DNA of 64,000 nt from a virus, in the IMG/VR virus record IMGVR_UViG_3300035703_000025, positions 61,472-125,471 of that record. The stretch is one strand, 5' to 3'. Below, piece by piece: positions 1 to 64,000 of the stretch (positions are counted from its first letter, which is position 1; each line of letters begins with the position of its first letter). Position numbers and translations under genes: made by a program. Below the pieces are notes generated by a model, which ran no database searches, was not told the origin of the DNA, and saw nothing but the letters and a program-made list of their open reading frames with translations.

Positions 1-2
1 TT

Positions 3-38
3 GGCGTTGCAGGCGCGTTCTCAGGACCACCAACCTAA
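3..38 (+). CDS. 3' end of an upstream gene (…GVAGAFSGPPT*), partial
   Basis: Open frame ending in TAA at 36-38, shortly before an intrinsic terminator. Confidence 0.4.
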   Translation, partial: GVAGAFSGPPT

Positions 39-62
39 TCTTAGTTTTAGTACTAAAGAAAG

Positions 63-87
63 ACCCGACCGAAAGGCCGGGTTTTTT
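63..87 (+). terminator. Rho-independent terminator
   Basis: ACCCGACC-GAAA-GGCCGGGT hairpin (one mismatch, GAAA loop) followed by a T run. Confidence 0.85.
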
Positions 88-94
88 CTATACT
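88..94 (+). promoter_or_regulatory. CTATACT -10-like promoter element
   Basis: TATACT 6 nt before the GTG start at 101; same motif class lies upstream of several replication genes. Confidence 0.5.
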
Positions 95-100
95 ATACTA

Positions 101-1138
101 GTGATATCCGACTCCTTGGTTTACTCAATAATATCCGGTGAATTTTGTATTCATTGCGGTGACAAACAATACGTATTTAGACAGCCAGGAATAATTACTT
201 CTTCAAGGATTTATAACTCATCCAATATAAATGAAAACCGCTTCAAGAAAGACGGTTTTTTATCTAGTGAAGAAGAAAAAGAGCTGCTATACAAGCACGG
301 CCTTTGGAGTGATGATTTAGAAAAAGAGTTTGAAAACACAAAAACAATAATAAGAGAAATAACTAAATCACTACCAGAATTTGAGTACAAGACGATAGAA
401 AAAAACATGCTTGTCTCTAGAAAAAAAATGGCAGAGACAAAGCTTAAAGAGCTTCTTGAATTAAAGATGTCTTTCTTTACGCAGACAATAGATTATCAAC
501 TGAAAAAATATCAAGCCTCTTCTATTTTGCCGTATTCAATATACTTTAATGGTGCGCTTTTGTGGAAAGACCAAAAAGAATTTGATGAAGAAATGAGTGC
601 AGATTTAATTAATTGCCTTACTGGCGAAATCCTTAAAGACTTCTACTCAGAGAAAGAAATACGAAAAATTGCTAGATCCGAGCCGTGGAGATCAATATGG
701 AAAACATATAGTAATTCTGGCGGCGATTTATTTGGTAGACCCCTTGCAGACATGGCTAAGTCGCAAAGGGATTTGACTTATTGGTCAAACATATACGATA
801 ATGTATTTGAGAGTCACGAAAGACCAGATTGGTCAGTAATAGACGACGATGAGGCGCTAGACAAGTGGTTTGAAGAACAGTACAACAAAACAAACAAAAA
901 GAAAACGGCATTTACAACAAACCCAAAAATAGCAGCAGCAAAAGAAGTATTTATAGTTGCACAAACGCCCCAGGACGCACAAAAAGTGTATTCATCAATG
1001 AATACCCCTCTTGGTCTCGCTAGTATACAAAGCAGAAACAGGAAATTAGAGACGAAGGGGGCAATAAAGGAACATGAGCTGCCCGATGTGCAGGTTGATA
1101 TTCAAATTCAACAGAACAACTTGAAGGTTAAAAAATGA
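101..1138 (+). CDS. Putative tail assembly chaperone-like protein (paralog of 1490-2155 with a C-terminal extension)
   Basis: 345-aa ORF upstream of the tape measure gene; shares motifs with 1490-2155. Confidence 0.5.
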   Translation: MISDSLVYSIISGEFCIHCGDKQYVFRQPGIITSSRIYNSSNINENRFKKDGFLSSEEEKELLYKHGLWSDDLEKEFENTKTIIREITKSLPEFEYKTIEKNMLVSRKKMAETKLKELLELKMSFFTQTIDYQLKKYQASSILPYSIYFNGALLWKDQKEFDEEMSADLINCLTGEILKDFYSEKEIRKIARSEPWRSIWKTYSNSGGDLFGRPLADMAKSQRDLTYWSNIYDNVFESHERPDWSVIDDDEALDKWFEEQYNKTNKKKTAFTTNPKIAAAKEVFIVAQTPQDAQKVYSSMNTPLGLASIQSRNRKLETKGAIKEHELPDVQVDIQIQQNNLKVKK

Positions 1139-1512
1139 ATTACAAAGAGGCTCGTGAACGGCTTCGCTTAATACAACAGCAAAAACTCCAAGAGGTAAAC
1201 GAGCAAAAGTGTTCAGAAATACTGCAAAAAATCGCTTGCTCAAGAATGGAAACCGTTTTTGTTGGCGCTGTTTCAAAAATAGAGCATTTCTTTGGTTCTC
1301 TTTGGGGTGAGCTAGAAGGCGTAGACGAATCTAAGATGACATCAGATCAGAAAAAGTGGTTTAATAAATTTCTTGATCTACGAGAGGCAATATTTGACCA
1401 AGGCAACACTGAAAAAAACAGAATAACAAAAGACATTAATAACTTTAAAATTTCTCTAAAAGAAACTAAAATACAACTAGGACAACAAAATGGAAGAAGT
1501 AAGAAAATTTGA
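1135..1512 (+). CDS. Hypothetical helical protein
   Basis: 125-aa ORF, ATGA overlap with the previous gene. Confidence 0.7.
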   Translation: MNYKEARERLRLIQQQKLQEVNEQKCSEILQKIACSRMETVFVGAVSKIEHFFGSLWGELEGVDESKMTSDQKKWFNKFLDLREAIFDQGNTEKNRITKDINNFKISLKETKIQLGQQNGRSKKI

Positions 1513-2155
1513 ATTTGAAGGCGCGCATTACAGAATAATTAAGCCCACCAACAAAATAAGAAGAGAAAGCGATGCGATATACGCGAGAGCTTATCGTGAA
1601 GCAATCGCAAACGGTCTTTTTTTAGAGGCAGAAGTTGAAAAAATACTTAAAGAGCGTGGGCTTGACAGATATTCTCGTGAAGGCGAGAGAAAAGAATCCC
1701 AAGCGAAAATAGATAGACTTCTGGATAAGCTTGAAAAAACTGAAAAGAAATCCGATGGAATGAAGATCGTAGAAGAAATACGATCAGAGCGTAAGGCTAT
1801 GGACGAAGTTGACAGCGCAAGATATGAGTTAAACTCACAATCCGCGACACTGTTCGCTGAAAACAGAAGATTTAACTACTATGCTTTTGCCTGCTGCTCT
1901 AGAGAAGACGGCACAAAAATATGGTCATCCTTCAAGGAGTTTGAGGACGATGATTCGCCGCTCGCAAACAGAGCCGCCTCTGAAATAATGTCCTTTATCT
2001 ATGAGGGTACACAAGAAATCCTGAGACAGATTGAAAAGCTTAGACCTGAAAATGAATGGCTAGAAAAACACGGTGAAGAAACACAAAATCCACCAGTTGT
2101 AGATAAGGCCACTAGCGAAGAAAAACCAAAGAAGAAAAAGACCTCAGTAAAATAA
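1490..2155 (+). CDS. Putative tail assembly chaperone
   Basis: 221-aa charged helical ORF immediately upstream of the tape measure gene; AGGA RBS. Confidence 0.55.
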   Translation: MEEVRKFEFEGAHYRIIKPTNKIRRESDAIYARAYREAIANGLFLEAEVEKILKERGLDRYSREGERKESQAKIDRLLDKLEKTEKKSDGMKIVEEIRSERKAMDEVDSARYELNSQSATLFAENRRFNYYAFACCSREDGTKIWSSFKEFEDDDSPLANRAASEIMSFIYEGTQEILRQIEKLRPENEWLEKHGEETQNPPVVDKATSEEKPKKKKTSVK

Positions 2156-2165
2156 GGCGACTCTA

Positions 2166-2173
2166 GTGTATTT
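2166..2173 (+). promoter_or_regulatory. GTGTATWW late-promoter-like motif
   Basis: GTGTATTT, then GAGG RBS, then the tape measure start. Confidence 0.6.
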
Positions 2174-2190
2174 AATCTAGAGGACGCAAA

Positions 2191-5100
2191 GTGGCAGAGG
2201 ACTTCTTTTTAAGGTTTGGCGCGCTTGTCAACACAATTAATGTAAATAAGTCTGCTGTTTCGCAAGCGGCAAAGGCTATACAGAGCGCCCTTAATCAAAG
2301 GGCTGCTGTTGATGTTGCTGTAAATTTTAGCCCAGGAGACGCAACCGAGCTTTTTGGCCAGATATCAAAAGTAGCAGACCAGGCAAGAAAGATCATAAAT
2401 GATCCGAAACTGAAAGTTGGCGCAGCTGGTTCAAGGGACGTAGAGGGTCTTTTCAAATCAGTTAACGCCCTTAAGGGCGCTTCTGCTGGCGCAAGAGAAG
2501 CGATAAGATTAATTCAGCTAAACCCAAAGACCTTCAAGGATTCTCAGGATCTTGTTACTCTTTTTCAGTTTTTAAGCGAAGAAATAAAAGTATTGCAGCG
2601 CGATGCAAAGCGGGCAATAAAGCTTGAGTTTGACACAGAAGCAATAGACAAGGCCTTGGAAAAAACAGAAACCCTAAAAACAAGACTAGCAACTAGACAA
2701 CAGGTTCTTGGTTCTTCAATAGGGCAATTTATTAGAGCGCGCTCTGCTCAGGAAGAGCAGCGCGCACAGCTAGACCCTTCTTATGTCGCAAAAACAAGAC
2801 AGGACATAAGATCTGAAGCTTTAAGCCTATTTGATCCAGGCTCAGTAAACACGCTGCGTGAAGCAAATGATCTGATAAATAAAGTTCGTGGTGAAACGCA
2901 AAAAATATCTGCAGAAAACTTTAACACATCAAAGGCTGTTAAAGACGCAAACGCTGCTTACAAGATAAGAGAGGCGAACGCAAACAAGATTTATAGCGTA
3001 GAGCAGGCCATCAAGAAAACAGTAGATGAGCAGGTCAAAGCAGAAGCGGCTAAGGCTGCAACAGCGGCAAAATCAGGAACATTTTACAAAGCAAGATCTG
3101 CCTCAGAAATAGAGAGAGACATAAGGTCTAGACCAGAAGTCGCAGCATTGCTGTCTGGTGGCGGTAAAATAGCGCCGCTAGACAGAAGGCGGGTTGAAGA
3201 CACAATAAAAGCAGAAGGTGTTGCTGCTAAAAAGGAAGCCAAAGACCTTACAGATAAATTAACAGCAAAAGAAAAAGAACGAAGCAAGGCGATACTTGAC
3301 CAGTTAAGATTTCGTGAATCCCTAAGAGGATTGATCGAAAAAGAAATTGCGCTTGAGCAAAAGCTTGTTGAGCTTGACAAGTTAAAGGGCAGAAGTAGGG
3401 CTTCGAGATCAAGAGCTGATATAGCTGCAAGCGTTGAAGGGCGATTTGGAATTATTGCGCCTGGGGCTGCTCCAGCCACCCAGGCAGACATAATAACGGC
3501 AAACGCGGAAAGAGCAACATTTGCAAGAAGTCAAGCCGAGCGCGAAAAGCTTGTCAGTAAAGAAATTTCACAAAGACAGGCAGTTCTTGAAGAAGAGGCT
3601 AAAAAGAGACAAAAAATAAGAGATCGTGTTCGTGAAACTTACGACGCTCTTGTAAAACTAAACAACGAGGTTGCTAGAAAAGCTGGTCCTGGATACACAA
3701 AATTAAGCAATGCTGAGCTTGCAAAACAAGCGCTTGAGGTAAACAAGCTTACTGGTGTCAATATTTCAAGCCTAACTGGGGCTTCACTTGAGGGTGCGCT
3801 TGGAAGAACCACAAAAGCGTCAAAAGACGCAAAAAACGCGCTTCGTGAATTTAATCAAGCGCTTAGAGATGTTGAGGGTGGAAGACAAAGCGTTCTTCAA
3901 TTCACGGCTAGATTTGGAAACAGCTTTGAGAGACTCGGGGCACAAGTAACAATTGCTACTCAAAGAATTGCAGCCTATGTAATAGGCGCGTCTGGAATAT
4001 ATGGTACAGTTTCTTTCATAAGAAACTCCACTAGTGAATTCTTTAAACTTGAGCAGCAGCTTACTAAAGTACGGCAGGTGCTTGGTGACACGACAGAAAA
4101 TAACGGAAAGATAAAAGAGCTTTCAGGCTTCATAAAGAACCTAGGCACATCTCTTGGAATAGCCCCTAGTGAAATCGCTAGTGGTGTCGCATTGCTTGCT
4201 CAGGCTGGCTTCACAAACGTATCAGAGCTTAAAGGAGCCATAGAAGCAATATCCCAGGCTAGACTTGGCCCATCGTTTGGTTCCCAAGAGCAAACAGTTG
4301 ACGGTCTTATTGCCGTTTATAGGCAATTTAACTTAACGCTTTCGGATACTAAAAACATATTAGATCTTGTAAACCAGTTCTCTAAAGACTATGCAGTAGA
4401 GTCACAAGATCTTTTTGAAATAGTTAAGCGTGGCGGTTCTGCATTTGCTGAGCTTGGCGGAAACTTCCAAGAGTTTCTCGGCATATCCTCTGCGCTTAGG
4501 CAGCAGACTAGAGAATCCGCCTCTGTTATCGGTACATCGCTAAAGACAATAACAACGTCTTTATTCAAGCCAAAGTTTGAAAAATTTATAGGCGGTATCG
4601 ACCCAAAAATACTTCAAGAGCTTAACCCGTCTAGAAGACTTCAGGCAGTGGCAAATCTTTTCCAGACTAGATTTGGAACAGAGTCTGAAAAAGTCTCTGC
4701 TATATCGCAATTTGTAGACGTAAGAAACGCATCAAGGGTGCTTGCTCTTTTTGAGGCTCTAAACTCACAGGCTGAAAACTTAAGACAAACAACAGAGAAA
4801 GCCGCTGGATCAGTTCTTCGTGATGCTCAGACGCAGCTAGAAACTGTTGGAAAGTCGATAGAGAGAGCTAGAATTTCTCTGCAAGAAGCTGCAGTTGGTC
4901 TTGTTGATAACCCGTTTATAAGAGAAGTATTTAAGTCTGGCGCAAATCTAGTTAGCGGAGCAATAGCGCCAACTCTTGGCGCAATAGCGCCTGTTGCTGC
5001 GCCTGCAGGTTTTGCAGTAGCAATTTATGCTCTAGTAAACATCATAAAGTCTTCTATTGTTACGTACCGAGCACTAATCACAAGCAGCCAAAGACTTACA

Positions 5101-7902
5101 ACTGGACTCGATTCGGTTAATAGAACAATTTCCATTCTTAACAACAACATTACAGCGCTTAGCGGAAGAGGCACTTCGATACCAGGAGGACCACCAGGTG
5201 GTGGTGGTGGCGCAGGAGGTGGTAGAGGTGGTGGGTTTTTAAAGAATGCTATATTTTCTCCGCTTGGACAGGGAACTGGTCTTTTCTTAGCCTCTGGCCT
5301 AACTTCAATATTGTCTGATTTTGTTTCTAGGCTTGGTACAAATCAAAGAGAAAGAAATATCGCAGGAGAGGCTTCGTCTGCAATAAATATTTTAGGTGGC
5401 GGACTTGGAGGGGCTGGATTTGCAAGACTTTTAGGGTTTGGTCTTCGTGGCACAGCAGCTGGTGTTATTGCTGGCGCTGGGCTAGAGACTTTTAAAGTAA
5501 TAAATCAAAGAAGAGAAGATCAAAGAATAGCAGAACAGCAAAGACAGCAAGAACAGCTTTCTGCTAGGCAGAACATAACTGCAGAATTTGTATCAAGCGG
5601 AAGAATAGCACAAGGCGGCGTCCCGACACTTGGACCAAACATAGAAAGATTCTTCCTTGATAAAAACGCCTTGCCTCAAAGAATAGACGCTCTTGTTTCT
5701 TTAATTATTAAAAGAGAGGGCAATGTAAAAGGATCGCTAGAAAATCTTGTCAGAAGGTCTGACCCAAATCTGACTTCAGAACAAATAGCTGATGCGGTAA
5801 AGGATCTCACAAGCCCAGAAGGAGGCGGAACGCAAGCGCTTGAGATTCTGAGGCAGTCACTTAAGAGCGCGTTCGTAAGAGCGCAAAATCTTGGTCTTAC
5901 TGGTGCTAAAGCTGATGCATTTGTTAAAAAAGAACTGCAAACCCTTCTGTCAAGACCCTCAGCAGGCGTTGTGGTGCAAGGAAAAGAAATTGAAAAGGTA
6001 TTCAATTCCCTTGTCAAGCAATTCGGTAAAGTTGGAAGAGCATCACTGAGCCTTGATGAGGTTTTAAATGATTACGCTCAAAGTCTTGAACTTTCATCCG
6101 CAAGAATATTTGCGTCGCTTGGAAGAGTCAGCCAAAGCTCGCAGCTAAGACAAAATGTCAGAAATAGAAACGTTTTAGGTGCTGACGCCCTTTCATCTAT
6201 ATTTGGAACAGGAGCGTTCACTCCAAGGACAACAGAGCTTTCGCAGTTTACATCAGAGGCCCAGCTCTTTTCTCGTTTTGGAGCAACGCCATTAATAACG
6301 CCAGATCTTCAGCAGAGAATAAACCAAATAAACACACTTGCCGAACAGTTTAGGTCTGGTTCTTTTTCTGGCGCCCCACCCCTATTCATAGCAAGACAGG
6401 CGGCACAAGCTGCTGCTGGAGAGGACGACAACGAGAGAGACTTGAGAGGCAGAGAGTCAGAAATTCAAAAAAGATTTGAACAGCTAGCTAAATCTGGAGA
6501 GGTAAATGTAGGAGAGGCACTTCTAGGGATCGATAAGCTAAGAGAGGCCAGAATAGCCTCAATTAATGAACTTATTAAAGAGCAAAACGAGTATTTAAAA
6601 GACGCTGTAGCTCTATCTGATTTAGCGACACAGAAGCGATTCCAGCAACTTGACGTTCAAAAACAAATAGTAAGCATACAAGACTCTCTTAGAAGACAGC
6701 TTTTAGAAATAGATCGCGCTAGTGGAAATATAAGTGAGGCGCAATTTAGGAGTGGTGTTGGTGCAATAAAGCCACAGCTTCCAGGTGTCGCAACTGGGCT
6801 ATTGACTGGCGGCGGTGGTGGATTTTCTGGTCTTGGTCGGGCGTTGGCAGATGTTCAAACAAACCTTGCTAGATTTTCTCAAAATATATCTAGGGGTCTT
6901 TATGCGCCAGGAGCTATATCCAGCGCAGCGTCCTCACCAGCAGCATTCGGCTCTTTTATAAATAACATAATACAGTCAAGACAGCTAGCTGTTGGCCAGG
7001 TAAATGTAGCAGAAACAGACCCAAATAAACTCATAGCAGATGTCACTAGAGCCTTCAACGAAACAAAGTCTCTTATACCAAGACTTTTTGATGAGTTTGG
7101 AAATTACCTAGACGCATCAAGACAGGGCGTTCTTGAGCAGATTCAAATTATACAAGGCCAGCTACAAGCAAGCCTAGGTTTTACTAAAGACATTGTAAGC
7201 AAGGCATTTGGCGGGACGCCAGACGAGCAAGCCTTGGCACGTCAAGAAATAGAGAAAAACAGAGATAATCTGCGAAGACTTGCTTCTGAGCTTCAGGCGG
7301 CTGGTTTCAAGCCAGAGGATCTAACCCCTGAAAAAATAGTAAATAGCCCAGCCCTGCAAGCCATAGCAGAAGATTTTGCAAGAAGAATAGGCGCAACTGG
7401 AGATTTCCTTGGTGCTACTGGCCTTGCACAAAGCGCTGGTGGCGCAACACTTCAAGGATTTGGATTTACTGGTACGCAACTAAGCGATCTAATAAATCTA
7501 GGACAGGCAATTGTTCCGAGCTTGACTGGTTTTAACACTGGACTATCAAATAGTTTTAGTGAAATAAATAAGCTTAAAACTGAGCTTGAGGCAATTGCTA
7601 ACACGCAAATACAGCTTCAAAAAGAGTCAAAGGATATAATAGACGCACAAAACTCTTTAGCAACAAAAACGGCAGAAAATTTAGCAAAGGCACTTGAGGG
7701 CTTCCCAGAAACAATTACATTCAAAATAGAGGGACTCCAAGACATAAATCTGAAATTCAATCTTACTTCAGCAGAGGAAGACATACAAAATATTAAAAAC
7801 GAAGTTGCTACGCAAGTGAGTGAATATATTAAAAACGCATTGAACACAGCTGGCTTTAGCATATCTTCATTTACCTTTCCAGTAGGACGACCAACACCAT
7901 AA
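2191..7902 (+). CDS. Tail tape measure protein
   Basis: 1903 aa, Ala/Gln/Leu-rich helical; TP901-type core (FFKLEQQLTKVRQV…SEIASGVALLAQAGF…LVNQFSKDYAV); Gly-rich hydrophobic segments; position in tail module. Confidence 0.9.
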   Translation: MAEDFFLRFGALVNTINVNKSAVSQAAKAIQSALNQRAAVDVAVNFSPGDATELFGQISKVADQARKIINDPKLKVGAAGSRDVEGLFKSVNALKGASAGAREAIRLIQLNPKTFKDSQDLVTLFQFLSEEIKVLQRDAKRAIKLEFDTEAIDKALEKTETLKTRLATRQQVLGSSIGQFIRARSAQEEQRAQLDPSYVAKTRQDIRSEALSLFDPGSVNTLREANDLINKVRGETQKISAENFNTSKAVKDANAAYKIREANANKIYSVEQAIKKTVDEQVKAEAAKAATAAKSGTFYKARSASEIERDIRSRPEVAALLSGGGKIAPLDRRRVEDTIKAEGVAAKKEAKDLTDKLTAKEKERSKAILDQLRFRESLRGLIEKEIALEQKLVELDKLKGRSRASRSRADIAASVEGRFGIIAPGAAPATQADIITANAERATFARSQAEREKLVSKEISQRQAVLEEEAKKRQKIRDRVRETYDALVKLNNEVARKAGPGYTKLSNAELAKQALEVNKLTGVNISSLTGASLEGALGRTTKASKDAKNALREFNQALRDVEGGRQSVLQFTARFGNSFERLGAQVTIATQRIAAYVIGASGIYGTVSFIRNSTSEFFKLEQQLTKVRQVLGDTTENNGKIKELSGFIKNLGTSLGIAPSEIASGVALLAQAGFTNVSELKGAIEAISQARLGPSFGSQEQTVDGLIAVYRQFNLTLSDTKNILDLVNQFSKDYAVESQDLFEIVKRGGSAFAELGGNFQEFLGISSALRQQTRESASVIGTSLKTITTSLFKPKFEKFIGGIDPKILQELNPSRRLQAVANLFQTRFGTESEKVSAISQFVDVRNASRVLALFEALNSQAENLRQTTEKAAGSVLRDAQTQLETVGKSIERARISLQEAAVGLVDNPFIREVFKSGANLVSGAIAPTLGAIAPVAAPAGFAVAIYALVNIIKSSIVTYRALITSSQRLTTGLDSVNRTISILNNNITALSGRGTSIPGGPPGGGGGAGGGRGGGFLKNAIFSPLGQGTGLFLASGLTSILSDFVSRLGTNQRERNIAGEASSAINILGGGLGGAGFARLLGFGLRGTAAGVIAGAGLETFKVINQRREDQRIAEQQRQQEQLSARQNITAEFVSSGRIAQGGVPTLGPNIERFFLDKNALPQRIDALVSLIIKREGNVKGSLENLVRRSDPNLTSEQIADAVKDLTSPEGGGTQALEILRQSLKSAFVRAQNLGLTGAKADAFVKKELQTLLSRPSAGVVVQGKEIEKVFNSLVKQFGKVGRASLSLDEVLNDYAQSLELSSARIFASLGRVSQSSQLRQNVRNRNVLGADALSSIFGTGAFTPRTTELSQFTSEAQLFSRFGATPLITPDLQQRINQINTLAEQFRSGSFSGAPPLFIARQAAQAAAGEDDNERDLRGRESEIQKRFEQLAKSGEVNVGEALLGIDKLREARIASINELIKEQNEYLKDAVALSDLATQKRFQQLDVQKQIVSIQDSLRRQLLEIDRASGNISEAQFRSGVGAIKPQLPGVATGLLTGGGGGFSGLGRALADVQTNLARFSQNISRGLYAPGAISSAASSPAAFGSFINNIIQSRQLAVGQVNVAETDPNKLIADVTRAFNETKSLIPRLFDEFGNYLDASRQGVLEQIQIIQGQLQASLGFTKDIVSKAFGGTPDEQALARQEIEKNRDNLRRLASELQAAGFKPEDLTPEKIVNSPALQAIAEDFARRIGATGDFLGATGLAQSAGGATLQGFGFTGTQLSDLINLGQAIVPSLTGFNTGLSNSFSEINKLKTELEAIANTQIQLQKESKDIIDAQNSLATKTAENLAKALEGFPETITFKIEGLQDINLKFNLTSAEEDIQNIKNEVATQVSEYIKNALNTAGFSISSFTFPVGRPTP

Positions 7903-7903
7903 A

Positions 7904-8506
7904 ATGCCATCCCAGTACCAAATAATTAGCAATATTTTGACTTATGGCGCCTACGGCGTCTCAAGTGGTACTGCAACAATATTTGCTACTGGCGCTCCAG
8001 GGCTAACCATAGGCGCTATGCCTATGTACATAGGCACAGTAGAAACTCCAGCTACTAGAACTGTTCCACTTATTTTATCCGCAATGGATCAGTGCGGACA
8101 GTGGGATGTAGGCCTAAAACAAAGATGGCAAACTTATACTAGCAGCGCTCTTGAACAATGGCAAGTAATACCGTCAAGCTGTGTTCAGGGGGCCTACATA
8201 ACAAAGTACACATCTATTTTTATGTCTGGCGCTAGCACTGGAAATTATAATGCGCAAATGCCGCTTTTCCTGTACGCAAGCGGTGATGGTATAATTAATG
8301 GATCAACAACCGCATTTTTGTATGCACAAGCCTTTGAAAGCTCAACAGGCACAATATTTATTAAGGGCTTTGGTTCATCGACAGGAACTACAACAATAGC
8401 AATATCTGGTGCTTATGCATCTTCTACTGGTACGACAACGGCATTTATAGGGGCTTTTGATGTTTCAAGTCTTGAGGTCGAACTTTATATTTCTGGTATA
8501 GAATGA
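7904..8506 (+). CDS. Virion structural protein with SSTGT repeats
   Basis: 200 aa, S/T/G-rich, downstream of the tape measure gene. Confidence 0.6.
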   Translation: MPSQYQIISNILTYGAYGVSSGTATIFATGAPGLTIGAMPMYIGTVETPATRTVPLILSAMDQCGQWDVGLKQRWQTYTSSALEQWQVIPSSCVQGAYITKYTSIFMSGASTGNYNAQMPLFLYASGDGIINGSTTAFLYAQAFESSTGTIFIKGFGSSTGTTTIAISGAYASSTGTTTAFIGAFDVSSLEVELYISGIE

Positions 8507-8507
8507 G

Positions 8508-8515
8508 GTGTATAA
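8508..8515 (+). promoter_or_regulatory. GTGTATWW late-promoter-like motif
   Basis: GTGTATAA, first G 14 nt before ATG 8522. Confidence 0.65.
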
Positions 8516-8521
8516 AACAAT

Positions 8522-9361
8522 ATGGGAACTTCATTTTTAGGACAAACGCCAAGCCAGACATACAAAGATATTTTACAGATATCTAACTCAAATAACGGTA
8601 TGCCAACAACGCTACGTGCTGTTGCTGCTGGAAACGGAACCGATTCTGCTCTTAAAATATGCACAACTGGAGTTGACATAAACGGAGTCCTGTTAATAAG
8701 CGGCACAAGAATTACAGCCACCGCTTCAGAAATTAATAAAATCGACAGGGCTGGCTCTGATGGCGATGTTGAATCAAATAAAGTAATAGTTGCTGGATCT
8801 AATAGAGACATAACTTTTAATGGCGGCGTTATTAGCATGGCTGGTTCTGGATTGTTACAAAACGGAACAATCAGAAACATGGCTATTGAAAGCTTTTCAT
8901 TTGGCGGCTATCAAGTAAGCGCAACTGGATCAACATCAACTGGCGTTTTTGTTATTTACCCAGCTAGCGGAACTACACAAAAAGTAACACTAAATCAGCC
9001 GCTAACACAGGTCTCAATATCTAAATCACCATTTCAAGACCAAGATGCTAGCGGAACCACAGGCCTTCCAGCGACTTACATGAGAGATTATCGTGTGACT
9101 TTTTTTGCAGTTCAAGACGCTGCTGGTAATAGGGAGGTTGATTTCGACAACTCAATTATTTGGCCACGCGAACAATGGGCTAGCGGATACTCAAAGCCAA
9201 GACTAAACTCTCCAGTCACAGCGACTGGCACACAAATAGACGGTTTTGAATTTTACAGTTTTGATTATGGTGTAACTTGGTACGGAAACAGGATAGCCTC
9301 CTCAATTGCTTCTTCAAGCGCTGGCCCGCTTGATTCTATAATTGATGGCGGCACTTATTGA
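8522..9361 (+). CDS. Tail fibre/structural protein
   Basis: ITATASEINKID fibre motif, QDAAGNREV…FDN..IIWP beta domain, C-terminal IDGGTY. Confidence 0.65.
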   Translation: MGTSFLGQTPSQTYKDILQISNSNNGMPTTLRAVAAGNGTDSALKICTTGVDINGVLLISGTRITATASEINKIDRAGSDGDVESNKVIVAGSNRDITFNGGVISMAGSGLLQNGTIRNMAIESFSFGGYQVSATGSTSTGVFVIYPASGTTQKVTLNQPLTQVSISKSPFQDQDASGTTGLPATYMRDYRVTFFAVQDAAGNREVDFDNSIIWPREQWASGYSKPRLNSPVTATGTQIDGFEFYSFDYGVTWYGNRIASSIASSSAGPLDSIIDGGTY

Positions 9362-9373
9362 TTTGAGGAAAAT

Positions 9374-10957
9374 ATGGCAATAGTACTATATAATGGTAAA
9401 TACATTACCCCAGCACCACTTTACAGCCTTTCTGAAAATTATCTCAGAACGACTGATGGCACAGTTCTATCGTCGCAGTTTGAGCTTACACTAAACGGAA
9501 CACTTCTTCCAGATCGCGGGTCTCCAGGACCAACAGGTCAATTTTTTACAACTTTATCTACAGCAGAATCTGTCGATACATCTATTAACACCGATGATAA
9601 AAAATTTGGATCTCTTTTAAAGAAGCAAAGAGCACTTCGTGATCTTTTTACAATCAATCCAGGAGAGCCGAATACTGGCTCCGCTACAAATAAAGTATCA
9701 ACTGAATATTTACTCGAAATAAAAACAGACGACGGAACAACGAGTGTTCTTAAATGTAAGCCGCAAATTTCTAATATTTCATTTGCAGACGCTATTCACG
9801 TTGTAAAAACAGATTACACAATAACAATACTTACAAATGAAATACTTATTGACGGATACACGCCAGTAAATCCTACTTTTGCGCAATCTGAGTTTGGTGG
9901 TTTTAACTTAAAATCAGCTTCTGACTCAATCACTGTTTCTTCCGATAACGATTTTGAAAATTCTTATACTGTTACAAGATCTGTTTCTGCACAAAGCTAC
10001 AAGGCATTTGCTACTGAATATGCAGCTACTGGAAACTTTAGCCCATTCGTAAAAGCAAGACAGTGGGTTGAAAAAAAGGTATCAGAAACAGGCCTGGTTA
10101 ATCCAATAACAATTTACAGTTTATATGCACCGAAGTCAGGATACGAATACGTCGGACATCAAACTTCTGAACAATCAGATCAATACGCCGGATCTTATTC
10201 TATACAACAGACATGGAAGTTTATTAAAACAACTACAAGCGGAGTTCAAGACGATTTTAACATATCAATGACGTCTAGGGCTAGCGGACCAAACGCAATA
10301 AGCAACACCCACGGTTACGATAAATCTTTTAGAGTTTCTGGTGCCATAAAGGGAATTCAGCCAGGACCAACTGGTTATAAAAAAGCAAAAGATTATTTCA
10401 CTAATATAATAGCTGCCAATAATTTTGGTGTGCTAAAAACAAGAATAACAGAAACTGGATCACTAACAAATCCTTACATAACAGGATCTTCATATATTTA
10501 TGGTCCTTATGGTATGACCATTTCTGAAAATAGAAGATCTGCGACTGTAAATTACGAAGCTGAATTCAAGGAAAAAGCAGTAGATTTAACGGGTACAAAT
10601 TTTATAGATTTTGATGTTAATGTTAGCCAAAACACAAAAGAAAACTTTGTTGCTGAAATACCAGTCCCAGGTAGAACAGCAGGCCCCGTTATTCAGGACA
10701 TAAAAACAACAAACACAACAAAGAGAAACATTTCAGCAAATTTTGTCATAGGAACTGGCCTTAAGGCAGATTTTGGCACTATTGGAACTTACAGAAATAA
10801 CGCAAAAGCAATATTAACGACGATAGATGTCTATCCTACTGGAACACAAGGATCAAATTTTTGGCTTACTTCTTTTAGCGAGTCACTTGATATATTTAAA
10901 GGAAATTATTCTTTTAATGCAACTATACTAACTCCAGGACAGGGTGGTACTTTATAA
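9374..10957 (+). CDS. Tail/baseplate structural protein
   Basis: 527 aa, beta-rich and T/S-rich; GAGG RBS; tail module context. Confidence 0.6.
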   Translation: MAIVLYNGKYITPAPLYSLSENYLRTTDGTVLSSQFELTLNGTLLPDRGSPGPTGQFFTTLSTAESVDTSINTDDKKFGSLLKKQRALRDLFTINPGEPNTGSATNKVSTEYLLEIKTDDGTTSVLKCKPQISNISFADAIHVVKTDYTITILTNEILIDGYTPVNPTFAQSEFGGFNLKSASDSITVSSDNDFENSYTVTRSVSAQSYKAFATEYAATGNFSPFVKARQWVEKKVSETGLVNPITIYSLYAPKSGYEYVGHQTSEQSDQYAGSYSIQQTWKFIKTTTSGVQDDFNISMTSRASGPNAISNTHGYDKSFRVSGAIKGIQPGPTGYKKAKDYFTNIIAANNFGVLKTRITETGSLTNPYITGSSYIYGPYGMTISENRRSATVNYEAEFKEKAVDLTGTNFIDFDVNVSQNTKENFVAEIPVPGRTAGPVIQDIKTTNTTKRNISANFVIGTGLKADFGTIGTYRNNAKAILTTIDVYPTGTQGSNFWLTSFSESLDIFKGNYSFNATILTPGQGGTL

Positions 10958-13900
10958 TGCCAGCAGATTCAATAATAGGGTCCCCAATAAAGTTTCTTGG
11001 TTGCTCTGTTGTAAGCTTTAGCTGTAATTTAGGCTTTAATGGCTCACCATCAACCTTAGATGTCCAGCTAGTCGAGGACAACGGAGAAAATTTCACTGGA
11101 CACGGAACTCTTGATTACGCCACAGATGAGCAGGCGCTCATTGCCTCTATAAAAGGCGGCTCTGAGTTTTTAGCTGGAAACCCAGGAAGTTATCATCTTT
11201 TTCAAAATGGTAGTTTTAAGTTTGGTGGCGTTGTTACTAGCTGGCGCCGAACGCATTCGTCTTCTGGAAGGCTAATTAACGTTCAGCTAACTGATCCAAG
11301 AGCAATACTGAAAGACATTCCAGTTATTACAGACCATTGTCCAGCTTTTAGTGGTGGTGCTACTCAATGGGATGGCTACAACGTTGTTACACCACTAAAC
11401 ACATTTGCCAATGCCATTGCAGCAAACTGGACTGCCGATGGAATGATTTGGCGCAACGTTTTAGATACTAGATTGGAGCAACCGACTTATAATTTTTACG
11501 GCAAGCAATACAAAATATCTTTTGACGGAACATTTACATCACGAGTTCCACTTAATTATAGAGTTCAGATACAAAATGCTAGCATCGAAGACTTCATAAA
11601 CAGAGTCGCCAAAGATAATAACATTGACTGGTACGCTGTTTGCGAGTCACTAGAAACAGACAGCACAAAAACCATATCAGTTCGAGGTATTAGCCGCGTA
11701 AATCAGTACGCACTCACCAATGACTCAATAAATACCTTTATAAGCTCTCTATCTAACAAGCTTTCATCATATGAGATTGGTAGAGAATTAAGAACTGATC
11801 CGACAAAAGCAATATTTATTGGTGATAACAAAAGAACATTACACATAAACACAGATCTAACCCAGGTCTACCACATAGACGGTGACGGATATATCTGCGA
11901 TCAGCCATTCATTGATCTTTCATCAATACATTCCGATGATCCATCACTAGTATCTAATTTACCGACTGTCACTCTTGGTGGAATAAGATCGACTAAAACG
12001 GCTGGTGCGGTAAACGCTTCTTCTGTTGGAAACCCAACCACAAATAAAAGCAAATCACAGCTTACTAAGAAGGGCTACATTGCAACAGAAAGAATACTCA
12101 GAGCGGCACTGCACAGCAAAGAAGCTTGGGCCACTGCGATTTGGTATGCTTTTAGAGAGCTTTACGTAAACGGAATAACATATACAACCTACAGTGGTTT
12201 TCATCAAAATAAGTTCATAGCTGGCTCTCATTCTGGATCAACTCAAGCTATAACATTTGGCGCACTAAATGGCATACCGATGAAAATGGGTATATATTCA
12301 CCACCATTCAACCGAGAAAGCCCGTCATTTTCTGATGTTCCAACAACATTTCTAAGTGGATATATTCCAACACCACAGACAGAAGCATTAAAAGAGGCTT
12401 GTTATCAAGCCACTCTTCGTGTCGCACAAGAATATTACGGCAAGGTGTTTGTTGGTTTTATTTTTAACGATCCATCGTTTAGCTCAATAACTGGGGCTGA
12501 TTCTTCCGGCAATAGTGGCTCGTATGTGTACTCTGGTAAAAAAATACCAATGACTTACGAGATAACTGATTCAGCCCCAGATTTAAGCGATCCACAAAAT
12601 GATAGCCTTGTACATAATTTATATGGTCTGCACTTGAATACAGACTCGGGTGCTTTCAGAAGTGAGCAGGGCTTATTTAGGCCGTACTGTGAAATAGACT
12701 TCGGAACCCTTTCTTCAAATAGGCCAGGTACAAGACTAGATAACTTCGACCCAGCCTCTTACTTGAAAGTAAGCAAATCAAATACAACACTTCCATCATC
12801 AAGCTCTGACTGTTACCTTCTTAGATCTGATGTCTCTATAGAACAATATAAATTTGACCCAAGATATTTCGTAGCCACAATAAATGAACCGTTCAATGTT
12901 GGCTTCGATGATATTAGGATCGCGACATATACTGTATACTCATACTCATCTGATCAAAATGCTATAGAATCAGACCCAAGACTTCTTGGTGCAACAAAAA
13001 CAGTTGATGCTGTGACTACAGTTCCAGCGCTTCTCACAACTAAAAAAGACAAAAGCGAGGGCGCTAGAGAGTTTTTATCCTGGATTTACAGCGACTACAG
13101 CATAGTTGCCATAACTGATGATATAGTTCCAGCATCAAAACAAATTTCAGCCAAAAAATACATGGAGATGATAAACAGCTCTTCAAAAATTTGGCAAGAA
13201 AAAATAGGATTAGCAGAGAGAAGATATACTCCCGCAATGGGAGCTGGATTCAAGGTGGCTGTTCCATTAAAGTGGAGGTTTTTAAAATATGGCCCTTTCA
13301 TTGGAAACAATACAAATGTGAACTACAACTTAAGACCAACGCAGGTAATAGACGATACTAGTCTTACGCCATGGAATTATGGAAATGTTGGCAACATGAA
13401 TGTAGCAGGAAATATACTTGCAGATAACTCTTCTGGTCAAGTTTCGACTGTTGGATACGCATCAATAACAGTTGCTGGTCTTCCAGAGTATTCAATAGGA
13501 TACGAAATATCGTCTAATGGCGCGGTGATATCAAATCTTGCAGACATTTCACTTTCTTATGGAACTAGCGGCTTTACTACAACATATAGGTTTAAGACAT
13601 TCTTTGGTCCAACCGGCTTCAGGAGAAAGCAAGAGATAGACTCTGAAAGATCAAATACATTTAGGCTTGCAGACGCAAAGAAAGAGTTCATAAAACTAGA
13701 CTCAATCGTAAAAGATTACGAGCCAGAATCTGGTAAAAAATTCATATACATCGACAGATCACGATCAACACCAGCCACAGTAATAACCTCTGGTCAAGAC
13801 AAAAACACGTCTGTTGACAGCAGCTTCCTGATGTGTAGTACGTCTCCTGGTAGCGAAAAACCAAATGTTTCGATTATTTCGGGCGGTGCAATAAAAGAGA

Positions 13901-14157
13901 TGGTAAACGCTGACGTTTACGGCACTTACACCGCATCTGCATACGCTGGATTGAGTGAAATTTTTACGCCTGTTGGCGGCGCTTATCCAGAAACCCTACG
14001 AGCTTCTGAAACTATAATACCTAGTATACACGGCATACCAATTGGTGGAAGCGTAGCGTTTACTTCAACAGCGGCGCCGGAAGAAACAGAGAGCAAGTAC
14101 ATACCAGTGTTTGAATTGAAGGAATTTGATCAGAAAGTAGCACTGCCGGAAACTTAA
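10957..14157 (+). CDS. Large tail tip/baseplate hub-like protein
   Basis: 1066 aa; FLGCSVVSFSCNLG…STLDVQLVED N-terminus; TAATG coupling to the previous gene. Confidence 0.6.
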   Translation: MPADSIIGSPIKFLGCSVVSFSCNLGFNGSPSTLDVQLVEDNGENFTGHGTLDYATDEQALIASIKGGSEFLAGNPGSYHLFQNGSFKFGGVVTSWRRTHSSSGRLINVQLTDPRAILKDIPVITDHCPAFSGGATQWDGYNVVTPLNTFANAIAANWTADGMIWRNVLDTRLEQPTYNFYGKQYKISFDGTFTSRVPLNYRVQIQNASIEDFINRVAKDNNIDWYAVCESLETDSTKTISVRGISRVNQYALTNDSINTFISSLSNKLSSYEIGRELRTDPTKAIFIGDNKRTLHINTDLTQVYHIDGDGYICDQPFIDLSSIHSDDPSLVSNLPTVTLGGIRSTKTAGAVNASSVGNPTTNKSKSQLTKKGYIATERILRAALHSKEAWATAIWYAFRELYVNGITYTTYSGFHQNKFIAGSHSGSTQAITFGALNGIPMKMGIYSPPFNRESPSFSDVPTTFLSGYIPTPQTEALKEACYQATLRVAQEYYGKVFVGFIFNDPSFSSITGADSSGNSGSYVYSGKKIPMTYEITDSAPDLSDPQNDSLVHNLYGLHLNTDSGAFRSEQGLFRPYCEIDFGTLSSNRPGTRLDNFDPASYLKVSKSNTTLPSSSSDCYLLRSDVSIEQYKFDPRYFVATINEPFNVGFDDIRIATYTVYSYSSDQNAIESDPRLLGATKTVDAVTTVPALLTTKKDKSEGAREFLSWIYSDYSIVAITDDIVPASKQISAKKYMEMINSSSKIWQEKIGLAERRYTPAMGAGFKVAVPLKWRFLKYGPFIGNNTNVNYNLRPTQVIDDTSLTPWNYGNVGNMNVAGNILADNSSGQVSTVGYASITVAGLPEYSIGYEISSNGAVISNLADISLSYGTSGFTTTYRFKTFFGPTGFRRKQEIDSERSNTFRLADAKKEFIKLDSIVKDYEPESGKKFIYIDRSRSTPATVITSGQDKNTSVDSSFLMCSTSPGSEKPNVSIISGGAIKEMVNADVYGTYTASAYAGLSEIFTPVGGAYPETLRASETIIPSIHGIPIGGSVAFTSTAAPEETESKYIPVFELKEFDQKVALPET

Positions 14158-14158
14158 A

Positions 14159-15532
14159 ATGGAAATACCAAAGGACACACACGGTCTAGTACCAGGAGAT
14201 ACGTCTCTTTCAAATTTAAGAAACAGACCAGTTCCACAAGGTGGTGAGCCTGGAACAATAAACCCATTTACAGCAAGATTTATAGGTCTTGCTGGACCAG
14301 TAGCTATTGCTGGTTGGGGATACGATATTTTTGGAAGGCCTGTTCCTGGGGCTGTAAATCTAGCCGAACTTAATGGTATTGAAAGTAGCCCAAAAAACTA
14401 CAGCCAGACAAAGTTTATAACAAAAAACGCAGGAGGCGCAAAGTTTCCGCTCGGTGGAGAGTCTCTTCCAACGCATCATGTAGCTGGAATGCTTGATGTA
14501 AGATACGACCCAAGACACGGGCTTTGGAGAACAAATCATTTTTTCTTAGCAGAGATAACTGGAGTTGTTTCGACAGGCAATAGTGTTTTTTGCAACAGAT
14601 ACGGCTGGAGAGAAATAGAAATACATGAAATCAATCTTCCAGATCCAACAACAAAAAATATGCCAGTAGACACGCTTGACTTTCCATACCCAGCAAGGTC
14701 TTATGTCTCTGGAAATGAAATAAATAACTACGCAATAAATTTAGCCGAATCTTCTGCGAATCAACACGATAGGATTCATCATAAAATACCATCTGGTACA
14801 ATTGTGCAGATGAGATCTATCAATGTTCTTAAATCAAATAACGGTACTGATCCATCTCTTAATGATTATCAGCCGCTTTATATTTTTGAACAGGCTGGAT
14901 ACAATAGTGTCTTTATAAAAATACTAGGGTACGATGGAACTTATCCCGGACCGCTTTCTGAAGGGGATGCGTCTCCGCTTGGTAACGAACCAAACTACAA
15001 TCAGGCGCGAATGCCGACTAGATGGATTTATCAAGGAGTTATAGTTCAGTTTAGCGGTGGTAGAGATCTTCCGCCAGATAGAAGATTCTCAACTCCTTTT
15101 GGTTCTTTTGTTGAAGACGAAACCATACCAATTCAATACAGAAAAGTCCAGTGTGTAAATCTTATAGAGATTGGAAATCCGCCAGGCAGAAGAGGCTTAG
15201 TATGCCCAGGGATTGTTACTGCTACTGGAAACGCAATAACAGCAGCAAACGTTTGGCCGGATGGGGTTCCTGCTGGAATAACGCTTGCTGCTGGAACAAA
15301 GTCCGCATATCCTAAAGGCTTTTCTGTTCAACCAGTTTGTAGTGGTACGATTGTGGAAGCCCGAAGACTCCCCTCACCAAACGGCACAAGCACATACGGA
15401 CCAATATACTATTTTCAAGTAGAAAACGCTCACGATGGCGGGTGCGCAAGCGGAGTTTGGCCTTTCTACGGACACACAACTCAATCACCAATGGAATACG
15501 GATCTGCTAATACTCCAAGACCTGGTGTATAA
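14159..15532 (+). CDS. Tail-associated structural protein
   Basis: 457 aa, Pro/Gly-rich, in the tail operon. Confidence 0.55.
   Translation: MEIPKDTHGLVPGDTSLSNLRNRPVPQGGEPGTINPFTARFIGLAGPVAIAGWGYDIFGRPVPGAVNLAELNGIESSPKNYSQTKFITKNAGGAKFPLGGESLPTHHVAGMLDVRYDPRHGLWRTNHFFLAEITGVVSTGNSVFCNRYGWREIEIHEINLPDPTTKNMPVDTLDFPYPARSYVSGNEINNYAINLAESSANQHDRIHHKIPSGTIVQMRSINVLKSNNGTDPSLNDYQPLYIFEQAGYNSVFIKILGYDGTYPGPLSEGDASPLGNEPNYNQARMPTRWIYQGVIVQFSGGRDLPPDRRFSTPFGSFVEDETIPIQYRKVQCVNLIEIGNPPGRRGLVCPGIVTATGNAITAANVWPDGVPAGITLAAGTKSAYPKGFSVQPVCSGTIVEARRLPSPNGTSTYGPIYYFQVENAHDGGCASGVWPFYGHTTQSPMEYGSANTPRPGV
15525..15532 (+). promoter_or_regulatory. GTGTATWW late-promoter-like motif
   Basis: GTGTATAA, 14 nt before ATG 15539. 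Confidence 0.6.
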
Positions 15533-15538
15533 TACAGT

Positions 15539-16183
15539 ATGGCAACAGTCACTTTTTACGCTAACGAAGGCATAGGCGCAATAAATAGCGGAAGCCAAAA
15601 TTTAAATGGCTCTGGAATAGGTTTTTTTGGAAATGGTGGCGCTTTTGCTAGCGTCAGGATTGGTGAATACCAAGACAGAACATTTGTGTGCGACGCAAAC
15701 GGCACTGCCGTTGGTGCAGAAATAGATAACGTAAAGTATGTAAATGCGACAGGAGCACTAATAAGCAGAGGTGGCACTACAGACGCATCGCTTCCGCTTG
15801 TAAATATACCAAATTACAAATCTACATTGAACATCAGATTTGACCACGGTTCGGCTGTTCGTACTCAAAACGCCAAAGTTCAAATTTACGACAGGACAAA
15901 CGTTAACAACGCACCATCTGGCGTTGTATGCCAAGTTGCTGAAATTGTTCATCCAGAGGTCTCCCAAGCAGTTGTTGGCTCAGGCGACTCGTCTTGGATT
16001 TCCTGCAGTGGATCAACACCATACGTTGACTTAATAGCAAGCCCAGGAATAAGTGGCATAAGAGTATCTGGATCAAATACAACAGAAGCGCAACACGACT
16101 GGTACGTCTGTATTTCAGCTTCACCAACAGGAATAGGTTCGCACACCCAGTTTGGAATATACTTTACAACAGAGTACCTATAA
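15539..16183 (+). CDS. Virion structural protein (paralog of 16183-16854)
   Basis: 214 aa; shares GEYQ, LN(I/L)R, E(I/C)VH, SPG(I/V)SG and HDWY(V/I)C motifs with the next gene. Confidence 0.7.
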   Translation: MATVTFYANEGIGAINSGSQNLNGSGIGFFGNGGAFASVRIGEYQDRTFVCDANGTAVGAEIDNVKYVNATGALISRGGTTDASLPLVNIPNYKSTLNIRFDHGSAVRTQNAKVQIYDRTNVNNAPSGVVCQVAEIVHPEVSQAVVGSGDSSWISCSGSTPYVDLIASPGISGIRVSGSNTTEAQHDWYVCISASPTGIGSHTQFGIYFTTEYL

Positions 16184-16854
16184 TGCCAATTATTGGTCTT
16201 TATGGACAATTTGGCAGCGCAAAAAATGTACTTATTGGATCGTCAAGCAAGTACTTTTCTTCATTTTCAACGGCTCTTGGTTTTGGCGCAGTTGATGCCA
16301 AAAATTCAATAATTTTCCAAAAAGTTGGAGAGTACCAGGGAAAAACATTTATTTCTCCTGGTGACAAAACGGCTATCGCTGAAGAAATAAATAACTCGGT
16401 GTACGAAACGTCATCAACGGCAGACGTAATAAGCCCAGAGCTTGGTTCGTATAAGGATATAAATGTAAACTATATACCAAATAGAGCGGCGCCACTAAAT
16501 CTAAGGGTTTCTGATTTATCATCCATACGAGTCTCTAGCTGCAGAATGTATATAAATGACGGTTCTTCGACTGGAATATCAACTTCATTTTACGACTTCA
16601 AGTGGTACGAGTGCGTACACACAAGTACCGACGAAACAGCACCAGGGTCTGGAGCAGCTTCTTGGTCTTCAATGCCAGCAGGGTCTACTGGGTCTATAGT
16701 ACTCAGAACAAGCCCAGGAGTAAGTGGTTCAAATCCTACAGGAAGCTTGTCGTATTCAACTAGACATGACTGGTATATTTGCTTGAGTCTTACGCCAGCT
16801 AAAACTTTTCAACAATCAACTATGAGCCTTTCGTGTATTATAGACTACGTGTGA
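16183..16854 (+). CDS. Virion structural protein (paralog of 15539-16183)
   Basis: 223 aa; TAATG coupling; shared motifs. Confidence 0.7.
   Translation: MPIIGLYGQFGSAKNVLIGSSSKYFSSFSTALGFGAVDAKNSIIFQKVGEYQGKTFISPGDKTAIAEEINNSVYETSSTADVISPELGSYKDINVNYIPNRAAPLNLRVSDLSSIRVSSCRMYINDGSSTGISTSFYDFKWYECVHTSTDETAPGSGAASWSSMPAGSTGSIVLRTSPGVSGSNPTGSLSYSTRHDWYICLSLTPAKTFQQSTMSLSCIIDYV
16833..16840 (+). promoter_or_regulatory. GTGTATWW late-promoter-like motif
   Basis: GTGTATTA, then GAGG RBS, before 16862. Confidence 0.5.
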
Positions 16855-16861
16855 GGTTAAA

Positions 16862-17071
16862 ATGGAAGACAGCGGGTGGATGGAGTATCGAAAATTAGTT
16901 TTAAACGAGCTTCAGCGCTCTAATGATCGCCTTACTCGTATAGAAAACGACATAGGTGAAATAAAGGAAAAGCTTGCGGTGCTTCAGACAAAAGTTTATT
17001 TTACATCAAGCACGCTTGCATTTTTGATCTCAACAGTAGTAGCATTTTTTACAACGACAATGAAAGCATAA
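16862..17071 (+). CDS. Small coiled-coil protein with C-terminal transmembrane helix (holin/XhlA-like)
   Basis: 69 aa; coiled coil LTRIENDIGEIKEKL followed by hydrophobic LAFLISTVVAFF. Confidence 0.55.
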   Translation: MEDSGWMEYRKLVLNELQRSNDRLTRIENDIGEIKEKLAVLQTKVYFTSSTLAFLISTVVAFFTTTMKA

Positions 17072-17072
17072 A

Positions 17073-17648
17073 ATGGAATACAGATCTTTAAATAAACTCA
17101 AGTTTGTAATATCCCAATCAGCACCGACACAGGTTACCCCCTCTCCTTCACCGTCTGGACCTATCGGTTTACCCCCAATGAGGCCGATTCTTCCCGGGGT
17201 AAATAAATGCGGATCTCCAGACGCAAACAAGGAATCCTGCTCTGCTTGCAATGAGCTTGCTGGAATAACAGCCTCTCTTGGAAATATATCAGATACAATT
17301 GTACGAGGCAACCTAAGAAAGGCAAAAGATGCAGTTGGTGATCTTTGTGCGCTTATTGGTGGATGCTCAACATCACAAGCTGGAAATATAGCGCCATATC
17401 AAGACGGCACATCGTGTTTGTGTTCTGCATTTATGTCACTTATTGCGTCTTTCAAGGGCACTTTTAATGCCGCTTTGCTGCAGACTACCTGGAACGCTAC
17501 ATCTAGAAATAATTTAGCAGAACAGCTCAAGAAACAAGAAACCGTTGCAAAAATAGCAATGACAGAATGCTATAAGCGATATAGAATATCAGATAACAAA
17601 ACATCAAAAGACAAGATATTAGATATAGTCAAAACATATGCTGATTAA
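17073..17648 (+). CDS. Cys-rich protein with basic N-terminal leader and Pro-rich linker
   Basis: 191 aa, 8 Cys, TPSPSPSGP linker. Confidence 0.65.
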   Translation: MEYRSLNKLKFVISQSAPTQVTPSPSPSGPIGLPPMRPILPGVNKCGSPDANKESCSACNELAGITASLGNISDTIVRGNLRKAKDAVGDLCALIGGCSTSQAGNIAPYQDGTSCLCSAFMSLIASFKGTFNAALLQTTWNATSRNNLAEQLKKQETVAKIAMTECYKRYRISDNKTSKDKILDIVKTYAD

Positions 17649-18124
17649 TCTCCACAACCAGCAAATGTGCTTGAAATTATATTTTTACAAATTGTCTCAA
17701 TAACAAAAGCTTCCGATACGGTTATTCGGTGACCAGCCCAAAAACGCTGGTCTCCTTTTTTTGAGCTTACCTCAAAAGCAAATCCGTCGTCTAGCTTATA
17801 AAGCTTCAATATAACATTGCCGCTTTTATTTTGATGGAAAAAGCCCTTGCCCTTTCCAGACTCGTCTGCAGCCCCAAGAAACGCCTTTCTCCCCGAAATA
17901 ACACACGCAATCTCAGCAGCTTCTTCTATATCAAGCTTTACTGTTTCCGAGTCCTCTTTCCATGAAAAACGATTGTTGCCATCACCGTCTTTTTGAGCTT
18001 CTTGCTTTGCAACAGTTAGAAAAAAGTTGCATGTCTTGTGGTTCCACTCCCATGAAGACGCGCATCCTTTTGTGTGATCTTTGGTATTTGGTTTATAGAT
18101 ACGATAAGAAGAGTTGTATTGCAT
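17645..18124 (-). CDS. Whirly/PC4-like ssDNA-binding protein
   Basis: YRIYK, RFSWK…VKL..EEAAEI, FFH and ITVSEAFV motifs follow the Whirly domain pattern. Confidence 0.55.
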   Translation of the reverse strand: MQYNSSYRIYKPNTKDHTKGCASSWEWNHKTCNFFLTVAKQEAQKDGDGNNRFSWKEDSETVKLDIEEAAEIACVISGRKAFLGAADESGKGKGFFHQNKSGNVILKLYKLDDGFAFEVSSKKGDQRFWAGHRITVSEAFVIETICKNIISSTFAGCGD

Positions 18125-18945
18125 TAGAAAATCACCTCACCCTTGATTTGATCTGGAACGATCTGACCACCATTTTCAGGACCTCTGCTAAAGCCGTTTA
18201 GAACATTGATTACTTCGTGTGATTCCTTGTAAGTCAAAGCGTGAATGCTTTCAGCTGAAAGACCGCAGAACTTTATAAGCTTATTCTGATCGATCCCCAT
18301 TCTGTTGCACATTGTATTAATTGCAATTTTCGCGCTATCAGAAATTGGCTTATTGTCATCAATCATCATCGGGTCCATCTCATCCTTTGAGGCGCTTTGA
18401 TTTACTTCCTCAAGGGTATAAACCTTTACTAGACCAATCGCTTTACGTAGTGCGCGAGCTTCTGCTTTTGTTGCAGCTGTGGCAACAGCAGCATTGCAGT
18501 AAGGAAATGGTGTGTTGTCTGGATTTACGTCAAATACGTCACTTACGTACTCTGAATTAAAACCGACAACACCGTGTCTGCGGAACGTAATAGAGCATCT
18601 AACAGTAGCTGTTCTATCTGAAATAGTTGGAGACTTAAGAACATCAACATCAACAGAAGTGATTTTACCGACAAGCTTCTTAAAAATTCTGCGAAGACCA
18701 TCACATGTTGGCATTCCATCCTTGCACTCTTTCTCAGTAAGGTGCGACATGACAAAGTCAGACCACTTTGGATCAGTATCATCAATTACACCAGACTCTG
18801 TTTTCAGCTCTTCTGGAATTTTTGTTGGCTCAGCTTCAACTAGCATAGTCTCAAGATCAGAAATCGGCAAATCGGAAATTAGTGCTTCGGCCTTACCAAG
18901 ATCAACCAGTTTTTTAATCAGTGCTTTTTTGCTCTTTCGTGGCAT
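18124..18945 (-). CDS. Rad52/Sak-like single-strand annealing protein
   Basis: ATVRCSITF…AVATAATKAEARALRKAIGL resembles the Rad52/Rad22 core helix. Confidence 0.5.
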   Translation of the reverse strand: MPRKSKKALIKKLVDLGKAEALISDLPISDLETMLVEAEPTKIPEELKTESGVIDDTDPKWSDFVMSHLTEKECKDGMPTCDGLRRIFKKLVGKITSVDVDVLKSPTISDRTATVRCSITFRRHGVVGFNSEYVSDVFDVNPDNTPFPYCNAAVATAATKAEARALRKAIGLVKVYTLEEVNQSASKDEMDPMMIDDNKPISDSAKIAINTMCNRMGIDQNKLIKFCGLSAESIHALTYKESHEVINVLNGFSRGPENGGQIVPDQIKGEVIF

Positions 18946-19447
18946 ATTGTACTATCCTTATGTAATCCTCTGCAGATTGTGGGAGTATGATGGCTGCTTT
19001 TCCATAAGAACCGCCGTATCTTGAATCAAATACATTTTTGATGTATTCGTTTGGGAAAGCAATTAGATCCGCCCGACCAAAATCTACAGTATTGTTAGAC
19101 CAATCTTCAATATCCATTACCATAGCAATAACTGGCTTTGCTAGATTTACGCTTGAAGTAACAGCTGAAAAAGCCTGTGCAGAAAAGCAAAGAGTTGGTC
19201 CATATATTGAAGAAATATACGAAGCAGAAAAAACAGGAAAAGAAGGAACCGATATTGTGGCCGTGTCACCAAGAGTAAATAAATTAAAAGAAACTCTTTT
19301 TGATGTAAATTCTGAAATAAATTTATTTATCTCGTAATATTTTTGTGTCATGCAGCCATCAATAACAAAGTTTAGATTTGCCCGCTTGTAGAGCGAACCT
19401 AGAAAAAATGTGTCATCTATACAGTTTTCATTCATTACTGCTGTCAT
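18914..19447 (-). CDS. Hypothetical protein, possibly a degenerate GT-B half
   Basis: ADLIAFPNEYIKNVF resembles a GT4 N-domain; lies in the GT cluster. Confidence 0.4.
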   Translation of the reverse strand: MTAVMNENCIDDTFFLGSLYKRANLNFVIDGCMTQKYYEINKFISEFTSKRVSFNLFTLGDTATISVPSFPVFSASYISSIYGPTLCFSAQAFSAVTSSVNLAKPVIAMVMDIEDWSNNTVDFGRADLIAFPNEYIKNVFDSRYGGSYGKAAIILPQSAEDYIRIVQYATKEQKSTD

Positions 19448-19448
19448 T

Positions 19449-20123
19449 TTATCTCCTAAGCATCATGTGCTCTCTAGAAATGTCTTCATTGCTAGATACG
19501 ATTGTTTTATTTTGTCCGTGGACGTAGTACGTAAACAGAGGCATTGGAATCCGCAAACACATGTAATTTGCGGCAGATATCCGCATCCAAAAATCGTAAT
19601 CCTCTATTATTTTTATAGACTCGTTAAAGTAACCAACTGTGGACAGGACCCCTCGTTTAATAAACGAATTTGTTGAAATTATGCAGTCCTGCTTTAAAAT
19701 CTGCGGATCAAAATCTCTTTTAGCCGAATAAAAAAGCCTTGATCCGTGAACCTCAAAATAATCAGAGTACACGAGACCAACCTCTGAACCAAATTCAAGA
19801 TACTTGATGCTCATAGCCGTCTTTTCAGGGGAGTACTCATCATCAGCATCTAGAAATCCTATGTATTCACCGGTTGAGTTTACAAGACCAGCATTTCGTG
19901 CGCTTGCCGTACCACCGTTCTTCTTTTTTACTAGCTTTATATTATGGGATTTATTTTTGGATATAATGTCCTGGGCTATAAGCAATGAGTTGTCTTTGCT
20001 GCCGTCATCAACTATTATAATCTCGTATTCTGATGGGTCTAGTGTTTGTTTTATCGCGCTCTCTACAGAACGCCATAAAAAATGACCCTGGTTGTAATTG
20101 GGTATTATTATCGAGCACTTCAT
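19449..20123 (-). CDS. Glycosyltransferase family 2 (GT-A)
   Basis: SIIIPNYN, IIVDDGSKD, NGGTASARNAG, FLDADD, EDYDFW motifs. Confidence 0.93.
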   Translation of the reverse strand: MKCSIIIPNYNQGHFLWRSVESAIKQTLDPSEYEIIIVDDGSKDNSLLIAQDIISKNKSHNIKLVKKKNGGTASARNAGLVNSTGEYIGFLDADDEYSPEKTAMSIKYLEFGSEVGLVYSDYFEVHGSRLFYSAKRDFDPQILKQDCIISTNSFIKRGVLSTVGYFNESIKIIEDYDFWMRISAANYMCLRIPMPLFTYYVHGQNKTIVSSNEDISREHMMLRR

Positions 20124-20647
20124 ACGAACTCTAGCCTTTCTTTTTCACGATTAAAAAGCTCGTCTTCGCTTATATCCTCGTACCTGTAAATGTTAAAAGC
20201 GCCGTATTGAGAAAAACCGTCGTCTTCTGATCTGTATAGAACTGGCTTTGTGTTTTTTAAGGCAGCAGATATAAGATCTGAAATTTTGTGCGAGTATTTT
20301 TCGTTTGACCAAACGCAATAATCAAACCCCGCCTTTTTGTAAGGCATTTTTTGATTTTTCAAATAATCATTCCAAATTAAGAATATGCTAGACTCAAGTC
20401 GCTCTTTTTCAGAAAGCATCTTTGTGTCTTCAAAGAAAGACTCAAGTATCTTTACGAATCTTACATTTTGTAGGCTTCCGTAAATTGATCTCTTGCAGTC
20501 TAGCTCGTCACCAGATATGCCAATGTCAACAAAAATGTATTGGTAATCAGGGTTTATTTCTAGCTCATTTTTGCATTCAGAAGCCGTTCCAAAGAATAAT
20601 GGCCCGTTTCTGTTTTCCATCAAAAATATGCAAATTACTGGCTTCAT
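20120..20647 (-). CDS. Hypothetical protein in the GT cluster
   Basis: 175-aa ORF with ATGA couplings. Confidence 0.6.
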   Translation of the reverse strand: MKPVICIFLMENRNGPLFFGTASECKNELEINPDYQYIFVDIGISGDELDCKRSIYGSLQNVRFVKILESFFEDTKMLSEKERLESSIFLIWNDYLKNQKMPYKKAGFDYCVWSNEKYSHKISDLISAALKNTKPVLYRSEDDGFSQYGAFNIYRYEDISEDELFNREKERLEFV

Positions 20648-21090
20648 TGCTTTTTAGCCTCTACGTTTAATACCCACTGATGTGGCCCGTACCATGTTTT
20701 CGTTGGTTTAAAACCAGCAGACGAGAGTGCTTGTGTAAATGAATGTCTATCAAAAAACACAAGATAGCCACTAACCATAGAGTTAAACATTTCTGAGTCT
20801 ATTACTTCAGATGATAGGGCGTTTGCAAGAGCCTCAATGTCTATGCATTTTGCTTTTAATGTACATGAACTTGAGGAAAAATTAGCCCAAGACTTTAAAA
20901 TTTCACCGTATCCGGCCTTGCTTTTTTCTAGAGCGCCTGGATGACAAATAATTTCCTGTATAGATTCTGTTCCACTTACGCTGTTTATTACGTAGTCTTC
21001 GACAACGTGATCTGTTTTAAAAGAACCATTTTTTTCAAGATTAACGTAGCCATCAAGATAGTTTTCGTTGTGATTAATATTTAGTTTCAT
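20644..21090 (-). CDS. Degenerate methyltransferase-like protein
   Basis: KLNI…LDGYVNLE and LNVEAKK match phage class I MTases, but the GxG motif is missing. Confidence 0.45.
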   Translation of the reverse strand: MKLNINHNENYLDGYVNLEKNGSFKTDHVVEDYVINSVSGTESIQEIICHPGALEKSKAGYGEILKSWANFSSSSCTLKAKCIDIEALANALSSEVIDSEMFNSMVSGYLVFFDRHSFTQALSSAGFKPTKTWYGPHQWVLNVEAKKQ

Positions 21091-22109
21091 ATTGTTCCGC
21101 CAATTCTAATTGAATAAGCCCTGTCAAAAATTTCATTCCAAGAGCTGATAAAGTCTTTTATATTGTAGTCTTGAACAATTCTATTGCGACAATGAGAGCC
21201 GATCTTATTGGCATATTCTTTACTGTTACAAATACGAACAATTTGATCGGCTATTTTGTCAATATCATTGGTGCAAATTTCATCGTTGCGCATTATGTTT
21301 GGTATTTCTTGCTTAGCTGTTGAGACGCATGGGGCACCACACGACATCGCCTCCATCAAAGACATTGGCACAGGAGAAAGTCTAGAGGTGTTAATATAGC
21401 AAGCACATTTATTTATTGAAGAAATAAGAGACTTTTCGTTTGCAATTGGTTGACTTATACCCGGATTTTCACCGATCAGCGCAAACTTTATTGACGGATC
21501 GATTTGAAAAACTTTTTCTTTTACTGATAGCCACTCGGTGAATCCGCAAAACTGATCTCGTGACTCAAGACCGTTCACTATGTACAGAACATACTTAACT
21601 TCACCATCAGATGGGCCAGACCACCCAATAAAATCATCCGTTCTTATGCCGTGCTTAACAACACTAGAGTTATCAATTCCCCATGATTTTCTATTATGCT
21701 CTGTTATAAAGACATTTATGTCGGCCTTAAAGGACTTCATGTAATCAAGTTGTTCTTTTGGCCAATTGTTTAATTGTGGCTCTATGTGCTCAAGATGTAT
21801 TATTGGCAAGCGAAGGCTTTTAGAAACCTCTTGAGCAAACTGTATTTGGCCAAAACGCTCTTGCGATAAAATAAAATCAATGTCGTATTCAGTATCTGTT
21901 ATTGAATTGTATACGTGTGTGTTTTTTGGGAGTGGTTTATATTTTGTCTCCCATATTTTTGAGTTACCGCCGCGATTAAAGAGCAAAAATTCGTGCCCAG
22001 TCTCAGCAAGGTTTGTTTGATAAGATTCGTGTGTTGGAAAAGTCAAAATACGATACTTTTCCTTTTTAGGCAAATTTACCCGATTGAGTATTGATACTAT
22101 TGGATTCAT
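21087..22109 (-). CDS. Glycosyltransferase family 4 (GT-B)
   Basis: YINTS…PMSLMEAMSCGAPCVST motif. Confidence 0.88.
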   Translation of the reverse strand: MNPIVSILNRVNLPKKEKYRILTFPTHESYQTNLAETGHEFLLFNRGGNSKIWETKYKPLPKNTHVYNSITDTEYDIDFILSQERFGQIQFAQEVSKSLRLPIIHLEHIEPQLNNWPKEQLDYMKSFKADINVFITEHNRKSWGIDNSSVVKHGIRTDDFIGWSGPSDGEVKYVLYIVNGLESRDQFCGFTEWLSVKEKVFQIDPSIKFALIGENPGISQPIANEKSLISSINKCACYINTSRLSPVPMSLMEAMSCGAPCVSTAKQEIPNIMRNDEICTNDIDKIADQIVRICNSKEYANKIGSHCRNRIVQDYNIKDFISSWNEIFDRAYSIRIGGTI

Positions 22110-22111
22110 TT

Positions 22112-23221
22112 TTATCTCAGCATTGATACTAGCTTGGGACCAACCACTTCATACGAAAAGGTGTTGTGCATGTGTCTTACGTTTTCTTTTGCGATTTTTT
22201 CGTAGTGCCCATTTGCGGCCCTTCTCATCTTGAGCATCATTTCGGAAAGAGACCCCTCCATCCACTCTCCTCTGTGAGAATACAGTCCTGGAACTATCGC
22301 GCCCTTTGACATGGCAAAAACTGGCTTGCTTATCATGTCCTTCACTGTTGGCTCGTAACCTGAAGGAAACATTCTTTTTATACCGTTGAAGTGAGTTGCT
22401 ATTACTGGTTTGCCCATTGCTGCTGCATCAAAAGCTGGAATGCACTCGCCCTCTCCACGAGAAGCACTGACAAAGCAATCACAGCTGCCGTGAATAGCAG
22501 CTAATTCATTTTCAGGCAAAACATCAGTGATAAGGTATATTTTAGGGTGCAATCTTTCTGGTCTTTTAATTTCAGACTTTAGAGATTCTATAGACGCCTT
22601 TACTGCGTCTAGTGATTCCGATGGATTTTTACCGTCAATATATGTTTTTATAACAAGAGAAACGTTATCTCTAGATGTAAACTCAGACAAAAACGCCGCA
22701 ATTGTACCAGAAACATTCTTCCTGTACGAGTAATCTGAAATAGTGTAAAACTTATACGTGTCTTGTATTTCTTCTGGAAGATCTAGCTTTTGGTTACACC
22801 AGTTATTATATTTTGAAAAATCAGCTGGTCTTGTTACCATACCAATCGGAGCAGTAACACCAGAATCTACAGCAGCCTCAATTTGCTCTGGCGTAGTCAT
22901 CCATATCTCGTCCATCAAATTGCAAGAGTACTGCCAGCCAGAGTCAGAAAACGAAGAAGTTTCCCAATAAAAAAGACCGATGTTTTTTACCCCTTCAGTT
23001 CTAACAAATGTGTTTGGAATCGTTTGCTGAATTACAACATCCACGCCATCAAGCGAGCCGCCCTCTTTTATTTGGGCGTCAATAAAGTTTGGTCTTTGAT
23101 TTAAACTAAACCAAATTGGTGTTACGTCTACTCCTTGACCCTGTAGGCACTTAATAAAATCTCTAGACGAGTTTCCATAACCGGTGCCATCACGGTAAAC
23201 AGATATGTATGCTACTCTCAT
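22112..23221 (-). CDS. Glycosyltransferase family 4 (GT-B)
   Basis: TGYG, RKN, DCFVSASRGEGECIPAFDAAAMGKPVIAT motifs. Confidence 0.9.
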   Translation of the reverse strand: MRVAYISVYRDGTGYGNSSRDFIKCLQGQGVDVTPIWFSLNQRPNFIDAQIKEGGSLDGVDVVIQQTIPNTFVRTEGVKNIGLFYWETSSFSDSGWQYSCNLMDEIWMTTPEQIEAAVDSGVTAPIGMVTRPADFSKYNNWCNQKLDLPEEIQDTYKFYTISDYSYRKNVSGTIAAFLSEFTSRDNVSLVIKTYIDGKNPSESLDAVKASIESLKSEIKRPERLHPKIYLITDVLPENELAAIHGSCDCFVSASRGEGECIPAFDAAAMGKPVIATHFNGIKRMFPSGYEPTVKDMISKPVFAMSKGAIVPGLYSHRGEWMEGSLSEMMLKMRRAANGHYEKIAKENVRHMHNTFSYEVVGPKLVSMLR

Positions 23222-24885
23222 ATTAATTTCACATTCCCTTTATTTTGGACTGCGCTCTTTTTATTAACATTGCTGAAATATCGATTTTGCTCGAAATTGT
23301 TCCTTTCAAAGACTTCCTTATTTGCAATGTTGTTTAGTTTCTCAAGATTTATGTCGTTTCCAGTGAAAGCGGAGTTGTTGTTCATAACATCGGATATTGC
23401 CGCCATTTGAAACGGTGTCCCCTGCATACACCCCCTAGTGAATGCGTGAGAAGCTATAGAACAAGCATTAAAGGCATCATAAGATCCATTACTCTGCAGA
23501 TTAATGTAGCTAGAAATATTCGGCGGTGCAAACCATCTAAACGGGTTTTTTGCTGGTATGGACGAGAATATATCGTCCCATTTTTTAGCAAAACCATCAC
23601 TTGAGTGATAATGCTCAGCTGTCTCTCTAGCAAGAGATTGCATCAGTAGTCTTTTTTCTTCGCCTTCTTGCAGGAAGCTAGTCAATATTTCCTCCAAGTG
23701 CTTATCGTCTGGAACGCCACGAATCTGACTAGTCTCTCTGACAGACTCTTGCTTCCAGCCAGCCATTCTTACCTGTCCGTATCCACCGCCAAGTCTAGCT
23801 AGCTCATACGGAGCTGCGTAATCCACAGAAACTACTGGGACACCACAAGCCTTTGCTTCAATTATTGGAATCTCAAGTGCGCCAGCTACGCTATACTGAA
23901 TATATAGATCAGCAAGGTTGTAGATTTTTGCAAGCTCCTCTCTTGTTGATCCGTTAGATGTATTTGCCATTGCGCAGGCTTTGGCTCTGCACTTTGGGCA
24001 ATACTTTCTATCTCCAGAATAAAAACCAGGAGTGGACTGCTTGCACGTCTGGCAATAATAAGTAACTATTACTCTATTGCCAACACCGTATCTGATTATC
24101 TCTTTTGGGATATCAAATCCGCAATCTGGATTTCCTGTATGCAGATATAGATAGGTCTTATCAGCGATATCTCCAAGCCCAAGCTTGTACAAATTATCAA
24201 GAGCGTTTGCGAAAGCGCTCATAATATTTGGAAAAAGCTTTCTTGGCTGATTTCTCATTACGGTCATTATGATATTTGCGTCTTTTGGTATTCCGTACTC
24301 TTCTCTAATCTTTATTTTGTCCATAGGCTTGAAGACATCTATGTCAACGCCTGGCATAGTATCTATTTGAGATACGTTTAGCTTTCCTCCACCGTATTTT
24401 CTAAGAACATTAAGCCCCCATTGCGTGTACGATGTTAGCAAATCAACAGTTGAAAATGTTGATAGCCATTCATCTCTTGGTGGCTCTGAATCAACACACG
24501 CTGACCATATGTAAGTATAATACGGTCTTGACGGCGATTTTGTTATAAATTCATCATGCCAGTAATCCCGATAGGAAAAAACAATATCTGGCTTAAAATG
24601 ATTTACTGCACTTTCAAATCTTAACGAGCCGAACTGCGAGGTTTGATATTCGCGTTGGAATCTCTCCATCTCGTCTTTTTTCGACTGCGATGGTATTACT
24701 GGATAAACCTTCCAAGGCAACTGATTTATTCTTGGATCGTCATCTGAAACATAAGATGCTAGCTCCGCAACCTCGTACTTTCCGCTCTTATGAAGTCTTG
24801 AAAGGACGTCATATGCCATAACAGAAAAGCCTGTGTTTAGCAGGCTAAATTCACTAACTAGCAGAATTCTTTTTTTATCGCTCAC
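23218..24885 (-). CDS. Glycosyltransferase family 4 with inserted Zn ribbon
   Basis: TGF, RNQPRK, IYNLADL…EIPIIEAKACGVP; CQTC…CPKC insertion. Confidence 0.88.
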   Translation of the reverse strand: MSDKKRILLVSEFSLLNTGFSVMAYDVLSRLHKSGKYEVAELASYVSDDDPRINQLPWKVYPVIPSQSKKDEMERFQREYQTSQFGSLRFESAVNHFKPDIVFSYRDYWHDEFITKSPSRPYYTYIWSACVDSEPPRDEWLSTFSTVDLLTSYTQWGLNVLRKYGGGKLNVSQIDTMPGVDIDVFKPMDKIKIREEYGIPKDANIIMTVMRNQPRKLFPNIMSAFANALDNLYKLGLGDIADKTYLYLHTGNPDCGFDIPKEIIRYGVGNRVIVTYYCQTCKQSTPGFYSGDRKYCPKCRAKACAMANTSNGSTREELAKIYNLADLYIQYSVAGALEIPIIEAKACGVPVVSVDYAAPYELARLGGGYGQVRMAGWKQESVRETSQIRGVPDDKHLEEILTSFLQEGEEKRLLMQSLARETAEHYHSSDGFAKKWDDIFSSIPAKNPFRWFAPPNISSYINLQSNGSYDAFNACSIASHAFTRGCMQGTPFQMAAISDVMNNNSAFTGNDINLEKLNNIANKEVFERNNFEQNRYFSNVNKKSAVQNKGNVKLI

Positions 24886-25051
24886 CTGTAGTAAACCCTT
24901 TAAACTTTCCTAAGTTTTTAGTGCTAGCCTTCGATGAAAGGTTAAGCTCTTTTTCAATTTCTTCAGCAAGTAAATCAAGCTGGCCAGGGGCTTTGAGTAA
25001 ACCCCTGGCCTGCAAGATCTCAAGAATTTTGACAATCTTAATTGAAGACAT
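24875..25051 (-). CDS. Small hypothetical protein (58 aa, MSSIKIVKILEILQARG…)
   Basis: Not in the ORF track; TAATG-coupled to ssb and fills the gap to the next gene. Confidence 0.6.
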   Translation of the reverse strand: MSSIKIVKILEILQARGLLKAPGQLDLLAEEIEKELNLSSKASTKNLGKFKGFTTGER

Positions 25052-25479
25052 TAGAATGGGATGTCCTGAAGATCAGACTGCTTTTGAGTAGACTTTTTTG
25101 TGATCTTTTGCGATGGCTTTGATTCGCTTTGCTGTGAATCGCCAGAGCCTCGCTTTGAAAGAAACTCAAAGTCTTCAATGCTAACAAGGATCTTGCTTCT
25201 CTTTTCGCCATCCTTGTTTTCCCAGTTTTCTTGCTTTAGATGTCCCTCTACAAGAATCGGGTCCGACTTCTTTAGATACTCGGAAATTACACCAGCTCTA
25301 GAACCCCACATCTCACAATCAATGTATGTGGTTTCTTCCTTCTTTTCACCAGACTTCGTGGTGTAGCGGCGATTAATTGCCATTCTGAATCGAACAACAC
25401 TGTTGTTATCGCCAATTTCCTTTAGCTCGGGATCACTAACCAAGTTACCTACCAAAACGACTTTGTTAAAATTTGACAT
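25051..25479 (-). CDS. ssb: Single-stranded DNA-binding protein
   Basis: FNKVVLVGNL..DPEL, VEGHL and acidic C-terminal DIPF. Confidence 0.96.
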   Translation of the reverse strand: MSNFNKVVLVGNLVSDPELKEIGDNNSVVRFRMAINRRYTTKSGEKKEETTYIDCEMWGSRAGVISEYLKKSDPILVEGHLKQENWENKDGEKRSKILVSIEDFEFLSKRGSGDSQQSESKPSQKITKKSTQKQSDLQDIPF

Positions 25480-25495
25480 GTTGTACCTGTGCCTT

Positions 25496-25502
25496 ATTGT
25501 AG
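25496..25502 (-). promoter_or_regulatory. CTACAAT -10-like element
   Basis: Upstream of ssb; recurrent motif. Confidence 0.5.
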
Positions 25503-25529
25503 TTATCTAACTCTGTTTTCAATATAAAA

Positions 25530-27074
25530 TTAACTTATTTCTGTTAAAGACTCTACTGACCATCCACTTCCGGTTCCTCTTATGGTAAACTCATATTTGC
25601 CGTCCTTTCTAATTTTTGATTTGTGTTTTGCGTATGCATTTGGGAAAATAACGATTCTTATGCTGCCACTTGAGTCAGTAATGTTTATTTGACACATTTC
25701 CTGGCCAGGATTTTCACCCTTCTTCGTGACTGTAAACGTTGTGTCTACAATTGATGCAATAACCCTTTTTGTGATACCTTTGTTGTTTCGCAGCATCCTG
25801 TGGCAATCCTTGCATGTAAAGTCAGCTATATCTTTGTACTCGTCTACTGCGCTGCAAGTCATTGCAATAGACAAAAGTTCTTGTTCACTAGAGGCCTTCC
25901 AGTCAGTTGTGTCCTTTGCGTTTTCATCTATTGCATCAGCCTCAGATTTGACTATTGGCTTTCTCTTTTTAGTACTAATAGTCTCAGAACACTCAATCAT
26001 TTTTTGCTTAATTAATGATACCGAGTTGTTCGGTTCATTTTTACAAATTTCGTCCACAACGTACTTAACCTCTCTTGGTGTTAGTTCGTTCATGGCACCA
26101 ACGACATCAAGCATTGTTTTTCTTCCAATTCCGTACAAATCACAAGCCCCACTTTTTATTAGGGATTCTACACCAAGAGATCGCAAAGAATCATTTTCCC
26201 TATAGGCAAGGTTTATGAATTCAGAAAAGTGCTTTGGTCTATTCGTCTTTATTGTTTCCCAGTCCTTCTCTCCAAACTGCTTGATGTGGCTAAGACCAAA
26301 TATAATACTCTTTGAGTTATTATCGTTGACAATTTTAAAGTCTTTTGACGACTCCGTGATTGTTGGTGGAAGTATTTTTATACCGCAAAGCTTTGCCTCG
26401 TTAATCATATCGTGAAGCTCTTCTCTTGATTTTTGTCTAGCCTTGGAGTATGTTAGGTATGTGCAATAAAACTCATGCGGAAAGTTCGCCTTCATATACG
26501 CAGTTCTGTAAGACCACACTGCATATTTTTTCGCGTGAGCATCATTAAAGGCGTATCTTCCAGCGCTTTCAATCATTGAAAACAGCTGCTCTGCCAAGTC
26601 CTTTGACTTTCCATTTTTTACACAACCAGAAACAAACTTTTCACGAAGATCACTGATTACTTTATAATCCTTCTTTCCAATGCCCTTTCTTAGCTTGTCA
26701 ACAATAACTAGACGGTCAATATAAGGCATTTCCTTCCATGCGATCTCACCACCAAACTTCATTAGCTGTTCCTGGTAAATGAGAACGCCGCTTGTTGGTT
26801 GCAGAATGCGGTCAACGTCCTCGTCACCAAACTTGTGGGCAACATCTAGACCGTTCTTTACTCTCGCGTATTTTTCAGTCATTCCAGACTCAAGACACGC
26901 CGGTCTAATAAGTGCAAGAACCGCGCTAAGTTCATTTATGTTTTTAGGCTTTATCTTGGAGGCCCACTGCTTTCCAAGCTCGCTTTCGAGTTGAAAAACA
27001 CCGCCAGTGTTTCCACTTTGAATTAAGCGCCATGTTTTGTCGTTTTTAAAATTTACTTCTTCGATGTTGAACAT
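25530..27074 (-). CDS. dnaE: DNA polymerase III alpha, C-terminal part (fingers, HhH, OB)
   Basis: GVFQLES, LIRPACL, GVLIYQEQLM, YAFNDAHA, FGLSHIK and C-terminal OB fold. Confidence 0.92.
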   Translation of the reverse strand: MFNIEEVNFKNDKTWRLIQSGNTGGVFQLESELGKQWASKIKPKNINELSAVLALIRPACLESGMTEKYARVKNGLDVAHKFGDEDVDRILQPTSGVLIYQEQLMKFGGEIAWKEMPYIDRLVIVDKLRKGIGKKDYKVISDLREKFVSGCVKNGKSKDLAEQLFSMIESAGRYAFNDAHAKKYAVWSYRTAYMKANFPHEFYCTYLTYSKARQKSREELHDMINEAKLCGIKILPPTITESSKDFKIVNDNNSKSIIFGLSHIKQFGEKDWETIKTNRPKHFSEFINLAYRENDSLRSLGVESLIKSGACDLYGIGRKTMLDVVGAMNELTPREVKYVVDEICKNEPNNSVSLIKQKMIECSETISTKKRKPIVKSEADAIDENAKDTTDWKASSEQELLSIAMTCSAVDEYKDIADFTCKDCHRMLRNNKGITKRVIASIVDTTFTVTKKGENPGQEMCQINITDSSGSIRIVIFPNAYAKHKSKIRKDGKYEFTIRGTGSGWSVESLTEIS

Positions 27075-27077
27075 ACT

Positions 27078-27716
27078 TTACTCAGCTGTTATCTTGATCT
27101 TAGGACGTATCTTAAAGTTCATAAACGACATATACCGTTTAAACATTTCCGCCGTAATCTTCACGTCCTCAAGCGCGTCGTGAGTCTCAGATGTCCTTTT
27201 CATACCAAGTAAACCAGCGTAAGTGTCTAGTCTGTTATTTTTAAGGTTATCCCTGCCAAAAATAGAAAACATCATGGGCATCATATCGAGTTTTATGTTT
27301 GACCACGGGCAATCATTTTTGCCATTAATTATCTTGTATTTGCGCATCCAGTATTCAACAAATCTATCGTCAAAATTACAATTGTTATAGCCAACAATTA
27401 TGGGATATTCCCATGGATTTTCAGAAGGGTTTGATATAGAGAGATACTCTTTAAACTTTCTAAGAGCTGTCTTTGGGTGCATTCCATCGGTTTGCGCTTT
27501 TGTCCAAAGATCTTGGCCAATTACTTGTATTGCTTTAGCGTCAGCCTTTTCAGGACTTTGTGGTTGAACGGTAATGCAAAATTCGGGAATTGTTTTTGAT
27601 ATTTCGTAATCCGAGTAATTAAGTGTTACTGCAGCTATTTGAACTATCTCGGCACCGTTTTCATAATCTAGACCAGTGGTTTCAATATCGTAAACAACGA
27701 AATTCCTCTTGTTCAT
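27078..27716 (-). CDS. dnaQ: DEDDh 3'-5' exonuclease (DnaQ/epsilon-like)
   Basis: VYDIETTG, GYN..FD, HDALED motifs. Confidence 0.88.
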   Translation of the reverse strand: MNKRNFVVYDIETTGLDYENGAEIVQIAAVTLNYSDYEISKTIPEFCITVQPQSPEKADAKAIQVIGQDLWTKAQTDGMHPKTALRKFKEYLSISNPSENPWEYPIIVGYNNCNFDDRFVEYWMRKYKIINGKNDCPWSNIKLDMMPMMFSIFGRDNLKNNRLDTYAGLLGMKRTSETHDALEDVKITAEMFKRYMSFMNFKIRPKIKITAE

Positions 27717-27721
27717 GTAGG

Positions 27722-27741
27722 ATTGTAGTGTTCGTGTATTT
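27722..27741. promoter_or_regulatory. Back-to-back divergent promoters: CTACAAT (-) and GTGTATTT (+)
   Basis: CTACAAT 5 nt before the dnaQ ATG; GTGTATTT 14 nt before ATG 27748. Confidence 0.6.
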
Positions 27742-27747
27742 AATTTT

Positions 27748-28410
27748 ATGGATCAAATGCGATTGGGCATAATAAAACACATTAACGCGGCAGCTGAGAG
27801 CTTTCCTGCCCGTTTTGACGAACCAAATGTGCCTATAGACGCAACACCAACACACTCTTTGTCAGCCCCATCAAAGTTTGATTTATGGATGTCAAGTATA
27901 CTTGATTCAATAATCCGAAGATTTGGCGGTATAAATAACGCGATAATTTATTTTTTAGTAAACAGGCTTGGATTTACGCAACAATTGGCTGAAATGCTTG
28001 TTGTGCATCTTACGCTTGTTGAAAACATCTTGTGGGATCTGTCTGTATGGTTTTATTTGGGAAGACAAACAGATGTAGTCTCAGAGATTGTCAGGTCAAT
28101 AATATGGAGTTTTGTAAATGCTCTTAATCTTCCACTTGGGTCTGACGCAGAGCAGCTTGTTGCAAGAGTCGCAATTTCTATACAAGATGGCCTAACAGAA
28201 AACTTATGGACACCAACTGTTGTTGGAGAGGTTTGTGCTGCTTTACAACGAGGATGGACTTTGCAGCAGATACTAAGCTGGATGCAGCATCTAAGCCGTG
28301 GTGGTACTTACTATCACTGGCCTGACACGTGGTCTGAAGCTGAACTAGAAATACGGGAAAGAGAAGAAGAAGACAGAGAAAACAGCGAGGCTGGGCTAGA
28401 AAATGAGTAA
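27748..28410 (+). CDS. Helical hydrophobic hypothetical protein with basic leader and acidic tail
   Basis: 220-aa ORF after a late motif. Confidence 0.7.
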   Translation: MDQMRLGIIKHINAAAESFPARFDEPNVPIDATPTHSLSAPSKFDLWMSSILDSIIRRFGGINNAIIYFLVNRLGFTQQLAEMLVVHLTLVENILWDLSVWFYLGRQTDVVSEIVRSIIWSFVNALNLPLGSDAEQLVARVAISIQDGLTENLWTPTVVGEVCAALQRGWTLQQILSWMQHLSRGGTYYHWPDTWSEAELEIREREEEDRENSEAGLENE

Positions 28411-28960
28411 ACTAGAAAGATTAATCAAAAAACACATTACGTTGTTTGCGCGTCAAGAAACGCAAATTGCGCCAGGCTCACAATCGCCAACTAGTCTTTC
28501 ATGCAACTGCTGCATAGAAGGCACAGATCAACTAAGCATAACTAAAATATGCGAAGCGGTCAAGCAGCTGTCTAGCTCTGTTGGAAGCCCTGGATCTAAT
28601 CAGTGCGCAAAAGACATTAAGAGAAATAATACTAAGCCGTGTTCGACAAATAAGTTTACTAAGGGTAATGTAATAATTGACAAATGCAAGCTTTATGCTG
28701 GGTCTGTAGTAGCCGCTTTGCCAGCAAGCTCAACAGAGCAGCAAAAATCAGAAGCGTCAAGAAAAGCAGAGTGTGATTGTTTAAATAATGCCATTTACGG
28801 CTCGCCAGACATAAACGGCTTGGGTTTTCCAGGAGCGATAATGGGTCAGCAGGTTTTGGATTTTTATAGAGATGGCTGCTCTTATACTTGGATTAGTACC
28901 GTGTGTGGAGAGAGACAAAAGGTTATCGATAGAAAAGGCTTACAGCATCTTATGTGCTGA
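28403..28960 (+). CDS. Cys-rich protein with basic leader
   Basis: 185 aa, about 12 Cys; overlaps the previous gene. Confidence 0.7.
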   Translation: MSKLERLIKKHITLFARQETQIAPGSQSPTSLSCNCCIEGTDQLSITKICEAVKQLSSSVGSPGSNQCAKDIKRNNTKPCSTNKFTKGNVIIDKCKLYAGSVVAALPASSTEQQKSEASRKAECDCLNNAIYGSPDINGLGFPGAIMGQQVLDFYRDGCSYTWISTVCGERQKVIDRKGLQHLMC

Positions 28961-29588
28961 TGTGTGAAAAAGCAGCCTCTATTTCTTTTGGTACACAATT
29001 AAACCGCCCCTTTAGGGACGGTTTTACTTTATTTATAATCGATCTTTTCCTCTCGAAGGAGTCGCCAATCCATTTACCAGTATTACAAAGAACCCAGTAT
29101 TTGTAAAGCGTTATCGCGGCGGATCTTTTGTAAGCCTCAACGTTTATCGGTAGCCCAAATTTTCTTATAGTTTTAACGGCTCGCCTTTCGCAGTCAAGCT
29201 CGCAGGCAATAGTTTTTTTAGTGTAGACACGGCGTAACCGCTTGTTGTAGTTTGCTTCGCCGTTTTCAAGAAGGGAAAGCTTGTAAGTTGCGTCCTCACC
29301 GCCTTTAAGAAACGTGTTCGTGTAAGCCGGAGATCGCTCTATCCATTGCATCATGTGGCAGTACTCGTGCACAAGAAACCCAAGCCATTCGTGAAGCGGC
29401 CTGTCGCCCCTGGCAACCACTATGGTTTTTTCGTTATCAGAATCTAAAAAGTATCCACAGCAAAGGGTGTTACCAGCAGGCTCCCTGACGTTGTTGCTAT
29501 TTTTTATTTTTACAACTACTCCGTGCTCTTTTGCCACAGCCTTAACGTGAGCGATAAAATCTTTAACCCTGCTTTCATTGCTCCCCAT
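28950..29588 (-). CDS. Zincin-type metallopeptidase-like protein (HExxH)
   Basis: LVHEYCH motif with downstream CELDCE. Confidence 0.7.
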   Translation of the reverse strand: MGSNESRVKDFIAHVKAVAKEHGVVVKIKNSNNVREPAGNTLCCGYFLDSDNEKTIVVARGDRPLHEWLGFLVHEYCHMMQWIERSPAYTNTFLKGGEDATYKLSLLENGEANYNKRLRRVYTKKTIACELDCERRAVKTIRKFGLPINVEAYKRSAAITLYKYWVLCNTGKWIGDSFERKRSIINKVKPSLKGRFNCVPKEIEAAFSHIST

Positions 29589-29594
29589 ATGCTA

Positions 29595-29654
29595 TAATAC
29601 ACTTAGACGGATCTTGTAGATCTGTAAAGTGCCCAGCGGTAATTTCGTGTATAT
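29595..29654. promoter_or_regulatory. Divergent pair of GTGTATWW motifs (- at 29595-29602, + at 29647-29654)
   Basis: 14 nt before ATG 29588 and 16 nt before ATG 29663. Confidence 0.65.
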
Positions 29655-29662
29655 TTAATGTA

Positions 29663-31777
29663 ATGCCAAGAATAAAGACAAAAAACTCCACAACATCTAC
29701 GTCAACGCCAGCAAGCGGATCTTTGCTGCAGGGAGAGCTTGCGGTAAACATAACAGACAAAAGACTTTTTGTTGGTAACGCGTCAGGAAATCCAGTAGAA
29801 ATCACAAATCAGGGTGTTACCGCTGTATACGGTTCAACAAGCGGTATTTACGTTACACAAGCAACTGGTTCCACAACAATAGGGCTTGATCCAGACGTTT
29901 ACGTAAGCGGATCGATGCACGTAAGTGGCGTTTTGACTAGTAACATAGGGGCGCTTAATCTTTTTGCGTCAGAGGATCCGACAACTGGGTGGAGCCATTG
30001 GATAACAGCACAATCGTACAATGGGTCATATTCACAGATAGCTGGAAACGACGTTGGTGATTTAATTTTCAGAACACAGTCAAACATTTTTGGGATTGAG
30101 CCTACTGGTGCTCTAGCTGTTACGCTTGATTCGTTTACTGCAACAACGGGATTTCTGTATCCATCACCACTAGATATTCGAATTGGCAACACTAATTCTA
30201 CAACAACGTTTCCTGGCGATGTAAACATAACAAAAACACTTACTGTTGACCACATCAATGGTGATCTAGACGGTTCTGTTCTAAAGGCGTGCAAGAACAC
30301 CGACTCTATAACTCTGCGAAAAGGCGACCCTGTTTTTATTGCTGGCGTTGTTGGCTCTACTGATGTGATTGAGGTTCAGCTTGCGAGAAGCGACACCTCA
30401 GCAAAAATGCCAGCTGTTGGATTGTTATCTCAGCAATTAACAGCAAACGCAACAGGATACGTAACAGTAATTGGTACACTTGATGATGTTGACACTTCTG
30501 CATTTACCGTTGGTAATAGTGTGTTTGTTGCTTCTACTGGCTGGCTTACTGCTGTAAGACCAACAGGGGCAAGCATTCTTGTGCAAAACATTGGTCGTGT
30601 TGGCCGGGTAAACTCTAACAACGGCCAAATAGTTGTGCTTGGACCAGGCAGAACAAACGATGTTCCAAACAACATTTTAGCTTCTGGAACGCTTACTCTA
30701 GGAACCCCTGACATAATAACTCCGCTTGTTGGTACAGCAAGCGTGTTTAACACAAACGTTTCAAGAGTAAACATAGGAACTTCGGCAAGCGGTATACAAA
30801 TAGGTCACGCGACTGGTGTTGTCACAGTTGGTGACCTCTCTGTTAATGACGGAACTATAACAACAACCGCAGCATCTGTAACTGTATTTAATACAACAGC
30901 CACAACACTTTCAATGGGCGGCGCTGCCACAACAATGACTATTGGCGGCACCACATCAGCAAGCACTTTAAACATTGGAACTGGCGCAAACGGAGCTGGT
31001 GTAACAAAGACAATAAATATAGGAACTGGCGCTTCTGTTGGTTCAGCAACAACAAACATAACGATAGGTCCAAACATAGCGTCTACTGGCACGGTAACAA
31101 TAAACGGTAGAACAAACGTAATAGGACCAAACGCAACAGGAATAACAATTGGTGGTCTGCAACTAGACACAACCGTTGGTAGCAGTACTGGGTTTATAGA
31201 TATTGGAACAAACTCGGTTTTTGGTGGCCACAAGATAATAAACATTGGAACAAACGGAACTTTTGGTAATAGCCAAATAACAATCGGAAATACTCTAGGT
31301 GGGCTTATCCTTAAAGGGTCTTCGGCAAGCGGGGTTATCCTTGATTCAGGACCATTGAGAGCGTTAGGCCAATCAATAATTACAAGCTCTGATGTTAGAG
31401 CAACAGGATCTGTTGTTGGTTGGGGCAGCGTACAATCTACTGGCCACATGCTTGCCGCAAGCGGATACCGCATAACATCAAACGCAATAAACGCACAAAC
31501 CGCAACGGGTTACACACTACAGGCTTCGGATAACGGAAGAGTAATAACTTTTAACAGCGCAGGAAGCCACACGCTGCGAATACCGACTGGCCTTGACGTT
31601 GGATTCAACGCCACAATAATTCAGCTTGGAACTGGACAAGTAACTTGCACTGGTCTTTCAGGAGCAACACTAAACTGCTACGCATCTGGAAACAAGATAA
31701 GCGGACAGTTTGGAGCAGCAAGCGTAATTTGCTACGCAACAGACACATACAATTTGGCAGGAACACTCACAGTATGA
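29663..31777 (+). CDS. Tail fibre / virion appendage protein
   Basis: N-terminal GELAVNITDKRLFVG fibre motif; KGDPVF…MPAVGL domain; (I/L)NIGT beta repeats; C-terminal YTLQASDNG…IIQLGTGQV domain. Confidence 0.8.
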   Translation: MPRIKTKNSTTSTSTPASGSLLQGELAVNITDKRLFVGNASGNPVEITNQGVTAVYGSTSGIYVTQATGSTTIGLDPDVYVSGSMHVSGVLTSNIGALNLFASEDPTTGWSHWITAQSYNGSYSQIAGNDVGDLIFRTQSNIFGIEPTGALAVTLDSFTATTGFLYPSPLDIRIGNTNSTTTFPGDVNITKTLTVDHINGDLDGSVLKACKNTDSITLRKGDPVFIAGVVGSTDVIEVQLARSDTSAKMPAVGLLSQQLTANATGYVTVIGTLDDVDTSAFTVGNSVFVASTGWLTAVRPTGASILVQNIGRVGRVNSNNGQIVVLGPGRTNDVPNNILASGTLTLGTPDIITPLVGTASVFNTNVSRVNIGTSASGIQIGHATGVVTVGDLSVNDGTITTTAASVTVFNTTATTLSMGGAATTMTIGGTTSASTLNIGTGANGAGVTKTINIGTGASVGSATTNITIGPNIASTGTVTINGRTNVIGPNATGITIGGLQLDTTVGSSTGFIDIGTNSVFGGHKIINIGTNGTFGNSQITIGNTLGGLILKGSSASGVILDSGPLRALGQSIITSSDVRATGSVVGWGSVQSTGHMLAASGYRITSNAINAQTATGYTLQASDNGRVITFNSAGSHTLRIPTGLDVGFNATIIQLGTGQVTCTGLSGATLNCYASGNKISGQFGAASVICYATDTYNLAGTLTV

Positions 31778-32673
31778 TTGTTCTACCTAGCGCTAAATAT
31801 TTTTCTTCGGTGCCTAGTGTTGCGGAAATAGCTAGGTTTAAAACTAATAGAAGCACCGCGACTTTTGGCGGTCTTAATTCATTTTATGTTTTTACAACAA
31901 CAGGATACGCTGCAGTAACATGGTGGGATGGCGTTACAACAATTTATGGAAGCGGTAATCCAAATGCTCAAATTTTCATATCAAAATCTGTTGTGGCCCC
32001 GTATAACACAACAGCAGAAAAAGATTTTTCTGTTTATTCTTGTGATGTTACTAGCAAAATAATTGGATACATCACAAATATAACGTTTAATTCAAGTTCA
32101 AGATCACCAATAACTTTTATTGATCATTATTCCTTATCACAATTAAGCATTTTCTTTTGTGATTCTGGCACGGGATTGACATCTTATAGGCACAACGGTA
32201 GAATAAATTCATTGAGTTTATCAAGTACTGGCTTAACAAGTCTTGATCTTAGCAATGGGCAGAGATTATATTCTGTAAATTTACCTAACAACTTGCCGCT
32301 TACTTCAATCACTGGCGTGTCTTCGCTTCAAAATCTAGAAATTTTTAACGCTAATGGTGCTGGAATAACGTCTATTGATTTTTCTGGTTTACAGAGACTA
32401 TACGACATCGACTTAAGAAGTTCTTATTTGACATCAATACGAGCTGTCGGGTGCTCTTTAGTTTCTGATTCTTACTCAACCTCTAGTTTTTTCGTTGGTG
32501 GTGCAAAATTGCAAAACACTGGTTTAAATTCAACAGCTATAAATCAGTTTTTTACAGACCTTGCTAACGGTGACGGGTATATAAACATAGGCTGTGCAAC
32601 AGGTGCTGGATCAGCAGACTCATCAATAGCGACAGCTAAGGGATATACGGTTCTAGGAAACGTGCCGTGTTAA
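31774..32673 (+). CDS. Leucine-rich-repeat-like protein
   Basis: Start reassigned to ATG 31774 (ATGA overlap); LSLSSTGLTSLDLS, LTSITGVSSLQNLE and ITSIDFSGLQRL repeats. Confidence 0.7.
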   Translation: MIVLPSAKYFSSVPSVAEIARFKTNRSTATFGGLNSFYVFTTTGYAAVTWWDGVTTIYGSGNPNAQIFISKSVVAPYNTTAEKDFSVYSCDVTSKIIGYITNITFNSSSRSPITFIDHYSLSQLSIFFCDSGTGLTSYRHNGRINSLSLSSTGLTSLDLSNGQRLYSVNLPNNLPLTSITGVSSLQNLEIFNANGAGITSIDFSGLQRLYDIDLRSSYLTSIRAVGCSLVSDSYSTSSFFVGGAKLQNTGLNSTAINQFFTDLANGDGYINIGCATGAGSADSSIATAKGYTVLGNVPC

Positions 32674-32676
32674 AAA

Positions 32677-33333
32677 ATGATTTACTTTATAACACCAAAT
32701 TATAGTCTAGCGTTTATACCAAAGTCTGGATGCTCAACCTTATCTAGGTGCGTAATAAAAGCCTTTCAGCCAACTGAGGAGTCTTTAATTGAAAATGCGG
32801 ATTTCCCAGAAGGAAAAAACGCAAACAATTCAATGTGGCAAACATATGTACTAAGGGAAAAATATCCATCAAAACCCATACTTGCAATGATACGGGATCC
32901 AGTAGAAAGATTCCGATCTGCAGTTTCTCAATTTAAAACTAATGACGTTGACTCAATTATTAACTCGTTAATTAATAATACCGCCTTTGATTCTGGTGGA
33001 AAGCGTCGAAAGCAAATAATTGCTAGTAAAAATAGACACTTTATGCCGCAGATCCTTTGGGTTGACGTAAACACAAAGCTTTATAAGTTTCCAGAACACA
33101 TAAACGAGGCGGCTGCTGAGATAGGTTTTATACTGCCGCTTCCTCAAATAAACGCAGCGTCTTATCCAAAGCCAACCCTTACGGCCGAGCAGACAGCTGT
33201 TTTGGAGGAGTATTACGCAGAGGATATTGCGCTATTTGAGTCAATTGTTTCTCCTGGAATAATAACAGGGGTGATTTCGGCAAATCCAGTGAGTCTAGTT
33301 CCTCCAGTTATTCCTGATGATGAGGAGCCTTAA
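32677..33333 (+). CDS. Sulfotransferase family 2-like protein
   Basis: FIPKSGCST (5'-PSB), IRDPVERFRSA (3'-PB) and HFMPQ motifs. Confidence 0.8.
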   Translation: MIYFITPNYSLAFIPKSGCSTLSRCVIKAFQPTEESLIENADFPEGKNANNSMWQTYVLREKYPSKPILAMIRDPVERFRSAVSQFKTNDVDSIINSLINNTAFDSGGKRRKQIIASKNRHFMPQILWVDVNTKLYKFPEHINEAAAEIGFILPLPQINAASYPKPTLTAEQTAVLEEYYAEDIALFESIVSPGIITGVISANPVSLVPPVIPDDEEP

Positions 33334-33338
33334 AATTT

Positions 33339-33346
33339 GTGTATAA
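33339..33346 (+). promoter_or_regulatory. GTGTATWW late-promoter-like motif
   Basis: GTGTATAA, 14 nt before ATG 33353. Confidence 0.65.
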
Positions 33347-33352
33347 TAATAC

Positions 33353-33634
33353 ATGGGCTTAGCTAATAACAAGATTAAGAGCGCACTGAGAAAATTGCAA
33401 ATAGCAATGGGGACAGAAATAACCTCGTACAAAGGTATAAAGGTTGGCGATCGCGTAAAAGACGTAAATCAGCAGTGCATGCATTACGGCAGCGTAGGGG
33501 TCGTTACTATGATTGAGGCCCTGCCAGAAAACAGCGGATACCTTATTCATTATACCGTAGAAAATGACGGACCTTCGTATGGCCCAGGAACAGTGCTCAA
33601 AAAGACAGAAGATCAATTGGAAAAACTATCATGA
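33353..33634 (+). CDS. Small SH3/KOW-like protein with basic leader
   Basis: IKVGDRVKD…GSVGVV. Confidence 0.65.
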   Translation: MGLANNKIKSALRKLQIAMGTEITSYKGIKVGDRVKDVNQQCMHYGSVGVVTMIEALPENSGYLIHYTVENDGPSYGPGTVLKKTEDQLEKLS

Positions 33635-33864
33635 ACGAAGAAGAAAACGATTACGATTACACACCACAGCAGCCAGCGGTTGCTAGCATTTCCGAGGGCG
33701 ACATAGTTAGCTGCGGAAACAAGGACTCGGTTAACTTTGGCGTCTGGGGCGAGGTTTTAGAGGTTAACTCAGGAATTGCAACCATTAAAATAATGAATCC
33801 TGAGTTTCCTCGCAACACTGGCTGGACCATAACGGAGAGTGTTGAGGGTCTGGAGAAGTTATGA
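33631..33864 (+). CDS. Small acidic SH3/KOW-like protein
   Basis: ISEGDIV…GVWGEV; similar to the previous gene, both end in LEKL. Confidence 0.6.
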   Translation: MNEEENDYDYTPQQPAVASISEGDIVSCGNKDSVNFGVWGEVLEVNSGIATIKIMNPEFPRNTGWTITESVEGLEKL

Positions 33865-34250
33865 ACGATTCGGAACTTGACGTAATTTTTGCTTCAGAGA
33901 AAGCCCAGGCAGTTGAGTATCAGGGTAAAAAAGTAACCCTAAATCAACCAAGACGAATAGGTAAGGGCGATCCTGGCTACGGGAAGAAGAAATTCTACGT
34001 TTACGTCAAGAACGATCGCGGAAATGTTGTCCGCGTAATGTTCGGTGATCCAAACATGGAAATACGACGTGACGACCCAAAGAGAAGAAAAAATTACAGA
34101 TCACGTCACGGGTGCAGTAATCCTGGTCCAAAATGGAAGGCTAACTACTGGTCCTGCAAGATGTGGGAAGCTAAGAAGTCTGTTACTGACTACACAAGCA
34201 GCTCAGTAATTTCTTCTTTTATTAAAGCAATAAACGAAGCTTCTATTTAG
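33861..34250 (+). CDS. Conserved basic phage protein (EYQG.KV.LN.P…FGDPNM…RH.C family)
   Basis: Motif set recognised from large-phage head-associated proteins. Confidence 0.7.
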   Translation: MNDSELDVIFASEKAQAVEYQGKKVTLNQPRRIGKGDPGYGKKKFYVYVKNDRGNVVRVMFGDPNMEIRRDDPKRRKNYRSRHGCSNPGPKWKANYWSCKMWEAKKSVTDYTSSSVISSFIKAINEASI

Positions 34251-35053
34251 GCTTCCATCCCGCCACCAGCATCTTGCGGGGGATCTTGATTTAGCCAAGC
34301 CAATAGGGCCATAAGTATAACTCCAGTAGCGCCAGACGCAATGCCGACTGGAAGGCCAAGGCCGCTAAGTGCAGCAGCTAGACCTAATAACACAGCAGCA
34401 CCAGCGATTACCCAAAGCACAGTTCTATTTGTTTCTGCCCACGCTGCTATTTCTGCCGCAATACTAGGACTTGAGCCTGGCTGATTTAAAGCCCAAAGAT
34501 AAACGGCTGCTACTGTTGCCGCAGAGGTTCCGTAGTTTACTAGCCATCTCAGGGCGTCGTCCTGATTTTTTTGCATAATGTATTTGCCAATCAAGTCCTC
34601 AATGGTTATAGCCATACCGTCTGAGATTCTTCTAAGCTCGGCAACAAACTCTGGATTTTCCAAAACTCCATCTCTGCAGTTTTTAGGTAATGATTGAAAT
34701 ATTTGCCGGAGAGCCTCTGCCGCCGCAGCAAACTCATTTTGGCTAGCCGCTTCATTTAATTTTTTCATCGCTGCGCTTAAAGACTCAAGAACCCCAGCTA
34801 GTCTTCTTTTGCAGAACGGATCAAGGTATTTCCAAAGAGATCTCAATGCCCAAACTAGAATTGGGGCAAGCGAAAGCCCTGTAATCCATTTTTCCCAGGC
34901 AATTTCGGTTTCCTTGTCTGGTTTTTCTGCTGGTTCGCTAACAGGACCTATGTCTTCAAATGTTTGGGTCTGGCCTGGCGCTAAAACAGTATCGCCTCTT
35001 TTTGCTGCGACTTTTGCTATGTAATTAAAAAGCTTTACGTCTTTACTGTTCAT
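34247..35053 (-). CDS. Membrane-inserting protein with C-terminal hydrophobic hairpin (paralog of 35050-36015)
   Basis: 268 aa; long Ala/Gly/Leu hydrophobic segments. Confidence 0.7.
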   Translation of the reverse strand: MNSKDVKLFNYIAKVAAKRGDTVLAPGQTQTFEDIGPVSEPAEKPDKETEIAWEKWITGLSLAPILVWALRSLWKYLDPFCKRRLAGVLESLSAAMKKLNEAASQNEFAAAAEALRQIFQSLPKNCRDGVLENPEFVAELRRISDGMAITIEDLIGKYIMQKNQDDALRWLVNYGTSAATVAAVYLWALNQPGSSPSIAAEIAAWAETNRTVLWVIAGAAVLLGLAAALSGLGLPVGIASGATGVILMALLAWLNQDPPQDAGGGMEA

Positions 35054-36015
35054 GTGGCTGGCAATACTTGTCTAGCTATTTGCTGAATTATTTCATTTAT
35101 TCTCTGAATAGCTGCTGAACTCAAACCAGCGCCAGCAGCAGCAGTAGATATTATCCCGCTAGCTGTGGAGCTAAGCCAAGCAGCAATACCAGCTACAGTA
35201 CCGCCAGCCAGGAAGAACGCGCTAAGACCAATAAGAACGGCGGTTAGAACACCAACAATTACAGTATAACCAACGCCATACTCTTCTACAAAACCCTGAC
35301 TAAGCACTTCTGCTGCTAGAACAAGCGCTGCCTCTCCTGCTCCAGCACCAAATTGATAGACAGCTGCTGCAATCGCAGCACCAAATGCATACAAATCCCC
35401 ATTGTTTAAAAACGAATCCCAGAAACGCTTAATTGATTCAAGTAGCTCTTTTGGTAGATTCGGGAACTTTGATACAAATGTGGCGTACATTAGATCTTTT
35501 ATGAATTTGTCTAGGGTTCCATCAGCAATGCATCTTCTTAATTGCCGCTTAACGTCCTCAATATTTGGATCAGAAGAATAAAGATTGTCTACTGCCCTAT
35601 TTAAAGTGTCTCTGTAGTTTGATGATTGCCATTTTTGCCAAAGCTCTCTAGCCTTCATCAAGGTATCACCAGTAGATGGATTTCCACTTAAGTAGCTTCC
35701 TATGGTGCCACCAAAAACGCCTTGAACCATTCCGTTTAGTAGTTGAAGGAAAGGGCCTTTGAGATATCTACCGAAAAGCTTAAGGCATTCTTTTTTCTTT
35801 CCTAGATATTTTAAAACTTGGTCAACGATCCAACTTAAGCCAGTAAATACTCCCATTCCGCCCAAAATACTGATGGCCCACCAGTCTGATTCGCCAAGAC
35901 CTAAAAAAGAACCACCTTCTTCAGCCTCGCCAGGAACACCAGTGGCCAGTTGAGTCTGGTCTTCTCTTGCTAAAGCAATTTGATTAAGCGTTTTTATAAA
36001 GCGGAAGCTTTCCAT
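35050..36015 (-). CDS. Membrane-inserting protein with C-terminal hydrophobic hairpin
   Basis: 321 aa; several hydrophobic helices; late motif upstream. Confidence 0.7.
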   Translation of the reverse strand: MESFRFIKTLNQIALAREDQTQLATGVPGEAEEGGSFLGLGESDWWAISILGGMGVFTGLSWIVDQVLKYLGKKKECLKLFGRYLKGPFLQLLNGMVQGVFGGTIGSYLSGNPSTGDTLMKARELWQKWQSSNYRDTLNRAVDNLYSSDPNIEDVKRQLRRCIADGTLDKFIKDLMYATFVSKFPNLPKELLESIKRFWDSFLNNGDLYAFGAAIAAAVYQFGAGAGEAALVLAAEVLSQGFVEEYGVGYTVIVGVLTAVLIGLSAFFLAGGTVAGIAAWLSSTASGIISTAAAGAGLSSAAIQRINEIIQQIARQVLPAT

Positions 36016-36021
36016 ATAGCG

Positions 36022-36029
36022 TAATACAC
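36022..36029 (-). promoter_or_regulatory. GTGTATWW late-promoter-like motif
   Basis: GTGTATTA, 14 nt before ATG 36015. Confidence 0.65.
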
Positions 36030-36030
36030 G

Positions 36031-36237
36031 CTAATCTTTTAGTGTGAAAAACTTTTTCTTGTGATGCGCAAGCTTTGCGTACTTTAATACATCAATAACA
36101 CTGTCTATTTCTTCAATAGAAGATAGGAAAACAGAGCTGCTATCAGACTTAAGCTCTATGCTGTATTCCCTTTCAATTATTTCAATTCCGCGAACTTTAT
36201 GACGTGCTTTTACGGTTCCAAAGTTATTGAAATTCAT
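36031..36237 (-). CDS. Hypothetical protein
   Basis: Likely start at ATG 36237 (MNFNNFG…). Confidence 0.55.
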   Translation of the reverse strand: MNFNNFGTVKARHKVRGIEIIEREYSIELKSDSSSVFLSSIEEIDSVIDVLKYAKLAHHKKKFFTLKD

Positions 36238-36421
36238 TTTTTTCTCTAGGGTCACAGTTAATCTCAACCCCATCAACCTTTGTAAATGTCTTTGCGTAAT
36301 CTATGGCTCTAGTCCAAAGCTCGTAGTCCATCTCTTTAGTGTATTCGGCAAACTTAAGACCAAATATTATCATGGCCTTTGCAAGCCTTGGGTCCATATC
36401 GCGCATGTCTATATCATCCAT
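36224..36421 (-). CDS. Hypothetical protein
   Basis: 65-aa ORF in operon. Confidence 0.6.
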   Translation of the reverse strand: MDDIDMRDMDPRLAKAMIIFGLKFAEYTKEMDYELWTRAIDYAKTFTKVDGVEINCDPREKNEFQ

Positions 36422-36422
36422 T

Positions 36423-37298
36423 TTAATTAAGTATCCATGTTTGAGGTCTATTATTCCATAGACCAGTATTTAATTGCGAATATCCTAAGTCTTTCATCGC
36501 CCTTGAAAAAAAAGAACCCATAGATGTTGATTTTATTTTAACATTGTTTCTTTTGTAAACATCAAAGTGACCAATTGCTTTTGCGGTAAAAGCATTTGCG
36601 ATAATCATTCTTTTTGGTTTAATTGCTTTAAATATCTCGTTAAGATGATCAATTGGGTCTTCGAAGTGCTCAAAATACTCAGAAGCAAACGCAACATCTA
36701 CATTGGTAGCTATATCTGCAGCGCTTTCAACAAGACCGAAATCATATTCATTTGATAAAAAGCTAGCCACCCTCCATTGATCTGATGCTATGATATTTGT
36801 TCCAATCACAGAAGCGTCTGGAAAGGCTTGTTTAAAGGCTGCGCTTGTTATACCAATCCCATTGCCAAGATCAGCTATAATAGAGCCTTTTTTGATCTCA
36901 CCGAAAATTCCTCTAGGTATACAAACTGTGGGAATTGCAATTTCTTTTATGTACTTTCTTGAGTACACTAACCAACAAGCCCAAACCTCACTTAAATACT
37001 CTTTTTTGCTGTATATCTCATACGCGGGACTACCGCTAGATAAGCGATCGTACCAATCTAGCATAAGAAGCTCTAGTTCTTTTGACTTATTTCTTTTGTC
37101 CTTTGGGTTTTTAAGATGATCAATAGTTTGCTTTGCAATTTTTAAAAGATGGTCTGTGTCATCTATGCCAGAGCATTCTAGTATGCTCCTAAAAAACATT
37201 AGACCCTGTGAAGATGTCATATTCCAAAGCTTATAGCTAGGTTTAGAAAAAGAACACGCTCTTGTTTTTCTCTCAATATTGTTTTGAGTGATCTTCAT
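36423..37298 (-). CDS. Class I SAM-dependent methyltransferase
   Basis: IADLGNGIG motif I and FASEYFEHFEDP; AAGGA RBS. Confidence 0.8.
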   Translation of the reverse strand: MKITQNNIERKTRACSFSKPSYKLWNMTSSQGLMFFRSILECSGIDDTDHLLKIAKQTIDHLKNPKDKRNKSKELELLMLDWYDRLSSGSPAYEIYSKKEYLSEVWACWLVYSRKYIKEIAIPTVCIPRGIFGEIKKGSIIADLGNGIGITSAAFKQAFPDASVIGTNIIASDQWRVASFLSNEYDFGLVESAADIATNVDVAFASEYFEHFEDPIDHLNEIFKAIKPKRMIIANAFTAKAIGHFDVYKRNNVKIKSTSMGSFFSRAMKDLGYSQLNTGLWNNRPQTWILN

Positions 37299-37307
37299 GT
37301 TGTCCTT

Positions 37308-37342
37308 AAAAAGCCCATCAGAACAGTTACGAACTGATGGGC
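37308..37342 (-). terminator. Rho-independent terminator
   Basis: GCCCATCAG…CTGATGGGC perfect 9-bp stem followed by TTTTT. Confidence 0.85.
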
Positions 37343-37392
37343 AACTACGCGTAACTCAGACGGGCCTAAGATGCCCGAATAGCGTAATCACC
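37308..37392 (-). ncRNA. Candidate structured small RNA / riboswitch-like leader
   Basis: 11-bp P1 enclosing a CGGGC/GCCCG hairpin, overlapping a terminator; preceded by a GTGTATAT motif. Confidence 0.5.
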
Positions 37393-37395
37393 TAT

Positions 37396-37403
37396 ATATA
37401 CAC
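37396..37403 (-). promoter_or_regulatory. GTGTATWW late-promoter-like motif
   Basis: GTGTATAT directly after the dnaE-N stop codon. Confidence 0.55.
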
Positions 37404-39287
37404 TTAATCGTAGTACGAGTAAGAAAACTCCCCAAACTCAACTTCATCAAGTTTAAAATTAACCATGCGTTGTATTTGAAAAACCTTTTCTAGTGCTGTT
37501 ACGCCAAGTATATCAAATTTAACACCGCCTAAATATTCTATGTCAGCGCCTTCTACGTCTATTACCATAGCATCAAGCTTTTCTGAATAAACCATCGGGA
37601 ATAGGTTGCTCAGAGGCTGATCAGCAATAATGATTCCAGCAGCGTGCACACTTTCATTTCTTGGAACCTCTTCTATTCTTAAGGCGTAATCAAAGACCTC
37701 TTTGAACTGTTCGTAGTACTCAGCAATTGACTTAATGTTATCTATATTCCAACGAATAATTCCGTAAGACGGATCTTCTTTTTGCATTTCAACAAGATCA
37801 TCTGAAATCTTCGCTTCTTCAGCAAACTTTTTTGTGATTTGATTTGAAACATCAAAATAATCTGGTGTCGGTTTTAGAAGCTTAAATACTTCTTTTATTG
37901 CGCCACGGCCTTTAAATCTTGAGTGAGTAATAATGTGACCAACACAATCACTTCCGTATTTTTTGCTAATGTACCCAATAAGTGACTCTCTGAAAGATGG
38001 TGGCACATCCATATCGATATCTGGTAAGGAAACGTTTTCTTTTGTGTTTCTGCCTTCATTGTAAAATCTTTCAAATGGAAGTTCTCTCCCTTGGTCATAG
38101 CCAAGTGTTGGGTCTGGTCGCATCGGATCAACGGAAGAAATACCAATGAGATACGAGATCATGCAGCCAGAAGATGAGCCTCTAATGTCTGCTGGAACCC
38201 CCTTTGATCGAAGACTGTTTATGATATCATGAACAATCAAAAAGTAAGCTGACATGCCAGCTTGCTTGAATACCTCAAGCTCGTGCTGTATTCTTTTAAC
38301 GTAAGCTTCCTTTAGGGATGGATCTTGCTTAAACTCTTGAAGAAGACCGGTTGACTTAAAGCCAGACCTGCAAAGTTCGCGCAGATACTCGTGTGGATCA
38401 ACTATTTTGTGGTCTCCAACTTTAAAGCTTGCAAGAATTGGTCGTTCTTGAATTGAGTAGTCTTCAATAAGATCTAAAAGCTTAAGGGTTTTTTCTCCTC
38501 GCTTAAGCTCCTTTGATAGATATCCACGAGACCATCGCTTGTCAAATATGCGAGAATCGTTCATTGCCTCGCAACAAGACCCGCCATCTTCCTTAGCCTT
38601 TGTTAAAAGCTCGTGAAGCTCAATATCTTCCTTATTAAGGTAATGGATATTATGCGAAGGCAGGGCATCTTCAAAAGATTCGCTTATTCTCTTACCAAGA
38701 ACAAGATGGGCTGGAAGAAGGCTGACGTCATAAAACAAGAATACGTTTTCGTATATCTTCTTATAGTTCTCTAGAACTTTTTCAATACGAGACTTCCAAT
38801 CTTTGTGCAGCAGCGTTTCGCACTCATCAGCGGAGTCACTCAAGTAAGCCATTTCGTGGTTTACAAAAGCGCTTGAATAAATTTGGCTCTTAAGATCCCC
38901 AACAAGACAAATAAGACCAGCTTTATATGGATACAGTGACTCTATTTGTGTTCTAGGCATTCCATTAAGTGAAAGGGCCTCCTTTGTCCGGGCCATAGAC
39001 ACAAGTTTAACTATGTTTTTATAGCCTGTTTTATTCTTTGCAAGAAGGGTTATTCGCCCAACAAAATTATCACCACTGTAGGTGTCAAGCTCTACTCCAA
39101 TTATTGGTTTGATGCCAGAGGCTTTGCATTCTTTGAAGAACGGAACAACACCTTTGATATTGTTGTGGTCTGTCATACATATTGCTGGTATGCCGTACTC
39201 TTTGCTCTTTGCAACAAGAGAATCAATTGTTACAACGCTATCAAGAAGTGACCACGCGGTGTGCACATGAACAGGAATATAGCTCAT
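37404..39287 (-). CDS. dnaE: DNA polymerase III alpha, N-terminal part (PHP + palm/thumb)
   Basis: HVHTAWSLLD, TDH, RGSSSG, FERF, catalytic PDIDMD, HAAG, KFDILG. Confidence 0.93.
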   Translation of the reverse strand: MSYIPVHVHTAWSLLDSVVTIDSLVAKSKEYGIPAICMTDHNNIKGVVPFFKECKASGIKPIIGVELDTYSGDNFVGRITLLAKNKTGYKNIVKLVSMARTKEALSLNGMPRTQIESLYPYKAGLICLVGDLKSQIYSSAFVNHEMAYLSDSADECETLLHKDWKSRIEKVLENYKKIYENVFLFYDVSLLPAHLVLGKRISESFEDALPSHNIHYLNKEDIELHELLTKAKEDGGSCCEAMNDSRIFDKRWSRGYLSKELKRGEKTLKLLDLIEDYSIQERPILASFKVGDHKIVDPHEYLRELCRSGFKSTGLLQEFKQDPSLKEAYVKRIQHELEVFKQAGMSAYFLIVHDIINSLRSKGVPADIRGSSSGCMISYLIGISSVDPMRPDPTLGYDQGRELPFERFYNEGRNTKENVSLPDIDMDVPPSFRESLIGYISKKYGSDCVGHIITHSRFKGRGAIKEVFKLLKPTPDYFDVSNQITKKFAEEAKISDDLVEMQKEDPSYGIIRWNIDNIKSIAEYYEQFKEVFDYALRIEEVPRNESVHAAGIIIADQPLSNLFPMVYSEKLDAMVIDVEGADIEYLGGVKFDILGVTALEKVFQIQRMVNFKLDEVEFGEFSYSYYD

Positions 39288-40282
39288 TGGTCGTCTTTAA
39301 AAGTGTTTCTTCTGTCAGATGTTTTAAGGGCCTTTTCCTCGGCCTTCGTCTTACGAACCTCTCCGACTCTAAGTATAGTTTTGTCGATTCCGTTAGCAAC
39401 AAGATAGTTGAAAACATTGTCGCATACACTGCAGCCATTTGAGGTTTTTGTCTTTCCGAAATGGCATGTTGTCTTGCATTTCCACGCCTGTGAACCGTTA
39501 ACCTCTTTAATCCTGGTTGGAAGATGATTGCCCTTTATGGTATTGAAGTGGTCTTTGATAATTGACAAAGTCTCTTTTCTTTGTTCGTCATCAAAACATA
39601 CAGTGAATGGCCCGCCATCGTTTACAAAGTGTATCGTCAAGAGTCTAGTCTTGTACTGTGGGTACAGCATCGAAACGGCCAAATCGTACATTCTTAGCTG
39701 TATATCTTTGCTTGCGAAATAATCATATTCTTTAAGCTCACCTGTCTCCCAAGATTTCCTTGAACCTGTTTTCCAATCAATTATCTCTAGGGTGGTGTCA
39801 TCAAGCTTAGTTATTAGATCAATCGTGCCACGGATTTCGTAGTTTCCAGAAGTGGTTTTCTTGCTGAGCACATCGTAATACTCAAAGGTAAAGCCTGGCA
39901 TTGTTAAAGGTATTCTGAATTGACGCTCCGTGTGCAGAACCTTCAGGTTTCTTGGATCGTACTTCGTGCCTAGAACCTTTTCAATAGACTTAAGGCAAAA
40001 CCTTTTATCGGCACCATCAGCCAAATCAATTCTTCCAGCGTTTTCAGCTTTGTAACGCTTCCAGCATATATCTAGCAAAAGCACGTGATCAAGCAGAAGG
40101 CCATCTTTGTGGCCAAGCTTTGTGGCTTTTGCCATTATTTCAAGTACGTGATGCACAATTGTACCAAGAAGGGCCTTTTTCCCAGACCCGCTTGGTATTT
40201 CAAGTATTGAGTCAAGGAAGAACTGAAACTGACAACCCTCGTAGGTTTTTATTGAAGACGCTCTTAAATACTGGATGTTCAT
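39284..40282 (-). CDS. PD-(D/E)XK exonuclease (RecB/Cas4-like)
   Basis: ASSIKTYEGC, GTIVHHVLE, RGTIDL, IIDWKTG, QLRMY and C-terminal Cys. Confidence 0.88.
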   Translation of the reverse strand: MNIQYLRASSIKTYEGCQFQFFLDSILEIPSGSGKKALLGTIVHHVLEIMAKATKLGHKDGLLLDHVLLLDICWKRYKAENAGRIDLADGADKRFCLKSIEKVLGTKYDPRNLKVLHTERQFRIPLTMPGFTFEYYDVLSKKTTSGNYEIRGTIDLITKLDDTTLEIIDWKTGSRKSWETGELKEYDYFASKDIQLRMYDLAVSMLYPQYKTRLLTIHFVNDGGPFTVCFDDEQRKETLSIIKDHFNTIKGNHLPTRIKEVNGSQAWKCKTTCHFGKTKTSNGCSVCDNVFNYLVANGIDKTILRVGEVRKTKAEEKALKTSDRRNTFKDDQ

Positions 40283-40734
40283 TTCGTGGCCTTTTCAATC
40301 TGATCCTCAACCCTTACAATTGGTTGATTAAATATACGTTCTGAGTTTTTAACAACAACAAGAGTGTTTGCTGTTGACTCTATAAAGTCCTGAGTAGATT
40401 TTATCTTTTTAGGCGAGTAGCCTCCACCGTTTTTTACAAACTTCTGCTTAGAAAGCTTAAGAATCTCCTTGTAGACCTTTTGTATTTGTGGTGGCCATCT
40501 TTCTTCTATGCCTTTAAATGGTATGTAAACTATATACGGTATCTCAGTCTCTTGGCAGGCGTATATAAAATCAAGCTCAAATCCTATTGATGCTCTTGAT
40601 ATACAAATAGAACCATCTACTTCTATAGAGCTGAGCTGCGAGATAATTTGATTTCTAACAAATAGCCTGGCTGGATCGTTAAGATCGTATGCTCCATTAA
40701 AATTTACGGCTTCAGCTTTTATACCAATAATCAT
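40279..40734 (-). CDS. SLOG/YspA-like protein
   Basis: GFELDF…IPYIVYIPFKG.EERW pattern. Confidence 0.55.
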   Translation of the reverse strand: MIIGIKAEAVNFNGAYDLNDPARLFVRNQIISQLSSIEVDGSICISRASIGFELDFIYACQETEIPYIVYIPFKGIEERWPPQIQKVYKEILKLSKQKFVKNGGGYSPKKIKSTQDFIESTANTLVVVKNSERIFNQPIVRVEDQIEKATK

Positions 40735-41369
40735 ATATACTGACTCAGTATTGACTTGATGGATTCGTTTTTCTCATCCATATTCATATCATCGTTTCTG
40801 ATTGTATGAAATTTCTTTATATTGCTAAAGTCATAGTTATCAAGGGCCGTTTCGCTTTCATGCTGGTTGTTCAGTGGGTTTCTTGTAAACTTGATAACTA
40901 TAGGCTCGTAAAAGGTAGCATAGTTAATCTCATTTGGAAATCTCGCGTCTGATATGAGAGCAAAATCTAGACCCTCTTCCTTTATTTTTTTAATTGTCGC
41001 TTGTACCCAGCAGTCTTGGTAAAATCGTCTAAATATATTTGTGCCAAAGACCTGCATGACATCTCTTGCGGTCATGTAATCATCGCATCTTGATCCTGGC
41101 TTGTTTTGCATTATCATTGCTATATCAGTGCTGCACATGGGCAAGTCGCACCACTTGAATCTAGTGTTTGTGTTTTTGTCGGAGTTCTCACCCCAGCATT
41201 GATTATATTCAAGACCCAAAACATTTATGCATACCTGTTTTAGCGCGTCTGCAAATGGATAAACTTTTGATGAATAACCGTGCTCTTTTAGAAAGCCGCG
41301 AACGTAAGAACAAGCAGTGTCTTTTCCGCTCTGCGCTTTGCCCGTCATTATAATTATTTGTGTCTTCAT
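40731..41369 (-). CDS. Deoxynucleoside monophosphate kinase
   Basis: TGKAQSGKDT, FADALK, R..MQ.FGT, ISDARFPNE, HESE; start at ATGA overlap. Confidence 0.88.
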   Translation of the reverse strand: MKTQIIIMTGKAQSGKDTACSYVRGFLKEHGYSSKVYPFADALKQVCINVLGLEYNQCWGENSDKNTNTRFKWCDLPMCSTDIAMIMQNKPGSRCDDYMTARDVMQVFGTNIFRRFYQDCWVQATIKKIKEEGLDFALISDARFPNEINYATFYEPIVIKFTRNPLNNQHESETALDNYDFSNIKKFHTIRNDDMNMDEKNESIKSILSQYI

Positions 41370-42403
41370 TTTGATAGAACTTTTATTTGTGGCAAAACTT
41401 TGCAATTAAATTCTTCCAAAGACAGCATGTCTGGGTCTTTGTTGTCGGTAAGAATTTTAGATATAGAGAATCGTGAATTAAACAAGGATTTTATTTTTGA
41501 GGCAGCTTTTGTTCCAGCTTCGTCAGAATCAAGCATGAGGCCAAGTTTTACAGCGCCAACCGAATGCAGAAGGTCTGCTTGCCTGTTTGACATCGATGAA
41601 CCCATTATACCAACAACGTTTTTTATGCCGTACATGTGCATTCTCCAGCAATCAAAAGGCCCCTCAACAACAACCGCAAATCCAGATGATTTGATTTCGT
41701 CGGCCGCATTGTTTATGTTGTAGATTTCAATCGATTTGTTGAATCCCTTTGGGTAGTGTCTCCATTTTGCGTAAAGTTTTCTATACGTTTCATCTATCGT
41801 ATATTTTTCTGGAAAATACCATCCTAGCTTGTTCTTTTCAAATATTGATCTTCCAGTTATACCAACCAAGTCACCGTTAATATTCCTGATTGGAATCATT
41901 AATCTATGGTGGTAGGTCTTTCCATTTAGGGAGACACCAGCTTCGAAAAACTCGCAAACCTCTTCAGTAAACCCCCTTGATTTGATAAACTGATGACATT
42001 TATCAAGTTTCGAGAGCCTGCCATCTGATATAACTTTGTTGCTGATAATTTCTTGACGGTTTCTAATTATTGAAAAATCATTGAAATCGTCTGACTCTAT
42101 TACTGATTGTATCCACTCTATTGCTTCGGCAAAGCTTATTTGCCTTAGCCCACGAACAAGCCCAATAATATCATTGCCGTATTTTTGATGACATCCATGT
42201 GTAAAGCAAGACCAACAGCACTTACCAAAGTGATAACTAAAAGCCGTTGGGTTGTCTCCACCGTGAACGGGGCATTCTTGTTGGACAGAAGAGTTTCCAT
42301 TGAATTCAAAACCAAGAGCCTGCAAGATTTTGTAGTCATTCTCGCAGGCAATCTTTTTGAAGATTTTTATTTCTTCAGAACTCAATATCGTCTTCGTCGT
42401 CAT
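41366..42403 (-). CDS. dnaG: DNA primase (CHC2 Zn finger + TOPRIM)
   Basis: CPVH…CFTHGC, VVEGPFD, LDSDEAG. Confidence 0.92.
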   Translation of the reverse strand: MTTKTILSSEEIKIFKKIACENDYKILQALGFEFNGNSSVQQECPVHGGDNPTAFSYHFGKCCWSCFTHGCHQKYGNDIIGLVRGLRQISFAEAIEWIQSVIESDDFNDFSIIRNRQEIISNKVISDGRLSKLDKCHQFIKSRGFTEEVCEFFEAGVSLNGKTYHHRLMIPIRNINGDLVGITGRSIFEKNKLGWYFPEKYTIDETYRKLYAKWRHYPKGFNKSIEIYNINNAADEIKSSGFAVVVEGPFDCWRMHMYGIKNVVGIMGSSMSNRQADLLHSVGAVKLGLMLDSDEAGTKAASKIKSLFNSRFSISKILTDNKDPDMLSLEEFNCKVLPQIKVLSK

Positions 42404-43814
42404 TTTGATCAATGTTATTATTCGATTCTAGTATCTCAAAATTAAACTTGCCCTCAATCATTTCGGATCTTTCTAGATTAGATACGATATTTATGTACTC
42501 AGAAGAGGCGTCCATTCCTCCACCGTATCTAGTATCTATTACAATTAGCTTTCTGTCACCGTTTGTCTTGCTGTCTCCAGCAGCGACGTCCTCGTCTGTT
42601 TTCTTTTTCAGGTAAGCGAGGCTTGAGCACAGCCACAAAATTCTATCGCTTCCAGAAACAACGCTGCTATCCTCTTTGCTAATGCCGTCACGGTTAAGCT
42701 GAACCGTAGCAAGAACTGGAACGTCATTTTTAACTGCAAAGTTGTGCAGCTTTGTTATAAAGTCACCTAGGTATTGATACTCTTGGAAATCGCCAACATC
42801 AGCAAGATCCATAGTCTTCAAGTAGTCAAGCATTATTAGGCAGTCTTTGGTGTTTCCGCCTTCGTCACGACCAACAACAGAGGAAATCCAACGCCGAGCT
42901 ATCGACATTATCTCTTCTGGCTTTTTGCCAGCAATGCTAATGTGATAAAACGGCATCTTCTTAATGGAGTCTAGGGCTTGTTCAATGGAAAACTTTAGGT
43001 TCTCCTTTTGGGAAAATTGACCAGTTTCAATTGACCCTTGATCAACACCAGAGTGTAAAGATACCCATTTAACAGACTGGGTTTCTTTTTTCATTTCTGT
43101 ATCAAGATACAAAACTGGTATTCCTTGCTTTGCCATGTTAGCAGCGACGTTCAGGCAGAATGTGCTTTTACCAACCTTTGGTCTAGCACCAACAACATTC
43201 ACTGTTCCTCGTCTATATCCACCGCCAATAGTTTGGTCGTATCGGGGATAACCTGTCGGAATTCCAGCTGACTTTACTGGATTTTCAGCCAGATATTTTA
43301 TATGACCTTCTGCAAATTCACCAATTTGAACAAGGTCGTTTTCACTAGTGACCTCTGGTATAAACTCAAAAACAGAAGACTCAACCGCCGAAGCAACGTC
43401 AACTATGCTTTCTGATCCGCTTAGATCGCCAATTGATTTTATGCCAGACTCTAGCTTCTTTTTTAGTAAACGGCAAAGACTCCAGAACTTTACCTGTCTT
43501 GCAAAGTGTTGATAATCGCCCTTTTCAGATTCAATTGCCTGTATTGCTTGGATTGACTGTGATTCTTTTGATGAAACCTGCCCAGTTTTTGACAGCTCGG
43601 AAACCAAAAGCTGTGGGCTTATTTTGCCTGAGTTTCCAGATTCGGCAAGGGAGGCAATTGCAAAGAAGCATTTCCCCAAAAGGGCGTCACCGAAATCAGA
43701 ATCGGAAATAGCAATATCGCTTGAGTAAATAACATCAGCGCCATTGTTCATGGCGCATGATATCAAGCTTTCTTCACAGACAGACTGGTTGTAAGATTTT
43801 ACTTTGCTCTGCAT
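42375..43814 (-). CDS. dnaB: Replicative DNA helicase
   Basis: IPTGY, GARPKVGKS Walker A, LDYL, QLNR. Confidence 0.93.
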   Translation of the reverse strand: MQSKVKSYNQSVCEESLISCAMNNGADVIYSSDIAISDSDFGDALLGKCFFAIASLAESGNSGKISPQLLVSELSKTGQVSSKESQSIQAIQAIESEKGDYQHFARQVKFWSLCRLLKKKLESGIKSIGDLSGSESIVDVASAVESSVFEFIPEVTSENDLVQIGEFAEGHIKYLAENPVKSAGIPTGYPRYDQTIGGGYRRGTVNVVGARPKVGKSTFCLNVAANMAKQGIPVLYLDTEMKKETQSVKWVSLHSGVDQGSIETGQFSQKENLKFSIEQALDSIKKMPFYHISIAGKKPEEIMSIARRWISSVVGRDEGGNTKDCLIMLDYLKTMDLADVGDFQEYQYLGDFITKLHNFAVKNDVPVLATVQLNRDGISKEDSSVVSGSDRILWLCSSLAYLKKKTDEDVAAGDSKTNGDRKLIVIDTRYGGGMDASSEYINIVSNLERSEMIEGKFNFEILESNNNIDQNDDEDDIEF

Positions 43815-44290
43815 TTATTGCACTTTATCTTGATTGAGCTGTCAGATTGTAGCATGCCAGCAGGATACTCTTTGTTGAAATCAAATGTTGTCGCACAAAC
43901 CTCGCACTTTTTCATATTTGGTCTATAGGCGTCACGATAATGTTTTTTTCGAGAGCTAAGCTTTTTGACTTCTTCTTGATAGTTTGGTAGCGCGTCTTCG
44001 GGAAGCTCAAACTCTTTGCTTGATATGAATCTTTGGTCTCCAGACTGAGCATCATCTTCATGCTCGTCTTGCTCCTGGGATTGAGTATCATACTCGTAGC
44101 CACGATCCTCAATAACATCTTCGAGAAGTATTTTTTTAATGGCCTCAATTTTTTGAGTGTCAATATTGGCGCCTTGCTGCATAATACTTATCGGGGCTGT
44201 CTCTCCAAATATTGTGGTGTAAAACTCACGAACGGACTCCATATCATTTGTAATGATGGCCTTTTGCAGAAAACCTTTAAGATCTTTCAT
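43799..44290 (-). CDS. Hypothetical protein with C-terminal Zn ribbon
   Basis: CEVC…CNKC. Confidence 0.65.
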   Translation of the reverse strand: MKDLKGFLQKAIITNDMESVREFYTTIFGETAPISIMQQGANIDTQKIEAIKKILLEDVIEDRGYEYDTQSQEQDEHEDDAQSGDQRFISSKEFELPEDALPNYQEEVKKLSSRKKHYRDAYRPNMKKCEVCATTFDFNKEYPAGMLQSDSSIKIKCNKCRAK

Positions 44291-44744
44291 TTGTTATTCC
44301 TCTCTTTTCAAAGCAAAGATTTTTTATAGATGAGGCCATAAACTCAATTTTTTTGTCTATGTCCTCGATTGTTTTTAATTGAACTTCGCAGAGTGTTTTT
44401 ATTGAATCTAGCTGCTTCGCCACTGGATCATTGCGCTTAATTATAAGTGACTTTTCAGCTATACCATAGCCGTTTGTGTTTGGTAGCTCTCGGCCGACAA
44501 TAGAGTTGATGTTTGCGTCGCACCAAGAAATATTCGAACGAAGCCTATTTGCTTCGGTTTTAATGTAAAGGCCGTATTGAGAAAGTCGTATACAGTCAAT
44601 AGCAAGATCTTCTCTGTTTGCAGACTTTAAATAATCCCTTGTCATACCAAGAAGCCTATCGACTTCTGGTGGAACCATAATAGCCGCAAACTTAAAGTGG
44701 TCACGAAACTCAGCCATCTTCTTTTGAATTTCAGACCGATCCAT
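44277..44744 (-). CDS. Helical protein, possibly a UvsY-like recombination mediator
   Basis: Coiled-coil ORF near recA. Confidence 0.45.
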   Translation of the reverse strand: MDRSEIQKKMAEFRDHFKFAAIMVPPEVDRLLGMTRDYLKSANREDLAIDCIRLSQYGLYIKTEANRLRSNISWCDANINSIVGRELPNTNGYGIAEKSLIIKRNDPVAKQLDSIKTLCEVQLKTIEDIDKKIEFMASSIKNLCFEKRGITNERS

Positions 44745-45150
44745 CAGATTTTGTGATTCCAAAATATTTCTCCGCTTCTTTGATTGAGTGTAGCTTGATC
44801 AGTCTTATGTTATTAAGTTCGCAAAAAAGTTCTTTCATTTCATCACGCTGCTTTTGATTTTCAAAGTCAGCGATGCTGTCATGAAAAAAGGGGTTCATTT
44901 CACTGTGCTGCTCGCCCTGTATCTCAAAGGCAATTTTGCGCTGAGGCAGATAAAAATCAAGAGATAGCCTAGTGTCTGGTATTGTTATGTCCTCTAGGAT
45001 CGGATCAAGAGGATATTTTTTTGATATCATTTGCCCAATACTGTGCTGTATTTTTGATCTGCAAGTCGCCTTGCTTTTCATTGGCCAAGTCGTCGGGCGT
45101 AAATCCCATGCAATTCTTTTTGATGGATTATTTATTGAAATTACTTGCAT
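44731..45150 (-). CDS. Vsr/DUF559-like endonuclease
   Basis: LDFYLP…AFEIQGEQH…QRDEMK..FC..NNI.LI. Confidence 0.75.
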   Translation of the reverse strand: MQVISINNPSKRIAWDLRPTTWPMKSKATCRSKIQHSIGQMISKKYPLDPILEDITIPDTRLSLDFYLPQRKIAFEIQGEQHSEMNPFFHDSIADFENQKQRDEMKELFCELNNIRLIKLHSIKEAEKYFGITKSDGSV

Positions 45151-46121
45151 GGCATAGCCATTTGCTCTACCTGAGATAGAAGAGAAGAGTAAAGCTTTTC
45201 GTCTTTTCTTAGCAGTTCAACAACAGCTAGTTGGCCTTGAATTTTTTCTTTTGCGCCACCAATGCTATACCAGGCCCCAGCTTTTTGAATAAGACCAAGT
45301 TCGCAGCAAATATTGAACAAATCCATATGCTCATCAACGCCTCTTCCGTAAATTATTGGCACTGTTACTTCTGCGCCAGGGGCGCCAAGCGCTGAAGCAA
45401 TAACATTGAAGTGTGCGTTCTGACCAATAGTCTTGTTAGCGGAGTCATTAATGTCCTGCTTCCATGCAGCCTCTAGCCAAACAGATGCTCCGTACTGAGG
45501 AGCATTGCCACCAACCGCATAGCTCTTCTTTCCAGGCCCTGGGTTTGGATTTGCAATCATGTGAGTCAAGGCAATAAATGTGCTATGCGTAACCGGCAGG
45601 ATCTGGCTGACTCTCTTAAATATCTTGTACATAAGCGTGGCGGTTCCAGCCATTTTAACAGAGTCGCCAATATTAGAAGACAGCTCACCCTCCGGGCAAA
45701 GCGCAGCAATGGAGTCAAGAATGCATATTGAGTGCTCATTATCTTTTAGAGTTTGAAATATAAGATTTAGATAGTCTTCAGCGCTCAATATTTTTGTGCT
45801 GTTAGATCTAACGATGTTTAGATTCTCTTTATTTATATCTGGAAAGCAGTCAACTAGCTCAGTGCGCAAACGGCCCTCTACGTCAAAAAAGAAAGCCTTT
45901 TTAGAGGGGTCTTTTCTGTGGCATTGCTGCACATAGTGCAGTGCTAGAGTTGTTTTACCGATTTTTGGCTTACCGCTTAGAAGAACGCTAGTTCCTTCTG
46001 GAATACCACCAGACAGAGCAATGTCCATTGATATGGTTGTTCTGAATACGCGGCCTTCTTCTTCACGAAGCAGATTTGCTGGAATTAAAAAATCTTCGAC
46101 AACTAGCGGTTTTGTGCTCAT
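45141..46121 (-). CDS. recA: RecA/UvsX-like recombinase
   Basis: DIALSGGIPEG, GKPKIGKTT, ILDSIAAL, GG.A, KAGAWYS. Confidence 0.92.
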   Translation of the reverse strand: MSTKPLVVEDFLIPANLLREEEGRVFRTTISMDIALSGGIPEGTSVLLSGKPKIGKTTLALHYVQQCHRKDPSKKAFFFDVEGRLRTELVDCFPDINKENLNIVRSNSTKILSAEDYLNLIFQTLKDNEHSICILDSIAALCPEGELSSNIGDSVKMAGTATLMYKIFKRVSQILPVTHSTFIALTHMIANPNPGPGKKSYAVGGNAPQYGASVWLEAAWKQDINDSANKTIGQNAHFNVIASALGAPGAEVTVPIIYGRGVDEHMDLFNICCELGLIQKAGAWYSIGGAKEKIQGQLAVVELLRKDEKLYSSLLSQVEQMAMPCK

Positions 46122-46597
46122 ACAAGTCCTTTACGTAGTTTAGGAGCGCGACGAGTGTCTTCAACGGTTATAATGGTCTCATCAAATTTGTTTTTCTTGT
46201 TTTCAGCTTTTGCTTTTTCAAAATCAACCTGCTCATTAAAAAGATTAAAGACCATGGCTTTTTGCTTGTCTGAAGTAAGAAACCTTATCGTTATAATACC
46301 GCGCTCTTTAATATACTTTATTAAGACCGGGGCGCTAAAAACATGAAGCAGATTTTTTACATAGCTAAGCTCAAGTCTAAACTTCTCTGCAAGTGTTTTA
46401 AGCTCTGGCGTAGTTTGCGCGTTTTTTCTCCAAAACGGAGAAATTGGCTTTGAAGCCAAAATACCTTTTTTAATCTTCCACTCTATGTCGTTTAGTATAA
46501 TCAGCTCAGTGATATAAGCTGATGTTTTAATTTTTAAGCCTGAGACGAAATTGCTGTCGTGTTCTTGTTCTTGCATCTTATAAGAGAGAATCCGCAT
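46118..46597 (-). CDS. Hypothetical protein
   Basis: ORF in operon, ATGA coupling. Confidence 0.6.
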   Translation of the reverse strand: MRILSYKMQEQEHDSNFVSGLKIKTSAYITELIILNDIEWKIKKGILASKPISPFWRKNAQTTPELKTLAEKFRLELSYVKNLLHVFSAPVLIKYIKERGIITIRFLTSDKQKAMVFNLFNEQVDFEKAKAENKKNKFDETIITVEDTRRAPKLRKGLV

Positions 46598-46974
46598 TCT
46601 TGCGGAGAGCGCTCCTCAAACATAGTAGCTTCGAGTAAATTGTTATACCAAGTAATTTTCACGATATCATTTTCAAGATATCCAGCGCCGATAAACTCTT
46701 GGGCGTTGCCGTCACCAAAAGTAATTGATGCGCGCTTTCCAAAAAAGTAACCGTCTTTATTCTGAGCGACTGGAACAGAGGTTATATGTGGCTCTGGAAA
46801 CTTTTTGTGAACCCAAAGAGCCATTGATTGTATTTCTTCTGCTCCAGATTCTATTGCGTCTGAAAGCTTAAACCACTCAGCGCCATCATCATTTAGCTTA
46901 TCAAGCCATGTCTTTTCTGATTTAAGATTTACTGACCAGAAAATGTTTAGCTTTGGATCAATAGAGGTGTTCAT
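46534..46974 (-). CDS. Hypothetical protein
   Basis: 146-aa ORF in operon. Confidence 0.65.
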   Translation of the reverse strand: MNTSIDPKLNIFWSVNLKSEKTWLDKLNDDGAEWFKLSDAIESGAEEIQSMALWVHKKFPEPHITSVPVAQNKDGYFFGKRASITFGDGNAQEFIGAGYLENDIVKITWYNNLLEATMFEERSPQECGFSLIRCKNKNTTAISSQA

Positions 46975-46976
46975 TT

Positions 46977-47276
46977 TTATCTACCGTTCATTTGATCAAA
47001 TTTTTCTGATGCTGACTTAGTATGAACATACGCGCCTCTTTCATCTGAAGTAGCACCTGTCTTAAAAACATGAGACTTGATTGGTGCTGGTTTTTCTAGA
47101 TCGGCGTTTTCCTTGTTGGTTTCGCCCTCTATTTTTCTTGAAATAAGAGCGATTACTTCTTCCATCTGATCTTTACTAAGCCTAGCCGCTTCAGCATCAT
47201 CAAAGATTGTGTTTATTGATTTCTTGCATTGGCTAAGAATGGATTTTACTTTTGCCTTGTTCATCTTTTTACGCAA
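46977..47276 (-). CDS. Hypothetical protein
   Basis: 99-aa ORF in operon. Confidence 0.6.
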   Translation of the reverse strand: MRKKMNKAKVKSILSQCKKSINTIFDDAEAARLSKDQMEEVIALISRKIEGETNKENADLEKPAPIKSHVFKTGATSDERGAYVHTKSASEKFDQMNGR

Positions 47277-47596
47277 ATCTCCGCTTTTTTAAGCATTAAA
47301 GGATTTTTTGTTTTTAGATAATCCGCGTAGGCGTCGAATGCTTCTTTTGAGCATTCAGTCAGTTTAAACTCATGCTCTGACCTGCCAGGAAGCTTTTTGT
47401 GAAAATCGTCAATTATTGGGTTAAATATCTTTCTTTGGGCGTTGCTTTGTAGTATGTAGTATCTAGTTCCAGTGTCTGACGACTGCACTTTTGCGCAGGC
47501 TCTAGACTCTTCACTAGCATTACCGTATTCGTTTAGATACTCATTAGAGTATTTCTTTTCGCCACCAAGCTGATCTATTGAGTTTATAAATTTCAT
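47261..47596 (-). CDS. Hypothetical protein
   Basis: 111-aa ORF, ATGA coupling. Confidence 0.65.
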   Translation of the reverse strand: MKFINSIDQLGGEKKYSNEYLNEYGNASEESRACAKVQSSDTGTRYYILQSNAQRKIFNPIIDDFHKKLPGRSEHEFKLTECSKEAFDAYADYLKTKNPLMLKKAEICVKR

Positions 47597-47892
47597 TTTT
47601 GTTTTACAAAAGCCGTTAGCTTTACGTCTCCAGATATTTCGTCAGTCATAAAATCAACTATTTCTGTGTTAAATCTTGAGTCATCAATTGGTGTACAAGA
47701 CAAAACGCCTTCTATTTCAAACGGTCCAGAACCAGCATAGCCACTGCTAAACCACTTTGCCTCAACTGTTTGAACTGGCGTTTTACCCCCAATTGATCTA
47801 GACCAAACATTTAGCATTCTTTTGCCGGTGTCGTTGCAAATAAATGTGTAACACGAAAGCTCATCATCTATTTTTTTTATTTCAACGCTCAT
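47593..47892 (-). CDS. Hypothetical protein
   Basis: 99-aa ORF, ATGA coupling. Confidence 0.6.
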   Translation of the reverse strand: MSVEIKKIDDELSCYTFICNDTGKRMLNVWSRSIGGKTPVQTVEAKWFSSGYAGSGPFEIEGVLSCTPIDDSRFNTEIVDFMTDEISGDVKLTAFVKQK

Positions 47893-48239
47893 GGCATTTT
47901 ACCAGTCATAATATAGTCTGTTTTTTGCTGCTGTGTCATTTCTGATATTTTCTTTGCTTTATTTTTTACTTCTCGCTTTTTCTTTCTGTTTGACTCCCAG
48001 TCAAGAGCGCTCTTTGGAAGCTCACCTCTTTTAACCGCATCTTCTGTGTTTTTGTTCGCAAGATCACCTATTGTCTTCGGCTGATTGGAGTCCACAACAG
48101 CATTTATACCAGAAAAATCACGTGACAAGCAATCGTTACACCCACAAGAAGGACACTGTGTTGGTCTTTCATCTGACATCTTAAGCCAGATCTCAAAATG
48201 GTGCTGACATGTTTGGCAATCAAATGGGTATATAGGCAT
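47889..48239 (-). CDS. FmdB-family zinc ribbon protein
   Basis: MPIYPFDCQTCQHHFE…CPSCG. Confidence 0.8.
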   Translation of the reverse strand: MPIYPFDCQTCQHHFEIWLKMSDERPTQCPSCGCNDCLSRDFSGINAVVDSNQPKTIGDLANKNTEDAVKRGELPKSALDWESNRKKKREVKNKAKKISEMTQQQKTDYIMTGKMP

Positions 48240-48607
48240 TACTTGCCCTTGACGTATTTCTTAAACTTGGGAATTATTTTAAAATCCCAACCAATTGTAG
48301 CTTCGTACATGTCTCCAGTCCTTGTTAATTTACCAGCTTTTACAAATTCTTCGCAAAGAACAATACTGTAAAGCTCTTCTACAATTTGGCTGTCTTTTGG
48401 TTTTAAAAAAGCAAGATTGATTGGAAAATCAACCTCGCCATTTAAGTACTTGTGCACAACTACAGTTTTTCTACAAATTTCTTTTTTTACTTTGTCATCA
48501 ATTCTTTTCTCAAACACTTCGCAGGAAAGCTCTTCTGCAGTCAACACTTGTGAGTATATTGAAAGTAGTGAGCTACGATTTTCGTTTACATATTTCTCTG
48601 CGCTCAT
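48239..48607 (-). CDS. Hypothetical protein
   Basis: ORF in operon; GTGTATTT motif at 48615-48622 upstream. Confidence 0.6.
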   Translation of the reverse strand: MSAEKYVNENRSSLLSIYSQVLTAEELSCEVFEKRIDDKVKKEICRKTVVVHKYLNGEVDFPINLAFLKPKDSQIVEELYSIVLCEEFVKAGKLTRTGDMYEATIGWDFKIIPKFKKYVKGK

Positions 48608-48621
48608 CAATCATAAATACA

Positions 48622-49050
48622 CTAAACACCAGTGTGCCCAAACCCACCATCGCCTCTAGATGTAAGGGAAAGGTCTGAGGACTCTGAGAAATCAGGCTTG
48701 ATAACTTTTGCAAACACCATCTGGGCGATCCTATCACCAACTTTTACATCGAAGGCGTTGTCACTAAAATTCGCCAAGATTACACCAACGTCACCGCGAT
48801 AGTCAGAGTCAATGGTTCCAGGTGCGTTTAAAACAAAAATTCCATTCTTAAAAGCAAGGCCGCTTCTTGACCTTATTTGAGCTTCAATGTTTGGTGGCAT
48901 CTCAATAGAGATGTTTGTTTTTACAAGAGCTATTTTACCTGGTTCTATCGTAGTGGAAATAGCAGAGCACAAATCTACACCAGCAGATCCAGGGGTAGCA
49001 TATTCTGGAGTCTTTGCGTTATCAGAAAGCTTTTTAATTTTTACTATCAT
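48622..49050 (-). CDS. dut: Trimeric dUTPase
   Basis: SAGVDL, RSRSGLA, GTIDSDYRG, DRIAQ, RGDGGFGHTG. Confidence 0.97.
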   Translation of the reverse strand: MIVKIKKLSDNAKTPEYATPGSAGVDLCSAISTTIEPGKIALVKTNISIEMPPNIEAQIRSRSGLAFKNGIFVLNAPGTIDSDYRGDVGVILANFSDNAFDVKVGDRIAQMVFAKVIKPDFSESSDLSLTSRGDGGFGHTGV

Positions 49051-49294
49051 TGGTTTCGATCTTATTATAGTTCTTCATATAAATTTCTCTAAGCTTTGTT
49101 ATTTCTTCATCCGACAAACCACCTTTTATTTGCTGACACTGCTGGTGTTTTTTAGAAAACAGATCCCTTATTGATCCTAAAAAAAGACCGTAGACAAAAA
49201 AGGGAACGAGAAAGAAAACACAAAGACCAACGACGATAGGATCGTGCCACTTAGATTGTCGATAGTGCGCTTCTTTAATTTCAATTTGTTGCAT
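49034..49294 (-). CDS. Small membrane protein
   Basis: Transmembrane segment IVVGLCVFFLVPFFVYGLFL. Confidence 0.55.
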   Translation of the reverse strand: MQQIEIKEAHYRQSKWHDPIVVGLCVFFLVPFFVYGLFLGSIRDLFSKKHQQCQQIKGGLSDEEITKLREIYMKNYNKIETNDSKN

Positions 49295-50039
49295 ATGTTC
49301 CAATTTTTAAATTACCAAGATCGTCTTCATAGAGGAAGGTGCAGTTATCCTTTTCGGTCCAGCATCCGCAATTTGCGTATAGCAGACCGTTGACCTCAGT
49401 AATCTTCGGGTTGTGAAGATGGCCGCACACTACTCCATCGTAGCCTTTTTCTTTTGCGTATCTGCATATCACATCTTCAAAGCTTTCAATAAACTGAGCA
49501 GCTCTCTTGACCTTAATTTTTACGTACTTAGATAAAGACCAGTAACGCATACCAAGTATTCTGCGGCACCAATTAAAGACATCATTTAAGTCAAGCATTA
49601 TCTCGTATCCAACATCTCCTAGTTTGTACAGATAAGAACTAATCGGGTACTTGGTCAATAGGTCAAATTGATGACCATGAAGGACTAAAAACTTCTTACC
49701 GTTCTTTGTTGTGTAATCCATTCTTTCGTAAAGAGAAATGTTGCCGAATATTTCATGGCCTATAAACTTTGCCATAAACTCATCATGATTTCCGTAGATG
49801 TAATGAATCCTAGCTCCCTTACGGGAAAGCTTCAAAAGTCTTTCCACGACTTCGACTTGTCCAATCTGCTTCTCATGGCGCATTGAGAAAGCGTCTTTAA
49901 ATCTCCAAATATCAATGATGTCACCAACCAAATAGATGTTATCAAAGGTATTAGATTTTAAAAATTCAGTCAATGGCTTATGTTTTGCCTTTTTTGAAGC
50001 AAGGTGGAAGTCTGAAAGAAAGACAGTTTTGTAATGCAT
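49281..50039 (-). CDS. Metallophosphoesterase, LpxH-like (UDP-2,3-diacylglucosamine hydrolase family)
   Basis: SDFHL, GDIID, GNHD, HGHQFD, CGHLH, NCGCW. Confidence 0.85.
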   Translation of the reverse strand: MHYKTVFLSDFHLASKKAKHKPLTEFLKSNTFDNIYLVGDIIDIWRFKDAFSMRHEKQIGQVEVVERLLKLSRKGARIHYIYGNHDEFMAKFIGHEIFGNISLYERMDYTTKNGKKFLVLHGHQFDLLTKYPISSYLYKLGDVGYEIMLDLNDVFNWCRRILGMRYWSLSKYVKIKVKRAAQFIESFEDVICRYAKEKGYDGVVCGHLHNPKITEVNGLLYANCGCWTEKDNCTFLYEDDLGNLKIGTYATN

Positions 50040-51955
50040 TAAGTTATATCTACAAGCTCACATTTATCGCCGCTGCACGCAAAAGTCTGCGTTCCTACAG
50101 TTGAATCAGTCTTTTCGTAATCCTTTAGCAATGACCAATCAAAATTGCTTGGCATTGACTTACTTAGCTTTTCGTATTCTTCTTTTGTGCAGTCTTGATA
50201 TGGCGCCTGTCTGTAAGAGTGATCAGAGTGTGGCAGGAAGGAAATGCCGCTGATTTCATCGAAGTGTGCATATACCCAAGCGCCGACATCCATCCACTCG
50301 TTTTCCCTAACAGTCACAGTAATTGACGGTTTGTGCTCACACCAATATCTTTGATACATTAGCCAAACCTCAAGATGCTTGATTGCTGAAAGCGAGTTTC
50401 TAGTCAAAGATCCTTCGGCCCTCACTGGGAACGAGAAAACCATTGTTGAATCTGGCTTCATGACACAAGGCTCGTGTGGAAAGCCATGATCAATCATTAG
50501 CTTACAAAGTGGATCTTTTCTGTCAGCGCGAACTGTTCTGATGTAGTAGTTGTTGTGTCTTGGGTGAATTCCAGAAGCGGCATCAACTAGCTGCGAAACA
50601 GTGCCGCTTGGTTTTACACAAGTGATTGCTGCTGCTGGCTTTATGCCAATGCTGTTTGCGTATTTTTTATTTGTGTCTATAGCTACTTTCTTAAGTCTAG
50701 TTAACATCATTTCTGTTTCTTTGCAGGCAGTTGCTGTAGAAGGATTGTCCATTATGCCAGTCAAAGAAACGCCCAACAGAGCCTCTTCTTCACAATTGTT
50801 TTTCCATTCAGATGAAAGATACGGAAAGTGAGTCAAAGACGCCTGGAAAGTTCCAAGAATCGTTGCAAGTCTAACCTTTCTCTCAAGAGACTCTTCTGTG
50901 TCGTTGTTCCGAACAACAACCTCAGTTAGATTACAGAACTCGCGGTCTCGCAGAATAATTTCAGAACATGGGTTTGTTCCAAACTCATATGAAGCATCTC
51001 TTCTTTCGCCTAGCTTTTCCACAGTTTTTTTGCACGCCTCACGATTAAAGATGCCGCGTTCGCCGCTTTTACTCTTGTAAAGCGAAACCCACTCTTCCAT
51101 GAAGATACCAATGTCTGGTCTTTCTTTATAGGCGACGGAGTTGTTTGCAAGACCGCGTTGGGGATTTTCGTTCCACCAAGCTCCTGATTTTGCATCCCGC
51201 ATTCTTTCATCAGTGAGATTGCTGAGCGATATAAGTGCAGATCTTCGCACACCTCCAACCACGACAACTTCTGCAATTTTACAGACCACATCATGGCATT
51301 CGATTGAAGTGAGTTTTCTTCCTGCAGCCTTTTTAAAAGTATCAATAGTGAATCTAAAGAGATCCTCCAATGGCCCCGGACCAGACGCACGCCCACCAAA
51401 TGTCTTGAGTCTTGCGCCAGCAGGACGAACCTTTGAGACGTCCCATTTTGGAATTTGGCCTCCAATAAGTAAGGACACCAGCTCTCTGTATGCCTTAGCC
51501 CAGCCAGCCTTGCTATCTTGAACGACAATAGTAGTTTCGCTGTTTGTAAACTCTTCAGCGATAGTTGGTAGCTTTTCGACGTATTGTCGCTCAACAGAGA
51601 ATCCAACTCCTGTGCCGCACAGGAGAACGTATAGTATTTCATCAAACGCGCGGACTCTGCTGACTGTGACATAAGAACAATTATACCCTGCAACGTTGTC
51701 TCTCTGCAAAGCTTCGCCAGCAGTCATTAGAGCGCGCATGCTTGGCATGATTTCAAGATTAAGAACTGCAGATTTTAGTTCGGATAAAAGCTGCTTGTCA
51801 AGATTAAAAGAGCAGTTTGTCTTTAGGTGGTTTGAAAAGAACTCAAAGTATCTGTTAACAGTTTCGTCCCAAGACTCACGCCGACCAATTGCGTCTTGAA
51901 ATCTTGAGTATCGTGACAAATGAATAAACTGCTGGTACTGTGTTGGTAGACTCAT
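50039..51955 (-). CDS. nrdJ: Class II (B12-dependent) ribonucleotide reductase
   Basis: PSMRA, YNC, GTGVGFS, RRSA, GTNPCSE, CVKPSGT, C-terminal AC…C; no NrdB gene nearby. Confidence 0.92.
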   Translation of the reverse strand: MSLPTQYQQFIHLSRYSRFQDAIGRRESWDETVNRYFEFFSNHLKTNCSFNLDKQLLSELKSAVLNLEIMPSMRALMTAGEALQRDNVAGYNCSYVTVSRVRAFDEILYVLLCGTGVGFSVERQYVEKLPTIAEEFTNSETTIVVQDSKAGWAKAYRELVSLLIGGQIPKWDVSKVRPAGARLKTFGGRASGPGPLEDLFRFTIDTFKKAAGRKLTSIECHDVVCKIAEVVVVGGVRRSALISLSNLTDERMRDAKSGAWWNENPQRGLANNSVAYKERPDIGIFMEEWVSLYKSKSGERGIFNREACKKTVEKLGERRDASYEFGTNPCSEIILRDREFCNLTEVVVRNNDTEESLERKVRLATILGTFQASLTHFPYLSSEWKNNCEEEALLGVSLTGIMDNPSTATACKETEMMLTRLKKVAIDTNKKYANSIGIKPAAAITCVKPSGTVSQLVDAASGIHPRHNNYYIRTVRADRKDPLCKLMIDHGFPHEPCVMKPDSTMVFSFPVRAEGSLTRNSLSAIKHLEVWLMYQRYWCEHKPSITVTVRENEWMDVGAWVYAHFDEISGISFLPHSDHSYRQAPYQDCTKEEYEKLSKSMPSNFDWSLLKDYEKTDSTVGTQTFACSGDKCELVDIT

Positions 51956-51965
51956 ATTGGTTTTT

Positions 51966-51972
51966 ATTGTAG
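51966..51972 (-). promoter_or_regulatory. CTACAAT -10-like element
   Basis: 10 nt upstream of the nrdJ ATG. Confidence 0.5.
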
Positions 51973-52006
51973 GATTAGTAGCTTCGCATACACATGGCTT
52001 TTAGAT

Positions 52007-52984
52007 TCAGTTACGGTATTCTTGTTCGATTTTTTGGGCGTAAATGTCCACACCGTACTTCTTGTAGAGATCGAAATTCTTCATGCCAATAGTTTGTCGA
52101 TCTTGCGCCGAAGTGCTAGCCATCTTTTTTGTCAATTCTAACAAAGATTCAAAGTCGTCACACAGCCATTCGTCTGTCTCAAGCATTTCTGGTATAGCGG
52201 AGTTTCTGTATGAGATGACTGGTTTTCCGCAAGAAAAAGCCTCAAGTATTGAAAAACAAAAGGCCTCGTTAGAAGATGGATAATGATAGACATCACAGGA
52301 GTTAATAATCTCCTGCTTTTGTTCATCGCTCACATTGGCAAATATATTAGTATTTTTCGCGCCTGTGTAATTTAGGTAGGCTGTAATACCATCAAAATAC
52401 TGTCGATCAAGAATCTCGCCGCCAATTATAAAATTATTGTTTGGCATGCGCGCAGAACAATAAATTGTGTCATGAATCATTTTTGATGGGCAGAAGCTTG
52501 AAACGCGGCCAAAAACAGGCACTTCTCGTTGCTGAGTTATTGACTCTGTGGAGCAAAGACCATACTTAACAATTTCAAAATTGCTAACGTTGGGGCTGAG
52601 TGAGCGCTGATACTCAGAGCTGAAAAAAATCTTGTTAAATTTCGATGTATCAAAACCGACAGTCTGCCCACATAAAACACTTGCGAAAAGCTTGCACTTT
52701 GGTAATGCGTCAATGAAAGACAGCTGTTGTGAGCCAGGCACAAATATGTGGATAACATCTGGGGAAAACCTGTTTAGATGATCCGTAAGATTTTGATCGT
52801 ACTCAAAGTTATTATTTGCAAACAGATACGTTTGCCCAAGCTTAGAGAACTTTTCCCTAAAAGGACCGTCAACACATCCAGCAAACATCATTTCGTGGTT
52901 TTTTGAAAGTGTCTGGGCTAAATTAAAAGACGCAAGAGACGATCCTCCTGCGTTAAAGAAGTTGTTTATAAAAGCTATTCGCAT
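52007..52984 (-). CDS. Glycosyltransferase family 4 (GT-B)
   Basis: Start reassigned to MRIAFIN; GG motif and EAFCFSILEAFSCGKPVI. Confidence 0.88.
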   Translation of the reverse strand: MRIAFINNFFNAGGSSLASFNLAQTLSKNHEMMFAGCVDGPFREKFSKLGQTYLFANNNFEYDQNLTDHLNRFSPDVIHIFVPGSQQLSFIDALPKCKLFASVLCGQTVGFDTSKFNKIFFSSEYQRSLSPNVSNFEIVKYGLCSTESITQQREVPVFGRVSSFCPSKMIHDTIYCSARMPNNNFIIGGEILDRQYFDGITAYLNYTGAKNTNIFANVSDEQKQEIINSCDVYHYPSSNEAFCFSILEAFSCGKPVISYRNSAIPEMLETDEWLCDDFESLLELTKKMASTSAQDRQTIGMKNFDLYKKYGVDIYAQKIEQEYRN

Positions 52985-52989
52985 AATTA

Positions 52990-53004
52990 AGTATAGGTGT
53001 ATAA
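52990..53004. promoter_or_regulatory. Abutting divergent promoters: CTATACT (-) and GTGTATAA (+)
   Basis: AGTATAG|GTGTATAAATA between divergent start codons 52984 and 53019. Confidence 0.6.
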
Positions 53005-53018
53005 ATAAAAGTACAGTT

Positions 53019-53621
53019 ATGGATACCAAAGAACCAGATTATATTTTTACAACTCGTGAGGCCGCAGAAAACATGGCTAAAAAACTAGGCTGTGGCGGAA
53101 CACAAGAGTTTTATAATATAGATGGAAAACAGGCTGGATTAAAGGCCGATACTACTTATTATTTGCCCTGTTCTTCGCGTGAAGCCCTGCACAACAATCT
53201 TTCCAAGTATAAGAAAAAGATGGCTAAGGCTGAAGATCTAAATATAGAAGATATCGATTTTCTAGAGTGCGAAGGCCCAGTTTCTTTTGATGCTTTTTTA
53301 AGATCGTACTTTACTCAAGGCGGTGACTACGTTAGCGATTCTGTTCGCAGCACGCTAAAGAAAAAAGCTGACGACTACAATAAAAAAGGAAAGCATAAGA
53401 TACGGGTCTCTACTTTAATCACTGTTTTCAGAAGAGGCATTGGTGCTTACAAAACAAATCCGCAAAGCGTAAGACCAAATGTCAGAAGCGCAGACCAGTG
53501 GGGATACGGAAGGGTTAACGGTTTTTTACACGCACTTAGAACCGGGTCTTTCAAGAGAAAACCGTTTGACACAGATCTACTACCAGGAACGCACAGGCTT
53601 TCTAGCAAGGGGAAAAAGTGA
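53019..53621 (+). CDS. Conserved phage protein (F.T…AE..A.KLGC.G domain + VFRRG.GA…QWGYGRVN domain)
   Basis: Start reassigned to ATG 53019; motifs recognised from large-phage head-associated proteins. Confidence 0.65.
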   Translation: MDTKEPDYIFTTREAAENMAKKLGCGGTQEFYNIDGKQAGLKADTTYYLPCSSREALHNNLSKYKKKMAKAEDLNIEDIDFLECEGPVSFDAFLRSYFTQGGDYVSDSVRSTLKKKADDYNKKGKHKIRVSTLITVFRRGIGAYKTNPQSVRPNVRSADQWGYGRVNGFLHALRTGSFKRKPFDTDLLPGTHRLSSKGKK

Positions 53622-54559
53622 ATAACAAATTAGAACAAAAAATAAAACGTCTTTTGGTTGCAAACAAAGCCACCGCCGCTGATTGTCGGAGGCCAGAGGG
53701 TCGATTTCAGGTTGTAGCAAATCCAACAACTAAAACCGAGGACGAGCGCGGAAATCCTATAGAAGTTGCAACAGATCCTTTGAATTACGTGTACAGAGAC
53801 GCTACGGCAAAAGATCTGTGTCCAACATGCACTTCAGCCTCATCATCACAGGTATGCCAGTGCCTAGACGCTTATTTGCAGTACGATTATTACAATTTTT
53901 ATTGCTCTAGTGGCGGTGGGTTTGGTGACGTACACGAGCCGGCACCAAGACAGCTTCCAGCTGGATGTCCGTCTTTTGCAAGCCTTGGAATGGCTGGTGT
54001 GATTAGTAATTATGCTGGATCAGTAGATAATCCGCTTGAGGCGGTCCCTAGAACATACAGAATGCTTATTGAGTATCTTACTGGTCGATACCCAGGGGAT
54101 ACGACGATCCCAGGAAACTGGGTAAACGTATTCGGGCCAACGCGATTAACAGAGCCTGACATGCAGGCTCCGACAACCCCAGCCATATGGCAGCAGTTTT
54201 GGGATGGTACTCACCCGTACTCACGCTCTATTACATCTAGCCCGTTCTTTACGCCTGGAGGGCTGCAGCTCGCAAAAATGATGTTTGATGCTAGATGCGG
54301 TATACGAGCAGAAGCGACATCTGGGGCCTGCTGTTCTGTAGCTGGAGATTTCGGGGGGTTCTCGTGTGCGGAGGTTGGAGGGCCAGGAGAATGTCAAAAC
54401 GGAACGTTTTATTCTGGAAAAACCTGCGAACAAATCGGAGGCGACAACTGCGGGAAAAGCAAAATTAGCGTAATAGCTCCGCAAAAAAGGGAAAACATAC
54501 AGCTTGGTACGGCTTCGATAACTGATATGATCATCAGAGCACTAAAAGGTAGTGTATAA
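53618..54559 (+). CDS. Cys-rich protein with C-terminal GACC domain
   Basis: 313 aa; GACCSVAGDFGGFSC…CEQIGGDNCG. Confidence 0.75.
   Translation: MNNKLEQKIKRLLVANKATAADCRRPEGRFQVVANPTTKTEDERGNPIEVATDPLNYVYRDATAKDLCPTCTSASSSQVCQCLDAYLQYDYYNFYCSSGGGFGDVHEPAPRQLPAGCPSFASLGMAGVISNYAGSVDNPLEAVPRTYRMLIEYLTGRYPGDTTIPGNWVNVFGPTRLTEPDMQAPTTPAIWQQFWDGTHPYSRSITSSPFFTPGGLQLAKMMFDARCGIRAEATSGACCSVAGDFGGFSCAEVGGPGECQNGTFYSGKTCEQIGGDNCGKSKISVIAPQKRENIQLGTASITDMIIRALKGSV
54552..54559 (+). promoter_or_regulatory. GTGTATWW late-promoter-like motif
   Basis: GTGTATAA, 17 nt before ATG 54569. Confidence 0.5.
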
Positions 54560-54568
54560 GGTATTATA

Positions 54569-55351
54569 ATGAAAAAGTCAATAGAAGAAAAAATTAGATT
54601 AACGGCACTAAAACAAACACCACCACCGCCAACGCTTTTAAAAAAGCCTGAAGGTGTAAATGAAGATCTTATGGGTGGTGGAGGCGGTGAAACGGTTGAT
54701 ATCTGTGGAGTGCGTATCCCAGCACAGATTCCGTATCCTTACACAATCACTATAGCGTACGATTGGATTATTACTAGCATGTACTGTCAGCCGAACCCAC
54801 TAGGCCTTGAATACGGGTGCACCCCAGTACATGCTGGTCCGCCACTTGGCTCTATTGTCGGGATTGGCCAGGTTACCGATAGAGATGAGCCATTAACTTG
54901 GATTAGGAGTCACCCTGAGTTTAATCCAACAGATCCCGCAACATGGGGTTCTGTGTGGGGTCCAGGTGGTCTAGCTGAAAGATTCGTAAGATACCTTAAT
55001 TGCCAAATGGGTGAGGACGGTGTGTACGGAACCGGACCGTGCCCAGGTATTACCGATGCGCAAATTAACGAAATGGTTGACCTACTCAAGCAGCTGTGGC
55101 TTCGCAAATGTGGTTTTGCTGTATCTCAAGCTGGTGCTTGCTGCTCTGTAGTTGGAGACTTCGGCGGATTTGCGTGCACAGAAGTTGCTGGAACAGCTAA
55201 TTGCCAAGGAACTTTTTACCCAGGACAAAGCTGCCAGCAGATAGGTGGCGACAATTGCGGTTTAGCACCAAATCCACTTCAGAAAAACAACCAAGCGAAA
55301 AAACAAAAAGAGGTAATGGAAGCGGTAATGTCAATTCTTAAGGTTAGATAA
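54569..55351 (+). CDS. Cys-rich protein with C-terminal GACC domain
   Basis: 260 aa; GACCSVVGDFGGFAC…CQQIGGDNCG. Confidence 0.75.
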   Translation: MKKSIEEKIRLTALKQTPPPPTLLKKPEGVNEDLMGGGGGETVDICGVRIPAQIPYPYTITIAYDWIITSMYCQPNPLGLEYGCTPVHAGPPLGSIVGIGQVTDRDEPLTWIRSHPEFNPTDPATWGSVWGPGGLAERFVRYLNCQMGEDGVYGTGPCPGITDAQINEMVDLLKQLWLRKCGFAVSQAGACCSVVGDFGGFACTEVAGTANCQGTFYPGQSCQQIGGDNCGLAPNPLQKNNQAKKQKEVMEAVMSILKVR

Positions 55352-55832
55352 AAAAACACTCTTTAATCTTTTCTACGGGCTTGAGCGCAGACTGCTCAAG
55401 TCCGTATGTTTTTCCGTAACCAAGATCTAAAAGATTGCTGTCTTTAATAAGATCTGATCCTGTGCACCAACCAGCTATTTTATATGAAGGGCACTGACCA
55501 ACAACTAAAACGTAAATCTCAGAAGGTGTCTCGTTCTTTGACTGTCTAGCTAGCAGCTTACCAGTTTTGTATTTTGTCGTTTTAACGTCTATTGTTTTGC
55601 CAAACGCAAATACATCATGCGAGCCTTTTCTCGGACTTATGGACATATCTGGGTATAAATTAAGGGCTTTGCAAAAAGCAAACTCACCACAAATTCCTTC
55701 AAGATCGGTTTCTTCGCAGGACTGTGGTCCGATTTTCCCATCTGCAACACCACCACTCCTATTTGAAGAGTGGCGCTGTTTTGCAAGCCATTGGCAGATA
55801 CGAACTTCTGATTCAGTTAGTTTTATTAGCAA
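55344..55832 (-). CDS. Putative PD-(D/E)XK nuclease-fold protein
   Basis: GEFAF…D…IDVKTT. Confidence 0.55.
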   Translation of the reverse strand: MLIKLTESEVRICQWLAKQRHSSNRSGGVADGKIGPQSCEETDLEGICGEFAFCKALNLYPDMSISPRKGSHDVFAFGKTIDVKTTKYKTGKLLARQSKNETPSEIYVLVVGQCPSYKIAGWCTGSDLIKDSNLLDLGYGKTYGLEQSALKPVEKIKECFFI

Positions 55833-56997
55833 TCGCTGGTACTTTCATTATACAAAGATTTTCGTTAGTATTTTCATTTACTACTGGGCATCTTCCTTTT
55901 ATCTTTGCAATATCGTAAAACCCAACAACTGCAGCGTGTATATTATCCCATTTAAAGTCATCAACAATTACTAGTATTTCACCATTAAAAAGCAAGCAGT
56001 TCTTCAGATCTCCTAGCACAGTTTCAAAAGAATGACCGCCGTCTATAAAAATAAGAAGCTTTTCGTCAAATGAGTTTATCTTGTTTATCACACTTGGCAG
56101 TGTTGCAGAAGAAAGCCCAGCGACTACAAAAACTTGTGAATTAAAAATTGCCCCGCAATCATTAAGTATGCTTTTTGCTTCATCGAAAGTTAACGGTGCG
56201 TCTTCTGGGGCACCTTCATAAGTTGGGGCTGTATCAAAAAGATCAAGCAAAAAATGCGCTTTTGCATAAGATCGAGGTATAACCTCAAGAGATGTGCCAA
56301 GCCTGTAACAACCGACCTCAATGTAATAATGTGGATCAAACCAGACAAGGCTAGCCAATATGTCACTAATCTTTTCGCCAACTATGTTTCTTACTTTTTT
56401 GGCGTTTTCATTTTTTTTAAATAAAACGTCTATTTGAACCGTTTCATTATTGAGCTTGTTTTCATTTACTATACATGTAGGTAAAAAACCAATGGTCATC
56501 ATTTTTTTAATAACATCTGTTGCTTTTGCAGAGCCTGCATTGTATTCAACAATAGGAAGCTCAACAAGAACCCAGTTTGCTTTTTGAATTACACATTCGC
56601 CACCTCTGATAATTGACATCTCAGCACCTTGAGTATCAATTTTGATAAAATCAAAAGCGCAATCAGCCAATAGATCGTCAAGACGAATAGTCTCTAGGCT
56701 AATTGTGTTGTAATTGCCTTCGCTGTAAAACTCAGTATTTTCTTTAAATGAAGAAGCCCCCTGGCAAGTTGGTTCGTTTTTGTTTATAAAAAACTCAACT
56801 GTCTTTTTTTCATCACCAAGTGCGCAAATCATATAATCCGCGCCGCACTCTATGAGTGCGTCTTCACAGGCTGGATTAGCTTCTATTGAGAGAATTTTTG
56901 CTTCTGGATTTAATCCCTTGAATTTTAAAAACGACTGGCCGACATTTGCCCCAATGTCAAGTATTTTCTTAGAGTCTTTTATAATCTGCTCAAGCAT
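55813..56997 (-). CDS. FkbM-family methyltransferase fused to a second (Methyltransf_24-like) MTase domain
   Basis: LDIGANVG, IKIDTQGAE; second domain IEVGCYRLGT…FIDGGHS…VDD. Confidence 0.85.
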   Translation of the reverse strand: MLEQIIKDSKKILDIGANVGQSFLKFKGLNPEAKILSIEANPACEDALIECGADYMICALGDEKKTVEFFINKNEPTCQGASSFKENTEFYSEGNYNTISLETIRLDDLLADCAFDFIKIDTQGAEMSIIRGGECVIQKANWVLVELPIVEYNAGSAKATDVIKKMMTIGFLPTCIVNENKLNNETVQIDVLFKKNENAKKVRNIVGEKISDILASLVWFDPHYYIEVGCYRLGTSLEVIPRSYAKAHFLLDLFDTAPTYEGAPEDAPLTFDEAKSILNDCGAIFNSQVFVVAGLSSATLPSVINKINSFDEKLLIFIDGGHSFETVLGDLKNCLLFNGEILVIVDDFKWDNIHAAVVGFYDIAKIKGRCPVVNENTNENLCIMKVPAIANKTN

Positions 56998-57889
56998 TTA
57001 TTTTTCTTTCTTTAAGAATAGACTTCATCTGATTATACGAGTTTATTCCGTGGCTTGGATCTGAAATGTCTGCGTAGCCAAAACTACAGGCGCCAACGTT
57101 CTCATTAACTAAAAGCCTGCATCCACACATAGCAGCTTCAACTACTGTTCGCGCAGACGCCTCTTTCCAGTTTGGTGTGTGTATAAAGAACGTAGCCTTA
57201 TTCATAACTTCTGCTATTTCTTGCGGAGTTCCAGTCCCTAAATAGTTTTGTTGATCTATGAGATCTAGATTTCCTCGCCCAATAAACTTTATGTTGTTTC
57301 CAAACATATACTGGGCTTCAACAACGCCCTTGGCTTCTGTTATTGCCCCGACATATAGAACGTTAATTGGTCTTTCGTATCCTTTATTATGGAATATATT
57401 AGCGTCTATTTTTTGGAAATAGCAGAATGAGTTTGGAATTTGATTACCAATAAACTTGCACCACTCGTTATAATGAAGTGGGCTTAAAAATATATTAACA
57501 AAGCTGTTGGCCATCAACCCAGCCATAAATGTCTTTATTGCGTTTGGTTGGTATCTAACATCTGGTTGTATCATCCAGCCGCCGTATTCTTCTGGGGTTG
57601 CTCCAGTATACGCGCATTCAAAAACAACAGTTGGTTTTTTAGTATTTAAAAACTGTCTTTGCTCAGCAGGACCAAACCATTTTGATCCGCCTGGATCATT
57701 GAATAAATCAAAAAACACACAAAGATCTGCACTGTCTGGTGCCTGAAAAAGATCATTTGGTGTTATAACGTTTACAAAATACCCAGCCTCTTTCAAAGCA
57801 TTAATAAGATCTCTGCCAGTGGTATGGCCACCGCTTAAATAGTAATCGTCGCATAGAGGGCTTATAATTGTATAAATATTTGCTATCAC
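56990..57889 (-). CDS. Glycosyltransferase family 4-like (GT-B)
   Basis: LYVG…KG, EASARTVVEAAMCGC; GTG start 5 nt after TATACT. Confidence 0.8.
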   Translation of the reverse strand: MIANIYTIISPLCDDYYLSGGHTTGRDLINALKEAGYFVNVITPNDLFQAPDSADLCVFFDLFNDPGGSKWFGPAEQRQFLNTKKPTVVFECAYTGATPEEYGGWMIQPDVRYQPNAIKTFMAGLMANSFVNIFLSPLHYNEWCKFIGNQIPNSFCYFQKIDANIFHNKGYERPINVLYVGAITEAKGVVEAQYMFGNNIKFIGRGNLDLIDQQNYLGTGTPQEIAEVMNKATFFIHTPNWKEASARTVVEAAMCGCRLLVNENVGACSFGYADISDPSHGINSYNQMKSILKERKINA

Positions 57890-57894
57890 ATTTA

Positions 57895-57901
57895 AGTATA
57901 G
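57895..57901 (-). promoter_or_regulatory. CTATACT -10-like element
   Basis: Directly after a terminator, 5 nt before GTG 57889. Confidence 0.55.
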
Positions 57902-57902
57902 C

Positions 57903-57925
57903 AAAAACCGGCATTGCTGCCGGTT
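57903..57925 (-). terminator. Rho-independent terminator
   Basis: AACCGGCA-(4 nt)-TGCCGGTT hairpin with a T run on the minus strand, ending the 59578-57951 unit. Confidence 0.85.
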
Positions 57926-57950
57926 CTTACTTTTGCGTTGTTTTATTTAT

Positions 57951-58334
57951 TTACTTATCACCAACAAAATTATCACGAACTGCAGAGATATAATCTGCGG
58001 CTAATGTTATTTTGCCAAGCATCCAAGCTTCAATTTCTTTGCCTTTAGAAACGTGATTAGCAATATCGCCAGCGTTTGCAATAAGAGCATTGATGTCGCT
58101 CATGAACATTTCTTTGGTTTCTTCATCAACCTCAGAGGTATCCATCTCTTCCATTTCTGGCTCTTCTTCGCTCATCATTTCCATCTCTGGCATTTCGGGC
58201 ATTTCGGCAGGAGCTGATTGCATACCACCACCCATCTCTGGCTGCTGCATCATCATTGGCATCTGAGTCATACCCATTTCGTCTTGGCCAACAGCCTTTT
58301 GTAGTTTCGATAATAAATTCTTAATGTTTGACAT
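57951..58334 (-). CDS. Met/Glu-rich protein with EAW..KI..A.DY domain and basic leader
   Basis: MPEM repeats; EIEAWMLGKITLAADYI motif. Confidence 0.75.
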   Translation of the reverse strand: MSNIKNLLSKLQKAVGQDEMGMTQMPMMMQQPEMGGGMQSAPAEMPEMPEMEMMSEEEPEMEEMDTSEVDEETKEMFMSDINALIANAGDIANHVSKGKEIEAWMLGKITLAADYISAVRDNFVGDK

Positions 58335-58342
58335 TTTTATCC

Positions 58343-58951
58343 TTATTCTAGGTAGTTGTCGAATCTTGTTCCTGGGATTACGCGTCTAGCCTTGACGCTA
58401 AAAAGTACGCCAGAAGCCTGATCGGGTGTGCCGGTAAATACTAGACCAACAGATTGTCCCCTTGCTACAGTTCTAGCAGTATCTGATACCAACGCACCAG
58501 TTGCAACGGTGTGAGCCGCTGTTGTTAAGTCCATTGCTGCAGTAATGGCTGTACCGGAAGAAAAAGCGGTTCCGCTATTTGATTTAAAGAGTGTTGCTGT
58601 AAGGGCGCCAACGTTTGGGCTGCTTGATCTAAATTTTATGCTGTCAATGATAAAGTCGTGCTCTGATATAAACATTCCACCATTACCAGTAACGCATTCT
58701 GATGGAGAGTTAAACTTAATGGCAATAGTTTGATCATCATCATCAATCTGCATTGCTCTAACATTGAATACTTCTGTGGTGCCAGCTGAAATTTGCAGTT
58801 GTTTTGGGCCTCTAAATGTGGTGAATTGGTTATTTGGTTGGGTTGGTCTTATGTCGTTGTGCTGAATATCACCAGCGGCTGGACCAACGTCTCTTCCGCC
58901 ACCCTTGAAGACGCTTTTATTGTTATTTAATGTGGTTATGTTTGTTGACAT
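58343..58951 (-). CDS. Probable virion structural protein (beta-rich)
   Basis: 202 aa, T/G/A-rich, in a late unit. Confidence 0.6.
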   Translation of the reverse strand: MSTNITTLNNNKSVFKGGGRDVGPAAGDIQHNDIRPTQPNNQFTTFRGPKQLQISAGTTEVFNVRAMQIDDDDQTIAIKFNSPSECVTGNGGMFISEHDFIIDSIKFRSSSPNVGALTATLFKSNSGTAFSSGTAITAAMDLTTAAHTVATGALVSDTARTVARGQSVGLVFTGTPDQASGVLFSVKARRVIPGTRFDNYLE

Positions 58952-58966
58952 TTTTAAAGCCTTTTA

Positions 58967-59578
58967 TTATTTACCAACGTCGTATTTGTCGCCGCCACCT
59001 GGACCCTTGAATCCACCAGTCATTTTTGTGTAATAAGTAACCCCTTTGTTCTTGTCGTAGGTTTCGTTTCCAGGGGCTTTGTCTGCTGCAAAAGTTGTGC
59101 TAGTGATTTCTGCGTTAGCGGCTTTATCGTTGAGAATCGCTATATTTGAACCGTTTACCTCAAGAACACGACCGTAAAGGTCCATCCATTTTGTTGCTTC
59201 GCCACCTTGCTGGGTTTCTTTGAGGTCGTAGTTCTTAATTAGAGAATAAGTTCTTAACCCACCATCTGCAACCCTTGCCGCAATACCAGCTAGGGCTTGG
59301 GCGGAAGCGAGGGTGGTGTCTCCAGGATCTCTTCTGAATTGTGATTGGGCAAAGCCTGCGACTCTCGCTGTGAAAGCCCCTGCCGCAAATGTAGTCTCTA
59401 CATAGCTTGGTACAGAGACATCAGCCTTAGAAAGGTTAGAAAAATTACCAAGCTTATCAAAAGTTGTGCTAGGTGGAGTGTCTTGATTTCTTCTGATACC
59501 AAGACCGCGAGCAGTCTGAGCGTAGTTTGATTCAGCTGTTGTATATGTGGTTGCACTAGAAGTTGATTTGGTTGCCAT
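58967..59578 (-). CDS. Probable virion structural protein
   Basis: 203 aa; late motif plus GAGG RBS. Confidence 0.6.
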   Translation of the reverse strand: MATKSTSSATTYTTAESNYAQTARGLGIRRNQDTPPSTTFDKLGNFSNLSKADVSVPSYVETTFAAGAFTARVAGFAQSQFRRDPGDTTLASAQALAGIAARVADGGLRTYSLIKNYDLKETQQGGEATKWMDLYGRVLEVNGSNIAILNDKAANAEITSTTFAADKAPGNETYDKNKGVTYYTKMTGGFKGPGGGDKYDVGK

Positions 59579-59596
59579 GTATATCCTCTTGTTTTA

Positions 59597-59604
59597 AAAT
59601 ACAC
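59597..59604 (-). promoter_or_regulatory. GTGTATWW late-promoter-like motif
   Basis: GTGTATTT, then AGAGGA RBS. Confidence 0.6.
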
Positions 59605-59625
59605 TAGTTTGTTTTTTAATACCAA

Positions 59626-60303
59626 TCATAATTTATCTAGCAAAAGCTTTGGAATTGCCTGTGATGGCGTACCAACTAGCTTGTAACCCATATCGAATAT
59701 TGAGAATATGTTGGATATCTTGTTTGGAACAGAACCAAAGTACTCGTAATTTTCAAAGCCAGACACCTTGCATATTTTCGCTGCTTGTTTAAGCTCTCTA
59801 AGGTCTTTTGGGTTTGATAGAAATCCAGAAAAAACTAAACGGATCTCATCATATGGCGCAACAACGCTAAGCAATTTTGATAAATGCTCATCAGACTTTA
59901 TCCATGAAAACTCAACGGCAACCCGTTTCTCTACTGCCGAAAGCTCAGAAAGCTCCAGCAAAAACTCTCGCATCTTTTCGTAGTTACCAGACTCAACATC
60001 TCCTTTGTCTAGGCTTGTTATTACACCCATACAAGAACTGTTCATAATAGAAAAGGTCTTAACAAGGCAGTCAAGCGCACTGTCCTTGCTAAGACCCTGA
60101 TACGGGTAGTTTATGGCAGATATTAGTCTATTATTCTGCGGCAACCCTGGCTCAAAAAGATCCAAAGAAGCCGTATCAATAACACAACCGTAAAAACCGT
60201 GCTCATTTACAAAGGCGTAGTCGTATACAATTTTATTGCTGTTCGACTTTAGAGACAGGCTTGTTATGATTATTTTCTCTAGCAGTTCCTGACGTTTTGA
60301 CAT
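59626..60303 (-). CDS. Degenerate DeoC-like (aldolase TIM barrel) protein
   Basis: AINYPYQG, ESGNY, RVAVE, FSGF and GYKLVGT parallel DeoC motifs; catalytic Lys apparently absent. Confidence 0.5.
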   Translation of the reverse strand: MSKRQELLEKIIITSLSLKSNSNKIVYDYAFVNEHGFYGCVIDTASLDLFEPGLPQNNRLISAINYPYQGLSKDSALDCLVKTFSIMNSSCMGVITSLDKGDVESGNYEKMREFLLELSELSAVEKRVAVEFSWIKSDEHLSKLLSVVAPYDEIRLVFSGFLSNPKDLRELKQAAKICKVSGFENYEYFGSVPNKISNIFSIFDMGYKLVGTPSQAIPKLLLDKL

Positions 60304-61006
60304 TTGTTAAGCACTCCCAAGAAACCGGAAAAAGCGGCCCGATTATCTTGTCAAAAGCGTCAGCGTACTGTCTAACTTCCCATTGCGCGTGAGGGTCCGA
60401 TCTTTGTGAATACACGCGAGCGTATGCTGCAAGAGATCCTGTCCACCACCATTCTGTGTAGGCTCCCTGTGGCAGAATAGAGCGAGCCTGCTCTGGAGCA
60501 ACGCCTTTTTCAAGAAGGGTTTTATAAACTGTCATCGCCTCCTCAACAGCCATTGAATATGAGCGATTGATGTAATTATAATCATCGTTTATTTCTATAA
60601 AGTCCTCTGAACCCTGCTTGGCTCCATTTGTGGGCTTTGCTCGCCATCTTGGATGGTAAATATCAGGATCTTCTTGGACGTATCGTCTAGAAACTTCATT
60701 TTCGGTGAACCCAACTTTATGCTTAAAGAGTTGAGTGCGCACAAATATCGGAGCCTTGATCCTCAAAGTAATCTGTGGATGAGAAAATGGAGTCCAGTGC
60801 TTGTGCTCGGCTAGATATTTAATTAGCGCCCTGTCTTTTTGAGAAAGCGTTTTAACTGGACTTTCATCGCTTTCACCAAAAGGATAGTCCATTGTCCATG
60901 AGCTTTCCTTGTTGAATGAAACACGAGCAGAATTAACGACCGTCAGATCGTTTCCCATATGATCAACAAGCTCAACGTGTCCGTAATCAAGAACTCTGAT
61001 TCTCAT
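60233..61006 (-). CDS. thyX: Flavin-dependent thymidylate synthase
   Basis: VVNSARVSF, HWTPF, APIFVRTQLFKH…NEVSRRY, EQAR..LP, HAQWE. Confidence 0.95.
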   Translation of the reverse strand: MRIRVLDYGHVELVDHMGNDLTVVNSARVSFNKESSWTMDYPFGESDESPVKTLSQKDRALIKYLAEHKHWTPFSHPQITLRIKAPIFVRTQLFKHKVGFTENEVSRRYVQEDPDIYHPRWRAKPTNGAKQGSEDFIEINDDYNYINRSYSMAVEEAMTVYKTLLEKGVAPEQARSILPQGAYTEWWWTGSLAAYARVYSQRSDPHAQWEVRQYADAFDKIIGPLFPVSWECLTNVKTSGTARENNHNKPVSKVEQQ

Positions 61007-61430
61007 TTTCATTTGCCTTTTCTAGAACGTGATCTCTGTAGCATTTGTTAAAGTATTGTTTTATTTGTGGTTCGTCAAATTGTTCAGCGATAGTTACAAA
61101 CATTCTGTATGGCGACTTAACTATTATTTTTTCAACGCCATCAATAGATCCTAGCGCGTCAGCCATATCGTATGTTATAGGAAAGTTTACAAACACGAGA
61201 AATTCATTACTTTTTCTAAAAGCACACTGTGGACTAAACAGCGGTAGTATATCACCGTTTATTTCAATTGTTTTTGGAAATGGCGCGTCCTCGTCTGAGG
61301 AATCAAATATTCGCTTTGAGTTTGGGTCATGGCATTTGCTCATTTCTCCAGTTGGCTCATTGCAAATTGGACATAGGCGCTTTTCCCAGCGTATCTCTGG
61401 TTTTTTGGTCCAGTCAACTTTTTTCTTCAC
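60987..61430 (-). CDS. Hypothetical protein with N-terminal CPIC motif
   Basis: 147-aa ORF in operon. Confidence 0.6.
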   Translation of the reverse strand: MKKKVDWTKKPEIRWEKRLCPICNEPTGEMSKCHDPNSKRIFDSSDEDAPFPKTIEINGDILPLFSPQCAFRKSNEFLVFVNFPITYDMADALGSIDGVEKIIVKSPYRMFVTIAEQFDEPQIKQYFNKCYRDHVLEKANENENQSS

Positions 61431-62589
61431 TGTTTGTCTTTCTTCTGTATAATCTCATGCCGTATTCATTATCGGTCGAAGACGGTACAACACCTTCTTT
61501 AAAAATAGGAGTATTGTTTTTAAAAGGAGAGTAGTCAACTTGGTGATGCCATCTTCCAAATTTCCAAATAACATCAACAACATCTGGGTGTTGCTCTTTT
61601 AGAGAGTTAGCAAATGACCATCTGTTATCTCCAGTATTATAGACATTGTCTGTATTTCCGCCGCTCATAGCCTTTTTGCCTTTTGATCCAAAGGTCGCGC
61701 CCTTTTGCATCATTAGCGAACAAAATACAGCTGTACAGTATCCGTCTTTTAATAGTCTCAAAGACAGGTCTGTGTCTTCATTGTATCTCCCTCTCCACTG
61801 ATACGGCACGTTTGTGTCAAGGAGTATGCAGGAATATACTCTAGTATTAAAAAGCACCGGGGAATGTGCTGTCCATCCAACTTTTACAAAGCCAGAGTGG
61901 TGTGGCCCAGCCATGGCAATATTTTCATATCTGTCAACAAAATCCTCCATAGCATTAAAAAATCCACCACCGCCAACCTGTATTCTTCTTGTTAGGTTAG
62001 CTCTGTAAAAATGATAAATATTATCATCAACAACCCAGTGTCTTTTATGCTCTCTCTCTTTTGCCCAATTCCATATAAAATTACGAGCTGGTATTGATCC
62101 TTTTCCAAGGTCGTGGAAAGGCATTACAACAACCCGATCTTCGCCAAGTGCTTCTTTGTATTGATCTTCTTCTGTTTCTTCAACAAAAAACTTATAGTCA
62201 ACACCAAGCCCGTCTAGCGTTTTTCCAGTTACCTGTAACGCAGCCCTTCCTTTGCTAGGTATGCAGACTGGATATCTAGAGTTTGTCTTTGGCCCAAGAT
62301 ATTTGTACTCGCCAGGATCTGGTCCTGTCTGCTGTGGAAACCAAATTGATTTTTGTTTTGATCCACCAGAAAGGCCAAGCTTTTTGTAAAAAGCGCGCCT
62401 GTCTTCTGCTGTCAAAAAACTGACCGTTATCTGAGAATACGGCTTAATATTTTCATTATTAAATGCTGGCATTCCCCACCAATGGGACTTCCAGTTTGGT
62501 CCGACATTAAACAAAGAACCATCATCTTTTTTGATTGATTTTCTAGACAGCTTTTCTAAATCATCACTATTGGCTTCAAAAAATTCCAT
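61414..62589 (-). CDS. TET-associated/GREB1-like glycosyltransferase (putative DNA base modification)
   Basis: YPVCIPSKGR, ARNFIW, HWVVDDNI, YSCILL, RGRYNEDTDLSL, GGNT, RWHH. Confidence 0.8.
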   Translation of the reverse strand: MEFFEANSDDLEKLSRKSIKKDDGSLFNVGPNWKSHWWGMPAFNNENIKPYSQITVSFLTAEDRRAFYKKLGLSGGSKQKSIWFPQQTGPDPGEYKYLGPKTNSRYPVCIPSKGRAALQVTGKTLDGLGVDYKFFVEETEEDQYKEALGEDRVVVMPFHDLGKGSIPARNFIWNWAKEREHKRHWVVDDNIYHFYRANLTRRIQVGGGGFFNAMEDFVDRYENIAMAGPHHSGFVKVGWTAHSPVLFNTRVYSCILLDTNVPYQWRGRYNEDTDLSLRLLKDGYCTAVFCSLMMQKGATFGSKGKKAMSGGNTDNVYNTGDNRWSFANSLKEQHPDVVDVIWKFGRWHHQVDYSPFKNNTPIFKEGVVPSSTDNEYGMRLYRRKTNSEEKS

Positions 62590-62629
62590 TTAACGCTTTC
62601 TTGATTTGCTTTATTATTTAATCATGTAC

Positions 62630-62636
62630 ATTGTAG
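62630..62636 (-). promoter_or_regulatory. CTACAAT -10-like element
   Basis: In the AT-rich gap upstream of 62589. Confidence 0.45.
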
Positions 62637-62649
62637 GCGTCTTTTGTTT

Positions 62650-62874
62650 TCAAAAACCAAGTTCTTCATCAAGTTCTGCGAGTCTATCCATAGCCTTTTG
62701 CTGTTCCGTCTTTGGCTTCTCAAAGCAATCCCATCCACGGATCTTGGCAACTTCTTCTGACTTCTGTCCTGTGTCTAGTCCTTGCCAAAGGCAGACTTCT
62801 CTCCGGGCTTCGTCACGCTCGGCAATACAGAACTCTAGCTCTTGAACTAGTCGTGAAAATGGATCGTCACTCAT
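62650..62874 (-). CDS. Small ERDEARR…GWDCF family protein
   Basis: 74 aa; motifs shared with 63643-63867 and 63864-63998. Confidence 0.7.
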   Translation of the reverse strand: MSDDPFSRLVQELEFCIAERDEARREVCLWQGLDTGQKSEEVAKIRGWDCFEKPKTEQQKAMDRLAELDEELGF

Positions 62875-63136
62875 CTGTCATCTCACCCATGAAAAAGTTT
62901 TTCTGATTAATTTCTTCAGACCGCTTATCAAGTTCCTCTTGCAACTTCTTGCCAGCATCAGACTGCTTCCACGCTTCGATGGCGGGGTGATCGCAGGAGC
63001 AGACAAGAGCCTCGTCCGTATCGGGTCCAACGAGCATCCCGTCCCACTCGTTGCACCAATGCCATCCGGCTTCCCACTCCTCTTTGGTGGGTCCTTGTCC
63101 GGTGCGGTCAAGTTCCATGTAGCGTTCACGATTCAT
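62867..63136 (-). CDS. Hypothetical protein
   Basis: 89 aa; GWHWCNEWDG motif. Confidence 0.65.
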   Translation of the reverse strand: MNRERYMELDRTGQGPTKEEWEAGWHWCNEWDGMLVGPDTDEALVCSCDHPAIEAWKQSDAGKKLQEELDKRSEEINQKNFFMGEMTDE

Positions 63137-63455
63137 TTGAGTCTTCCTTCGGCGTGTTATAGTAGCTCATGTATGGAGAAAAGTCAATATTATTTTTCTT
63201 GAGTGTTTCCTCAAGATGTAATATGTGCATAGACATCCTAAACACAAATTCACGAATCTCTTCCTCTTTCCACTTTCCCCGAATCCTATCTGCCGCATCC
63301 AAAATTACATCACACATACGAGGTGAGCAGTTGCGTTGATCGTGCCGTTCGTAGATCATCTTGTCGATGATCTCAGGCTGACCGATCCCTCGCTTGATCT
63401 TATAGTATTCGTCAAGGAACGGATCATTGGTCACATTGTCGTACTCATCTATCAC
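63126..63455 (-). CDS. Hypothetical protein
   Basis: 109 aa; GAGGA RBS, GTGA coupling. Confidence 0.65.
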   Translation of the reverse strand: MIDEYDNVTNDPFLDEYYKIKRGIGQPEIIDKMIYERHDQRNCSPRMCDVILDAADRIRGKWKEEEIREFVFRMSMHILHLEETLKKNNIDFSPYMSYYNTPKEDSNES

Positions 63456-63646
63456 TTGCCATCCTCCTCGTACTCGCCACGCATGATCTCTTCAAGTTCA
63501 AAGATTCGTTCCACCAGCCGATCACCAGTTTGGACAAGTTCGTATTCTATTTTCCGATACTCTTTACAGGACTTGTAAAACAACTCAATCTGTTTTTTGA
63601 TTCGCTGTTCCTTCGTGATCTTGGTCTTGCGCTTCTTCTTGCTCAC
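63452..63646 (-). CDS. Small basic coiled-coil protein
   Basis: 64 aa; GGAGGA RBS. Confidence 0.65.
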   Translation of the reverse strand: MSKKKRKTKITKEQRIKKQIELFYKSCKEYRKIEYELVQTGDRLVERIFELEEIMRGEYEEDGK

Positions 63647-63867
63647 TTGCAGTCCTCCTTATAGCAGTCCAGCACCCTCGCTACTCCGTTGCCTTCCTGA
63701 ATGATGGACAGCATTTGTGTTTCATTGCGTTGAATAATGTCTCTCACTTGCTGCCTTGCCTCGTCACGCTCCTTGATTAGCCGCTCAATCACTTCTGCGA
63801 TCTCATCGGCACAGTTGATGCTGTGAGACAGTCTCTTGATCCTTGCGATGGCATCGTGTTCGTTCAC
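63643..63867 (-). CDS. Small ERDEAR family protein
   Basis: GTG start at 63867 after GGAGG; KERDEARQQ…DCYKE. Confidence 0.65.
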   Translation of the reverse strand: MNEHDAIARIKRLSHSINCADEIAEVIERLIKERDEARQQVRDIIQRNETQMLSIIQEGNGVARVLDCYKEDCK

Positions 63868-63998
63868 TTGGTTTCCTCCTTGTAACAATCCCAGCCCTTT
63901 CGCTTTGCGATCTCTTTAGGATCTCTTGCAAGAGGATAGTCTGGCAGAATAATCTCTGAGCACGGATTCGTACCAAAGTTATTTGATGTATCACGACG
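63864..63998 (-). CDS. Partial ORF (3' end) carrying an RNR active-site-like peptide and a GWDCY tail
   Basis: Reads RRDTSNNFGTNPCSEIILPDYPLARDPKEIAKRKGWDCYKEETK*; GTGA-coupled to the next gene. Confidence 0.65.
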   Translation of the reverse strand, partial: RRDTSNNFGTNPCSEIILPDYPLARDPKEIAKRKGWDCYKEETK

Positions 63999-64000
63999 AT

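Follow-up and report, generated by a model that had tools for sequence, protein, structure and literature searches.

The question raised by this locus is what the 105-nt gap (37299-37403, minus strand) behind the gene for the N-terminal half of DnaE (dnaE-N) encodes, and whether it acts on the methyltransferase gene that follows. The viral record concerned is 125,471 bp long, has a G+C content of 42.7% and carries direct terminal repeats; the window, that is the whole 64,000-nt stretch of DNA analysed, makes up its right half (C1:61472-125471), where non-coding gaps of at least 70 nt are very few and this gap is one of them. A previous sequence-only reading had proposed a structured RNA at this place, either a stand-alone RNA of about 85 nt or a riboswitch or attenuator controlling the methyltransferase gene, with a leader peptide as an alternative. 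The phage has no cultured relative detectable by megablast, blastn gave one 23-nt chance match only, and tblastn of DnaE-N against cultured phages returned nothing above 30% identity. All the sequence features described in that reading were found in place; they are given below with the features added by our analysis, every coordinate of the element being on the minus strand.

37404..39287 (-): dnaE-N, 627 aa, with PHP and Pol III alpha palm/NTPase domains (Pfam PF02811, PF07733), matching positions 34-615 of the 1190 of phrog_405
37395..37403 (-): promoter-like box GTGTATATA, one copy of the recurrent GTGTATWWW
37403-37396 (-): GTGTATAT motif
37389 (-): predicted transcription start G, the sixth nucleotide after the box and first base of the 8-bp outer helix of hairpin 1
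37343..37389 (-): hairpin 1 (47 nt), outer helix GAUUACGC/GCGUAGUU, inner helix AUUCGGGC/GUCUGAGU, AUCUUAG in the loop
37392-37382 and 37350-37340 (-): P1, GGUGAUUACGC pairing with GCGUAGUUGCC, 11 bp with three G-U
37391-37356 (-): GTG frame of 11 codons
37377-37361 (-): inner hairpin CGGGC/AUCUUAG/GCCCG
37359-37355 (-): CUGAG
37356-37350 (-): AGUUACG, exact complement of CGUAACU at 37331-37325
37308..37342 (-): intrinsic terminator, 9-bp stem GCCCAUCAG (37342-37334)/CUGAUGGGC (37321-37313), 12-nt loop and U5 (37312-37308)
37307-37303 (-): AAGGA (Shine-Dalgarno, SD), followed by the ATG at 37298
36422..37302 (-): lineage-specific insertion of 881 bp carrying a 291-aa methyltransferase-like ORF (36423-37298)
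34247..36421 (-): downstream genes orf65, orf81, orf321 and orf268 (65, 81, 321 and 268 aa)

The stop codon of dnaE-N (TAA, 37406-37404) is adjoined without any gap by the promoter-like box, of which the GTGTATAT motif noticed previously is a part. GTGTATWWW occurs 25 times in the genome (both strands), against 9.2+-2.9 copies expected from 10 first-order Markov simulations; the other copies in the window lie at 2166, 8508, 15525, 16833, 27734, 29602 (-), 29647, 33339, 48622 (-), 52997 and 59604 (-). An ORF of at least 50 codons starts within 60 nt downstream of 22 of the 25 boxes, while the same holds for 38% of 5000 random positions, and the association has a binomial probability of about 3e-7 by our arithmetic. 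Seven copies have an ATG exactly 5 nt downstream and four others have one 6-7 nt downstream, a spacing which suggests the layout expected of leaderless messages; where the distance to the ATG is longer, an SD-like run is visible. When two copies lying antisense within genes (C1:117407 and C1:118650) are set aside, a purine occupies the sixth position behind the box in 21 of the remaining 23, and in seven this purine is the A of the ATG. From this spacing rule we infer a start at 37389 for the element. Across the same 23 boxes there is no -35 consensus, and because a -35 is missing a generic sigma-70 scan called no promoter at the element. Among the 10 box-led proteins scanned, the only ones with an annotation were the tape-measure and tail-fibre-like proteins, and in more distant relatives six of seven box matches precede ORFs. 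The box at 37403-37395 is the sole copy in sense context without an ORF behind it. A GTGTATWWW box with mostly leaderless spacing is thereby defined for this phage group, and it helps to annotate relatives.

Some side observations concern the same box. It is common to relatives down to about 57% DnaE-N identity. In the window, a divergent gap of 31 nt (27717-27747) has on one side a plus-strand gene starting at 27748 with a GTGTATTTA box 5 nt before its ATG, and on the opposite strand, as judged by eye, a TACAAT 5 nt before the ATG of an exonuclease gene, which may be a second, host-type leaderless promoter.

The region folds better than expected by chance. The 87-nt unit reaches -34.3 kcal/mol (z -4.59) and none of 200 shuffles was as good; the 53-nt core reaches -21.9 kcal/mol (z -3.40; 1 of 200 shuffles as good) and the terminator alone -17.6 kcal/mol (z -6.00). 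The terminator has a G+C-rich stem directly followed by a U-tract, and a compensatory change in its stem is described below. The predicted RNA, running from 37389 to about 37308 (82 nt), would consist of the 47-nt hairpin 1, the 30-nt terminator hairpin without any spacer, and U5. Inside hairpin 1, the proposed CGGGC-AUCUUAG-GCCCG hairpin is present as sequence; in the minimum free energy (MFE) fold, however, its 5-bp stem is replaced by the 8-bp AUUCGGGC/GUCUGAGU helix with an 11-nt loop, the outer helix being kept, and the two alternatives are nearly equal (-33.4 and -34.2 kcal/mol, a difference of 0.8). Pairing of the CUUAG of the loop with the adjacent CUGAG, which had also been suggested, would have to cross a 5-bp stem through a 1-nt connecting loop and appears sterically implausible. 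Concerning the sharing of one strand between P1 and the terminator, the overlap is real, but it amounts to the 3 nt GCC only, and the GGU which extends P1 to 11 bp and is the partner of this GCC lies upstream of the predicted start.

The element had not been recognised as a known Rfam family, and the scan agrees: Rfam 15 gave no match at gathering score over the whole window, and at E<=10 the interval 37250-37450 returned three nonsense matches to lncRNA and miRNA models only. ARAGORN found no tRNA in the window, and with the threshold lowered or the mitochondrial mode set its only calls on the element were of low score and meaningless. A tRNA-like reading was also dropped after comparison by eye with the anticodon arm of the phage's own tRNA-Lys(ttt), to which there is no real likeness. 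There is no second copy of hairpin 1 in the genome, the only other match of a covariance model being a terminator-like hairpin at C1:33888-33941.

Relatives were collected through DnaE-N from viral contigs (12 loci), and in all seven viral contigs which are at least 75% identical and extend past the gene end the element directly follows the dnaE-N stop. An exact 20-mer of the core recovered the same seven viral contigs and no prokaryote genome. Metagenome contigs added four carrier loci (L026-L029), one of them being the same contig as L016, so that the element is present in 11 of 11 relatives' loci reaching past the gene end at 75% DnaE-N identity or more, one pair being the same contig. Five marine relatives at 54-55% identity are without it. 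In a search with the C-terminal part, the L011 contig was the only one of the 11 loci listed to have the element, which is missing from nine loci of 67-76% identity and from one of 37%. Its occurrence is thus limited to a narrow freshwater clade. A search of viral contigs for the pattern of the two P1 strands with a variable gap gave at least 117 stretches, all attributable to chance, with a best interior score of 19/53 among the 115 screened. As a separate matter, a CRISPR-repeat or host source of the 5' strand was considered and rejected: a 17-mer gave 18 single-copy chance matches and none in multiple copies, and its match in a lake actinobacterial MAG lies within coding sequence, without further likeness.

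Only four distinct versions of the element exist. Compared with the window, dnaE-N has a third-codon identity of 0.662 in L014, 0.533 in L016, 0.526 in L026 and 0.459 in L011. In L014 the whole element is identical to that of the window, and in L011 hairpin 1 shows no change at any of its 47 positions, for which, at a neutral identity of 0.459, the probability is of the order of 1e-16 by our arithmetic; the group of L016 and L026 differs in hairpin 1 by a single C-to-U change and by 2 nt inserted into the internal loop. Identity to L011 is highest on the element, with bins at 96-100% among coding bins at 60-83%, whereas in 30-nt bins against L016 and L026 the element is not more conserved than coding sequence. 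The box keeps its six invariant letters in all carriers, which have GTGTATATA or GTGTATAAT, and only the W positions vary (TATATA; TATAAT in L026). The loop and upper stem of the terminator vary between relatives while the stem is preserved, through a compensatory G-C to U-A change in L011 and a U-A to U-G change in L016 and L026. Hairpin 1 shows no covariation among the four variants because its stems never vary. P1 is kept in every variant according to single-sequence folds, and apparently broken P1 pairs are alignment artefacts produced by MAFFT, which misplaces a 3-nt indel.

The sequencing runs listed as containing the stretch include none of RNA. Four lake DNA runs revealed one related strain, with 51 differences in 700 nt; among the 40 that were listed, 35 are in dnaE-N, five in the part belonging to the methyltransferase gene and none at 37292-37441. 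This mosaic pattern hints at exchange, and part of the element's identity could reflect recent exchange.

The methyltransferase gene itself belongs to the 881-bp insertion. Its product carries a class-I methyltransferase fold in the C-terminal half (Pfam Methyltransf_11, 24.5 bits, residues 143-229). Homology of the window to L014, L011, L016 and L026 ends at 37303-37307, past the terminator, and resumes at 36421; the methyltransferase cassette therefore entered exactly between the SD AAGGA and the orf65 ATG. In the four relatives the element precedes orf65 and not a methyltransferase gene, and the cassette is carried only by the window, by L003/L004 (the same contigs as L007/L008) and by the lake strain, so that the element predates the insertion. 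It was also observed that the inserted gene took over the SD, and that orf65 now starts 1 nt after the methyltransferase stop, without an SD of its own. Neither of the two distant methyltransferase homologues, L005 and L006, has the element upstream; as a side observation, by eye, L006 has at 2790-2880, before its homologue, a tRNA-like sequence with a GGTTCGAATCC T-arm.

A riboswitch for SAM, SAH or a similar ligand, controlling the methyltransferase gene by a choice between terminator and antiterminator, would account for the succession of promoter, structured leader, terminator, ribosome binding site and ORF, for the GCC common to P1 and the terminator, and for the complementarity of AGUUACG to the terminator loop in the window. 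It is largely refuted, and we consider it highly improbable, since the supposed target is a lineage-specific insertion younger than the element and absent from L014, L016, L026 and L011, neither of its two homologues elsewhere is accompanied by the element, and no riboswitch model of Rfam matches. In the RNA itself the terminator has a pair probability of 0.996, and forcing the AGUUACG:CGUAACU antiterminator gives -21.7 kcal/mol against -34.2 for the MFE fold, a cost of 12.5 kcal/mol. This complementarity, exact in the window as had been claimed, falls to six pairs in L016/L026 and to five of seven in L011, where two pairs are broken. The GGU partner of the GCC lies upstream of the predicted start, and there is no stem covariation. 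Neither mutually exclusive terminator and antiterminator folds of comparable energy, kept in relatives, nor a conserved association of the element with genes of SAM metabolism or methyltransferase genes was found. A METHYLTRANSFERASE switch is thus rejected and no switch is seen in the RNA itself, as judged from its sequence and folding, which removes a tempting but wrong link between riboswitch and methyltransferase.

The leader peptide fares no better. A leaderless micro-ORF in the 11-codon GTG frame (37391-37356) would agree with the leaderless starts that the phage seems to use, and the frame is open in all variants. However, its GTG stands 3 nt after the box, where real starts are 5-7 nt after it, and has no spaced SD; the L016/L026 group (the 89-90% group) carries a non-synonymous Pro-to-Leu change, while L011 has no synonymous change at all, its 100% nucleotide identity exceeding what coding needs. 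We regard this peptide as a very remote prospect. An antisense ORF of 39 aa was likewise discarded: it starts within the methyltransferase insertion and is not kept in L014.

The genes behind the terminator are more constant companions of the element. orf65 follows the terminator in all four element-bearing relatives examined, and the block from orf65 to orf268 is conserved in carriers; none of the four genes belongs to a Pfam or PHROG family. The block is without its own promoter box and its SD is no more than 2 nt from the U-tract, which leaves no room for a promoter between terminator and SD, and therefore the downstream genes need read-through. This arrangement shows that transcripts reach them only when the terminator is read through, whether they begin at the box at 37403 or in the dnaE-N operon. 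It was also observed that about 50 nt are shared, in different frames, by orf65 and orf81, in the window (36031-36421, minus strand) as well as in L014 (4970-5381); orf81 may truly start at an internal ATG (MNFNNFG...), or the two may be read together through a frameshift.

Other observations concern the surroundings of the element. The dnaE gene is divided into two genes (37404-39287 and 25530-27074, both on the minus strand) without an intein-sized extension, the C-terminal half matching positions 622-1086 of phrog_405 with finger, HhH and OB domains. In the relatives L048, L052, L031 and L034, dnaE-N, a DnaQ-like exonuclease gene and dnaE-C lie side by side in this order, and L033 has dnaE-N and then the exonuclease gene up to the end of the examined DNA. 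In the clade of the window about 9.7 kb (27717-37403) separates dnaE-N from the exonuclease gene (27078-27716, minus strand), and the RNA unit sits at the edge of this block. GC skew gives no origin signal at the locus.

Taken together, the element is a real, conserved small RNA unit that is absent from Rfam, and it is probably transcribed as a non-coding RNA of about 82 nt. The stand-alone RNA of about 85 nt proposed at the outset therefore finds good agreement in a box associated with gene starts, a predicted start at 37389, a strong terminator ending at about 37308 and conservation in relatives. The explanation that we prefer, put forward tentatively, is a promoter-proximal termination gate acting in cis and giving a short RNA as its product. 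The box GTGTATATA (37403-37395) would start an RNA at about 37389; since hairpin 1 is followed without spacer by a strong terminator, most transcripts would end at about 37308 as an 82-nt RNA of two hairpins, and the terminator would also halt transcripts arriving from the dnaE-N operon. The 3-4 kb behind it (orf65, orf81, orf321 and orf268, and here also the methyltransferase gene) would then be expressed by read-through only, and the unit would work as a premature-termination gate close to the promoter that also yields a small RNA. Hairpin 1, invariant in sequence, would be the part recognised by a factor or partner: its invariance, including loops and G-U pairs, points to recognition by protein or RNA and not to mere stability. 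That the short RNA accumulates, and that read-through is controlled at all, we infer from the layout; no fold competes with the terminator and therefore the sequence gives no sign of read-through regulation, and no candidate factor for such control was found.

The same promoter and terminator evidence would serve a trans-acting sRNA gene, in which a host or phage RNA is bound by base pairing to the exposed loop (AUCUUAG/AUCUUAGGCCC) or to the UCUGAGUUAC stretch and the downstream genes receive only the leak of the terminator. The loops are as invariant as the stems, which suits sequence-specific recognition, and the retained G-U pairs argue for a function on the RNA's own strand. Nevertheless we think it unlikely, since the RNA is paired over nearly its whole length, the rest of the phage genome has no complement of 9 nt or more to loop or linker, blastn-short within the phage gave chance-level matches only, and the top RNAduplex matches are GC artefacts in a 59% G+C region, with 5 of 25 shuffles as good. 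(On this region it can be noted separately that the 5 kb of G000:C1:33001-38000, to the left of the window, have 59% G+C against 42.7% for the genome and contain one of two tRNA-Arg(tct) genes; the phage encodes tRNA-Leu(caa) and tRNA-Lys(ttt) as well.) Conversely, the element may be nothing but the terminator of the dnaE-N operon with a 3' hairpin stabilising the mRNA, the box being the promoter of the next genes or fortuitous and the conservation due to short divergence or recombination. The terminator is indeed of the textbook kind, the element lies at a variable junction where gene content differs between relatives, the lake strain is a mosaic, and against L016/L026 the element is conserved no more than coding sequence (30-nt bins). 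However, a stabiliser needs structure and not sequence, whereas hairpin 1 has 0 of 47 changes against L011 at a third-codon identity of 0.459, and the adjoining terminator varies while hairpin 1 does not. Moreover, the order promoter, hairpin, terminator is the reverse of the usual one, terminator and then promoter, which occurs elsewhere in this genome (for example at C1:56827), and a box would fall by chance within the 12 nt available with a probability of about 4e-4 by our arithmetic. We judge a plain terminator to be rather unlikely as well. The idea of a viral sgRNA was also discarded, the RNA being without a 5' guide.

More doubtful still is a reading in which hairpin 1 would be a sequence-specific RNA switch module that, on binding a phage or host factor, turns off the termination next to it, or in which the host is the target of a trans-acting 82-nt RNA. 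In the trans version, the 5-bp stem with its 7-nt loop (U at 2, CUU, purine at 6) could serve as a decoy resembling an anticodon arm. If the switch existed, it would time the expression of the block of about 9.7 kb within the replication cluster of dnaE-N, exonuclease and dnaE-C genes, and either version, if true, would mean that this lineage of uncultured lake phages has an RNA family and a partner that are both new.

Several known systems can be set beside the element. The late promoter PR' of phage lambda gives a short terminated 6S transcript (PR'-6S-tR') which is extended through Q antitermination. The likeness lies in a short terminated RNA before a block of genes needing terminator read-through; however, no Q-like or N-like protein and no qut or nut signal was identified in our phage, and its other boxes have no terminator behind them, so that the likeness is one of possible working and not of membership. 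With the small riboswitches of Rfam the element shares a structured domain of about 50 nt before a terminator and a ribosome binding site, but it differs from SAM and SAM/SAH riboswitches, having no model match, no link to SAM genes in relatives and no competing fold. The PeSL promoter-stem-loop cassettes of T4-type phages are repeats in many copies. Like them, the element places a promoter box by a stem-loop at a junction of gene gain (the methyltransferase insertion); unlike them, it is single-copy and its stem-loops are downstream of the promoter and not upstream.

The closest comparison is with virulent Pseudomonas phages (phiKZ, PAK_P3, YuA and others), for which the portions of the transcript-mapping study considered here report 42 terminators inside 5'UTRs, 34 of them with a dominant short form below 250 nt and a read-through form, and 29 ncRNA candidates conserved within the genus, one 71-nt species showing more than 90% premature stops (PMC10914365). 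In both cases less than 250 nt lie between a promoter and a terminator that precedes a gene, so that a dominant short structured RNA and a read-through mRNA are to be expected, close relatives conserve the unit, and some of the Pseudomonas-phage RNAs also adjoin replication genes (PMC10914365). In our phage the box is statistically supported, the terminator ends 10 nt before the ATG and the start is predicted. The Pseudomonas-phage RNAs are mapped as transcripts, whereas the element is known from sequence alone and belongs to an unrelated, uncultured lineage of phage and host; its RNA would begin at the base of a hairpin without a single-stranded 5' part, unlike the ncRNAs described in those portions of the study (PMC10914365). 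As far as this comparison reaches, the best reading is that the element belongs to a known kind, the promoter-to-terminator leader or small RNA unit, as in Pseudomonas phages (PMC10914365).

The locus offers a testable freshwater example of such a promoter-to-terminator mini-unit, in which the conservation of the non-coding core equals that of second codon positions. Should the short RNA be confirmed, ncRNAs formed by premature termination would extend from cultured Pseudomonas phages to environmental phages, and the 47-nt hairpin would provide a defined bait for fishing out the factor that binds it.
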